Shown: piece after piece, positions 1-64,000 of the stretch
Numbering within the stretch: the stretch's first letter is position 1
Layout: each line of letters begins with the position of its first letter
Assembly: GCA_044892525.1 (NCBI GenBank)
Contig: CM097885.1
Span: forward strand, 14,882,001-14,946,000
Length of the DNA: 64,000 nt
Direction of reading: 5' to 3'
Origin: Schmidtea polychroa
Lineage: Eukaryota
The notes under the pieces: generated by a model
Told to the model about the DNA's origin: nothing
The model's input: only the letters and a program-made list of their open reading frames with translations
Databases searched by the model: none
Position numbers and translations under genes: made by a program

Positions 1-476
1 CTAGGAAGTCCTGCTCCTATGAAAATCTTACCTTTCATGGCTAATTTAACTAGAGCTCTTTGAATCTTTTCCTTGCTTGATGGATTTTGGATACTATTTA
101 AATCATGTATTAAATTCACATCTGCAACATGTCTATCTCTAAGATCTTCTGAGTTGTAAGCAATATCATGTTTTAAAGCTGCTTGATCAATTCTATTTAT
201 TGGTTCTTCTCCTTGTTTAGGATTATTATTTTCATCTAATCTAATATCTAATCTTGTTCCTGGTCCAGTATAGTTGTGATGGAATAAATGTCTTTCACCT
301 GGATATTTTTCAGTAGTAAAGGGTTTTAATAATGTTGATGTTGTTTTTAAAGATTGAAGATCACCTCCGGCTGCTAGTTTAGATCCAAGTATATGTTTTT
401 TAGTTTTAACATGAGAGGCTTTGTGATGTCTTGTAACTTGACAATGACAAGTTTCACATGTCCAATATTTACTCAT
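1..476 (-). CDS. Polinton/adintovirus PLA2-domain virion protein with N-terminal C2H2-type zinc finger (runs off the window edge)
   Basis: Not in the ORF track. Manual translation from ATG at 476: MSKYWTCETCHCQVTRHHKASHVKTKKH...HNYTGPGTRLDIRLDENNNPKQGEEPINRIDQAALKHDIAY...DRHVAD. This carries the parvovirus-VP1-type PLA2 Ca-binding loop (YxGPG) and catalytic HDxxY. It starts 13 nt after the MCP stop and has no stop before position 1. Confidence 0.88.
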   Translation of the reverse strand, partial: MSKYWTCETCHCQVTRHHKASHVKTKKHILGSKLAAGGDLQSLKTTSTLLKPFTTEKYPGERHLFHHNYTGPGTRLDIRLDENNNPKQGEEPINRIDQAALKHDIAYNSEDLRDRHVADVNLIHDLNSIQNPSSKEKIQRALVKLAMKGKIFIGAGLP

Positions 477-489
477 TTTAAAAAGTTTT

Positions 490-1788
490 TTATGAAGAAG
501 AATCACCTCGTACATTTTCAATAATTGAAATCTTTCCACCATATAATTTCATTTCTATTTTCTTTTCTTCTAATATTAATGTATATACTTTAGCTTTAAA
601 ATTAGAATCCTTTGTTATATGAAGTGTAACATCAACATTATTTATGGCTAGGCGATCATCTTGGTCTGATACATTTATACAAAATATAGAATATAAATTT
701 TTGAAATCTTCTAAACTTAATTGCGGCTCAACTTTGAAGTCGTGGCATGTTTCAATATAATTCAGGTACGGGAATATGTTTTCATTATTTTCAATATTAA
801 ATTCCATTCGATTTATTGGATAATATGAACTATTCAATTGGACCTGGATGGTTTTTAAATTATCACCCCCAATCTTTTGAATAAACAAGTTGTTGTTCTT
901 TTGGAAAGATGGATCTCCTTCTTTGAATCCAATCAAGATATATCTTGGTCGGTATGCTAGATTTGCTACCTTTATAGAATATGTTGAACCCTCTGTCATA
1001 CTAAATTCACTACAGATTCTATTTAAATAATTTACATTTATAGATTTGTTGGAATTTAATCTTTCAAGTAATTTAATTTCAGAATGTGGATTTAATGTCC
1101 ATTCAGGTATATGTAATTCAAGTGTTGATAATTTTAATTTAGCTTTTGTATCCTTATCTCCATAAAACAATCTTTTATCACCATCTAGTCTATTACAGAT
1201 GAATTCTATAAAAACATTATGAAGTATACGGTTATAGTTTTGAAGGAATCCGAACAAGTGTTTTAATTCAAAATAACCTTCAAATTTTTTCAACTTATAA
1301 AGTTCAACTCTTTTATAGTAAGCATAATTTATATCTAAACCATCTTTATCTAAATCCCCTTTATTAACATCAGGAATCCAACCTGTTAATTCACCATATT
1401 CGTTTTTATAATCACAACCAGTTAAAATAAAATTTAACATTGTAGAATATACTCCTGGATGCAAAACAGTTTCAATTTCTGATGATCCTAGTTTTAATCT
1501 CATGTTGGAGAATAAATTTGGAAAGAAATTATTTTCTAGGGTTATATCTTTGTTTGCTTCAATTTCTAATTCAATTTTATAATATAATTTGGCATTACAA
1601 ATATCTATAGGGTTTGATGTTTGAAGAGATTGAAAAACTATATCACCCCTACGATTTAAGTTTGCAATAGATCCTGAAGTTGGCGAGATTTTTAAAATAT
1701 CATTTTTCTTGATTTCATGAGTAAATTCTTTATTATAATCAAGATTTAATTTATTTTTTTCTTGAATTTTAAGATTTATATTATTCAT
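490..1788 (-). CDS. Polinton/Maverick (adintovirus-like) double jelly-roll major capsid protein
   Basis: Intact, intronless 432-aa ORF. Motifs typical of Polinton MCPs: ENNFFPNLFSNMRLKLGSSEIE...GVYST, PRYILIGF, QLNSSYYP, FKNLYSIFCINVS. Adjacent to a PLA2 gene. Confidence 0.85.
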   Translation of the reverse strand: MNNINLKIQEKNKLNLDYNKEFTHEIKKNDILKISPTSGSIANLNRRGDIVFQSLQTSNPIDICNAKLYYKIELEIEANKDITLENNFFPNLFSNMRLKLGSSEIETVLHPGVYSTMLNFILTGCDYKNEYGELTGWIPDVNKGDLDKDGLDINYAYYKRVELYKLKKFEGYFELKHLFGFLQNYNRILHNVFIEFICNRLDGDKRLFYGDKDTKAKLKLSTLELHIPEWTLNPHSEIKLLERLNSNKSINVNYLNRICSEFSMTEGSTYSIKVANLAYRPRYILIGFKEGDPSFQKNNNLFIQKIGGDNLKTIQVQLNSSYYPINRMEFNIENNENIFPYLNYIETCHDFKVEPQLSLEDFKNLYSIFCINVSDQDDRLAINNVDVTLHITKDSNFKAKVYTLILEEKKIEMKLYGGKISIIENVRGDSSS

Positions 1789-1824
1789 TTTTATAATAAA
1801 AATTTAAAAAATGATAAAAATCCG

Positions 1825-1909
1825 AACTCCGATAGCGCAGTGGGCTAGACTGGCACAGTGGTTCAAATGGATAGCGGTTCAAATCCTAACTACGGTTAGT
1901 TTTTTTTTT
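1825..1909 (+). ncRNA. Candidate Pol III (type-2 promoter) small RNA, unit 1, tRNA-like
   Basis: A-box TAGCGCAGTGG 1833-1843, B-box GGTTCAAATCC 1876-1886, CTAAC-TACG-GTTAG hairpin, T10 run 1900-1909. Does not form a full cloverleaf. Confidence 0.6.
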
Positions 1910-2039
1910 AACATAAAATAATATTAAAAATTTGAAAATAATATTGAAAATGGTGTGGGTATCTTAGATTTATATTTTATTTTATTTATTTTATTTTATT
2001 TTTTTATTAATTAAAAATTTAAAAAATGACAAAAATCCG

Positions 2040-2123
2040 AACTCCGATAGCGCGGTGGGAATAGACTGGCATTGTGGTTCAAATGCTAGCGGTTCAAATC
2101 ACGTCTGAGGTTAGTTTTTTTTT
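2040..2123 (+). ncRNA. Candidate Pol III small RNA, unit 2 (diverged tandem copy, ~215 bp period)
   Basis: A-box TAGCGCGGTGG 2048-2058, B-box GGTTCAAATCA 2091-2101, T9 run 2115-2123. Flanks are duplicated with unit 1 (about 1795-1967 vs 2011-2184). Confidence 0.55.
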
Positions 2124-2262
2124 CAACATAAAATAATATTAAAAATTTGAAAATAATATTGAAAAATGGTGTGGGTATCTTAGGAAATAAATCTTGTTTA
2201 TTTTATTTATTTATTAATTAATTAATTTTTAAACATAAATATGAAAAAAAAAATATTGAAAC

Positions 2263-2644
2263 GGGTGATGGTGGCGAACCGGTAATTATCGCCACCAGTC
2301 TTTCGAACACCCCCGGATCGATTCTATAATGTGCACATTTATTTCTTGGTTGTTTTCGGACCTCTTTCGGATTCGCTTTCGAATTCATTTGTACTTTCGA
2401 GCAGCACACTTAAAACGCCGATGAAATCGACTTCGTGAGCGAGAAGCGAATAATAAGGTGTGCTGCTATTATCGAATTGATTCTGATATATAAGTCTGGC
2501 CAGCTTGTATATTGGAAGAGATTTGATAAACGAAAGAGGTTGAAATAAAAAAAAAAAAAATGATCCGGATCAAAAAAAACTGTTGAGAGGACAGTGAAAA
2601 AAAAAAAAAATACCACTGTCCTCTCAGAGCAGTTTTACTATTTT
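2263..2644 (+). ncRNA. Candidate ~375-nt multibranched structured RNA with Pol III-like internal promoter (unit 3)
   Basis: A-box-like TGGCGAACCGG 2272-2282 and B-box-like GGATCGATTCT 2315-2325. Helices: 2269-2277/2289-2297, 2313-2320/2561-2568, 2360-2369/2531-2540, 2400-2409/2458-2467, 2481-2494/2504-2517 (3 G-U), 2584-2596/2614-2626. TTTT follows at 2633-2636 and 2641-2644. Confidence 0.55.
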
Positions 2645-2685
2645 CATAAATTAGTCAAATAGCAACTTGCTAGTTGACATCCTCA

Positions 2686-2968
2686 AGTAGTGTGTTTATA
2701 TCCCTAACGACCGCAAGCCGACAAACGTTTTTCATAGTTTTATCAGTATTTTTTCCCCGTTTTATTAATATTTTTGTTGTTTTTTTAATATTTTTGTTGT
2801 TTTTTTTAAGTCTTTATTTTGAAACCAAAATGTCTTCAGAATAAAGAAATTAAAAGATATAGGTTTTAGGGGTTTTAAGTGTTTTTTTTACGTTTATGGG
2901 GGAAAAATAGGTATAAAACATGAAAACAGTGGGAGGCTTGTGGTAGTTAGGGATATAAACACACTACT
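2686..2968. repeat. 283-bp fold-back with AGTAGT...ACTACT ends (Polinton terminal hairpin or mini non-autonomous Polinton)
   Basis: The first 23 bp (AGTAGTGTGTTTATATCCCTAAC) are a perfect inverted repeat of 2946-2968. Imperfect pairing extends to ~75 bp. Inner hairpin at 2811-2823/2835-2847. Confidence 0.85.
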
Positions 2969-4319
2969 GTCCTTTACAAAAAAAATTCAACTACGTTTGA
3001 AGAAATAGACGAGGAAATCCAATTAGAAAATGAAAACGCTGGAGATCAATCTGATTACGATTCAAATGAAAGTGAAACAGAAAGTGAAGAAAATCCTTCA
3101 GAACACATAAACTGCGCTCTAGCTGATTATTTTTCAACAGTTATTCAAAAAGTAAGAAAAATAGCTCGAATGTTTCGTAAATCTCCTGTTCAAAATGATG
3201 TGCTGCAAAAAGCCTGTAAAAATAAAATTGATAAGGAATTAAATTTGATAATTGATACCTCCACAAGATGGAATTCGCTGCTGGCTACGGTTCTTGGAAA
3301 TGAAAGACGTTATAAAAACAGTTTTACATGATTTGTCTGTTGTTCACATTTTTCCTTCCAATTATGAACTAAATGTTATTTCGGATATTGTCGAATCATT
3401 GGAAGTAATTGAAGTAAGCTCCTTGGCCCTGGGCAGGAAAGATTGCAACTTAATACAAGCAACAAAAATCTTTGAATTCTTATTGACAAAATTAAAAGAG
3501 CAATCCCACTCAAGTGTGCTGGCACAAAAGTTTTGCACGTCAATGACTACCAGAATTATTGAGAGAAGGAACCCAAATCTTGAAGGATTACTGTTGCATT
3601 TGGATGACCCAATAAAATATATAAGAAAGTGTATCGGATGAAAACTTTGTTTTTAAAAAACCAACCAAAAATGAGCTCGCTAATACCGCTAAAGATTTTG
3701 CTAATAGGTTACTTATACCGCTTACAGAAAATCCATCCGAAGCTGATTCTGATTACAAAGATGAAAACGATGTTATAGAAATTGTATCTGAAAAAAGAGC
3801 AAAATATTCAAAATCAGATGAGTTACAGGAATTCTTAACTAAAGAACTTGCTAAACCCAATTCAACAGCTGCATTCAACTATAGTTTACAAGATATAAAA
3901 AGGGAAATGATGGTTTACGAACACAGTAAAATAAAAACAGATTTACAACATAAAAAAAGCGTGTGGCCATCATCAGTGGAGGCGGAAAGAAGCTTTAGTG
4001 CTGCTGGTTTGTTCGTTACAAAGCTCCGGACATCCTTGAACGACAATACGTTGGATAAACTCTGCTTCCTACGTGCACATTTATTAAATGATAAAAATAC
4101 AAACTAAATATTTTATAATGTATTATTTTACTTTTTATTTATATATGTACTGAATTTAATTTGAAGTGAAATAAACTTTTATTTTTGTTAAAATGCAGAA
4201 GTTATTTACTTAAAATACATATAAAAAAAATTAATAAATTAATCGATTAATCGAATCAAAAACTGAAAAATTAATCGTTAATCATTTTTCTCTAAAATCG
4301 ATTAATCAACCATGCCCTA
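2969..4319 (+). mobile_element. hAT transposon, 3' half, frameshifted transposase
   Basis: VLYKK...IQKVRKIARMFRKSPVQNDVL...DTSTRWNS, and C-terminal PSSVEAERSFSAAGLFVTKLRTSLND (dimerisation motif). Subterminal TTAATCGATT repeats; right end ...CCATGCCCTA at 4319. Confidence 0.9.
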
Positions 4320-4705
4320 ATTTTGATATTATCCAATCAACTGTCATAAAGTTTCAATAAACCAATATTAAAATGATTTCCAACTAGATCATATAAAGCA
4401 AACGGTATTAACGACTTATGGCAAATGAAGTTTTCTTTTTCTAAAATTAACAAGCGTTACAAGTATTGTATCCATTAAACAAACACAACATAACTAGTAT
4501 ATGTTTTTACCTTTTAGAGAAGGCTATAATTTTCAAAATTAATTCTTTATAAACAGAGGTCACAACTTCAAAAGGCCACCCCTTCACCATGACATTGTGA
4601 GATATTATATACAAAAGTTTATAAAAAACTGATCGAATATTTATTGTAAATAAAAAGTTGGAAAACATTAATAAATGTATTGATATCAATAAAACAAATT
4701 CACAT

Positions 4706-5205
4706 TTAATCTGGAGGATTGAGAGTGCTATTCTGGAAATACCTCGGCATTATCAACAAACAAAATATCCCATTAATAAAAGAAATGAATAAATAAATCA
4801 CCATCTGAAATTTATCCAATTTATCAGCAAGTTCCCTATAGACATATTTCCTAATGTATTTTTCCGTGGAAAATTCCGAATAGTTCACAGGTAAGCTGGG
4901 GAAATTCTCAGAAATGTCATTGTCGACATTATTGGGGTTGGAAAGGTTTTCTTTCGATGATTTGAAACTGGATTTTATTGAAAAGCGAAAGTTTTTTGAG
5001 TTTCTATATCCGAAAGAATTGTTACAAGACATTCGATACTTGCGCAGTTCCATTATTGGACTGTCGACAGTGAAATCTGGACATCTATATTGATGAGACT
5101 TTGACTTCGTTTTTGGTAAGCTTTTTAAATATCTGATTTTGTTGTTGATGACGGCCAACACGGTGGCCAGACTCAGCAAGCCCAGCTGGTCCAATAAATA
5201 TATTC
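4706..5205 (-). CDS. Cys-loop ligand-gated ion channel (nAChR-like, non-alpha), last exon (TM3, cytoplasmic loop, TM4)
   Basis: Acceptor tttcag|GA at 5206/5205, phase 1, joins PVI-G-IYLLDQLGLL. ELADKLDKFQMVIYLFISFINGIFCLL is TM4-like. Stop at 4706. Confidence 0.88.
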
Positions 5206-5652
5206 CTGAAACAAATCTCAATTATTATTATCTTGGGAATATTTTGTTTTAATTAGCATTCGATTGGAAAAATAACTTAATATTTCTCGGGAAATTCTGA
5301 ATTTTTTGAAATGCAAAATTTTGAGTCAGTTGTTGAGGATTTTTGCAGAAATAAGTTCAATTTATGTTTGCGTTCCCAAAATATCAAATCAAATAATTTT
5401 TTATATTAACTAATAAAGCATTTCATTTATTTTCATTGGACAAAAGATTAAAAATTTATTTCTATGCAACACAAATTTTCGGCTTTGTTTTTATTAAGTA
5501 GTTTTATCAAAACATGAAAACAGATCAAAGGTGATCAAAATAAATGAAAAAATAAAATGATACTGCAACAAATTTGTCTTATAATTTAGACCTTAATATG
5601 ATTGTACCGTACCAATTTTGGTCATTATGTGTGACTGTTAACTTGATTTTAT

Positions 5653-6196
5653 TCTAATATATAAAGATGAAAGTTTGTTTGTTTGTTACCCATAGAATTC
5701 CCCAGCGTTGGACCTAGGGTGCTGACAATTTGCGTGTGACCCTCATTTGACTCGGGACCGGTCATAGGCTAAATTTCAACCCCAGATGAACACCCCTAGG
5801 GTACCCTAACCATACTCAGGGTCACCTTAATTTACTACAGTAGATACCCCAAGGAGGTGAAATTGGCAACAATGTGACAAATAAAAGTAGTAGATCAAGT
5901 TAGGTTTATAAAATAGGATTATTGTACAACTGCTTCAAATCTTCAGGATTTAAAAGTAAACACAAAACTAATGAGAGGAATAGTTGTGGTATTAGCTGGA
6001 GATTTTCGACAAACCAAAAATACAGTCTATCGACAAGCTTTATCATAAGTGATATATAAATTACATGTACTTTTTTTTAATTAAATTTTTATGGATTTTT
6101 TAAATTATTTTTTTTAAATGAATTAATTGAAATAAACTTCTTTATTTTGAATCTGTTTACTATTTTTAAATCGTGAACGCCGGATTCCCCAGCGAG
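5653..6196 (+). mobile_element. Non-autonomous Helitron
   Basis: 5' TCTAATATATAAAGATGAAAGTTTGTTTGTTTG. Pif1-type helicase scrap LQDLKVNTKLMRGIVVVLAGDFRQT at 5941-6015. 3' AACGCCGGATTCCCCAGCGAG|T (CTAG mutated). Confidence 0.8.
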
Positions 6197-6213
6197 TTAT
6201 TAATAATTATTAA

Positions 6214-7556
6214 CTCCTTCCTATCTTCATTATTTTCTGCGCCCGCCCATTCCAATCCCAATATAATTGCCCAAAAATAAACAAAATAAAAAATTTAACA
6301 TTTTGATATAATTTTTTTTAGTAAATTTTGATACTATTACCAGTATGTAAGCTACTGTTAAATTTAGTCAGTTCACTTGTTTCCAGTATGACAAAGTAAC
6401 ATTCACCTGTAATTAGCCTTTGAATGATATTTCTCGAAGCAATCGACCAGATGCAATGCTGGGTGGGCCATACACGTCTTGCAAAAGAACTGAGTAAGAT
6501 GGCGACCGGCCTTCACCTTACGATTTCTGCAGACCTTGGAATTTTTTTGTTTCGTTGAATGATCAACAACAACAGCAATAACCTATTGCGCTGACATTTT
6601 CATTTTCCTCTTCAACTCGACTGACAACCCTTGACAATTCTTTTGAATAGTGCCGGTAAGATGGCACTCCTTCAGCAATAGCTCTTTAGCTAATTCACAT
6701 CCTGTGTAAAATCGATCTGTAAAAATATGGTAACCAGAGCCATTGCATTTTCCTAGAAGATCCTCCGCTAGCACATAAACACGTAGATCCCACTTGGTAG
6801 GCTTTTGTGGATTATACATCTTAAAAGCAACACGTTCTTCAAATCCAATTGTGGATTCATCTATACGAACAGACTATCCGGAATGAAGTTGTATAAACAT
6901 TTATCTCGCACTGTATTGACATTAATGCCAAGTTTGTTTGGTCTGGTTACATCGGCTCCAACTGGGACAAGTTGACCCAAGTGAAGCATCCAGTGAATCT
7001 ATAGAAAGCGCATCCTACTGAAGACGCCCACAAAGAATGGCATGGTAGTTATTCAATCTTTGGAAAAGAATTTGAAAACATTAGATTTATCGTTGATTGC
7101 CATGTTAAGTATCACTTTCATTTCGTCTAGATGGAGTATCTACAAAGTGGACGACTGGCTAATTGCAGTCCATCATGATCATTGGTCTACTTTGTAATTT
7201 CCATTATCAATTCATCTATGAAAAGTAGTTGAAAGAAATCCAACACCGTTTATGTTGCTTGTGAATGTTATATGTTATTTGTGAATCTTTATTAGGAACT
7301 GTAAATGGAAATCTGGCAAATACTGCTGCATCTGGTGGCATTTAATGCTACTGCTGCACATCAGTATCCGTATCGCTGTCATCATTTTCTTCAATAGAAC
7401 TGTCCTAATCATTCTCACTATTCAAATTTTCATCTGGTAAGTTATTTTCAATTTCATTCTCATCATCGCTTGCAACAGAATCTTATTTCATTGTCATCGT
7501 CATCCATTGCAAGTATTTGCTCTAACACTTCTGTACCACAAAATCTCATAGCCATC
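6214..7556 (-). mobile_element. Degenerate piggyBac transposon
   Basis: TTAA|CTCCTTCC end. Fragments DESTIGFEERVAFKMYNPQKPTKW, GYHIFTDRFYT and C-terminal Cys-rich CKTCMAHPALHLVDCFEKYH. Acidic N-terminus; many stops and deletions. Confidence 0.88.
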
Positions 7557-7679
7557 GTTCACAATTATTTATTTTAAAATAAGAGATTATTAAATAATTA
7601 TTGATATTTTGTTGTATTTACTAGCAGTACAACAGAAATAAACACCAATAATACACCTAACCGCGAAAGTTAACATTGT

Positions 7680-7950
7680 CTATAATATACGTTGGTGTGC
7701 ACACCACCTGAGGTGAGTCACCAATTATATGACAATGTTAACTTAATTTCATTTATTCAATTTTCCAAAAATCGTTTTAAGGTAAGTTTTTGCATTGAAG
7801 TAATTTTTAGGACTTGAATTTTGATTTTATATAATTATGAGATCATTATTCAAGTTCCTAAATATTACTGTTAGTCAGCATTTATAATATTGATAATATA
7901 TAATATTGATAATTAAATTTCAGGTGTTTTTTTAGGAATTTTATGGTATT
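7680..7950. repeat. Dispersed repeat, also at ~32830-33085 and (inverted) ~22700-22815
   Basis: Shared TCTATAATATACGTTRGTGTG...ATTATGAGATCATTATTCAAG...TTAGTCA. Confidence 0.75.
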
Positions 7951-8764
7951 TTATTTGGATTTATTTGGATTTATTTCGTAAAAATGTAAGTTAGATATTT
8001 TTATAATTATAAATAAGTAAAGTAATCACTAAACATTTATTTTTTAAAGACATTTAGTAAAGAATGGATAAAATATTTTTTAAGTTTTTGTAATCTTCTT
8101 TCGAATTTTGTCTATTTCTGTAATTCTATGAAAATATTAATTTGTTAAAATAATTTATTAAAATTTACGATTTGCGATTTTTTTCCTGCAAATTCAAAGA
8201 TGTCGAATATCTGTAAATCTAAAGAAATTTTATATTCTAAATTATTTTATAATTAAATCTTACGATGTATTTACTTCTTTTTCCCTAAAGCTCAACGTAG
8301 AGCAGTCGGAATCTGATTCAAAAGTTTTTTTGTACATAATTTTTTAAATAATTTAAAAATATTGATATGTTAATTATATGTTAATCAATCTGAATTTCGC
8401 ATGAAAAACACTTTACTTAATTTTGTATGTATTTTTCATTATGTGTACTGTGCTTGTATGCTTAATTATTTTCTCTCACTTTTTAGATTCCTATAATAAA
8501 TATGTTAAATTTCGCGGCATTAAATTTCTACACACAGGTAAGTTTGTGTGTTCCTATAATATATATTTATTGATTTTTTTTTAGATTATAGATAATTTTA
8601 TATTTCGCGGTTAGGTGTATGATAATTATAAATACATACTGGTAATAATAAGCACGTGGCGGACAATCTCTGTCGACCTAGACCTGAATGACATAACAGC
8701 CAAACCGCCCTACAGCCTGCTACTGAGTCACTCCAGCTATAGTATCACTAGCTACAGTGTAGTA

Positions 8765-9113
8765 CAGGGGTGCCCACTAATTTTTCTAGGAGAGCTACAT
8801 TCACATCCAAAATGTGTATGCGATCTACTTTTTTAATACTTACATAATATTTACCTACCTTACATAATATTTACCTAAACTAAATTAAACTAAATAACAT
8901 TTTGGAAATGGTGAAATCAAAATTAAAAAATGTTATTTAGTATTACCATAGAAATGGAACACAGAACATGAAAATTGGCAAAAAATTTAAGCATAAAAGA
9001 GAAATTTTATATAAAATCTAAATTTATATAAAAAATATTTTTTTTATGAAGATCTACTAAAAAATCCTTCGCGATCTACCGGTAGATCGCGATCGACCTT
9101 ATGGGCACCCCTG
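8765..9113. mobile_element. hAT MITE
   Basis: TIR CAGGGGTGCCCA/TGGGCACCCCTG; perfect 8-bp TSD GTGTAGTA (8757-8764, 9114-9121). Confidence 0.95.
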
Positions 9114-9625
9114 GTGTAGTACAATGTCATATTTCAATCGGCAGAAGATTAGATTATGCACTGTAAATAATTGTAATATTTTTATAGAAAGTGGATTTGA
9201 TATGAATAAGAAAAAAGATGTGTCACTTTTTATAGACATTTTTTGTTCATCACAGAATAAGATGGGTTAAACCAACCTAAATGCGCAGTACATATCAATA
9301 TCAAATGTTTAATATGAACTTCTACTCCCCCGCTCCATCTCATCACAATAATTATCTGGATATTTCTTACTCATTAGCCTCAAGTATTAGCAAAATCGTT
9401 TATTTTGAAAATTTTTTGTAGTGTTTCTAATTTTGTAAAATTATGCAATTTCTTTAAATAGCCGAGGGCGATATATTTTCATACATATTTTTTATATTAT
9501 GGAAAGACAGCAAAAATCCTTTATCCTTTTGAACATCGATTTATTAATATCATAATACTTTTCTTTGATCTTCATTTCAGGCAAAAGATCAATATTTTTA
9601 TTTATTTAACTCGAATTTTAGGCAC

Positions 9626-10632
9626 TGTTGGACCAGAAGGCCGATAATTAAAAACAAATAAATTAATTAAAATTAGCAGTCAGACTAATGCACACATCAT
9701 GAGCACCTTAGCTAACGCAAAAACCCAGAAGACTCATCAACTCGCGACATCGCCATGTTCGAAATAAGTAAGTTTATGTAACGAATCTCCAAGCTACAAA
9801 ATAAAGTAAATCAGATAGAGGCCACCTGCCCCCAACCAGTGCAGGGTTAATAGTTGAGCGACAGCAATGGAATTTTAAGAAGAGGCAGCACGAATTATTG
9901 TGCAAGACCTACACCAAAGGCGAATTGGAAAGTCGTTTACCGAAAGTATTCGATCCAGCAATGCTCGAGATCATGCCGATTCCACATTTAGAAGTGACTG
10001 TAAATTCTGAGACTAAAATTCATGCGAGTAGTGCTGCTATCTCAGTTAAGGTCACTCATCCAAGTGCATCTACTATTCAGGTCTTAATAGACCCCAAAAA
10101 GAACCATTACACAAGAACACTCAGACAGCTAAGTCACGGTGGGTCGCGGAGCTGGTAGCCCAATCTCAAGTCCATATGTCAAAACCGTCTGAACCTCCAG
10201 TGTCATTACATGTAACTCAAGTTCCGCCACAATTCAATGCATATCTGGAAGCTCCAAATTTTGGACTCGAATGGCAACTGTAGATCTCTGATTGTGAATG
10301 CTTCATAATTATATGTATTGTTGTCTTGATAATTTTGATCATATGTTTTTCTTTCCCAGTAGTTCTCGTATATATATTTACTTCACTTTTGTTTTATTTT
10401 TTGACTCCAACAACTAATTTTGATATACAATATTGTCTTTTGGTATGACCACTGATAAGTTTTTAAGTTAAGACGTAAGTCCTTCCATCGGCAGTCCGTT
10501 TATTTTATGTTTGGCTGAGTCGAGCGGTCTGAGGTTTTCCGTGTATACGAAAGTTCAAGACCCCTAGTGTTTTACCGAATCACTTGAAGATCATCTGAGT
10601 CTGATAAGGCAAATGTCCAAAGGACGCCAACA
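9626..10632. mobile_element. Probable solo LTR (or Ginger-like element)
   Basis: TGTTGG...CCAACA termini with 4-bp TSD GCAC; GC-richer than the flanks. Confidence 0.7.
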
Positions 10633-11492
10633 GCACATATTTTACAAATGTTTGCAAATAGAAAAATTTTATTTAAAATTTGAATAGAAAATTACGGAAA
10701 TTAAAAAAGAAAATACTTTTTTAAATAATTAACAATTTGCTCATTGTTACTTGACTGTTTTGGTATTTTTTCTTACTTAATTTTGAAAAAATCGCAACAC
10801 TCTACAGGCCTAAGTTTTGAAAAATAATATCAATTTTATTAAAATATTACTAAAAATTAATTTTTCGTGAAACTCACAAGAAAACTTTAATTTTAACTTG
10901 GGTTGTTCAACGGAAATAGGAAATTCGATTATTTGTTTTAAAAAAGATATTAACAATCCTAACATTACGTCTATTTCAATATCTAAGTAGAAAGTAAACA
11001 ATTTGGTATTGACACTGTCTTGGAAACGCTATAATTTTTAATTTGAATAAATTACTGAAATCATTTATATTGAAACAACAAATTAAATTTTTGGAAAACA
11101 AATTTATTTTCCATTTAATGAAGTTTGAAACAATTTCCTAATTTTATTTCTTAAACAATTTTCATTCAATTAAATAATACATTTCATGGCCTACAAAAGA
11201 TTGAACAGACTGAATATAATAAACGTAACGCGCCCCGTCATATCTTTACAGCAGACACGATAAACCGGAATCTTGCCAACTATAAATTATACAACTGTTA
11301 TTTTAATATTTTTGTCTTGAAACAACTTATTCAAATATAATGCGACTATTAATTGGAAAATATTAATTACAATATTCTAATAATTACAATGTATCCGTTT
11401 ATATGTATTTGCACTGATTTTGTATCAATTATTACTAATGGTTGTGTTTTTTGAGAATTTCCCATTTTTAATTATTTATAATCATTTATATT

Positions 11493-12500
<1,008 letters not shown>

Positions 12501-12530
12501 TTAATAATTTACTTTTTAGACACACCTCGA

Positions 12531-12678
12531 ACCCATTTAAAGTTTGAGAATAAGTTGAGAACATTTCGTCCCCAATACTTCTAATCATTCGCTTTACCAG
12601 AGTAAACTACAATCACAAATGTCAGCTATCCTGAGGGAAACTTCGAGGGAACCAGCTACTAGATGGTTTGATTAGTCT
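12531..12678 (-). pseudogene. 28S rRNA gene fragment
   Basis: Reverse complement reads GACTAATCAAACCATCTAGTAGCTGGTTCCCTC-GAAGTTTCCCTCAGGATAGCTG...GGTAAAGCGAATGATTAGA...TATTCTCAAACTTTAAATGGGT, a conserved eukaryotic LSU segment. Only ~150 bp. Confidence 0.92.
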
Positions 12679-12795
12679 GACAAGGACTATCTTATAGTCG
12701 AAAATATTTTCATTAAATACATCATTTGCAGCAAAAGGCTTAAATTATCATTTTATTGTTTTAAATAATAAATGCTGCTACCAAGAAATCATCAC

Positions 12796-12941
<146 letters not shown>

Positions 12942-15900
12942 CCTAAACATTTCGATTTAATAACTGAAACCACTCTAAATTGTAATATAACCAAAGTTGC
13001 ATTTATAAATAGTTTCAAGATTTATTTTGTTTTAATTGGTCGATTTTCTCTCAATATATCAAATCTCTATTATATATAATGTAAAATATTTAAAATATTT
13101 TCTATTAATGAAAATTTGTAGCAATGTTTACAATAAATTTTCTATATATTATTAAAGTTGAAATAATTTTTAAATAAAAAATATATAAAAATGTAATGAT
13201 CATAGTAAATTAAAACTATTTAAAATCTATTTATTATTAATAATAATATATTATTTAAAAATCTTGGTGGAGAATAATAGATCTAGGAAATACCAATAAG
13301 ACAACAATTATGTCCCCACGTAGTCAATAAATATATTGTAAACATTTCAGATTCGTCGGTAAGAATAACATTCTGAATTATTGGTTGAGTAAATAATATC
13401 CTGTCAACTCTGCCAGGTTTTGTTTAAATCAAATAATTTAATATCAACAAAAACGACTAACAAAATATATCAAAAGGGAAAATTTATTAAAGCTCATTAC
13501 AATTCGTGGACAATTTTACCCTTCCAAGAAATCATTGCAATTTTATTAATTAAATTTAATTCTGTAATTCTTACTATTCTGACTGTTAATAAAAATTACC
13601 TAAATAAAAATAAAAATAAAAATTTTATAAATAATTTGCTGGGAGTAAAAATGTCAAAACGTGAAATTATTTCATTCAATCTTCACGCATTTATATTCTC
13701 GCAAATGTCAGATTTTAATCTTTTAGGTTTGTTTAAATTTTTTAAATTTCTCTAGTTTAATTTTTTGTTTAAATTATAAATTTCTGTAACAGTCAAACCG
13801 TCAAAAATAGAAGAAAGCTTATTTATTCTAATTCTTTCACTCAATATGGTTCGTTAAATTATTCTTATGGAGAACGGTAGGGTTTGGGATATTTGATATC
13901 GTATGATCCTCTTACATTCTTGGTTGCTCGTGCTCGTTATGAATTTCATAATTACATAATCAGAATTCTCAATGAACAACATTCAGCCAGTTGTCTGGTT
14001 AAAGATTTGACAGGAGAAATTACTTATTTAGCTTTTAGTAAAAGCCATTCCATATGTAGCTTCAGTTGACCTCAATAGAAGTGTGAACGTAGACATAATT
14101 GAATATTTTGTTTATCAAGGGAGTTCTGAATCAAGAAAAGTCTCATACAGACCTGTGATGTGGCATTAACATTTTGTTTCTCTTGGAGACTATTGGGTCT
14201 TGAATCTGTGGTTATATATTGAAGAATTTTGTCTATAATATCTTCCATACAATTTTTAATTCATATGAAACATTACTTCCATTTACAATTGAAATATGAT
14301 ATATTCTGCATAGAATTCCTCAAATCATTCAACTATACCTCTTTTTCCTGATGGCACCCTGACTAATGGATTATGCATATACCTATTGACTATAATTTAA
14401 GTAATTATGAAAGGACGCATTAAAAGATTACAATAAAAATGTACAGTTAGAAAATCTAGGGTTAAGGATCAATTCAAGTGAGAATAATTTGAGTGCCAAC
14501 TTAAAAAAAATCATGGACGTCTTTTGATCTTTTCCAACCTTATAATAATTAATAATCATCAATGCTATCCCAATAAGTCGCAAATAGAGCGCCTACAATA
14601 CTATCCATCTTGAACACAGGGAATGAGAGAAAAACTGACTGTTTACTGGAATCCCTATAACTGTATTTGCTATTTTACCCTTTCCCCTTTAAGCAACTGT
14701 ATAGTTCTCACAATCGCATTTATAACCTTTTCGTTTTAGATATTAATCATTGTACAACTATTGTTTGGAACGTATTACTTTCTTAAGGCTAACTAGCATC
14801 TTTTCAAACATTTATTTTATAAAATTTCTTCTTAATCACATTTTCTAACATTTTTATATTCAACGATATTTCCATTTATTCGAAAGAAACAAAAATATTA
14901 ATTAATAATTGTAAATATTTTGTTAAAATTAATTAATATCTTTTGATAATTTTATTAAAAATATCAATTCAGTTAAACAAATTTTGAATTTTATTTACCA
15001 AAAACTAAAATGATCAATAATGACATACACAATTTCCAAATTCAATCTGATATAAGCAGAACAATATGTATTCTACTCGATAAATATACACTCTTAATTG
15101 TGGCATACATTCAAAATCACGCGCAAAACCGAAATGCACCCAGTTTTATCCACAAACATTATGATAAAGAAATGTGACAACATTTTGAGTTAACTACGTA
15201 TTTGTGTATTTTCTATGTAACCACAAAATATGTCACCTGAATATGGTGTATAAATTGTCTGCTTATAACAGATCCAATATGAAATTGGTGTTTATTAAAT
15301 TTTCCAATCCTAATTGTAGAAACACGAAATTAATTCGTACAATATATCGATTGAAAGTGACAACACATTAACCGATCATATAAATATCTGATTCAGCAGT
15401 CAAGACTTCCATGAAAGTTTTGGTACCTGATCTGTAGATCGTACCAAGATTGTTTATGAGTTCAGATTTGGTCATATCGACTTCAGTATCGTAAGGTGTC
15501 AAAGTATTTGGAATCTTTATCTGGAATAACTTTAATCATTAAATCCTTTTGGCCATCCAAGGCAGACATTTTTTAATAGATTGTTAATGAAAATTAACAA
15601 TGGCGATGTTCGAAAAAAGCATAAATGAATTAAGTGAATTTTTTTGAATATTTAAACAATCATTTTAATTTAATTAATTCAATAAAGTATTATAAATTTA
15701 ATTATTAAATTGATATATCTTTTAAGTTGAAAGTCAAAGGCACTCTACTAATTGAAACATAATAAGATTTTGAATGTAAAAAGAAATCGATACCGCAAAA
15801 ATAGAAAACAAAAAATTGATTTATAATCTGAAAGAAATGAAAATAAATGAAAATGTATATTTTTCTAATTAAAATATTTATTTAATTAAATTAATTATAG

Positions 15901-16550
15901 AAATTATAAATTACTAATAATTATAAATAAATATTTATTTTAGTGAAATAAATTTCAATTTTTCATAATTAATGTAAACTTTGACTGGAAAAAATTAGGG
16001 AGAAATTTTCATAGTGGCGGATGCGAATTTTAGGTAAATGTTTTCCCTTTTTTCTCTTAATTTTCAAACATGACTGAAAATAAACAAAATATTTTGATTC
16101 TAATGATTTTTCATTGTTTTATGAATAAATTTGTTTGCTTTTAAACTGCTGAAACAAGTCGACACATCCCTCTGTAAAAGGAGATTAGAAAGACAGAAAA
16201 TTGTCTCCATGAAAATTATTTTTTTATCATGAAATTATTTTTCGATATTGAACGCTCATATTTGTTTCTGTTATTTTATTTGAATTTTTTTCTGGAATAA
16301 ATTTTAGTTCCTTTATCTAATGCTTACAATTCATTACAAACATAATTTACATAAATTTTAATTACCAATAAAAAATCTGCCAGTAAAATCTTTTATTCTG
16401 TTCATCATTGATCTAATTTTTTTTCACTTTCTCGTCATTTTATTTTTCAGATCACTATTTTTGATTATTAATTAATTTTTCAATTAATTTTTATAATTTA
16501 TTAATTTTTAATTTATTAATTATAAGAAAACGCCAATCAAACATTCTTTT

Positions 16551-16590
16551 CGCGATATATTTCGACAGTTTTCCTGTCATCATCAGGTGG
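16551..16590 (-). ncRNA. Minimal type I hammerhead ribozyme (Penelope pLTR)
   Basis: CAC-CTGATGA-T-GACAG GAAAA CTGTC-GAAA-TATA-TC-GCG; stem I has one mismatch. Confidence 0.8.
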
Positions 16591-17468
16591 GATATAATAA
16601 CTATGTAAATTAAGGATTTTAAACAAATTTATTAATTTTATTAATTATATAAAAAAATATCGTTCATCGTCTTTGTCTTCTACTTTTGAAAATTAAGTAA
16701 AAAGTGTTGACAAATTGGTTGAATTGTTAATGAAGAACGGTTATTCAAAATCCTTTTTATTAATTATGGTAACAGAGACTGTTGACAAATTTATTAAAAA
16801 TTCTAAGGATCCATGTTTGAGAAAATCTGGATGTGATGTTGTTGAGGTGTGTGAGTCTGATGAGTCAAATAAATTAAATAGTATAAGCAAGGATGATAAG
16901 CCTAAATTTGTGTTAGTATTGCCGTACTCAGAAGGTTTTAAGGATTATAAAGTGACAATAAGAAGCAGTTAGGGAATTTAAACTATAGTATTGGAGAGAC
17001 TTCTTGTCATCTCTGTATTCAAGGTCGAGAACATTATAAACCGAAGACTTTGATTCATATTAGTGAATACAATAAGGGCTGTAAGAGTAAAATAGGTATC
17101 TCTGATTTTAAAATTTTATTAAAAAATTTCGATAATTATTGGGAACGTGTGATTTGTGAGGTTTTGTTAATAAAATCATTGAATCCGAAAATTAATGTGC
17201 AGAATGCAGTAAATACCTGTGTTTTGAGTGTTTTTAAATAGGTTTTTTTATATTGTATGTATTGATTGTTGTATTAAATTAAATAATTAATAAAAATTTT
17301 TTAAATTATTAAATTAAATTTTAAATGCTGAAATTTAAAAAAAAATAATATATTATTTTAAGCATATTTTTTTTAAAAATAATTAAATGTTTTTATAAAA
17401 TAAAAAATTTTTTTATATATAATTAATAAATTTGTTCAAAATCCTTAATTTAATTAGTTATTATATCC

Positions 17469-17507
17469 CACCTGATGATGACAGGAAAACTGTCGAATTA
17501 TATCGTG
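17469..17507 (+). ncRNA. Minimal hammerhead ribozyme, second pLTR copy (GAAA to GAAT)
   Basis: CAC-CTGATGA-T-GACAG GAAAA CTGTC-GAAT-TATA-TC-GTG. Confidence 0.75.
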
Positions 17508-17879
17508 AAAAGAATGTTTGATTGGCGTTATCTTATATTATTATGATTATTATTATTATTATTATTATTATTATTTTTATTTTTATTATTATTATTATTA
17601 TTGAAATCAGTTGCTGTAAAATCTAAAGGCAGGTTTGATCAGAAATATTAAACTTAATTTTGTTTGTATCTAAAATTACACCTTACTATTAATAATTGAC
17701 CGTTGATATATTGCATCCGAATTTCCAACTGATCTCTTATATCATGACCTTTGGATCGTATCAGTTTAGATGGTCCCTGGTAACTATCGATTACATCAAC
17801 ACGCTTACTGATCATACATATGCATATTTTATATACATACCTTTTATTTAATAATTGATCAGAAAAAAAATCAACTAAC

Positions 17880-18540
17880 CAATCACTGGCAATCGGCGCA
17901 TGGACCTCGGAGCATTTGAAGATACTATTACCACGTACATCGTCATGCTGAGGACAAGAGATAGAGCAACAGATAACCTATCGCCCGTATCATCGAGAGT
18001 GAATATAAGACATGCTAATCCTGAAAGCATTGAAAATGGAATCAAAACCAAAACGACAAAATAAAGCGGTTGTCTTTTCAAATGAATACTGACTCGAATA
18101 TATTGGTAGGAAACATTGAGATCACTCCGATACTTCTTTGGTGTAAAATCAATGGCTTCTATTTGCCATTCACTGACATTGGAGTTGGGCAAATAACTAT
18201 TGTCCACCGCTGAGCCTCTCTGGACTGGGTAAATAATTATTTGTTTTTCCGAACTTTGCCAAGGATTAATAACAAGATAACAAGTCTGATAGTCAAATGG
18301 AAAGAAACTGACATCCAAAGGACAGGTGACATCGAGCACAGCTCCATGCAACCAAGTGACTACACCTGTGTAGTCAACTGAGATTCTAGATTGAGCTATG
18401 GTACTAAAATCAAAGTTTTTGCTATGTTTGACATTCATCACACCGATATCTGGAAGCCACATATCCTTGGCGAGAATTGAAATAGAGCTAAGATTCCCAT
18501 AAGCTGCCGGATTCCATTGAAGCCGCAGATCTTTCCATAC
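17880..18540 (-). CDS. nAChR-like subunit exon (ligand-binding domain, Cys-loop, TM1, TM2)
   Basis: ttatag|VWKDLRLQWNPAAYGN...WLPDI...CPLDVSFFPFDYQTC...LKRQPLYF...TGDRLSVALSLVLSMTMY...PVIG|gttagt. 661 nt, phase 0 to phase 1. Confidence 0.95.
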
Positions 18541-18565
18541 CTATAAGAATAAGAAAATGCAGTAA

Positions 18566-18671
<106 letters not shown>

Positions 18672-18794
18672 TTAATAATTATTATAAGAACTTTTATTTC
18701 TTCCAATTTCAAAATTGATTATTTTTTCCATTGAATTTATTAAAAAGAGAGTTTGAAGACTAAAAATCAGTAATATATCGATGTTTGTTGATAC

Positions 18795-18827
18795 TCACGA
18801 ATTTTCGGCACTGCCTTTTTCAAGTGA
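18795..18827 (-). ncRNA. Minimal hammerhead variant with U3-A8 core, inside a ~150-bp dispersed repeat
   Basis: TCAC-TTGAAAA-A-GGC AGT GCC-GAAA-AT-TC-GTGA. Related copies near 29230-29263, 35433-35465, 48710-48740 and 50209-50241. Confidence 0.7.
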
Positions 18828-19186
18828 CTTTGATCATTATTACATTTAATAATTATTGTTTGGGGATAATAAATTTATTTCGCATTTATAATAAATTTAT
18901 TGGTTTAACTATATATATTCTATTTATATTTTATTTTAATTACCCAAATAATATTTCCTATTTTTTTAAAATTTTAAATTCAGTAATTTAATTAAATTTT
19001 AAATTTTTTAATATTTTATTTTATAAAAAAATGTTTTTTATATTTTAAATATTTCTTTAATTTTAAATCTAATTAAATATTAATTTAAGTATTAATTTAG
19101 TTGAATGTTGATGGACGGTCTCCGCGGCTAATCTTTACAATGAGTTTTTGAACGCATAATAATAATAATAATATTAATAATAAAAC

Positions 19187-19345
<159 letters not shown>

Positions 19346-19787
19346 AAGAAGAAGAAATAAATAAAACGAAAATACTGTTATTTTTTTTATAATGAAGTTT
19401 TTTAATTTCTCTTTTACAAAATGTAAATCATTTTAATTATTTTAATTAAAAAAAACAATAATATTTTCATTTCAATTAAATGTGAACAGAAATAAATAAA
19501 ATTTGTTTTGCAATTAAAAAAATTTTTTATTTTTATCTGCATCCAATTAGGTATGAATTTTGCATTTGAATAATTAATTTATTAATAGAATTGTGTAATA
19601 AAATAAACATAAGTTTTTAAAATTTTTGTTTTTGTTGTTATTTTTCAATGTAGTAAAACATTTTCTGTTTGGAAAATGACGTTTTTGTTTATTAAATTAA
19701 TATTGTAAACACTGGATATGTGTGGCTAATGGAAAATAGTCTTTGTGGTTCATAATAGGAAACTAGTGTGACATAACTGCCTTATTC

Positions 19788-20820
19788 AAAGGTGTAGCTA
19801 AGGAAGCATTTGGTCAGATGTCCCAAAACTTCATACCGGGAGGTGCCAGAATGGAGTTGGAAAATTTTGACACTGTAGAATGCATCGTATTAATATTGTT
19901 TATTTTATTTTCGTTTTGTTATGTACTTTATCCTTATTGTAATAAAGCTTGCTATGATTTCACAGTAAACTACTGATTTTGTTTTAATTGAATGCAATGA
20001 TGGATCAAGATCGTCTTAGCGATTATGCACTTCTCAGTATTGAACGAAATAAGATTTTGATGAAATTATTGATCAGTTTGCCACAATAAAATTCAGGAAA
20101 ATAAACTTGCTATGAATGTTTAACAATATGTAGGTATGGGCATCACATTGTATATAATAGATATGACATTCCTAATACTCATTACTTGACTATATGACTT
20201 TACCCCTTGGAATCGTTTTTTTCTTCTCTTTAGTTACTGCTACAGTACATCGTGTGACTTTTACTTAATTTGATACAATAATGGTTTCCAAAGTTGCAGG
20301 AGACCTAAAATCTGAAATACCCTAAATATGTTTATTTGGAAATTTGCTTATCCAGGCCACAATTTAATCTCATCCATTCGAATAATCAGAGTCTTATTGT
20401 TTGTATTTAACTTACATTTATGAAGTCGACCCTAAGGATTTATTTCTATATATTATTGTAGAAACAGTATAAACACTAAATTCTATTTTTGGCAACATAT
20501 CTTGCACTGCAGTTATTATCAGCAATCAGTAAGCATTTCAGAAATAAATTCTAGATATTTGGTAATCACAAACAACTGTTTCAAATATCGATTCTGAAAA
20601 AAATAATTTTAAAAAAGGAAAAAGTAATAAATTAATTTGAAGAGGATAATTTATCTGAAATTATATGATTATAAGATTTTAGAAATATTTTTTTCATATA
20701 TTTAAAAAGTTGTTGAATTGAAAAAATTCAAACATAAAATTCACATTCAATTCTAGTCACGGTTTTTATTAAATCTTCATTACAACGGTTGGGGGCACCA
20801 GACCAACAAAGTTACACCTG
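19788..20820 (+). mobile_element. hAT (Tip100/Blackjack-like) deletion derivative
   Basis: MDQDRLSDYALLSIER...DFDEIIDQFATIK dimerisation-domain scrap at ~19998-20110. Ends resemble AGGTGTAGCT...AGTTACACCT. No TSD seen. Confidence 0.6.
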
Positions 20821-23800
20821 CTTCCCATGATACAGGATTGTTACTATTCAAACCACGACATTTACGGACCTAGCTCAACTTGTAAATATAAAATAAGCAG
20901 CTTTAGACATTTCCTTCCTCTTTAAAACAATATTTAGATAACAATATTAAAGCAATTTAATTAAAATTTTAAAGTTTAAAAATGTTTCCCGAGACTTCAT
21001 AATTTTTGAATTTTGAACCCCTGTAAAGCTTTCAATTATTTGGGCCTCTGAAGTCTCCATGGTGACAAGCATATTTTAAAATAATTCTGAGGTAAAAAAG
21101 TCTTTTGAAAACTTAAAGGGTTTTAATGATATTGTTTTAATAGATTAATGAACAGAAAAGATCCGAAGCGCTAAATATTTTTCAAATGAAAAAAAGATTT
21201 AAAAATTGAAAGAATCAAGGTAATCTTTGGACAATATTAAAAGACAACACTTAACTAGATAAAAAAACACACTTGAAATGAAAAGCAAAAATCCGAGATT
21301 AAATCCATTCAAATTCAGTTAGTGATTATGAAAGGTTTGACAAAATGCAATTTTAATAATCAACCAGGACCCTTGAGAAAAAGGCGAGAGATCATTTGAA
21401 TGTTTGCCAGTCCATAATACGTACTGTAATAAAGAAAAGCTCAATTAGCAAATGGAACCCCAATAATAAATATCAACGGCAACTATCTAACTTTCAATAA
21501 CAAATAGAGTTTTCAAATTTGCAAGATTAAATTTTTAACAATGATAATTATTTATTCAAATAAAATTAATTAAATAAAACTTTTATAATGTAGGAAATCT
21601 CATCATTGTTTTCCCAAAATAATAATATTTTATTTATTTTTATTAATACGACATAATATTTTTTCTTGACCATATTATCTGACAGAGTCACCACAATTGA
21701 ACGCTTTATAACCTATTTCCATATATTATGTTTATCTTCTGGTTTCACCTTTGATCTTTTTTGAATTCAATAATTTCCATATTAATATTTGTAAGACTAT
21801 AAATCAAAACAGTATATAATGGAACAAGATATTTTGGCAGAGTCTTTATCAAATCCCATTTCCTAATAGATATTTTCATGATAAAATCTACAAAAAATCC
21901 ATTTGAACTTGAAATTAAAATTATAAATGTTAGAAGACTTTGGAGACATAAGATTCATTAAACCTAAAAACTGATTATCACTCCAGAGGAATTAATTATA
22001 TTGTAAGTATCACGAGCAAGATACACACATGAATAAATAATACATTATCGCCTCCTTGACATTCAGACAGACATTACATAATATTCTGTCATACAAATTC
22101 AACATGCAATAATATGATTTTAAATATGTATTATTTACAGTTATCCTACAATAAATAAATTTAAAGATATCTTTCATGGAAATAGTTAATGGAATTCAAT
22201 TGGATTTTATGAGTGAATTGTAACATTGGCTATTACAGTTTAGATTTACATAATGATATAATTAATAATTAATATTTAATTCAATTTAATTTCTCCTTCT
22301 TAAAACAGAACTCAATAGCCTATAAGCCACCTAGCTAATTTTCTTAATTTTTTCGAAGATTTAAACAAATTTTATAGAAATATATGTGTAACGAATATGT
22401 TAAATAAAGCTTAACTTCTTTTCTTAACCAATTAATTAATTTTCAAAAGTCGGCCAATAAAGAATCCGTTATTTTAATTTATTTTTATTACTGTTTATAC
22501 TATGCCAAAAAGAAAACAAAAGATATATTACAAAATCCATAAAAACTCCAAATAAAATGCATATTGTGATTACAAAATTGAAAAACAAAAGTTTTATATG
22601 CGTAATAACTTCTAAATATATTTTTATAAATTAATTTGGAACCTAAAATATACAAACACAGCACACATAATATAAAATACATGCTAATTTTTATAGCATT
22701 TTTCATTTTGAAATGAAAGCCATTTTTAAAATTGAATAAATGAAGTTACAAACTTCTTTTTCTCATAAAGGATGAGTCACCTCAACTGATGTACACACCA
22801 ACGTGTATTATAGAAACTCTTATTTTTCGGAATTAGGTGTATAAGAACATTGTAAAATAAACCACGCCTGCGGTCCGCCTCATTTACTGGACATTATTAT
22901 CAAGAGAAGTAATTTGAAGCAGCTTCGATCGCTCTAGAGGCGTGGCAGATAATCTAAACAGCTAATCAGGATGAATGATGGAGACATTTCGATAAATATC
23001 AGACAGTACTCTAATTTTCGGAGATGATCGATTATATATTCAATCAAGTTTTGTTTTGATAAATTTCCCTGATCGAGATATCTCGAACAAATTCGTTAAG
23101 TGGTTAACTTAATTAATTAATTAATTTAAATATTGTGTTAATTTAGAATTTCTTAATAAGTATGGTATGTTAATAATAATTGCAAATATTATATTAATAA
23201 TTTGAATTTATGTATAATTATAAAATAATTATATAATTTAAATTAATAGAATAATTGTAGAATGATATTGTTGCTCAAGATATTGTTGGCGTAAAATAAT
23301 CATCTTGTTTGAATATTGTGAATAATAATAAATATTTGAATTTCGAATATTTTATTAATTTAAATGGATACAATTAATACTCGATCCACACAGTCTAACA
23401 ACATGTAAAAAGTTACAGTTAAAAATACAGTAAAAAGTACAGTAAAGAACAAGATATTAACAATGGGAAAATTTCCAAGTGAAAAATAGGCATTGTCAGT
23501 TCAACATGATCAATCTTTTGCAGAATCATTTGATGACCTACAAATGTAATTTATATATTAATTATTATTATTTTTACTGCAATAATTGTCAGGGAGAATT
23601 GTAATTATCATGAATTTGGAATGATAAAACCCAACTATGCACAGATGAGAAGTGGGAAATATCAAATTTGACACATTTCATAGAATGATTCCTCAATCTG
23701 ATGCCTAATGATCCAATAAATTAGTTTCCATTGAGTGGATCAATCTCCCATACAATCGCATATTGTTGTCAGCAAATGATCCCATTTCAACAGATTTGGA

Positions 23801-24961
23801 AAACTTATCAATTTCATTGATATTTGACGAGTAAATGTGAATAAATTGATTTTGCACAAATTGATGGAGAATGAAATCAATTTTATATTTGATTGGATTT
23901 CTGAATGTGATTCCGGTCAACATTTCTTATCGAATCAATTTTGGTTTTAGCAGAATACTTTTTCATTTTCCTAACTCGTAAATTGTCATTAAATCCGCAC
24001 ACTTATTTAATTAAGTAGGTCTTTTCTAATTCTCTACTCTGATTCTCTCTAGCTCATCATTTATTTCGGATCTTCGGAATTTTTGTATTTAAACTGTTAT
24101 GAAATAAATAGTGTGCTTTCCGTGTATTGTGTGAGTCCAATCAGAGAGTGCTTATTTGAGCCCTGATGCATTTATGTTTATTTGATTTATTATGCTCTCT
24201 TAAAACATTTTGAGAGATTAGTTTCCAAAGATCAGGAATTCTAATAAATTCTAACTCTAATGAATTCAAACAAAGAGTTATGAATGAGATTGAACAAAAT
24301 ATAATATTAGAGAAAGAGCAGATATCAAATAATAATAGTCTATTAAAACAAAACCCATTCAAAAATTACAAAATCCTTGTATTGAAAATATTTGAATAAA
24401 ATCACTCAGAATAAGTTAATATTTTTGAAATACTTTTTAAATTAATTTTAACATTAAATATTAATAAATAATATTATATTAAGCATGGAACCTGTAAAAG
24501 TTTCGAAAGGTTTCATTAAAAAATTATTAATAGAGCATCAATTAAAACTAAATTTCGGACAAAATTGCTTACCTTTTTTATTGAAGCCCGCAATATTGGT
24601 GAATACATTAAACTGCAGTTCTTTAGCAAAATGATTTGCAAAATATTAGTATAAGGAATACTTATTCAAAATAATTAAAAATTAAATTCTTATTAAAATT
24701 ATTGAAAAAATTCATAATGTCTTTACAAACAAATGTAACATTTATTTTTATTTTTTCAGTTTACCGATCAATTTGTTTTTCAATTTATTTTCATAACTGA
24801 CTTTTCTAGTGTTATTTCACAATTTTCACAAATTTGGTTATAAATCATATTTTATATTTCAAAATTTAAATAAATGTAAATGAAATGCTTATAAAGTTAT
24901 GCAATTATTTTTGCTTTATTCGCACGTATTCGTGTCTTTTTTGAAGCTATGAATAATAATG

Positions 24962-25095
<134 letters not shown>

Positions 25096-25360
25096 CATCA
25101 TCATCATCATCATAATAATAGTTAGAATAATAATAATAATAATAATAATAAAATATTATTATTTACCAATTGAATTATTTTTCTTTATTCATTTAAAATT
25201 TTTCTTTTCCTTGACTTGTCAGTAATGAGATTAAGAACAAATAACAAGACAAATTCACAAAGACTTTATAAATTTCATTAAATAAAAATCAAAAAAGTTT
25301 TTTGAAATTATTTTAATTTAACAATATTAATAATACCAATAATAATGAATAATAGTGCAT

Positions 25361-25481
<121 letters not shown>

Positions 25482-25482
25482 T

Positions 25483-25636
<154 letters not shown>

Positions 25637-25958
25637 TGAAAGTTTTTGGAATTAAGTATTAGAGTCCATTGGTTAATAATTGATGGAAATTATAATCATA
25701 ATGCCAAATTTCTTCAGGAAAATTATTAGTAAATTAGTTGTCGGATCTGCCGCATGCAGAAATAACTGGCGACTTTATTTAATTATCTTTTTTATAAATC
25801 AACCGAAAGTTTTATTTGCTATTTTATAATATTCTTGACCACTTATAATTGGCTTTGCCTATTTTATAAAAACCTTGTAATATTATGTTAAATAACAGGC
25901 AAAGCTTACCACAAAATAACCTTATCCAATACCTTAATAATGATAATAATAGCGATAA

Positions 25959-26077
<119 letters not shown>

Positions 26078-26763
26078 TCTTTAAATGCTTAACACGTTAA
26101 TTTGCAGTTGGGATTCATTTGTAAGATTCTGTACAGCCCGTGGGCATCCTTGCGAACATAAATAGTAAATACTGGCTTTATTTCAGAGAAATATAGTTCA
26201 TGTTGGAGTCAATTTATGCAGAAAATAGTCAGTATAGTGCAAATGCTAGTAACCAACAATACGGGCATGAACAATACCTTGAGCATGTTACCGATGTCAA
26301 CTGGTGGTACATCCGCCAGTTAACGTGCAAATTGTTAATTTTTGAGACATAATAAAATTATTTTTTTTTCTTAAAATGAATTTTAAATATTTAATTATTA
26401 AATAGACATTTTATTTATTAAATTTGATTATTACATTCTATTATTAAAAAGACACAAATATAGCTGCTGCATTAAAAAATATTTGCTATTTTAATTTATT
26501 GTTACAAGTTTATTTCGAAATTGTTGAACTGAAAAAGCAATGTTGTGATTTGCAATTGAGAATATTCCTGGGGAAGTAATTATTAACAGGATTCCAAGGT
26601 AGATTGCATTATATTTCTACAAGATAACAAGGATAAGTGTAATGTATTGTAATTCCTTATTTTTTTTTATTTTGTTAGTTGTATGGTTCGAATGTAAATA
26701 ACAATTCTGCACGTTGCACGTGGAGAAGGTTTTTTATCCTTTTTTTAAAAAAAAATAAACTAC

Positions 26764-27080
26764 ATAGCGATAATTTACCATAGTAAATTATCGCTATAGA
26801 AAATGGATGACAAAATATAATATCCATAAAAAAAATTGTTAATTATTATTTCAAGCCAAAACTCAACCTAAACTATTCGGAAAACAAGTTTAAAAAATAA
26901 ATTATATATAACAACCAAATTTCAAGCCAAAACCCAACTTAGAAAACTCAACCTAAACTATTCGGAAAACAAGTTTAGAAAGTAAATTATAATCTTGTAT
27001 CTAACCAGTGTCAATCGAACTAAAGAGCCGAAAGAAATCTCAACCCAAACTATTAGGAAAATAAGTTTGGGAAACAAATT
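26764..27080. repeat. 15-bp perfect palindrome followed by three imperfect direct repeats (probable non-autonomous TE)
   Basis: ATAGCGATAATTTAC-CATA-GTAAATTATCGCTAT at 26764-26797. CTCAACCYAAACTATTMGGAAAA at ~26862, ~26946 and ~27038. Confidence 0.6.
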
Positions 27081-27732
27081 CTAATCTCGTGTCAAACTAT
27101 TTATCCACTCAAGTCCGCGCGGATAATCTAAAACCATTAGATACAATAATTGGATACCACAGAACCAATAACTAAGGTTTTACTTTTATTGTTTTTATAA
27201 ATAAAGTTTGAAGTTGAAATTTTATTATTGTTCATTTTTAATAAAGTATTTTTTATTTTTCAGTACATACATTCACCCAGCTGTCCCAAGACAGTTTCAT
27301 TTAAAGGAGACTCGGCTGGGTTCTACAACTTTCCTTACACAGCACGAATCATCAAACAAATAAATAACCAATAATTAAAAATAACACATCCTGAACAATA
27401 TAGGAAATTAACGGATTAACAATAAGTAAATATTTTATTGGCTAATAAAAATAATGTCAAACAATATTTTATATTTTTTAAGAATATAGTAAAAATGCGT
27501 GAGAATACCAGCTATTAATATATAATCTAATAGGAATCATTTCACAGCATTCTGGAACTCAAAGCTTCACATTTACATGAGTGGGAAATTTTGTTAAATG
27601 GTGTAATTATTATCTCTATTTTCCAATTTAAGGGAAATAGTTAGGTGTTGCAGTTAAAAGGGGAAATATCTGCATGCATTTAAACAAACTTTAAATAAAA
27701 GACTTGACATAAAATAATACACACTGAAATAC

Positions 27733-27765
27733 ACACCTGATAAAGGCTTTGCCGAAATATCGTGT
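27733..27765 (+). ncRNA. Degenerate minimal hammerhead
   Basis: ACAC-CTGATAA-A-GGC TTT GCC-GAAA-TA-TC-GTGT; C3-A8 mismatch in the core. Confidence 0.6.
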
Positions 27766-28445
27766 ACCTTATATATTGTACAAATATTAATATAGAATTA
27801 TTGAAATAGACAAAAAAAATTATTTTAAAATTGTAATTTGAGTTTACTTTTAATCAACAAGAAAATCATTATTTTTCAATCGAAAGATTGCGTTAATTTA
27901 AATTAAATTTAATTTTAATTTAATTTAACATTTAAAACAAATTAAAAGAACGATGTAGACATAAATAAAATTAAACAATTGATTTTTCTTTACAATTTTT
28001 AGAAAACAAAAGATTTGATTGAGAATATATTTATTAATTTGTTTACATATATTCCTATTGTTGGTAAGCTATATTTTAATTTTATTATTTATATTTTTAA
28101 ATATATATTAAATATATACTTTGATTTCAAAATTAAAGTGAATAAAAGTGAAATGAGAAACATTTTTTTTCGATTTATTGAATTGATCATATGTTGATCA
28201 TATATCGATCATATATAATACATCAATCAAATATCGATCATACATAGATCAAATATCGACCATATATCGATCATATTTTGATCTGCACTAAATTATATAC
28301 AGAACAAATCCTAAATTTATTATTTGATCAGCATCAATTTTATTAAATTAAATTCAGATATCTGCGTCGTAATTAAAAGTAGAAGAAAATTAAAATTGAG
28401 GAAAAGAATTAAATATAAAATAATTATTAATTATAAATCTTATAG

Positions 28446-28526
<81 letters not shown>

Positions 28527-30373
28527 AGAATGTTTTTCTTCAAAATTATATTTCACATCATATTTCATATTTTTAAAAATTTTTCAATAAATAATAATAA
28601 CATCTAAATATATAATTATCTCTGGGGTTCCTTGATTCTAATTATGTGAGTATGCACGAGTATTTCAAAATATTATTCATCATTATTAAAAACAATTCTG
28701 TTATATTTCATAGCAAAAATATAAATGTTAATTTGGAAATATTATGATGATGCAACGAGTTGTTTTAATAACGGTTGTATTAGTCATGCGATTCAGAAAT
28801 AATTCTATTTATATTAAAATACAATAGTTATTCATAATTATATTTACTAGGATAATTGAAGACATTCAAATAAAAGAATGTCTACCAAAGTTACAGAAAT
28901 GAGGATTATTTAAAGGAAATTTTAATCAAGCAATTCCAGTCGATCCACGCATTTCGGTCACTTCCTTGTGAATTGTGTGGAAGAGCAGGCTATTTTTAGG
29001 CTTTTTTACTAACTGATTATCATATAATAACCGGTTAAAAAAAATCCTAAAAATCTCATAAACCTTTATGAAATTCAAAACTAATTGATTTAACAAAGAA
29101 TTTTACACTTCAATTATTATTATAGAAATTTCTTTTGATTTTCACATCTGATTTCTTTCCATTTTCAATCGACATTATATTTATTAAAAAATCGACTATT
29201 AATCAGTAAATATATCGATGTTTTTAGATATTCACCGATTTTCGGCAATGCCTTTTTCATGTGATTTTATTCAATTAATATAAATATTAAAATAATTAGT
29301 CTCACATTACAAGAAATAAAATATTAATAATACTAAAGCGTTAAGTGATTAAAACTTAATTTCTACCGTATTCTCTGCGACTGAGAATACACGTTCATTT
29401 AATTTCGATGTTGGTCCTATTGTTACGACTATTTATTTTAATTCTTCCGTACAAATCGTATGATTTAAAGTCCTTTTTATCTTTTTAAAATGGCATTATT
29501 CTTGACGAGCATGAACGTGAACAATGGCTATCGAATTAATTGCTCTATGTAATTTTTGGTTTAGATGGTCGCTTTGCATTTTTTCATTTAATTCTAAATC
29601 GGTATTCGAATCCAAATTAGATACATTAATATTCTGGTTTGCTTCAGAAAATTACCTTAATGAGAAATAATTGATGGGAATGTTTTATAAAAAGGAAAGC
29701 AATTCAATCAGTATTGTCATTATATTGTCATTATATTGCCATCGTCTTGATTAAGTCGGCATTATTATTTAGACAATTTATTACCTGTGATCATTGTGCT
29801 GACAAATAGATATTTATCATTCGAAGTCTACTTACCAAATATAGTTGTGATGGAATACTTAATTTATTATTTACATTAATTAAATTTTATATATTAATTA
29901 AGTATATTAAGGATTTTTCTTATAAACATTGTTTGTTTACGAGTCAAGAAATATTTGAAATTCTTTTCTTAGACTCCACTGGAAACAACTTTATAATGCC
30001 ATCAACAGTTTTTTTTTGAAAGAGTAGATTTTGTTCGAGTTTAGAAACTCTATAACCGCAATCATAAGGGTCCTAGTCAAATCTTCAAATTATTACTTTG
30101 TCCAAAAGTATTCATTGAAATAGAATTTAAATACATGTTAAAATCTAATAAAAAAGAAATGCTTATTAACGCAAAAGACATTGAAATATACATTTTCATA
30201 AAAACCTATAATATAATATAATTTAAAACTTCTATAAGAGAGGATTGTGGCACTTTTCGATTGCAAAATTCATTAAATACATTGAATATCAAAAAGTATT
30301 GGATAAAGTATTGGAAAAAATTAAAATAAAAATATTAAAAATTTTAAAAAATAAATCGTTAATAAAAAGTTAC

Positions 30374-30418
30374 CACTGTAAACCATCCCGATATGCTAAG
30401 AGTTTCTTCTGATTGAGA
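30374..30418 (-). CDS. nAChR-like subunit 45-nt exon
   Basis: tttag|SQSEETLSISGWFTV|gtaact. Matches the conserved 15-codon phase-0 exon of nAChR genes and joins VWKDLRL in frame. Confidence 0.88.
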
Positions 30419-30422
30419 CTAA

Positions 30423-30560
<138 letters not shown>

Positions 30561-30698
30561 AACCAGAGTATTTTAATTTAGTTTAACATGTTATATATTT
30601 AAAAATATCAAGTGAAAAACAAGAAATTGAATTAGTGAGGAAAAAATATTTCATTTAATAAGCATTGAGGAAATGACTTACCTATTTATTTATTTGAA

Positions 30699-30776
<78 letters not shown>

Positions 30777-33087
30777 AATAATATTTTATCGCTATTATTA
30801 TCATTATTACATTAATCCTTAATATTGTATTATTAAAATTAAGAATAAAATTTGTTACGTAATTGATATGAATTACTGGTACAAAGTCAAATTGCAGTTT
30901 ATAATTATCAAATTCTCTCTTTTGGAAATATGATATACAAATCCTTTAATCAAACGAAGAAATAATTATACGGTTATTTTAAGTTTATTACAACGTGATT
31001 TATTTACATAAAAATAATTACCGCTTCATGTGGTTCAGCGTTAATAATTTATTTAATTAATTTCGTATCAAATACATAGATTTATGATAATTGAATCTTT
31101 TATTATTTTCATCAATGACATATTTTCATTTCATGCTTATTTATCCTTATTTTATTAAAGATGTTGTACTTAAGACAAATTTCCCTCATACCCTTTTACC
31201 CAAGCAGAGGCGTAACTAGGAGGCAATTTGCCCTGGGCGCCTACATGAGGGAGCATGAGAAAAGGATTCATTGTATTCGTGTGGGACTTCAAATTTTATA
31301 ATGTTTCCAACAGAAGTCAGGAAGAAACAACTGGAATTTCCTTCCTCCGTGATAGAGTTTTGCTTTCGTTAAACCCCAAGAGATTTCGATAGTGATTTAT
31401 TGATTTTATTTATTGATTTATTTAAACGTAACTTTAGAAATGATTTAGAAAATATTAAAAAGTTCATAAAAAATTCTATAAAGCATATGATATACGAATA
31501 TTAGTTGATCATAATTTAGAAGCAATAAAAATTTTAATGGTGGAGAAAAATATTTGTCTTGTATTCTAAACATATCAAACCCCAAATAGAAAAAATACAC
31601 TGTTAGTTGTTATACTTTTGATATTTATAACATCCTATTTATAAGTACTAATATTTATTAAATTAAAAAACGATGCAATTTGTTTGCAATATTTAAACAA
31701 ATCTTCACGAGAACTTTTATTCAACGTCGAGTCTTGTCAGCATAAGGAATTTGCATACCACATCAATCCACAACATACTTTTATTTATTTAATTATTTAT
31801 TTAATTATTCATTTAATTAATTAATTTAATTATATTATCACAAACACAATTGATGATTTATAAAATCGAATTTAGGTTATAACAAATTATTATTATCAAA
31901 AAGTTTCAAGTCCTTAATATCTGATATTCTTCAATGATATTCTTTTAATGTCAAGAAGTAAAAAAATGACACTAGAACTACAGCGGATATCGGTCAGAGT
32001 ATTTTACAGTTAGGTTCTAGCTTTGCAGGACAATATGTAAGTGGTCAAATACACAAGTGGCAGCATTGAAATAGATCTTAGAAAACATACGAAGTTTATA
32101 ATATGTTGAACGGAAATATTTTAATGTCTAATTAATGTCTAGAAAACCAATTCCTCAATTATCAAATGTTCCCTCACCCATGCATACCTAAAGGGTATTA
32201 ATAGGACAGTTATTAAGCATTGACCATGCTGATTGGAAAATAAAAACCTAGAAACAATTAGATGAAAATGTTAATGGTATACCAAAACATACATCTCAAA
32301 AAATAAAAGATCACATACGTCATTTGGATTTAACTAATTATATATTAGACAGTCACAAGAAACATGTTGTCTCCAGTAGAGGTAGTTTAAATGCTATAAA
32401 AACTCCACTGAATTAGCAATAAATATTAGTGTAATGTCAACGACGCAAAATCCAAATTCCACAACTGCACTCATTATTCCAACATCTGGAATTCCCGGTA
32501 GTTGTGGAGGTAACGGAGTACTTAGATCTTCGCGAGGAGGTTTCAGACCATCACTTAACGGAGATAGACTTACATTCACCACAACCAATTGCAAAGCTAG
32601 TTGCATTGAAACAACAAATACAGGAGAATGGTATTAAATGCCTACCGAATACTACCATCCCCGCGTCATGTACGGGAATTTTATTTATGGTTATGGTTGA
32701 CGTACTTGATGCGCACACTACCTTGCGCTATTTGGTTGATTCATGCAATCGTGCCAGTGCAGTCTTGTCTAGAATTTGTTGAGGTGTGACTGTGTTATAA
32801 TATTACACTTAAATCCGAAATGTAAAAGTTTCTATAATATACGTTAGTGTGTGCATCAGGGGATGACTTATCATTTATGAGAATGTGAAGTTATTTACTT
32901 CATTTATTCAATTCTATAAATGGTTTTCAAGTAAGTTTTTTAAATTTAAGTAACTTTTAAGGCTTGGATTTTGATTGTATTTAATTATGAGATCATTATT
33001 CAAGCTCTTAAACATTACTTTTAGTCAACAAATTGATTATTAATTATTTTTAATTAATGTTCAGGTTTTTGTAGGATTTTTATGACA

Positions 33088-34889
33088 TGAGTGCTACTAA
33101 TAAAAGAAAAATAGAAATCGAGAATTTCAAGATCGCTGGGGGATAGATTATTTATTTATTCTGAATAAGAATGGTAAACCACAGGGTTGGAATGTTTACA
33201 AATCTTGATGCGCCATTATCTTTCCATGCATGAAAAAAACTATCATTCGTACACGCGAGACTTGAAAATACCACTGGTGAAAATAATAAAAAAAGCAGCT
33301 GGATCATCAAACGAATTATTTTAATCAAGAACCAAAATTTCAAGAAGCATATGTAGCTGCATCGTTTGAAGTTTGTTTAGAAATAGTAAAGGCAAAGATC
33401 TTATAAATTAGAAAACTTAATCAATAGTTGCTACTATTTTTCAGTAGCATTGGATGAAAGCACAGACATTCCCGATTCATGTCAAACGCTTATCTTTATA
33501 AGAACTGTAAATGAAAACTATAATTATTCAGAAAAACTTTAAGAATTACTATATTACACGGAACAACAAAAGATGAAGATATTTACAAACAATTAAAATG
33601 TGCAGTAGAGCAGTAAGGCGGATTTGACAAGTGTACTGCTATTGTAACTGACTGTGCTAGAGCTATGACGGGCAAAAATATTGGTCTCGCGGGAATTTTG
33701 CAAAAAGAAGGAATAACATGTCGTATGTTACACTGTATTATCCACCAGGAGGCATTATGTGGTTTACCCCTACAACTAAGAGACGTAATGGATAAAGTTT
33801 GCAAAATTACTAATTTAATTCGCGGCGGAAATTGTTCTCTTACACACCGAAAAGTAAGAACATTTTTGGATGAATTGGAAACTGAGTATGGAGATCTGCT
33901 TTTAGATAGTAACGTTTGTTGGTTAAGTGCCTGAGGAGATTCTTTTACTTCGAAAAGAAGTTCATCTTTTTCTCAAAGAAATTGCAGTCGATGAAAATTC
34001 GACAGCAAATTTAGTTGATAAAAATTTTATTTATTCACTTGCTTTCCTAACAGACATTACAAATTATTTAAATATTTTGAATAAATCCTTGCAAGGACAA
34101 GATCAAAATGTGTGTTGCCTTTATAAATATGTTACTGTATGTTATTGTATTACTAAATATGTTATTGTTAGAAACAAATTAAAATTGTTAAGGTTCAATT
34201 TGGATCAAAATAATTTATTTCATTTTGAATCTTGCAAAGAGATCTATGAAGAAATGAAAGAATGTAATATAGGAGCGAATTTTAAAATATTTCTACCAAA
34301 ATTAAATATGCTAATTACATATTTCTATGAAAGATTTTCTCAATTTGAAGATTTTAATCCGCCTTTTGATTTATTTTGTGATCAAATTAATATTGATATC
34401 AACTCCGTTGATCTTAAATATCAAATAGAATTATGCGACCTGCTGGCAGACCCATTTTTTACATCTTGTGGAGTAACTGGAATAGAAATATTTAAATTTT
34501 TAGATAAAGAACAATATCCAGAATTTAGAGATTTTGACTTCAAATTGTATCAATGTTCGAAAGTACATATATCTGCGAGCGTGCATACTCCGATATCAAA
34601 CATATAACGTCAAAATATAGAAACACTTTGAAAGATTCCACTCTTGAAGATATAATCAGACTTGCCACAACAAATATTGATGTGGACTTAAAAGATATTG
34701 TTGCTAAACAATTACGGCCACAATGTTCTCATTAATATACTACGGATATTTTAAAGTTTTCTTTTTAGTATAAATAAAATATTTTTTTAATTAACATAAA
34801 CTGACTTTTCATTTATCAACCTTCTTGGCCCCCGAAATGTTTGGTAAAGAAAATATGGCCGGAGGGCTATGATAAATTGGACAGCGTTG
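33088..34889 (+). mobile_element. hAT (Charlie/SPIN/GTF2IRD2-like) transposase pseudogene
   Basis: FSVALDESTDI, HCIIHQEALC, LLLDSNVCWLS, LAFLTDITNYLNILNKSLQG, FESTYICERAYSDIK. Right end ...TTGGACAGCGTTG followed by GCCTAGAA. Multiple frameshifts. Confidence 0.92.
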
Positions 34890-34895
34890 GCCTAG

Positions 34896-35260
34896 AACAT
34901 GTTTCTAAGCATAAACCCATGAAACAATTATTTATTGGAAATAAAATTATGCGGGCTTATAAAATATCTTATACATTTGAAATGTTTGAAAAATTCCCGC
35001 CTGGTAATATTAGGCAACCTTATGATATTATAGATCCTAATTATAAAACAACTCAATCTTGGCAACCAACAACAAAATAGATGACACCTTCTATTCCTTA
35101 TTGTACACCCTTCTATTTTTGGATTCGTGAAGAAATAACACCAAAGGATAAAGATGGTTTATTTTCAGTGATTGAAAATAATGCTGCTAGATTCAAAGGT
35201 CCAAGTTATGTTTATTATGATATGCGTGCTGGATTGAAAGGAAATTCTCCAAGTGAATGA
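34896..35260 (+). pseudogene. Unknown ORF remnant, possibly a ssDNA-virus capsid C-terminus
   Basis: HVSKHKPMKQLFIGNKIMRAYKISYTFEM...TTQSWQPTTK*MTPSIPYCTPFYFWIRE...FKGPSYVYYDMRAG. One internal stop; family assignment by resemblance only. Confidence 0.35.
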
Positions 35261-35461
35261 CTATATGATTATTAAATTTTTATATTCTTAACATTTTTAT
35301 TTTCTATAGAATTATCGATTTTTCTAAAATTTATTTGAAAGTTCAATTTTCACCACTGATTTCTTTTCAATTGGCACTGTATTTATTAGAATGGTTGACT
35401 ATGAATCAGTAAAGATATCGATGTTTTTTTGATATTGACGAAGTTTCGGCACTGCCTTTTT

Positions 35462-35597
<136 letters not shown>

Positions 35598-36031
35598 AAT
35601 AGATTAAATTTAACTAAATTTTCGTTATTAGTAAATCACAATAAATGTAAGGGAATCTTTAAATGAAGAATTTCCAAGAAGATAGGTTGAAAGAAGAGGT
35701 ACATTTTATTCTCCATTTTACCTCCATTTTTTGGATTCTTTCATTAGGGATCTGTCGCAACCAAAGTTATTAAAGAATAGTTCTATCACAATTTTTGATA
35801 TTTTCTATTTAAAAATAAAATACGTTTCCTGGTCAAATGTGTCAAATTAATTTTCAAATAATGCTTGTCCAATTTATTATCCAGTAACATATAACAAAAA
35901 TCTACACTTTTTTATATTCAAAAAGTAAATAATTTTGTCACTTTTTCAGTTCCTGATATGACTTCAAATCCCTCAAATTTAGTTAATAAATAATAAATAA
36001 TTAATTAATTAAGTAAATTAATAAATCATAC

Positions 36032-36171
36032 AAATGCCAATATTTGAATGACGTTGTAAGTTATGTTAACTTTTACTGGTTTCGAACAATGATCTTCACA
36101 GACAGGAGGCCGGATATGTAGATTAATATTTTCTATTCTCTTTATGAGTCCTTCTTCAAAACCAATTCCCG
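36032..36171 (-). CDS. nAChR-like subunit exon (N-terminal helix, RP motif)
   Basis: tttaag|cg GIGFEEGLIKRIENINLHIRPPVCEDHCSKPVKVNITYNVIQILAF|gtatga. 140 nt, phase 1 to phase 0. Confidence 0.85.
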
Positions 36172-36177
36172 CTTAAA

Positions 36178-36290
<113 letters not shown>

Positions 36291-36581
36291 TAATAATAAT
36301 AATAATAATAATATTGATTACAAATGTATAGTTGATAATATCATATCTGAAATTAAATCAATAATTGAAGGAAAAGAATTTTTAGATTTTTTATTATCAC
36401 TTAATTATTTTAAAAATCATGTGATTGCAAATTCGATGCAACTGAAATGCATGATTCTGATTGGTTGAAATCTAATTGGCTGATGATTATTTATAACAAA
36501 ATGTTTTGGGTTTAGTTATCATTTTTAAACCATGTACAATATTCAAAGTTCAGCTATAGCAGCCATGAAAGAACATGAACA

Positions 36582-36999
36582 TTATGATAAATTAAAATTT
36601 TTTATTATTAATTGTATTTATCATATATATTTATCAAAAAGAATTACTATCTTACCACTAGCGAATATATTTACACACATAGGGTTATATTTTATATATC
36701 TCAAAGCTGGAAATAATTCTGGTTCGTAAACACATGGTATTAATATTATTAGCCAAGTTATTTAAATTACAAGAAAAACCTATATCAGAAGTTACGGTTA
36801 TCGATTGTATTTCTAAATCATAAACATTATATTCACTAGCTTTAATTATTTCCTTACACCCCATAATTCTACATTTACCAGTTTTGAAATATATTATGGG
36901 ATATTTTTTACTTCTATTGATAAGTTGTTGTGGTTTCCCCATTGGAAATACCATTTTTGATACATCAGCTTTTGCTCTGTAATTTATATTTGAAAGCAT
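36582..36999 (-). pseudogene. TBP (TATA-binding protein)-like gene of Polinton fragment B, frameshifted
   Basis: MLSNINY...IIYFKTGKCRIMGCK...IQSITVTSDIGFSCNL, then a frameshift near 36745 into YEPELFPALRY...VNIFASGKIVIL. Both TBP repeats are recognisable; intronless. Confidence 0.82.
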
Positions 37000-37108
37000 T
37001 TTAATGAAATAATTATAAAACTCTGATATATATATATATAGTTATTTTAAAACGGAGTTCATTTAAATTATCAATATAAACAATAATTATATAGTTTAAA
37101 TTTAAAAA

Positions 37109-37699
37109 ATGAATTACGAAATGATGCAGTATACCAAATCGTTGGTCCAAGTGATAGCGGAAAAACGTTATTTGTTTGTAAATTACTAAAATCAAATTTA
37201 TTCAAAACAAAATTCAACAATATTTATTGGCATAGGGGCGCCGACGAAGAACATGGATTGACACAATCAAGTTTCTGCCAGTTGAAAAACATGAAAATAG
37301 CTACAGGATTTGATAAAAACTAGTCAAGTCGGTTGAAGAAAGGTGATGTCATCATTATCGATGATTTGTATCAAGAAGGAAATAAAGAAAAAAATTTTAA
37401 TAATTTATTCACAAAAATCAGCAGACATGTCGGTGTAACAGTTATTTTCATAACACAAAATCTATTTCGTCAAGGTGGTGCACATCGAACACGTAATTTA
37501 AATGTACAATATTTAGTTATTTAGACAAGCATACACTAATAATCGTAATTTTCTTATCAATGCATTTCAAGATGCTACGAAAATACTGCATAGATATATA
37601 TTTCTTGATTTCACACAACAATGTCCTGATGATTTACGAGTTAAAACAGATATTTTCAACCCAAAAGGTGCTATGGTTTATAAACAAAGTTCAAAATAA
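37109..37699 (+). pseudogene. Polinton/adintovirus packaging ATPase (FtsK/HerA-like), disrupted
   Basis: Walker A GPSDSGKT at 37144-37167, Walker B IIIDD, LFTKISRHVGVTVIFITQNLF, YIFLDF...DLRVKTDIF. In-frame stop at 37321 and a frame break near 37520. Confidence 0.88.
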
Positions 37700-38103
37700 A
37701 GTTGAAAACATATAAAACATGTTTTCAAAAACAACGATATCAAATGAAAAACAACCAAAAGTTCCACCAACAACTAGTTATACTCCATCTAAAGAACTTA
37801 TTACAGAAAATTTTCCTGCAATGAATCTTAATTAGAAAAATCCTAAACCTAAACCTAAACGAAAAACCAATAAGAAAGTAAAAGTTGTTAAAAATCATCA
37901 CAGTTTCCCGTTTTTTAATACATTGTTAAAGGCACCGAGTATAAAAAGAATGAATATTTTGCAATCATTCCCAAATTATGTGTGCGAATGTTTTGCTATC
38001 CTATCTCTATTTTCATTGGTCGGTTAATAAATCTTGCAATATCTCTCTTATATAGTCTACACTTTCATTTTTTCAACACTTTTACAAAACTATTATATAC
38101 AAC

Positions 38104-39288
<1,185 letters not shown>

Positions 39289-39382
39289 GAAATCCCTTTT
39301 CTTTAGATTATACAATTCGTTTGTTAACAACATTAATAACACTAATAATAATACCAGTAACAACAATAATAATACCAACACC

Positions 39383-39536
<154 letters not shown>

Positions 39537-40539
39537 GTAATAACAATAATAGTAATATTAATTCTCAATTAAAAGGAAACAGCATTAGATACTTAATGAT
39601 AGTAAGGAACAGAAAAAAGACATTCCCAGCCATAGGAGAATTATTGCGTATTAAAGAAAACGAATTCCCCTGAGCATAAAACAAATTTTCATTAGTAGAT
39701 TGATAAAATATTGCGGATCATTCAAGCATTGTCTAGGAAATTTCTCCAGGTAACTTAGTTAATCTCAAAGTTATAAACAGACCAACTACTAACTCTAGGA
39801 GTCCAAAGAGCAGTGATACATATGAGATGAATGGTCCCCTTGAATTAAATATTCACAAATTATAGGAATTAATAAAAGTGACCGCAAAATAGAATCCTTA
39901 ATAATGAAACTCTTATTATTAATTTTAATTATCAGCATTAATAGGGGAATTAATACATTTATTGGTGAAGTTCAAACCATTTGGGGTAGGATGCAATGGA
40001 TCATATATGAATATAAAGCATTTAATAACCTCTGATGGCATATTATCTATTTGACTTTTTCTTTTTTACTCTCGATGTTTAGTGAACATTTCCAGATATT
40101 GTTCTTAGTTGTCTGTTTTTATTTTTAAAAGATATTTTTATATAGGTTTGTTACGGAATAAGATGAAAATAAAGAAAAATTTTCCAATAGTCATTGCTGG
40201 AGTCATTTCTCTCATAATTCAAATATTAACCTAATTAATCCACAGAATATTCATATATAATAATACATTTATATGATTTACCACAACAAAGGCGCGGCAT
40301 AAAGGGAGCAAACAATAAAAGCGCAAATAAAAAAGGAAATATCTCCGGCTAGTCAATGAATCTTTTTTTAATTACTATATACCTTTTGTGGAATCTAGTT
40401 ATAAATACTTAATTTTGCATTTTCGATACGGATTATTATAATGCTATAAAAACAAAACAAAATATTTAATTTTATGAGTATGGCGTATAAAAATGCTGAG
40501 GATACATAACTAATAAATAATATGATAAATAAATAAAAT

Positions 40540-41331
40540 TACCTGGAAGAAGATCGTTATGACAAACGAGACGATCTATGGGAGCTCGGAGAAGAAAACG
40601 GAAGTAAAAAGATATGAGAAATGAGAAAGATAAACCAAATAAAAGAAAGCAAACAAGAAATTAAAACAATTAAAAAGCACAAAGAGGAAAAGAAATTTCA
40701 AATTCCAAAAACAAAACAGGAGAAAAATGCATATCTTGACAGCTTGTCACAGATATCGGAATTACAGGAAAAGTCAGCCTAACAAAAAAGGGAAAAAACA
40801 AAGTATACCTCGACATCTGACAGAGATAAGACAGGAACATTGGAAAATGCAGAAAGAAGAGAAAATGGGAAAACAAAATTATCTCAAGTACTGTAAATAT
40901 AACAATCTATAAAAGGGAAAGACACAGAAGTCAGAGGGGGGTGAAAAAACGGAGCTAAAGCAGAATTACAGGAGAGAATTCAGACATATTTAATTGGGAG
41001 AATTACGAGAATCTTTTGGAAAATCGAATAGAAAAAGGTAATTGAAGTAAATAATTTGTGGTCAAAGCAAATAAAGCAATCGATTAACGTACCCTGTGAG
41101 TGAGTCGGTCGACGACTAGTTATTATTGTTATTATTATTGGCAATCATACACGGAGAGCTCTCTATTTTAGAGTTGATTGGTTTTGTAATTGCGACTTGT
41201 AAAATCTATTGTGAATATTAATAAAGATTTATCTTGTAAATGATTGCTAATTTGTGAATCGATAAAACACGCTTGGAGTCAGAGAAAGGATTGTTGAATT
41301 TAGAGTTTATCATCAATCAATAAACCCAACA
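40540..41331 (+). mobile_element. Probable LTR fragment
   Basis: Ends ...AAACCCAACA with AATAAA upstream; homologous to the end at 11596. Left boundary approximate. Confidence 0.5.
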
Positions 41332-42203
41332 ATAACTTTTATTTTAAGCAAAATGTTTTGCATCAATGATACTTGTAAATGTTTTGTTTTAATAGTTTAT
41401 TTCATTCATAATTTTATTTGGTATGAGTCACATTTTGAAATTTACCCAATTAATTGAGCATCCCACGTCAGATGTGAAATCTTATAATCTTGCAGCCTTT
41501 TCCGTGTAATATATGCGGCACATTTATGTGCTGGGAGCAAAGGAAAATCGACATCGTGTTGATGGGAGATGGCTCTGTTGACGAACATCTCGTAAACCAA
41601 GTGCGAGTCGTTTTACAGGCAATATACCCTAAAATGTTTATTACCTATCTACTACTGACTTCCAATTCCAAAAACAGTTTGACATAAAGAAAGAATACCT
41701 CGACAAATTTTTCATGATTAAAACAAACCGGTCCATTAATAGGAATTAATTATCATCATTGACTGTTTACGATTAGTAAACCCATAAACAATAAATAAAC
41801 AAAAATAAATAAATAACGCAGTTAAAAGATTTTATTTAACTATTTTAAAAATCTAGTAAAGAAAAATTTGTTTTTTCTAGGAATGAAAAACTAATAATAT
41901 TTACTGAAAGTCGCAATGTTTACTTAATTAATGCCAGTCTAACCTTTAGGTGTTTTGACTTATGACAAAGTTGACAAACATTATTTACTTGTTTCTTTGA
42001 AAAGGACCGAAGCGACGAGTAGGAGTTGAAAAGTGAAGTTAATTCGTTGCAATATGAATACCCCATCATCTGAACATATATAATTTGGATAAAGCAATAT
42101 ATTAAGACAAAAAATATCTATTAAATATTATTTATAAAAATAAAATAATTAACGTAAAATATTAATGTTGAGATTTTTCTTGAAAATTCTCTTAAACAAT
42201 ATA

Positions 42204-42374
<171 letters not shown>

Positions 42375-43176
42375 CATTAAAAATTAAAAATATTTTCATT
42401 TTAATCTTCTATTTGCGATTTTTTAATCTTCATTCTTTCAACAAAATAACAACAATATTTATAAATGAATGTGTTATTTTCATTTAACAAATAACAAAAT
42501 TCAGTAAACTTCAATTATCTGTTACTTAATCACATTTTTAACTTTCCATTAATTGCTATTAAAAGATCAAAGCCAATTCTGGACAGTGTTTTTAATCTCT
42601 TCATTATCCTTACAATAAATAATTCTTTTCTATTTGTATTCCTTTAATGAGTTGTCACTGTCAAAGGTTTCAAAGCATTGAGAACTTAAAAGCAAGTTCA
42701 TAAAGCTATTGAATTTCTAGATCTTTATAAATGAGAATTGTACATTAATTGCTCCACATATCCCCCTAACATTTTATAATAAATTTGTAAATGTCGGGAA
42801 TCGTTGAAAATATATATTTATAAAAGCACGGCTGGTCAATCGGAAATTATCAGAAACATTTCTAGTTTCTCATGAAATAATTGATATTGGGTCTGTAAAC
42901 AATACAACTAGTTTGCGGCTCCTCAGAAACAATATTAAGGAATTATATATTATCAACTCCATAATATTCTTTTACTACCTTTCCATAGGATTAGTTTATT
43001 TTGGGTTATACGGTCAGTAGAATATTCGGAGTCTGATATCCGTCAAGGCCGTCAGTAGGAAACGACAATGCCAATAATTGGAATCTACACTCTCAAATTC
43101 ATAATAATGTTGAGAATTGGCCGAAACAAAATGAAACTGGACTGAAACCGAAAACATTTGATAGAATGATGTATAG

Positions 43177-45034
43177 CAGCGGTATGGGAACTTTTTTAGC
43201 CATTACCCCAAAATATTTTTGCGTAGGTCGATATTACCCCTACATTCTGTAAAGCAAAAAATCAACCATTAAAAATGGTTTTTGAAACTCTCTATATTTC
43301 AATATCTTAATTTCAACATGTTTTAGTTATAATTACGTTATCTCTTTAATCCGAAGTTAATGAATAGATAAGAATTTATATTGAAATAAGGAAATAACAC
43401 TAGATTTGACATATCAATATTTTTTAAATTAACCCACTTTCCGTGATCGGATCGATCTGAGATTTTGATACCATGCAGTATTCTCGACAACGAATCTACT
43501 TGCCAAATTTCACCCCAATCCAATCACGAAAAGTAGGTTAATTTGGCCCAATAAAATTTGCGTGGCACATACAAACATACATCAGCGAAGTTAATATAGA
43601 GAGAATAACAAAGCAAGGTAAATGTATATTATTTATTGAATTAGTTGAAATTTTTATAGAAACTATCTGTAGGTAAATAAAAACCGTAAGCATTAATGTA
43701 ATTCAAACGCTTTTACATTTTAGAAAAATGATGTTGTTTATTTTTGCTAAAATGACTTCAAAAGAAGCTATCTTGTTTTATTCGGCCTTTTGCTTTCAAT
43801 ACAGAAGTTTTGACCCAAATGCTGAATTTTCTTTTCTCTCGCCGAAATGACATTTATATTTTTTCCTTGCAATTCTTTGTTCAACACATTTATAAGCTGA
43901 AAAATGTCGACTAAATATGCGAGATATGCAACCCATGAAGAATTTTTAAATTTATCTGCAAGATTATGTTTTTGATGATCAACCATAAAAATTTCAAGTT
44001 CAGTTTTCAGACCCCATACTCGATTTAGAAAATTTTTGGGAAAGCCATCTCATTTCTCTATGATAAAGTAGGTCAGCTTCACTTTCCTGATATAATTGAC
44101 GAAATAGCCGCGTGTTTATTGCATTTCCTTTAACAAAATTAATAATCTTGATGACATATAAAGGTTTACTAATGGATCATTTCCAAAAGGATTTGAGGCC
44201 TTTATGTAATCAGTTTTATTTTTTACTTTTCATTAATGTTTTTCCTTCATATATTTAACCAATAACTAATATTTCCCACAAATTAGGCGCACATTGACGG
44301 ATAACGCGATTCGGTAACAGCAACGAGGCAATCTTGAACCCTTTCAGCAATAATCTGGTTATATTATTGTTATATAACAAAGCTTTTTAAAGTTTTTTGA
44401 TCAAATGAGATCATAAAAGAAAAGAAATCGATCATTCTTTTGCAACAAGATCTGATGGGAGAGATAGAAAATTATTTTTAATTTGCAAATTACTGATCAA
44501 AGGAATAGATAGTGATGTGATCGAGGATATCAGATCACAGATAATTGAAGTAATTAATATAATAATTAATAATTAATTAAGACATATATACAAACCGTAG
44601 TGATCTTGATTTTAGGAGCTTTGTATTATAATAAAGTCAGCGTTATTTTTTGCTCAATTTTGTCAGAAAAATTAAATATTTTGATGATAAACATAAATAT
44701 TTCCTATCTTGGATTAGCAATATTAATAATATATAATAGTATATTAATAAAAGACCTTATTTTTCTATATCGATATAACGCTCGCACGAACTCCAGTAGC
44801 GCTCCTAAATGCTAACAATTTATAAACTTGTAATTAAACCTTAATAAACGTTTTGCTATTTTTTTAGTACGTATTATTTTATTCCGCACATTTAAAATTT
44901 TTATCATAAACTATTTTACGTAGTGTGTTATAGGTAGTTAAATAATTTTTAAATTTATCCTTTTCTTTGTGTGTCCCAATATTTTGAAAATCGTTAAAAG
45001 TGTGCTGCAATTTAAAAAAGGTTGAGAATCACTG
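43177..45034 (-). mobile_element. hAT (Buster/ZBED8-like) remnants with a nested Helitron-like fragment (~43340-43600)
   Basis: SSWVAYLAYLVDIFQLINVLNKELQGK at 43768-43986. hAT-like ends CAGCGGTATGGGAAC and GGTTGAGAATCACTG have no matching TSD. The nested piece starts TCTATATTAACTTCGCTGATGTATGTTTGTATG on the minus strand. Confidence 0.65.
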
Positions 45035-45369
45035 TGCTATTTATTGACCAATTGTATGTATATTTATCATACAAAATTTGTGGACCGTGTTTGTGTGTAG
45101 GTCATTTTTTCTTCTCGCTTTAAATTAGCTATCCTCCTATATTATAGAGAATAACAATAATAACACACACACACATTTTTATTATAGGTTAGTTTTTTGA
45201 TTTAATATTAAAGGTCTTATATTAGGTGCAATGAATTGGGTTAGGGTGTAAATGTTTTGTGAGATAGTAATATATTTTTGTATATCATATGATAATTTAA
45301 ATAATGCGTTTATTTTTATTTACGTACGATCACCAAAATTCAACACACACACACACACAACTATATATG

Positions 45370-45987
45370 TTACAGTTAAAGTATACATTTCAATCAGTGC
45401 ATACATTATCTAGTTCAGTGATGCCCACAATATTTTCAACAATTGCCAAAAAAATTTTCTTAAATAAATAGTGCCAATTTAAAAAATTCAAATTTTTTAT
45501 TAAAATCATTCATTAATATTATTGGCTAATTTTTCAAAATCAATTGGATCATCATTCATCGCAATTTTAATTTGAATATTTAAATTTGAAAATAATTATT
45601 GATTTCAAGGTTAGGGTAATTGTTTAACAAATATGGAAGTTTAAAGAGTGGCAATAAAAAAGCTAACGCGTGCCACACTTTTGGCACCACTGATCTAGTT
45701 GATTTATGCTTCCACTAGCTGTTTCAGTTAAAGTATACATTATTTTAAATAGTGCATGTATTATCTAGTTAATGTATTCATTGAGTATTGTGTATATTTT
45801 GTGTGTAATTTTGTGTTTAAGCGTGTGTCTCAAACATCTTAACTTTTACTAAGGCTTATCAGTGGGAGTATACACCCACTAGTCAATGAACACATTAACT
45901 AAAATATTGTATACTTTCACTGAAACAGCTAGTGGAAGCATACATCGACTAGATAGTGTATGAACTGATAGAAATGTTTACTTTTAA
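45370..45987. mobile_element. Fold-back element with >100-bp inverted arms
   Basis: TATGCTTCCACTAGCTGTTTCAGT (45706-45729) is inverted at ~45919-45942. The arms continue outward once the nested MITE is removed. Confidence 0.7.
45416..45692. mobile_element. hAT MITE nested in the fold-back element
   Basis: TIR CAGTGATGCC/GGCACCACTG; perfect 8-bp TSD ATCTAGTT. Confidence 0.93.
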
Positions 45988-48900
45988 TATATATTATTAA
46001 TAATTAGAATATTTTTTTATATTAAAGATATTTTTTATTTTAAATGAATGTATAAGTATTTCTAAAGCCAATTATTATCTGTGATGAAATAACGCAGTTT
46101 TTCTCATGAAAAAAAAACTCACTATCTAATTAAATATTTTTTTCGTTTCAGGAAAATCAACATGATATAATCAAATGAGTTTTTGCAAAAATTCCTAAAA
46201 TAATTCCTTGTAATCGTGAAAAAGTGAAATTTTGAAAATTTAAATTTTACTTGTTGATTAAATATATGTGAAAGAAAAAAAAACAATTTTCCCTATATTT
46301 TTCATATTCAATCGACGTTGACATGGAGTTTGCGAAACTCAACACCTGCCTCTTTGTCAGCGATAAAATGAGGCAAAAGTTTGTGGTAAATAAAGCCCAG
46401 TATTTTCTTATTGAAAAAATTTTAATTTCTTAAAATCTCTGAAAAATTTTTTTTTCTTCTGCATAGAAATTATACCAAATTTTTTATGAGACTTTATGAA
46501 GGGATTTAGAAAGGATTATGTTGAGAAATATAAACATAATGTTTAAGTTAATCAAATGTATGCCTGTATGTATGAATTTATTATTATGCATGTACAATAA
46601 AATTTCAGTAAAATCTTTAATTATTTTTACCTTTGATCGAGTCTTTTTATTATCGATTTCTTTTATCTTCATTTCAGACTAAAGATCAATATTTTTAATA
46701 ATAAGAAATAAAGTCAGAAATTAATTATTAATTATTTTGTAATATATTTATTTTGCTATAAATCTATTAAATTTTACACACACATACACACACAGTAGCA
46801 ATCATTAAGAGCTTACATAGACCTCAGGGTTCCTAAAAGTATGTAATGTAATTTATTTTGTTTTTATTTTTCAAGAAAGTTGTTCGATGATAACTCTTAA
46901 AGTATTACGAGAAATCATGAAGAATTTTGGGTTTTACTATGGCTTTAGGAAGACAATTCAGTTGTATTATTTAATTAATTTTATCCATTGCTTCTTTTTA
47001 TTTATTAATACTTTCAAATTCTTTTCTCTATATTTCAGTGAATTTCTTGTATTTTTTTAATTTGTATTATATTTGTATTATTCATTTTCATTTTTAAGGA
47101 TTTTTAAATATTTTATTACTAAATGTTAATTTTCAAATTATTTTTATTTTATTATTTTCAAATATATAAATTTTCTAAAATCTCATCATTTTAATTAAAA
47201 ATTAATATTGTTCTCAATTTTCGTTGACAGTAAAATGAGTTAATCCGACCAATTATTAGCGATTTTGGGCGAATCCCGAAACCCTTAAGCCATTTAATGT
47301 CAGAATTATAGGAAATGTTTATTTATGTAATTCTTATCATTCTAAATATCACTCTTCAGCATATTAGCCGCTACTTATTAGCATATATAATATTGATGAA
47401 ATTTAATTATTTTCATAAGCTGATTGGATTGACTTTGCAATTAGTTAAATCGATTCTATTCACTGAAAAAAGAATGTCCCAAAAATGATACTTTGGGGCC
47501 TTAGTTGATTGAATAGAAGGACGTTTAAAAAAATTATTTATAAAATGTTTTTATTATTTTAATAGAATGAATTTAGTTTTAAAGATTTTCATTAATTTAA
47601 TAATAACTTGGAAAAATATTTTACAATAACAATTATTTATTGAGGCATAAGAAATTATTTAATTAAAAAACAACTAATAATTTTAAAAATTTAATAGTAA
47701 TTTAAATATATTTATATATATATATATATATATATAGTATTTATTAAAAAGCTTGACTATAAATCAATAAATATATCGATGTTTTTTTATATATTTACTG
47801 ATTCATAGTCAAGCTTTTTAATAAATCCAAAGTCAATTGAAAAGAAATCAGTGGTGAAAATTGAAAAAAGTTTTTATAATATATATATATAATTTATTAT
47901 TATTCCAAATAACAATAACTATTATTATAATTATTAATTTAATAATAAATCTATTCAGAATCATAATAAATTAGCATGAATCTAAAAACCCTTAAGTGTT
48001 TCATCAAGAAAAAATCTTTCTAATAAATTTATTGAAGTGAAAATAATATTAATAATTCGTGCGAAAACAGAATTTATTAATATTGAGTTTAAAAATTTAA
48101 TGAAAACGATGCCATATATATTGAAAAAAATTTTTATTTATTAATTTCTGAATATTAATTATTTTACAAATATTATCTTACAAAATATCTGCGTAAAAAT
48201 TTCCACGTCCCAGGCGAACCCGTAAAAATGAATATTAGCAATCAGTTGAAATAATAAAATATTTAAACAAAACACTTTTTGAACTGAAATTTAGATGAAA
48301 TAAAATTAATTAATTAAAAAGATTAAAAAAATTGTTTAAAGCGTTTTTGTATTTTCCATAGGTTTTGCATTGTATGGGATTCATAATGAGAATTCGCACC
48401 GGGTTGCAACAGAATTTGCCACCTAGATTTCCTAGATGCAACGAGAATTCAATTTTTTTTATATATTTTTTGTTTTTATTGAAAATTAGTTAATTTAGTA
48501 AATTAATTTTCCTGAGTCCTTCATATTGATAATTCATAAAACTCCACTGTTTATGGTCACCTTCAAAATTGTAATTTAAAATTAAAAAATAAATAAGTTT
48601 TTTTATTTTTTATTATAAGAACTTTTTTTTCAAATTTCCCCACTGATTTCTTTTCCATTGTATTTATTAAAAAGCTTGACTATTACTCAGTAAATATATT
48701 GATTTTTTGATATTCCCGAATTTTCGACACTGCCTTTTTTAATTTATAATTTATTTATTTTTTAATTTATAAATTACCGTTTTAATCAGAATTCTTGGTT
48801 TATATTACCGATAATTAAAATAAAAATTCGCTTAACGAAATTTCAATTTACGTTAAATTTTTTTGAAACGAATTATTTCGTTAAGCGAGGAATTGGTGTA

Positions 48901-50417
48901 TTGTTATATTAAATAACATACTTTTTTATATACTATTAAATTTTAATTAAAACTAAATTCAGAAATTAATTCAACTACACTCATGAATATATCATTACGA
49001 CCTAACACCTCGTAACATTCATGACTTTAAACCTCTTCTTGACAGCAGCACAACAAGTTTATTAGTATGTACACTACTAATAGGATCTTTGAAAAAAAAA
49101 TACTGTGGTTTACAATTTCGTGAGTATATGTTCCTAACATAGTTAGCGGAGAACTCTGAAGAATGGAATAGTTAGGTTTATCAGTGTATACTGTGTATAC
49201 TGTAATCATCATTCCAAATTTTCGTACCAGGCAGAACTATTAGAGTGCTTCTTTTTCTGTTTTTAACTAGTTTTAAATAATTATTAAATAATTATTATTA
49301 TATCTAATTAATTTAAACACAATTAAAAGTGGGATACTATTGCACATAATAGCCATAATTAATATTTAATTTTATATAATTAATTTATTTATTTAGTTCA
49401 TAATATTTATATAATTACATTTATTTTCAATATTTTCGAATTTTGTTACATTTTTACAATTATAGTCATAAAGAATTAATCCTGTTATTGTAAAATATTT
49501 TATAAGCATTGAATAAATATTTATAATATTTTGTGAATATATAAAGATTTCAGTTTCCCAAAAGTGATAATAATTAATAGAAAAATAAATAATAATTTAT
49601 TTCTATGATTTTTTTAATGAATATTTTAATCTCCCTATTCATGACAACTATATCACAACTAAATGCCTTATTTTGTAGATTTTTCATTTATTTATATGTA
49701 TAAAATGACTGCAAGAATGCGCAATAATTATCAAATTTTGGAATTTATTTAATAAATTTAATAATGGATATAATTATATAATTATAGGTTTATAATAAAA
49801 CATACTGGGAAATAGAAAACAGATAAAATGTGAACAAAAACATGAAGTATTTTACTGATAATAACCTTTAAGATTGAACAATTTAAAGGTCTATCAGTAT
49901 AGGCCATCATTTTCAATACTAATTAGACAATGATTTTTAAATAAAGTTTTTGTAATAAATTATTAGGTGTGTTCTGTAGGTATCTGGTTATAACACTGCC
50001 ACGATATTATTATATACATTCAACTTTATTTAAACAAAATCCTAATTATTGTAATATAGTTATATTATTGTTACGTCATAATATCACAACCAATTATGTA
50101 ACATAAGAACTTTTTTCAATTTTCACCACTGATTTCCTTTCAATTGACATTGAATTTATTAAAAAGCTTGACTATGAATCAGTAAATATATCGATGTTTT
50201 TTCGATATTCACGAATTTTCGGTACTGCCTTTTTCAAGTGATTTTATGTAATAATATTTTAAGTATGTAATATTTTTATTATACTATAAAATACACTTCT
50301 AATAATGAAAAAAATTCTTTTTCGTTGAGACAAACTGAAATATCTATTTTGCAAATAGAATATTTTCAGCTTTCATATTTTATAAATATATTAATAAATA
50401 TATTAATTAAAAGGTAC

Positions 50418-50487
50418 CTCTGAGAAATTGGATTGTGAAAAATATAACACAATTAACATGAAAAAGCCAAGAATGTTTCAGGCATTC
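50418..50487 (-). CDS. Possible signal-peptide exon of the nAChR-like gene
   Basis: ttttgcag|ECLKHSWLFHVNCVIFFTIQFLR g|gtacct. 70 nt ending in phase 1, compatible with exon 36171. No in-frame ATG found, so tentative. Confidence 0.35.
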
Positions 50488-50599
50488 CTGCAAAATTTCA
50501 AAAAAATATTGTTTTAATATTTAAAATAATAATTAATAATCTTATCAGTAACAAACAAATTGAACATAACAAAAAAACAAATAATAAAATTAAATATTA

Positions 50600-50661
<62 letters not shown>

Positions 50662-51244
50662 TAGTATAGTTTTATTATTGGTAATATTCAAATACCAAGA
50701 ACGAGTGTTTGCATGGAAGAACGATTAAAATTAAATTAAATTAAAATTAATTAAATTAAATTAAATTAGCTACTGCTTCGGTGGACTCTATTTTGCATGC
50801 CAATCTCGAAAATCTTTAAACAAAAGCTTAAATAATTAATTTTTTTTATTTGAATTTGTTATTAATCTGCATATTTTTATAATACCTAAGTATCCTAAAA
50901 GATTTATAGTGATCTCTTCGTATACATTTTCTCTGGGAAAAGTTGAATTGTGATTTTTGAAATGCTTGATTAATTTTTGCACTTTTATTTGTTTCTAGTT
51001 TTATTGCTTTGTAATTTTTATGCACTCATTTAGACAATTCCTAACAATATTTTTTACATCTGTTCCGATGAATGAATTTCAACCGTTGACCTCCGGAAGA
51101 CATTATATAGGTGAATATAAAAAAACTTAAAATTCCCAAAAACGGAAATCCTGAAATTATTGATTTTAGTGCAAAATAATTGATTTATAATTGATTTTAT
51201 GTTGTAAATGGATGTCAAACCTCTGTGACCAGTGCAATAAATAT

Positions 51245-51449
51245 TTAATAATGGATTTTATTCACTATTTGATCAATTATTTCAGGGCTGGAAATTATCG
51301 GACGGGATATTTTGCGCATCGGTTGATATGAATTAGATCTTTTCTTTTCAAAGCCAGTCTCTTCTTTGATCTTCTGATTGATGCGTTGCACTGAGCAATG
51401 ATTTCTCCCAGCATTTGGGAGTCGTGTGGACAAATGTACGCATGCAAAT
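51245..51449 (-). CDS. Possible terminal coding exon of an unidentified gene
   Basis: Acceptor-like ttttcacttttag at 51450; open frame FACVHLSTRLPNAG...IVNKIHY*. No partner exons identified. Confidence 0.3.
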
Positions 51450-51681
51450 CTAAAAGTGAAAACCACGCATAACGTTTTTTTTCATTGCTTATTTTATAGA
51501 GCTGGTTAGCAGGTGTATATTGTTTGAATTTGCATGCGAATTACGCCATAAATTGATGGTTATAAACAAACATCAAAAGAAAAAAAAATGATCTTCATGG
51601 ATTAGTCAAATGAAAACCAGATTAGTACATTTCACAGAAGTTAAATAATACAATATAACGGATATTTCCAAATAGTATGAC

Positions 51682-52293
51682 CAGGGACGTAGTCAGGATT
51701 TCAGCTTTGGGGGGGGGGGCAAAATTATTACAATTCGTCGAGCAATGTTAAAAGTTGACATGGAAAATAGAAACAAATATTTTAAGATAATTAACAAATT
51801 TATTATTAATTATTAACAGTATATATTACACAGGATATATTACAATACAATATTAATTCGTATTTGTCCCTTCATTAATTCAAAAAGTATTTCATCCAGG
51901 TTTATTTTAATGTCTTGATGAATATATAAAAAGCCAAACTGTTTAACCTTTTTTCATCCATGGTATTTCTAATACTAGTAAATGTGTCAAATACGGACAA
52001 GTGGGGTGGTTTGAACGCGTAGTCTAGCACAACGATACATGTAACCGGATCGGTTAAACATGCACTCGTCTATGTACTTTGTTGTATCGAAAAGACTTTC
52101 AAACTACGGAAAATAGCTAGCGCAAGCATAGTTGTACTGTCTTGGATTTGAAAAGACTTAACTAAAAATATAAATTGTTATTTTTATTCTCATGTAGTTC
52201 TCATATTAAAACCAAAATGAAGGTTTTATTAAAATATCTCGTCCCAAATTTATATTTGATAATATATAATTTATTTTGGGGGAGGCGTCCCTT
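51682..52293 (-). mobile_element. hAT deletion derivative
   Basis: Ends CAGGGACG...CGTCCCTT with 8-bp TSD AGTATGAC. C-terminal scrap LRNTMDEKRLNSLAFIYIHQDIKINLDEI on the minus strand. Confidence 0.88.
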
Positions 52294-55200
52294 AGTATGA
52301 CTAAACATTTGCAGCAGCTGATTTGCCAAATAATTTACAGAAATGCATTGATCCTATGGGATCCTATTCGTTGATAGTATGGAAATACTAAATGGTAATA
52401 TCTGTTAGTATATATCGATGGCACGCAAACTATGTGCTGCTATGAAATTTTTAATTTGAGTAATAAAAAAAGTTTATTTCAAAATTTTTCATTTAATATT
52501 TGATAACAAGTTTGTTTAAGAATCATAAGTACATTTAAAATATATTCACACATTAAACTCAATACCAATCTCGATATTGGTCCAAAACAAAGCTCTTTCT
52601 TTTTCAAATTTGAAATGCGATCTGATACTCACATTAGGTGAACTTTGAACACTGATACCACAGAAATATATGAAGAACAGAAAGATGGATGTTGTGCAAT
52701 TTTACGTTCGATATAGAGGTGAAGCCGTTCCATGTTCCAAAAATTGTTACGATTCCAGAATTTTGAGTACATTTTCTCTTGCGCAGTTAAAAAAAGGTGG
52801 CGTTAATGATATTAAAACAAAATTTAAATATTTGTTATTTTTAATAACGCATTTAATTTAATTTTAAATAATTAAAATTTAATAAAATTGTATGTATATT
52901 TATAATATATATTTATTTCAACTTCTTTTCTGACTTCATATCAATATTTTGTTAGATTTTATATAAAATAAATTCAAATTTCAAAAACAAAGTTGAACTC
53001 TGACTTGCTATTGAGAATTTCTAAAACAATATAGGAAAACTTTTATTAATAAAAATCAAATTGACAAAATAATTAAACCAACAATTTATTATTGTTATTG
53101 TCTAGCAAAATTAAAATTGATTTTACTGAATTTCAGAAGTTTGAATAATTTGACAATTATCCCAACTGGATAATATTAATGTCAATTCTCTTTGGTGAAG
53201 TGATCTGAGAAAGAAGTGTGAAACAATTTATTGTCACTTTCCTAATAAATTCAATTCTTTTCTTTAATTTCTTTTATATCTGAATCATCAAAATTTTCAC
53301 ACCCCTCTGAATATTACTGCCATTTCTTAAGCTGCTTTCGAAAACAAAAAAAATTAAAATTTGTCATCCTTTAAAATTGGGTTTCATTTTTGCTTTCACT
53401 AATTTATTTTTAGGATTTTAATTATTTCTAATTAGGTGAACATTTTTTATTTTGGTTTTATTTCTATTGTTTTTTATGCTTATTTTAATTTTAGTTCCCC
53501 TTATTGCTAATTAATTAGATTATATAACATTAAAATGGTATATGTCTTTCCGATACCTACTAAAAGAGAAACCATCGAAATCTGCCAGTTTTATTTAAAT
53601 ACAGACTTGGACTTTCAAAATCTATGAGAATAGTTTTTGAGTCCGACAGTGTTATTGTGCTGTCTTGCAATGTGTCCAATGTAAAATTTTTACAATTATC
53701 TTTAAATTATATAACTTTTAATTAAAATACTATTTTTCTTAAGTATAAATTGCTAAAAAATTTAATTTTTGGTTATTAAATAATGTTTATTAATCAAAAT
53801 AGCAGATATTATGATTGGTCACATTTATTCAATACCTTCAAGGCTTTTTGTTTTGATTGGTTTCTCTTTTCTCTAATAACAAAATTTAAAAGAATAAAAT
53901 AATTTTAAAGTTTTATATTTGAAATATTATATTTAATGTTCTATAATGTAAAACTATCGTGAAACTAAAATACGCCATAATTAACACTATCAAAAATTTA
54001 TTAAATACGAAATTCTTGTGTTGGGTGATGAGTTGCATATGAATCTCTGGTGAACTCCATATTTACTTTAATGTGCTACTTTTTTTTTAACCAGCGGTTT
54101 TCTATCTTCTTATTTAAACAAATTTTTTTATATCTTTTATTTTTTTATATAATAATTTAGTATAATATAATAAAATATTATCTTTCTATGTAAATTTAAA
54201 AAAAACATAAATAGAGGCACTACAAAAAACGACAACTAATTTTAGCGATAAATTAATTACAGATTTATTATTAAATTTAGATAAAAGTAAAATCATTCAC
54301 CACTGATAAACTATTTTCTATTCATTTCAGAATATAGATAATTTTTTTCTACCTGACCACAAAGTGTTTGTAAACTAAATTTAATTATTTTGTTTAAAAT
54401 AGAAATAAAGAAAATATTTATATTTTGAATTAATTTTATTAGATGATTATTTTATTTTTTAAAAAATTCAAAGGAAAAAGAAAACAAATTGAAAAATGTT
54501 TTAATGTGAAACATAAAAAAAAATGAAATGCTTATGTGCTTTGAATTCATAAGTTTCAGATGATATTATTTGTAGATGATTTTATCTCGTAAATGGTTTT
54601 TGGTTTATCGAATAACTAACTGAAATTGTAAAGTAATATTCAATGCAATTTCTAATGAATATCAAAAAAAACCATTTTATTCTTTTTAATAATTTATCGC
54701 CATAGAACGCAAATACAACCTTTAAATGTTTATGCACCTACTTAGTAACACTAGGATAATATGAGTTGTTCATAAGCCTAATTTATAAGATATAAAGCGT
54801 GTTTATATAGACATGATATAAATTGTATCAAATTGTGTTATTTGATGTGGCCTGTTTTAAAGGTCTTGGTACAAAGTTCCTGTATTCGATCTCGGCTTTT
54901 AGAGGGTTTCTGGCATGCTACTGTTGCCATTTTTAATTTAATAACGAGATATTTTGTGAATGATACAGTTAGGTCTAATAAAATCAGAACCCTATTTCTA
55001 CCATTAATTCGGCATCTTTAAAATGACAATTGTAGAAATTATCAATATTTTTCATTTTGACAGTCTTTGTAGTTCTTCTAAGAACCTTTATGTTATTTGA
55101 GACACTTGTTAATAAGTTTACTTGCTTAATATATGGTACAATTCACATAAGGAAAAAGGAAGACAATTTTTTGCACTCAATTTAATGAACATATAAAAAA

Positions 55201-55895
55201 TAAAACATGCAATGATCACAAGCATTTGATTGCTCCATATAACAACTTCTATTATATGAATTTAAAATTCCTTACAATGTTAGTTTTCTTTAATGTTTTC
55301 CTTAATAATATAAAAAAAATAATTTAAAATAGTAAACATTATTTTAATTCTTATTTAATAAATAAATTAAGATCAACATTTGCAGTGCTAAAGATTCCAG
55401 TTAAATATAAAACAAAATATTGATTGATATCTTAAAACAATGTAGAAATGAAAATTAAGTATATTTACAAGCATTTTTTTCAAACAACAATTAAAATTGA
55501 AAGCCTTATTATTTTATTATTTCATTAATATTTCACATTTGATTGGCTAAAAAGGTTTTAACTAAAACGCTCTAACTTCTTAAATATTATGCTTTTCAAA
55601 AATTTTCAATAATTAAATCTTTGAATTCTGTCAGGTATTTTTTTTCCAAATTAGGGTTAAATTATAATTTTTTCCAGATTTTAGAAAATATATTTTCAAG
55701 AATAACTATTAAATATAATTATAAATAAAAACTTGGAAAATAATAAGAAAATTTTCTGATTTTTTAAACTAATTCCAATATAAAATTGTAATAAATCATC
55801 TGTATTCATAATACCAATAAATTTAGTTTTGCACGAAACATTACAATTATTTTCACTTCAGAAATTTTATTCAAAAAGAAAATATTTTAATAATG

Positions 55896-55989
<94 letters not shown>

Positions 55990-56693
55990 TAATAATAATA
56001 ATAATAATGTTGAAATTTCATAAAAATAATATATGTAAATTAATCAGTAATTAAGAGGTGCATAAGAAGTGTCATAAATTAATCAAAAAAATTAATTACA
56101 AAGTAATTAGCTGATTTGTTGGCTGAAAATTAACAAATTTTAGAGTGACAATTTGGAAACAGATGGTTATTATAAAATAAATGCATTTCAAATTTTTTTA
56201 AATTGAATGAGCTAATAATTAAAAATGTAAAAATACAAGCTAATTAAATTAATTATTATTTATCCTAACATTTATAGTCCGAGAAAAAAAGGCAATTTTG
56301 ACAATAGTATTAAAAATTTATGTGTATAAGATTAGAGAGGACTGCGTTGTAAAAGTTTGAGGGTTTACTTGAGGAGATACAAGAAATAGAGAAATTCCAT
56401 AACACTGAGGAACATAGATATATAAACTAACTAATTTAAAATGGAAATTAACAGATTGATCGAAGAGTTACTAGTAGCACGTATATTAGCCAGCTAAATT
56501 GAGCAGAAGCCTTCAAACTTGTTATTTATTTCAAGAAAGTTTGTGAAAATTGAATTAGCTTTTTAATTTAATAACGAGAATTGACCGGAATAGTGTAAAT
56601 AAAATTTTATAATTTGTTGGCCTTTTCATTCAATTACGAACACGAACAGTTATCAGAAATGGGAATTATTATACCGAATTAAATTAAAAACCC

Positions 56694-56782
<89 letters not shown>

Positions 56783-58140
56783 TAATAATAATGCGATCTT
56801 ACTTAATAAGGAAAATTAAACTATTCCTTGTCCGTAAAATTATTCGGTTTTTGTCAATTTTACTTTGGTGAAAAATTTTTCGATTTTCATGATCATATTG
56901 GATAAAACTTTTTTTTAAAAAATGCAATATTTTTATAGAACTCCTAATGTTAAAAGTCATCATTGGAGCAGACTTTTTTATTTGCAAACAATAGTGAAGA
57001 AAATATTTTTTAGATTTTATTTATTCATTTAACAGATTAAAAAATAAATATATATATTTAACGTTTTATTTTAATAAAAAACAAACAACGTAAAATTATC
57101 CATGAATAAGGAAAAAAAGTCAAATAAAAATCAAACAATAATTTACCTGTAATTCGACCGCTGAAAATCATATAAAATCCAAACTCAGATCAATGATCGA
57201 TAGAATAATCCCTAAATCGATTGAGCCGGCATGAATATATTCACTGACAATTCTACAATGAATTCTATTGGCTGATTCAAATTACATAATTAGCCAATGA
57301 TTGAAATCGATTTTAATCAAACAATTCAAACAGATTTAATTATGGGTTTCACTGTGAAAACAAATAGGAATATCATAATGAATATAATGATTATAAATTT
57401 CCACGGAAAAAGGTTTCGTAGAAATTATTCGGATGACACGGAAATGGAGGCAAACATCAAAAGAAGTTTTACATGATCGATTAGTGAAAATATGAATGAA
57501 TAAAACTGTTTACGTTTGATCTGACAATTGATTATTGCAAGCTTAATTTATTGACTAAACTTTCTAATTTTTATTTTAATATTCTCATTTCTTTCGATCA
57601 AAGTAATTTTTATCCAAAATAAATTGATAATTAATTGAAAAATATTTTTTTTAATAATTTAATTGTGATAATAATATTTTTTCTAAATAAATAATTTAAC
57701 TATTATCAATTGTTAAATATTTAATAATTCAAAAATATTTGACAATTAATATTGAAACAAAATTTGATTAATTATGAAATCTAATAAAACTTTTATTATT
57801 ATTATAACTTATTTATATATTTTTAAATTTTCCAGAATCAAAACAGAATTTACTGAAGTGACTTCGTGATGTAAACAATAATTCATACAAATCAGCTCCT
57901 AAAAATACAGTAAAAGTTATTGTTATCAATATTAATTACATATTCTACCAGAAAGTGTGTGTAAATGGGTAAAAATGAATCAAATTTGATATTTTCAACA
58001 TTCCCATTTATTGTGATTTTGAATGGTCCAAACAAGTTGGTAGTGTTGCAAAGGGTTGTGAGTGAAGGTAGATATCAACAGCTATTTATCTTACTCAAAA
58101 TATGTTTTGAAGACAATAATAAACTCACAACAATATCGCT

Positions 58141-58633
58141 ATTCGTACATCTTTTTCACTATATATATTTCACTATATATATTCGATAGCATCACTATCA
58201 TCATCAGGTTACCTATATTCACGACGGATGAATAACTATACTATATTGATAATATATAAACAAATTATAAAATCTATAAATTTTAAATTATAAATAAAAA
58301 TTTGAAACAATCATTTTTTTAAAAATAATTTTCAATAATCAATTATATTTAAACTTTTAAAATTATTTTAAAAATATTATTTTAATTAATTTTTAATTAT
58401 TTAACATAACTATTATTCAATATACATTAACATACAAAAATTTAATTAAAAACATTCAACACACACGTATTCACTGCATTCTGCACATTGATTTTAGGAT
58501 TAACAGCTCTTATCAATAATGCTTCACATATTACACGCTCAAAACTATTATCAAAATTTTTTGATAAGATTTTAAAATCAGACATTCCATATTCTCTCAT
58601 ACAGACTTTATTATGATCCTTAATATTGGACAC
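58141..58633 (-). mobile_element. Penelope-like 3' fragment with degenerate hammerhead (58171-58210)
   Basis: DFKILSKNFDNSFERVICEALLIRAVNPKINVQNAVNTCVL, a paralog of 17050-17241. CTGATGA-T-GATAG TGATG CTATC-GAAT. Confidence 0.85.
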
Positions 58634-60051
58634 TTCCTTCTATTTTCTGATTTTGCCTTTTGTTTCCAATCATTTTTCAATCCTTTCGCTTTGCTTCACT
58701 CTTCACTAGTGGATAATAAAATTTCTTTTTAGAGTTTTCTTCATTTCCATCAGGTTATTTTGAGTAATTTAGTATTTATTTTAATTGTAATATTTTATGA
58801 ATTCTCAACAATTATTAAAATTCACATGTAAAGATGGGAAATATCTTCGATGAACTTTTTGGATCTATCAATTCAACGAAATATGGGGTGGAATACAAAA
58901 GTATACAGAACCCAACCTAAAGTAAAGGTTTTAGGTTAGTCATGGATTTCTAAGATATGACTGTATAAAAGATATGAAGATATAAAATAAAGTTGTTTTG
59001 CGTAATATGTGTAATATAATACTATAGCTGCTAATCCTGTGACACACCTATGAATCTCTCGCGACACGCCGGTTGGGAAACACTGGCATAGAGTTATTGT
59101 ATATTGACACCAGCCACTTTTATGGATGGGTTCTTAGTCAAGATTTACTTTGTCGAAGATTTTTAATTATTCCATTGAGATTTCGAAAAATCCTTTGAAG
59201 AATCCAAGACATCAGATATTGAGTCATTGACATATTGATACACGTTTGACGTAGGCATGGATATTCCTAGTTTTATGTTGGATGATTTGCAGATGATGAT
59301 AGAGACATTTTCTCTGTTAAAATCAAAGGTAGAGAAATTGTCCTTGACATTTATTCTAAAAGTAAACCCATGTCATACGTTGGAGATTATTAAATATGTC
59401 TACATAACACAAAATAACAAGAAAGCAAGATACCAACAGTGCAAAATGTCATCAGTCTTTTCCACTGAAGCCTAATTCCAGAAATGTTCCTAAACAAACT
59501 CATAAAACACTGATATATTATTTGTGAATTATTTGTTTTATCAATTAATATTTCATTTATTGCAATAAATTGAAAAATAATAAATAAAATTTCACTTAAT
59601 TTCCTTCAAAAAAATAATTTCAAATCAATTTTTCGGTGAATTTACTTTAATCTGAATGTTTAGCACTGCCATGAAAATTGGTTTATCTGATGGACATCAC
59701 GGTTCGTACGACATCTTACCGGTCGACTGAAAGTAATAAATAAATTATTTCTGATTATATTTCAAGAGAAATTTGCTCTTTTCCATAAAATATTTCCTAG
59801 ATCGAAATTTGGGATTTTCGTTTTTGCTGATGGCAAAGCAAAACACATTTGAAGTTCGAATGTCTAAACTAAACCAAAATGTATCAAATATCATAGGAAA
59901 AAAAATTTATATAATATATTTATAAAAAACTAAATTATATGTAGTAGTAGGAACATTGAACTAAGAGGTAAAATATATTCATCATTATTGGTTTTATCAA
60001 TCTCTTCATAAGCAAATCGAGTAGATTTGAGCAGCATTGACGTTTCCATTT

Positions 60052-60636
60052 CTATTGAAAGATCGAATTCTTTATACCAAAAGTATCTGGCGTTTTGGAG
60101 ATTTTGCAATACATTTTACTGAATACGACTCCTATTTTCAAATTGTTTGAATATTCAATTGTGAGCGTAATTGTTGATTTGTCTTCGACATATCCATTGC
60201 CTGGACTTTCTCTGATTCGACGATGAGTAGTCATATCAAAATTTATACAAAATTTACAAAAATAATTTACATTAAATATAAAGATGAAGAGGTTCATTGT
60301 TCCACAAATTGTTGTGATTCCAGAATTTTGAATATATATTTTTTCATTTTTAAATTTGAAATGCGATCTGACATTTGCATTAGATGAACTTTGAACACTG
60401 ATAGCATAGAAATATATGAAGAACAAAAAGATTGATGTTGATGCGATTATACATCTGATATTCGAGGTATGATCAAATAATACGGTGAATGAATTTTTAC
60501 AGCAGCAACTGCTGACGCTATACCCATTTGATATAATTTGTCCGATAGCCTGATCCGTTGAGACGGGCAGCATATCGTAGAGGTGAAGCGGATCCATGTT
60601 CCACTAATTGTTACAATTCAAGAGTTTTAACCACAT
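60052..60636 (-). pseudogene. Unknown multicopy ORF with one hydrophobic segment; deleted paralog at ~52590-52780
   Basis: 181-aa ORF. TTTGAAATGCGATCTGA...GAACTTTGAACACTGATA...TAGAGGTGAAGC is shared with 52609-52745. Confidence 0.4.
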
Positions 60637-60979
60637 TTTTTGTTAGTTTAGAAATAAAAAGGTGACAGAAAATGTTTGAACAACGTAATTGTTGTTAATT
60701 GAAAACATTTAAAAGAAACTAAATAAATATCAATTTTGTGTAATTTTTAATTTGTTTTAAAAATAATGTTTTCCTTGTTGGGATTAGAATTTTGATTTGT
60801 GACAATTTTTATTAATTTGAAATTGTTCTTTCTTTCTCAACGCTTCAAGATATGAATAATTTCAATGAGTAGATGGATTGGGCACCGCTGGCACAGGGCA
60901 CCGCTAGCACAGTACCCCCCCCCCTCCCCGGTCGTCATATTTTTCAAAAATATGCTAAGTCTAAAAGTACAAATTTTTT

Positions 60980-61694
60980 TTAAACAAAGACATATGACTC
61001 ATCAAGGTCATTGAAACAAAGACCATGACTCATAGTATGACTCATCAAAATTCTCAAGGTCATTTAAACAAAGACCATGACTCATCCTATGACTCATCAA
61101 GGTCATTTTCAAGGTCGTATGACTCATAATATGACTCATCAAGGTCAAAAAAATTTTCAAGGTCATTTAAACAAAGACCATGACTCATCAAGGTCATTTT
61201 CAAGGTCAAATGAGTCATACTATGACTCATATGACCTTGAAAAAATTTTTCAAGGTCGTATGACTCATAGTATGACTCATCAAAATTCTCAAGGTCATTT
61301 AAACAAAGACCATGACTCATATTATGACGCATCAAGGTCATTTTCAAGGTCAAATGAGTCATAATATGACTCATATGGCCTTGGAAATTTTTTTTCAAGG
61401 TCATCTGACTCATCCTGTGACTCATCAAGGTCATTTTCAAGGTCAAATGACTCGTACTATGACTCATATGACCTTGAAAAAAATTTCTCAAGGTCATATG
61501 ACTCATACTATGACTCATCGAAATTTTTTCAAGGTCATATGACTCATACCATGACTCATCAAAAATTTTCAAGGTCATTTTCAAGGTCATCTGAGTCATC
61601 CTATGACTCATCAAGGTCATTTTCAAGGTCGCATGACTCATCCAAGGTCATTGCCAAGGTCATATGAGTCATCGCGATGACTCATCAAGGTCAT
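60980..61694. promoter_or_regulatory. Complex repeat built from TGA(C/G)TCA, TCAAGGTCA and AACAAAG motifs (candidate enhancer or origin)
   Basis: Manual count: about 27 TGA(C/G)TCA, about 21 TCAAGGTCA (either strand) and 5 AAACAAAGA in ~715 bp. Confidence 0.6.
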
Positions 61695-61855
61695 ATTATT
61701 ATTTTTAAAAATATTATTATTTTTATTATTATTTTTAAAAATATTATTATTTTATTTTTAATTTTTTCAAAGTTCCCGCCAACGAAAATTAATAATCGAT
61801 AGCGCATTTTAAAGCTCAATCCAAGACCTTTCGAATGAGCTATATATCTTGTTAC

Positions 61856-61985
<130 letters not shown>

Positions 61986-62147
61986 CTATATACTCCGAGT
62001 CTATCTACTCCTAGTGTATCCGACAAAATATTTTGTCCCCCTATGGGTAATGCTCACAAGGGTACTGGTCACGCTCAACAAATCAACAAATCAACAAAAC
62101 ATACATTTATTTAAACAATAAAATAATGTAAAATTAACAAAGGTAAA

Positions 62148-62783
62148 CTAAATATATATAGTATGATATTCATTAATCAGTGTTGAACAGGCTTGACACT
62201 TGCGAACATTCTTCTCATGACACTTAGAACAAACAATTACGTGACCACACGGTAAATACAAAACCGAAACTCGATTTTCTTTACAAATTGAACAAGTTAA
62301 ATATCTTTTCTTAACATCTTTCAATTTTTTCGTTAGCTTATTTTCAATCAAATCGGCTTTCGCTATCCATTCATAAATCAATCTACTATATCCAGGTTTC
62401 AACCTTAAAAACATACAACTCCAAAAGTATTCATTCAGTGAATCGTTGTTTACTGCTATTTTTTCTAAGTACATTAAATAACAAGATAACTTTAAAATGG
62501 ATTTCTCATAATTAAATAAATCAAACAAATATTCAATAGAGGAATGTTTGAAAATTTTTAAAATATTTATGAGTTGCTTATCACTGTAAGTATCATGATT
62601 ATTTATAAAATCTTCAAGTGTATTGTTAAAAAATGTCAATGAAATTTCAGAATAGGCTGGACTTAATTTTTCCTTATTTCTAGTAGGACTTCCTTGCTAT
62701 AAATGACATATAAAAAAAAATTGCCAAAATAATAAAGTTACCAAATGTGTTACACATTCATCGGTTTTATTTGTATAAATCAT
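62148..62783 (-). CDS. C3HC4 RING (IAP-type RING) protein, predicted 2 exons (62783-62742, 62696-62148), 196 aa
   Basis: CSICKENRVSVLYLPCGHVIVCSKCHEKNVRKCQAC...IYI at the C-terminus. The ATG exon MIYTNKTDECVTHL joins QGSPTRN in frame across a 45-nt GT-AG intron. Confidence 0.8.
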
Positions 62784-62923
62784 TATTAAAAACTAAATTA
62801 CTTTTGTTTTTTTTTACATTTATAAAAATTGTGATAACCAATCAAAATAGAGCTTTCAAAATGTAACCATCAAATGTATAACAATAATAAGCATGACTAG
62901 TACCCTTTGCAACCTGTTTTAAG

Positions 62924-62990
<67 letters not shown>

Positions 62991-62998
62991 ATTATTAA

Positions 62999-63128
<130 letters not shown>

Positions 63129-63141
63129 ATTATTATTTCAT

Positions 63142-63305
63142 TGATATAGCTGCATGCTCACTGCAGACTATATATAAAAATACTGATATAGCTGCATGCT
63201 CACTGCAGACTATATATAAAAATACTGATATAGCTGCATGCTCACTGCAGACTATATATAAAAAAACTGTTATAGCTGCATGCTCACTGCAGACTATATA
63301 AAAAT
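63142..63305. repeat. Four tandem 42-bp units, each an imperfect hairpin
   Basis: TGATATAGCTGCATGCTCACTGCAGACTATATATAAAAATAC starting at 63142, 63184, 63226 and 63268. Confidence 0.95.
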
Positions 63306-63528
63306 CACCATTAAATATAAAAAATTATAATAAAACACCAAATACTTAAAAAATTAAAAAAAAATCTGATTAAAAATTTTATTGAATATGTATATATAAA
63401 TACAAGTTTTATACAATATACAGGTTTTTGTACAAGTTTTTAAATAAAAGTTTCTATACAATTTTTTTTATAAATCATGAAATCACTATACAAGTTTTTA
63501 TAAATCAAAAATATAAAGTTTTTTCTAT

Positions 63529-64000
63529 TTAAATTTGATCTTCGTCCCATTCGCTGTCGTCAAAACTGGGACTTGGAGCTGCACTGAATTCCTCATCATA
63601 TTCGCTTAATTCGTCAACTCCTAAATAGTGCCCAAATGCGTAACTTAAGTTCTTCCCTAGCCACGCGCGCTTATCATCATTATTACTTAGGGCAATTTTC
63701 GAATTTTTAAAAGTAAAAAGTTGGTGATTTCTAGTACCTATTCTAGTCTGCGGTACAGAAATCACCTGATTTGAATGAAAGCAATTTAGATATGATTCGT
63801 GATTTATTGATGTCCCTGGTAATTTAACCCCTTTCGCTTTTACTGTTTCCTTACTACCTAAAAGACTATAACATTTAGGGCGTAAGAAAACCCATTCGGA
63901 ATAACCTAATCCCTTGCTCTCATCTTTAAACTTCCCGATGACAGAGTCAAGGTTCCTATTATATAAGGGGTGTGTTGGATCGTAATTTGACGTATCCAAT
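63529..64000 (-). CDS. Protein-primed family B DNA polymerase, C-terminal part
   Basis: DTSNY...VIGKFKDE...FLRPKCYS...KAKGVK...KIALSNNDDKR...AFGHY are Polinton pPolB C-terminal motifs. Acidic tail; ORF enters from beyond the window. Confidence 0.92.
   Translation of the reverse strand, partial: LDTSNYDPTHPLYNRNLDSVIGKFKDESKGLGYSEWVFLRPKCYSLLGSKETVKAKGVKLPGTSINHESYLNCFHSNQVISVPQTRIGTRNHQLFTFKNSKIALSNNDDKRAWLGKNLSYAFGHYLGVDELSEYDEEFSAAPSPSFDDSEWDEDQI

Follow-up and report, generated by a model that had tools for sequence, protein, structure and literature searches.

Polintons are generally regarded as relatives of adenoviruses. The adenovirus VA RNAs are transcribed from box A/B promoters, possibly descend from tRNA genes and act as Dicer decoys (passages in PMC7589676), and the TMERs of murine gammaherpesvirus 68 are tRNA-like RNA polymerase III (Pol III) RNAs clustered at the genome end (excerpts of PMC4337559). 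A scan of 8300 genomes of Polinton-like viruses (PLVs) of protists with Rfam and ARAGORN yielded tRNAs, snRNAs, snoRNAs and miRNAs (sections of PMC12220804). Our search of the literature, with most subscription journals and Repbase outside its scope, turned up no account of Pol III RNA genes in animal Polintons, and the terms 'VA RNA' and 'non-coding' are absent from the main text of the adintovirus paper (PMC8502044). Here we describe a cluster of three Pol III-type units at one end of a Polinton in the planarian Schmidtea polychroa, within a stretch of 64,000 nucleotides (the window; GCA_044892525.1, contig CM097885.1, positions 14,882,001 to 14,946,000, forward strand). We put at about 0.52 the probability that these units make up an accessory cassette for Pol III RNAs of viral origin, the long member of which serves as an RNA-silencing decoy or precursor.

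Polintons, also known as Mavericks, are marked by genes for a protein-primed DNA polymerase B, an rve integrase, a packaging ATPase and a double jelly-roll capsid protein, and by terminal inverted repeats (AGT...ACT) with a 6-bp target duplication. Parts of PMC8502044 agree on the gene hallmarks. The carrier had been taken for a Polinton and proved to be one, with diagnostic genes, terminal inverted repeats and a 6-bp target-site duplication. Positions 1–2968 of the window form the right end of an element of ~14 kb and include, on the minus strand, the start of a PLA2-like/integrase open reading frame that leaves the window (3–542; PF08398, E = 3.9e-9) and the gene for the double jelly-roll major capsid protein (490–1788, 432 residues; PF21738, E = 7.6e-27). 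In another copy (L033) the PLA2 and rve domains are joined in one frame of 464 residues. Upstream of the window the element carries an ATPase, a polymerase B and a pX-like frame with a weak match (E = 7.7e-4); the domains at L032 are PF03175, PF00665 and PF04665. The right terminal inverted repeat (2684–2968, ending in ACTACT) is matched by the element's left end ~14 kb upstream (L031), which has one AGT triplet fewer, and the 6 bases that follow it (2969–2974) also flank the left end. The repeat can itself fold back, imperfectly and over much of its length (−107 kcal/mol as RNA), its two ends being ~82% matched. Between it and the capsid start codon lies the cluster, oriented outwards. The capsid gene has 3228 first-look candidates in the host genome, and the 97 that were scored are all 96–100% identical.

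That the cluster might be the terminal repeat itself was rejected for the window copy, whose repeat is confined to 2684–2968, and is true only of long-repeat variants. At L033/L035 and L036/L038 (G000:C4, near 90.33–90.35 and 89.41–89.43 Mb) the terminal repeats have grown to ~1.1 kb, with most of the RNA cassette at both ends and a remnant of the older repeat just inside. Right after the Polinton end in the window, positions 2990–4110 of the plus strand hold a fragmented transposase-like stretch, presumably hAT-like from its look, in which the one reading frame scanned had no Pfam match. Elsewhere in the window we observed a host exon for part of a nicotinic acetylcholine receptor subunit (17875–18462, minus strand), which places the host with the flatworms (best named relatives in flukes, 73–75%), a degenerate tandem repeat region (60985–61697) and three near-perfect 42-bp repeats (63142–63304).

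Each unit has the anatomy of a type-2 Pol III gene, with internal A and B boxes at tRNA-like spacing and then a run of at least four T, as the preliminary description had set out. The box pairs start, on the plus strand, at 1833/1876, 2048/2091 and 2272/2315. The common 43-nt spacing is exact in its coordinates, but what had been presented as a threefold regularity counts only twice, because units 1 and 2 are one tandem duplication (~220 nt, 82% identical over about 280 aligned bases) and unit 3 is thus the only independent case. A fixed-spacing A/B pattern, written after the pairs had been seen, matched exactly these three places in 64 kb and none in 100 shuffles. Among element copies the spacing is mostly 42–44 nt, but it is 58 or 28 nt in some, through gain or loss of an inner 15-nt repeat. 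A further A/B-like pair with a spacing of ~40 nt lies outside the Polinton at 10512–10561 (plus strand) and is possibly the head of a tRNA-derived repeat.

Unit 1 (1824–1909, with a putative start) comprises an A box (1833–1843), inner A-like and B-like copies (1851–1870), a B box (1876–1886), a small 3′ hairpin (1886–1899) and the expected T10 run (1900–1909); unit 2 (2039–2123, start likewise putative) has its A box at 2048–2058, its B box at 2091–2100 and its T9 run at 2115–2123. Unit 3 is a structured Pol III-type RNA gene of ~380 nt (2260–2644, both limits putative). Its A box (2272–2282), one mismatch away from the consensus, sits within a 5′ hairpin (2263–2312) and is followed by the B box (2315–2324), a T4 run (2353–2356), a multibranch domain (2358–2542) and the previously noted terminal hairpin (2576–2636) with T4 runs at 2633 and 2641. 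The reported recurrence of spacer sequence is real: the spacer after unit 1 resembles the start of unit 3 with a score reached by 1 of 500 shuffles.

The short units descend, as judged from their alignments, from a tRNA gene, and of the three host tRNAs compared tRNA-Cys fits best: units 1 and 2 score 42.5 and 38 against it, values reached by 0 of 500 shuffles, and unit 1 scores 36 against tRNA-Lys and 30.5 against tRNA-Arg, the boxes in common raising all these scores. With only three tRNAs compared and the boxes shared, descent from tRNA-Cys in particular is likely rather than proven. A sibling short unit of other copies aligns to the whole tRNA model at 21.9 bits (RF00005 cut-off 29) and has the D arm, a GCA loop and the B box in common with the host tRNA-Cys gene. 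No unit is a real tRNA, as had been stated: ARAGORN returned 0 in the window, RF00005 gave no match to units 1–2 in Rfam at E ≤ 10, and no cloverleaf was found. Over 51 copies the B box of the short unit does not vary (flanks, p 0.26–0.28). There is hardly any variation in the A box and the inner B-like copy, and the pair of inner copies, A-like and B-like, is conserved (p 0.018) with no recurrent change. The flanks vary more than capsid fourfold-degenerate sites, in part because paralogues are mixed. Folds differ between copies (window z 0.02 for unit 1 and −2.3 for unit 2), and an acceptor-type stem common to the short units was rejected, as their 5′ and 3′ ends are variable and do not match up. 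By this comparison, what the short units keep is promoter boxes, length and a U-rich end, not the cloverleaf.

Two side observations concern related sequences. A third type of short unit (L101, also L050 and L173) contains the 8-mer TCACCGGG, which we take to be the 5′ end of the miR-35/36 family. In the host, long tandem arrays were seen for tRNA-Cys (281-bp period, 978 pattern matches), tRNA-Lys (424 bp), tRNA-Arg (278 bp) and 7SL (593 bp).

Because units 1–2 keep their boxes and have no common fold, the TFIIIC or insulator sites that the preliminary description gave as an alternative are retained as a reading of these two units. In its full form this explanation holds that the cluster acts in cis: TFIIIC and Pol III at the boxes would make a chromatin barrier just inside the element end, shielding the promoter of the capsid or polymerase gene from heterochromatin of the flanks or seeded by piRNAs, and the RNAs would be by-products. 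The conserved inner box copies in units that lack structure fit such a role, as does the position of the short units at the boundary of the terminal repeat and the first gene at either end of the element. Fission yeast tRNA genes are Pol III-dependent heterochromatin barriers (part of PMC2040200) and planarian Polintons are repressed at the chromatin level (parts of PMC8532177). Against it, a barrier leaves unexplained the 290 nt of hairpins with G-U pairing kept downstream of the unit 3 boxes, and the window element has the cassette at one end only, with sister subfamilies managing without it. We think it unlikely as an account of the whole cluster; it suits units 1–2 best and may be right for them even should unit 3 be a genuine RNA gene.

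The three members differ in kind: all have A/B boxes, but whereas units 1–2 are without a common fold, unit 3 is structured. Its predicted fold reaches −133.9 kcal/mol on the plus strand (z −8.98) and −112 kcal/mol on the minus strand (z −6.34). This asymmetry over the whole strand was weakened as proof of an RNA by the terminal repeat control, which also folds better on plus than on minus (−107 versus −84). A GGGU/ACCC pairing closes the 5′ domain, a predicted helix (2313–2319/2562–2568) brings the B-box region together with the 3′ portion, and folding stops at the next T4 runs. Three hairpins stand out on the plus strand: H2 (2400–2467), with a 12-bp stem and z −4.4; H3 (2469–2529), of pre-miRNA size with 25 bp and a 7-nt loop; and the terminal H4 (2576–2636), with a poly-A loop and z −9.4. 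H3 folds on the plus strand only (−25.1 kcal/mol, z −6.7, versus −7.5 kcal/mol, z −1.5, on minus). An alignment fold of 31 copies retained the main helices.

Several candidate identities for this structure were tried. A closing helix and a 3′ hairpin also make up the layout of 7SK, and 7SK Rfam models gave no match to unit 3 at E ≤ 10. No Rfam family reached its cut-off, miRNA-family matches on H4 being weak and far below it, and membership of the vault family had no Rfam support. Origin from 7SL was rejected, the likeness to host 7SL being reached by 161 of 300 shuffles for the whole unit and by 465 of 500 for its 5′ end; the score of the unit 3 head against tRNA-Cys was reached by 120 of 500. 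Compared with sequences of the element and its sister elements, the hairpin arms had no informative match, only poly-A-type ones.

The distribution of alleles among copies points to selection on the structure of a plus-strand RNA. From 146 BLAST hits we kept full-length copies only, giving 93 distinct sequences, and called an allele recurrent if it occurred in at least 5 of them. Among 81 base pairs with a probability of at least 0.9, pairing was kept by 8 of 8 recurrent alleles versus 15 of 66 rare ones (Fisher p 3e-5), and among pairs with a probability of at least 0.5 by 10 of 14 versus 18 of 78 (p 7e-4); these counts are to be read with the structure predicted from one copy, the copies related to one another and only two pairs changed on both sides. 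In the same test the foldback of the terminal repeat (36 copies), used as a control, kept pairing in only 4 of 11. Recurrently polymorphic pairs showed G-U on the plus strand nine times and A-C once (p 0.011), whereas rare alleles were even (15 versus 18). Individual helices carry such changes: pair 2408/2459 of H2 is A-U, G-U and G-C among copies, five high-confidence pairs of H3 alternate between G-U and Watson–Crick, and pair 2588/2622 of H4 has gone from A-U to G-C in 16 copies. Wobble pairing kept on one strand would speak for a plus-strand RNA, since a DNA cruciform should favour neither strand. In keeping with the non-coding RNA first proposed here, recurrent alleles keep pairing and favour G-U on the plus strand, and unit 3 is very probably a transcribed RNA under structural selection. 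As proof of that selection, divergence lost weight: unit 3 differs by 0.028–0.034 and capsid fourfold-degenerate sites by 0.090, but the AT-rich spacer is equally low (0.022), so the low value may reflect recent spread of the cassette or conversion.

How the hairpins come to be transcribed bears on which polymerase makes them. The T4 run at 2353–2356, overlooked in the preliminary description, is present in 93 of 93 copies, and T4 is also the first run of at least four T after the host tRNA-Cys gene (T7 after Lys, T6 after Arg, T5 after 7SL), so that much transcription may stop before the hairpins. The ~95-nt form up to the internal run has no notable fold (z −0.6). All high-confidence structural changes of unit 3 lie downstream of this run, so a long form must arise, either by read-through or from another polymerase. 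Read-through has parallels in the alternative stop of TMER1 (a portion of PMC4337559) and in the occasional passage of VA RNAI transcription to a second stop (a portion of PMC7589676).

The hairpins could instead be a real RNA that forms part of an extended transcript, produced by Pol II or by read-through, such as a pri-miRNA-like RNA initiated at the divergent promoter of the capsid or polymerase gene; Pol III would then make nothing but short forms ending at the first T run. Both the invariance of the internal T4, in a host that appears to use T4 after tRNA-Cys, and the placing of the structural changes beyond it lend this account some weight. It is nonetheless distinctly improbable, because the helix 2313–2319/2562–2568 would tie the B-box region to the 3′ part, the structure ends at T4 runs, and the cassette moves with its boxes as a block between element ends and into gene-less repeats. 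We consider it probable that Pol III makes the unit 3 RNA.

The cassette is part of the element and is copied along with the Polinton. Capsid searches picked 76 loci, 65 of them distinct, which are the best scorers to three queries rather than a random draw; beside the capsid gene 51 of the 65 carry unit 3 in full and 5 carry part of it, 1 has short units only and 8 have nothing, so that a full or partial unit 3 adjoins 56 of 65 copies. Layouts vary, with one or two units of the window type, or two other short types, ahead of unit 3, and the flanks of the units are common to different copies. The cassette-free capsid loci are sister subfamilies in which the position is taken by different terminal repeats or different genes. 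None of the 8 stretches from the far ends of these elements contained a unit, and 5 of the 8 showed polymerase and terminus, meaning that the cassette is wholly absent from those five; their polymerases are 57–63% identical to that of the window element in the best segments. Missing from 8 of 65 capsid-gene ends, the cassette is thus accessory. Across the genome the unit 3 box pattern gave 2811 matches and its reversed control 0, the former number being similar to that of the capsid candidates (3228); the general A/B pattern has 7972 and 0, host tRNA genes included, and counts from variable-gap patterns may include double counting.

The first 30 A/B-pattern matches on C1, which fall into 20 places, served as the sample for the SINE question. 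Of these loci, 11 are neighbours of a capsid gene, 11 of a polymerase gene and 2 of some other gene of the element; gene-less repeats account for 4 and a tandem array for 2. The orientation reported earlier, divergent from the capsid gene, holds for the window copy, but in other copies (11 of 30 loci) the cassette is at the polymerase end. One of the gene-less repeats has inverted arms of ~5 kb, with the cassette as the loop that joins them. By place, 17 of 20 adjoin Polinton genes, 2 are gene-less repeats with the cassette flanks and 1 is an orphan array, and a module that sits beside Polinton genes at 17 of 20 places is fixed cargo, not a free, dispersed SINE. It would be very improbable that the units are SINE insertions or dead captured pieces of tRNA genes, carried as neutral hitchhikers. 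They are tRNA-derived, dispensable and variable in number and order, and at 1 of the 20 places an array has no Polinton gene within 1.5 kb, all of which neutral remnants would explain; but even the two places without genes carry the same cassette flanks, the units end in oligo-T and not in an A tail, and the invariant B box and structure-keeping alleles speak against neutral decay. The array in question (L079:770–1830; G000:C1, near 12–13 kb) holds three Cys-type units in 243-bp tandem repeats, preceded by a unit of the third type and one more tRNA-like A/B unit.

Subfamily mosaics among these elements point to frequent swapping of modules. L170, L174, L177, L183 and L161 with L219–L226 have capsid DNA 90–93% identical, polymerases only ~60% identical and differing terminal repeats; at L171 and L160 the RNA cassette is joined to those other terminal repeats. 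Capsid relatives in other species were found at 73–74% and 26–61% identity, and none was found among viral contigs. Eighteen metagenome loci showed no A/B pair, none of the 18 being shown to reach an element end. In a search of the planarian's own genome for more divergent capsid families, two outside queries led back to the same family and its sister subfamilies (88–100% DNA identity).

Least credible is that the hairpins work as single-stranded DNA when the element is replicated, packaged or integrated: they adjoin the terminal repeat, itself a long foldback, and also fold as DNA (−71.9 kcal/mol on plus), but their recurrent changes favour G-U on one strand, unlike those of the repeat, sister elements keep intact ends and target duplications without the cassette, and boxes and T-runs would go unexplained.

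We return to the reading of the cluster as a cassette of virus-encoded Pol III RNAs. Host TFIIIC would bind the internal A/B boxes and Pol III would transcribe outwards, to the element end, producing from units 1–2 U-tailed RNAs of ~80 nt and from unit 3 either a ~95-nt form, where it stops at the internal T4, or by read-through a ~375–385-nt form with three long hairpins. We hypothesize that the long RNA, made from thousands of templates, loads or saturates the double-stranded RNA machinery of the host (Dicer, Exportin-5 and the feed lines of Argonaute/PIWI), or alternatively that it is cut into small RNAs; either route would ease silencing of the element, as with adenovirus VA RNAs and gammaherpesvirus TMERs. 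Short units would most likely be low-specificity decoys, or act mainly through their promoters. Planarian Polintons are silenced by piRNAs and repressed by SMEDWI-2 (parts of PMC8532177), which would put pressure on the element to answer, and dispensable, swappable cargo would fit a host-conflict gene. We regard the odds that unit 3 is a counter-silencing decoy or small-RNA precursor as evenly balanced. Only tentatively do we extend this to animal Polintons at large, which would then encode Pol III counter-silencing RNAs of their own, consisting of swappable tRNA-derived decoys and a multi-hairpin RNA that occupies Dicer and PIWI.

A structured RNA under selection argues that Polintons do more than sit as fossils, and it supplies a candidate anti-silencing factor in an animal with piRNA-targeted Polintons and routine RNAi, where subfamilies with and without the cassette offer a natural control. 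Being below Rfam cut-offs and unseen by ARAGORN, such cassettes would be missed by standard scans. If the proposal is right, ~2,800 templates in this genome could make the RNA an abundant one that influences how transposons are controlled in planarian stem cells, and VA-type RNAs would arise repeatedly in the Polinton–adenovirus lineage from captured tRNA genes.

Set beside known systems, the cassette shares with PLVs the capacity of Polinton-type elements to carry RNA genes, but PLV RNAs match known families and are read as codon compensation (sections of PMC12220804). The units here are below Rfam cut-offs, do not fold as tRNAs and include a new structured RNA. With tRNA-derived SINEs they have in common a degenerate tRNA head, intact A/B boxes and thousands of copies, and they differ in being copied within the Polinton, not as free insertions, and in their oligo-T ends. 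A/B boxes are likewise common to tDNA chromatin barriers, barrier activity of the cassette being putative. EBV EBERs are viral Pol III RNAs with type-2 promoters (parts of PMC8223928) and the BLV pre-miRNAs are also viral Pol III RNAs (PMC12498455). Neither has a sequence or Rfam match to the cassette. The BLV Pol III units are single short hairpins.

The likeness to VA and EBER RNAs drawn in the preliminary description holds for mechanism only; length and fold differ, and there is no Rfam match. VA RNA I and II are tandem genes with internal box A/B, oligo-T stops and a possible tRNA origin, and their long stems as possible Dicer substrates or decoys, with occasional read-through to a second stop, would also have counterparts here (passages in PMC7589676). 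VA RNAs are ~160 nt long with terminal, central and apical domains, whereas the RNAs here would be ~80 and ~380 nt, the long one multibranched, and the Rfam VA model had no match at E ≤ 10. The GGGU/ACCC pairing that closes the 5′ domain of unit 3 is found in VA RNA in the central domain, a likeness that may be chance. TMERs, for their part, resemble the cassette in that several uncharged, tRNA-like Pol III units stand together at the end of a genome, that hairpins follow the promoter portion and an alternative stop precedes the first stem-loop (excerpts of PMC4337559), and that A boxes are multiplied (excerpts of PMC8223928). They differ in that here tRNA-derived units and hairpin RNA belong to distinct genes, unit 3 having a leader without significant tRNA-Cys likeness or cloverleaf and units 1–2 no pre-miRNA hairpin; the sequences do not match, and here an integrating flatworm Polinton is the carrier, with candidate hairpins known from sequence. 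No member of the VA family, and probably none of the TMER family, the cassette by its anatomy resembles both VA RNAs and TMERs, and, its short units being tRNA-derived, the TMER cluster parallels it no less closely than VA RNA does.
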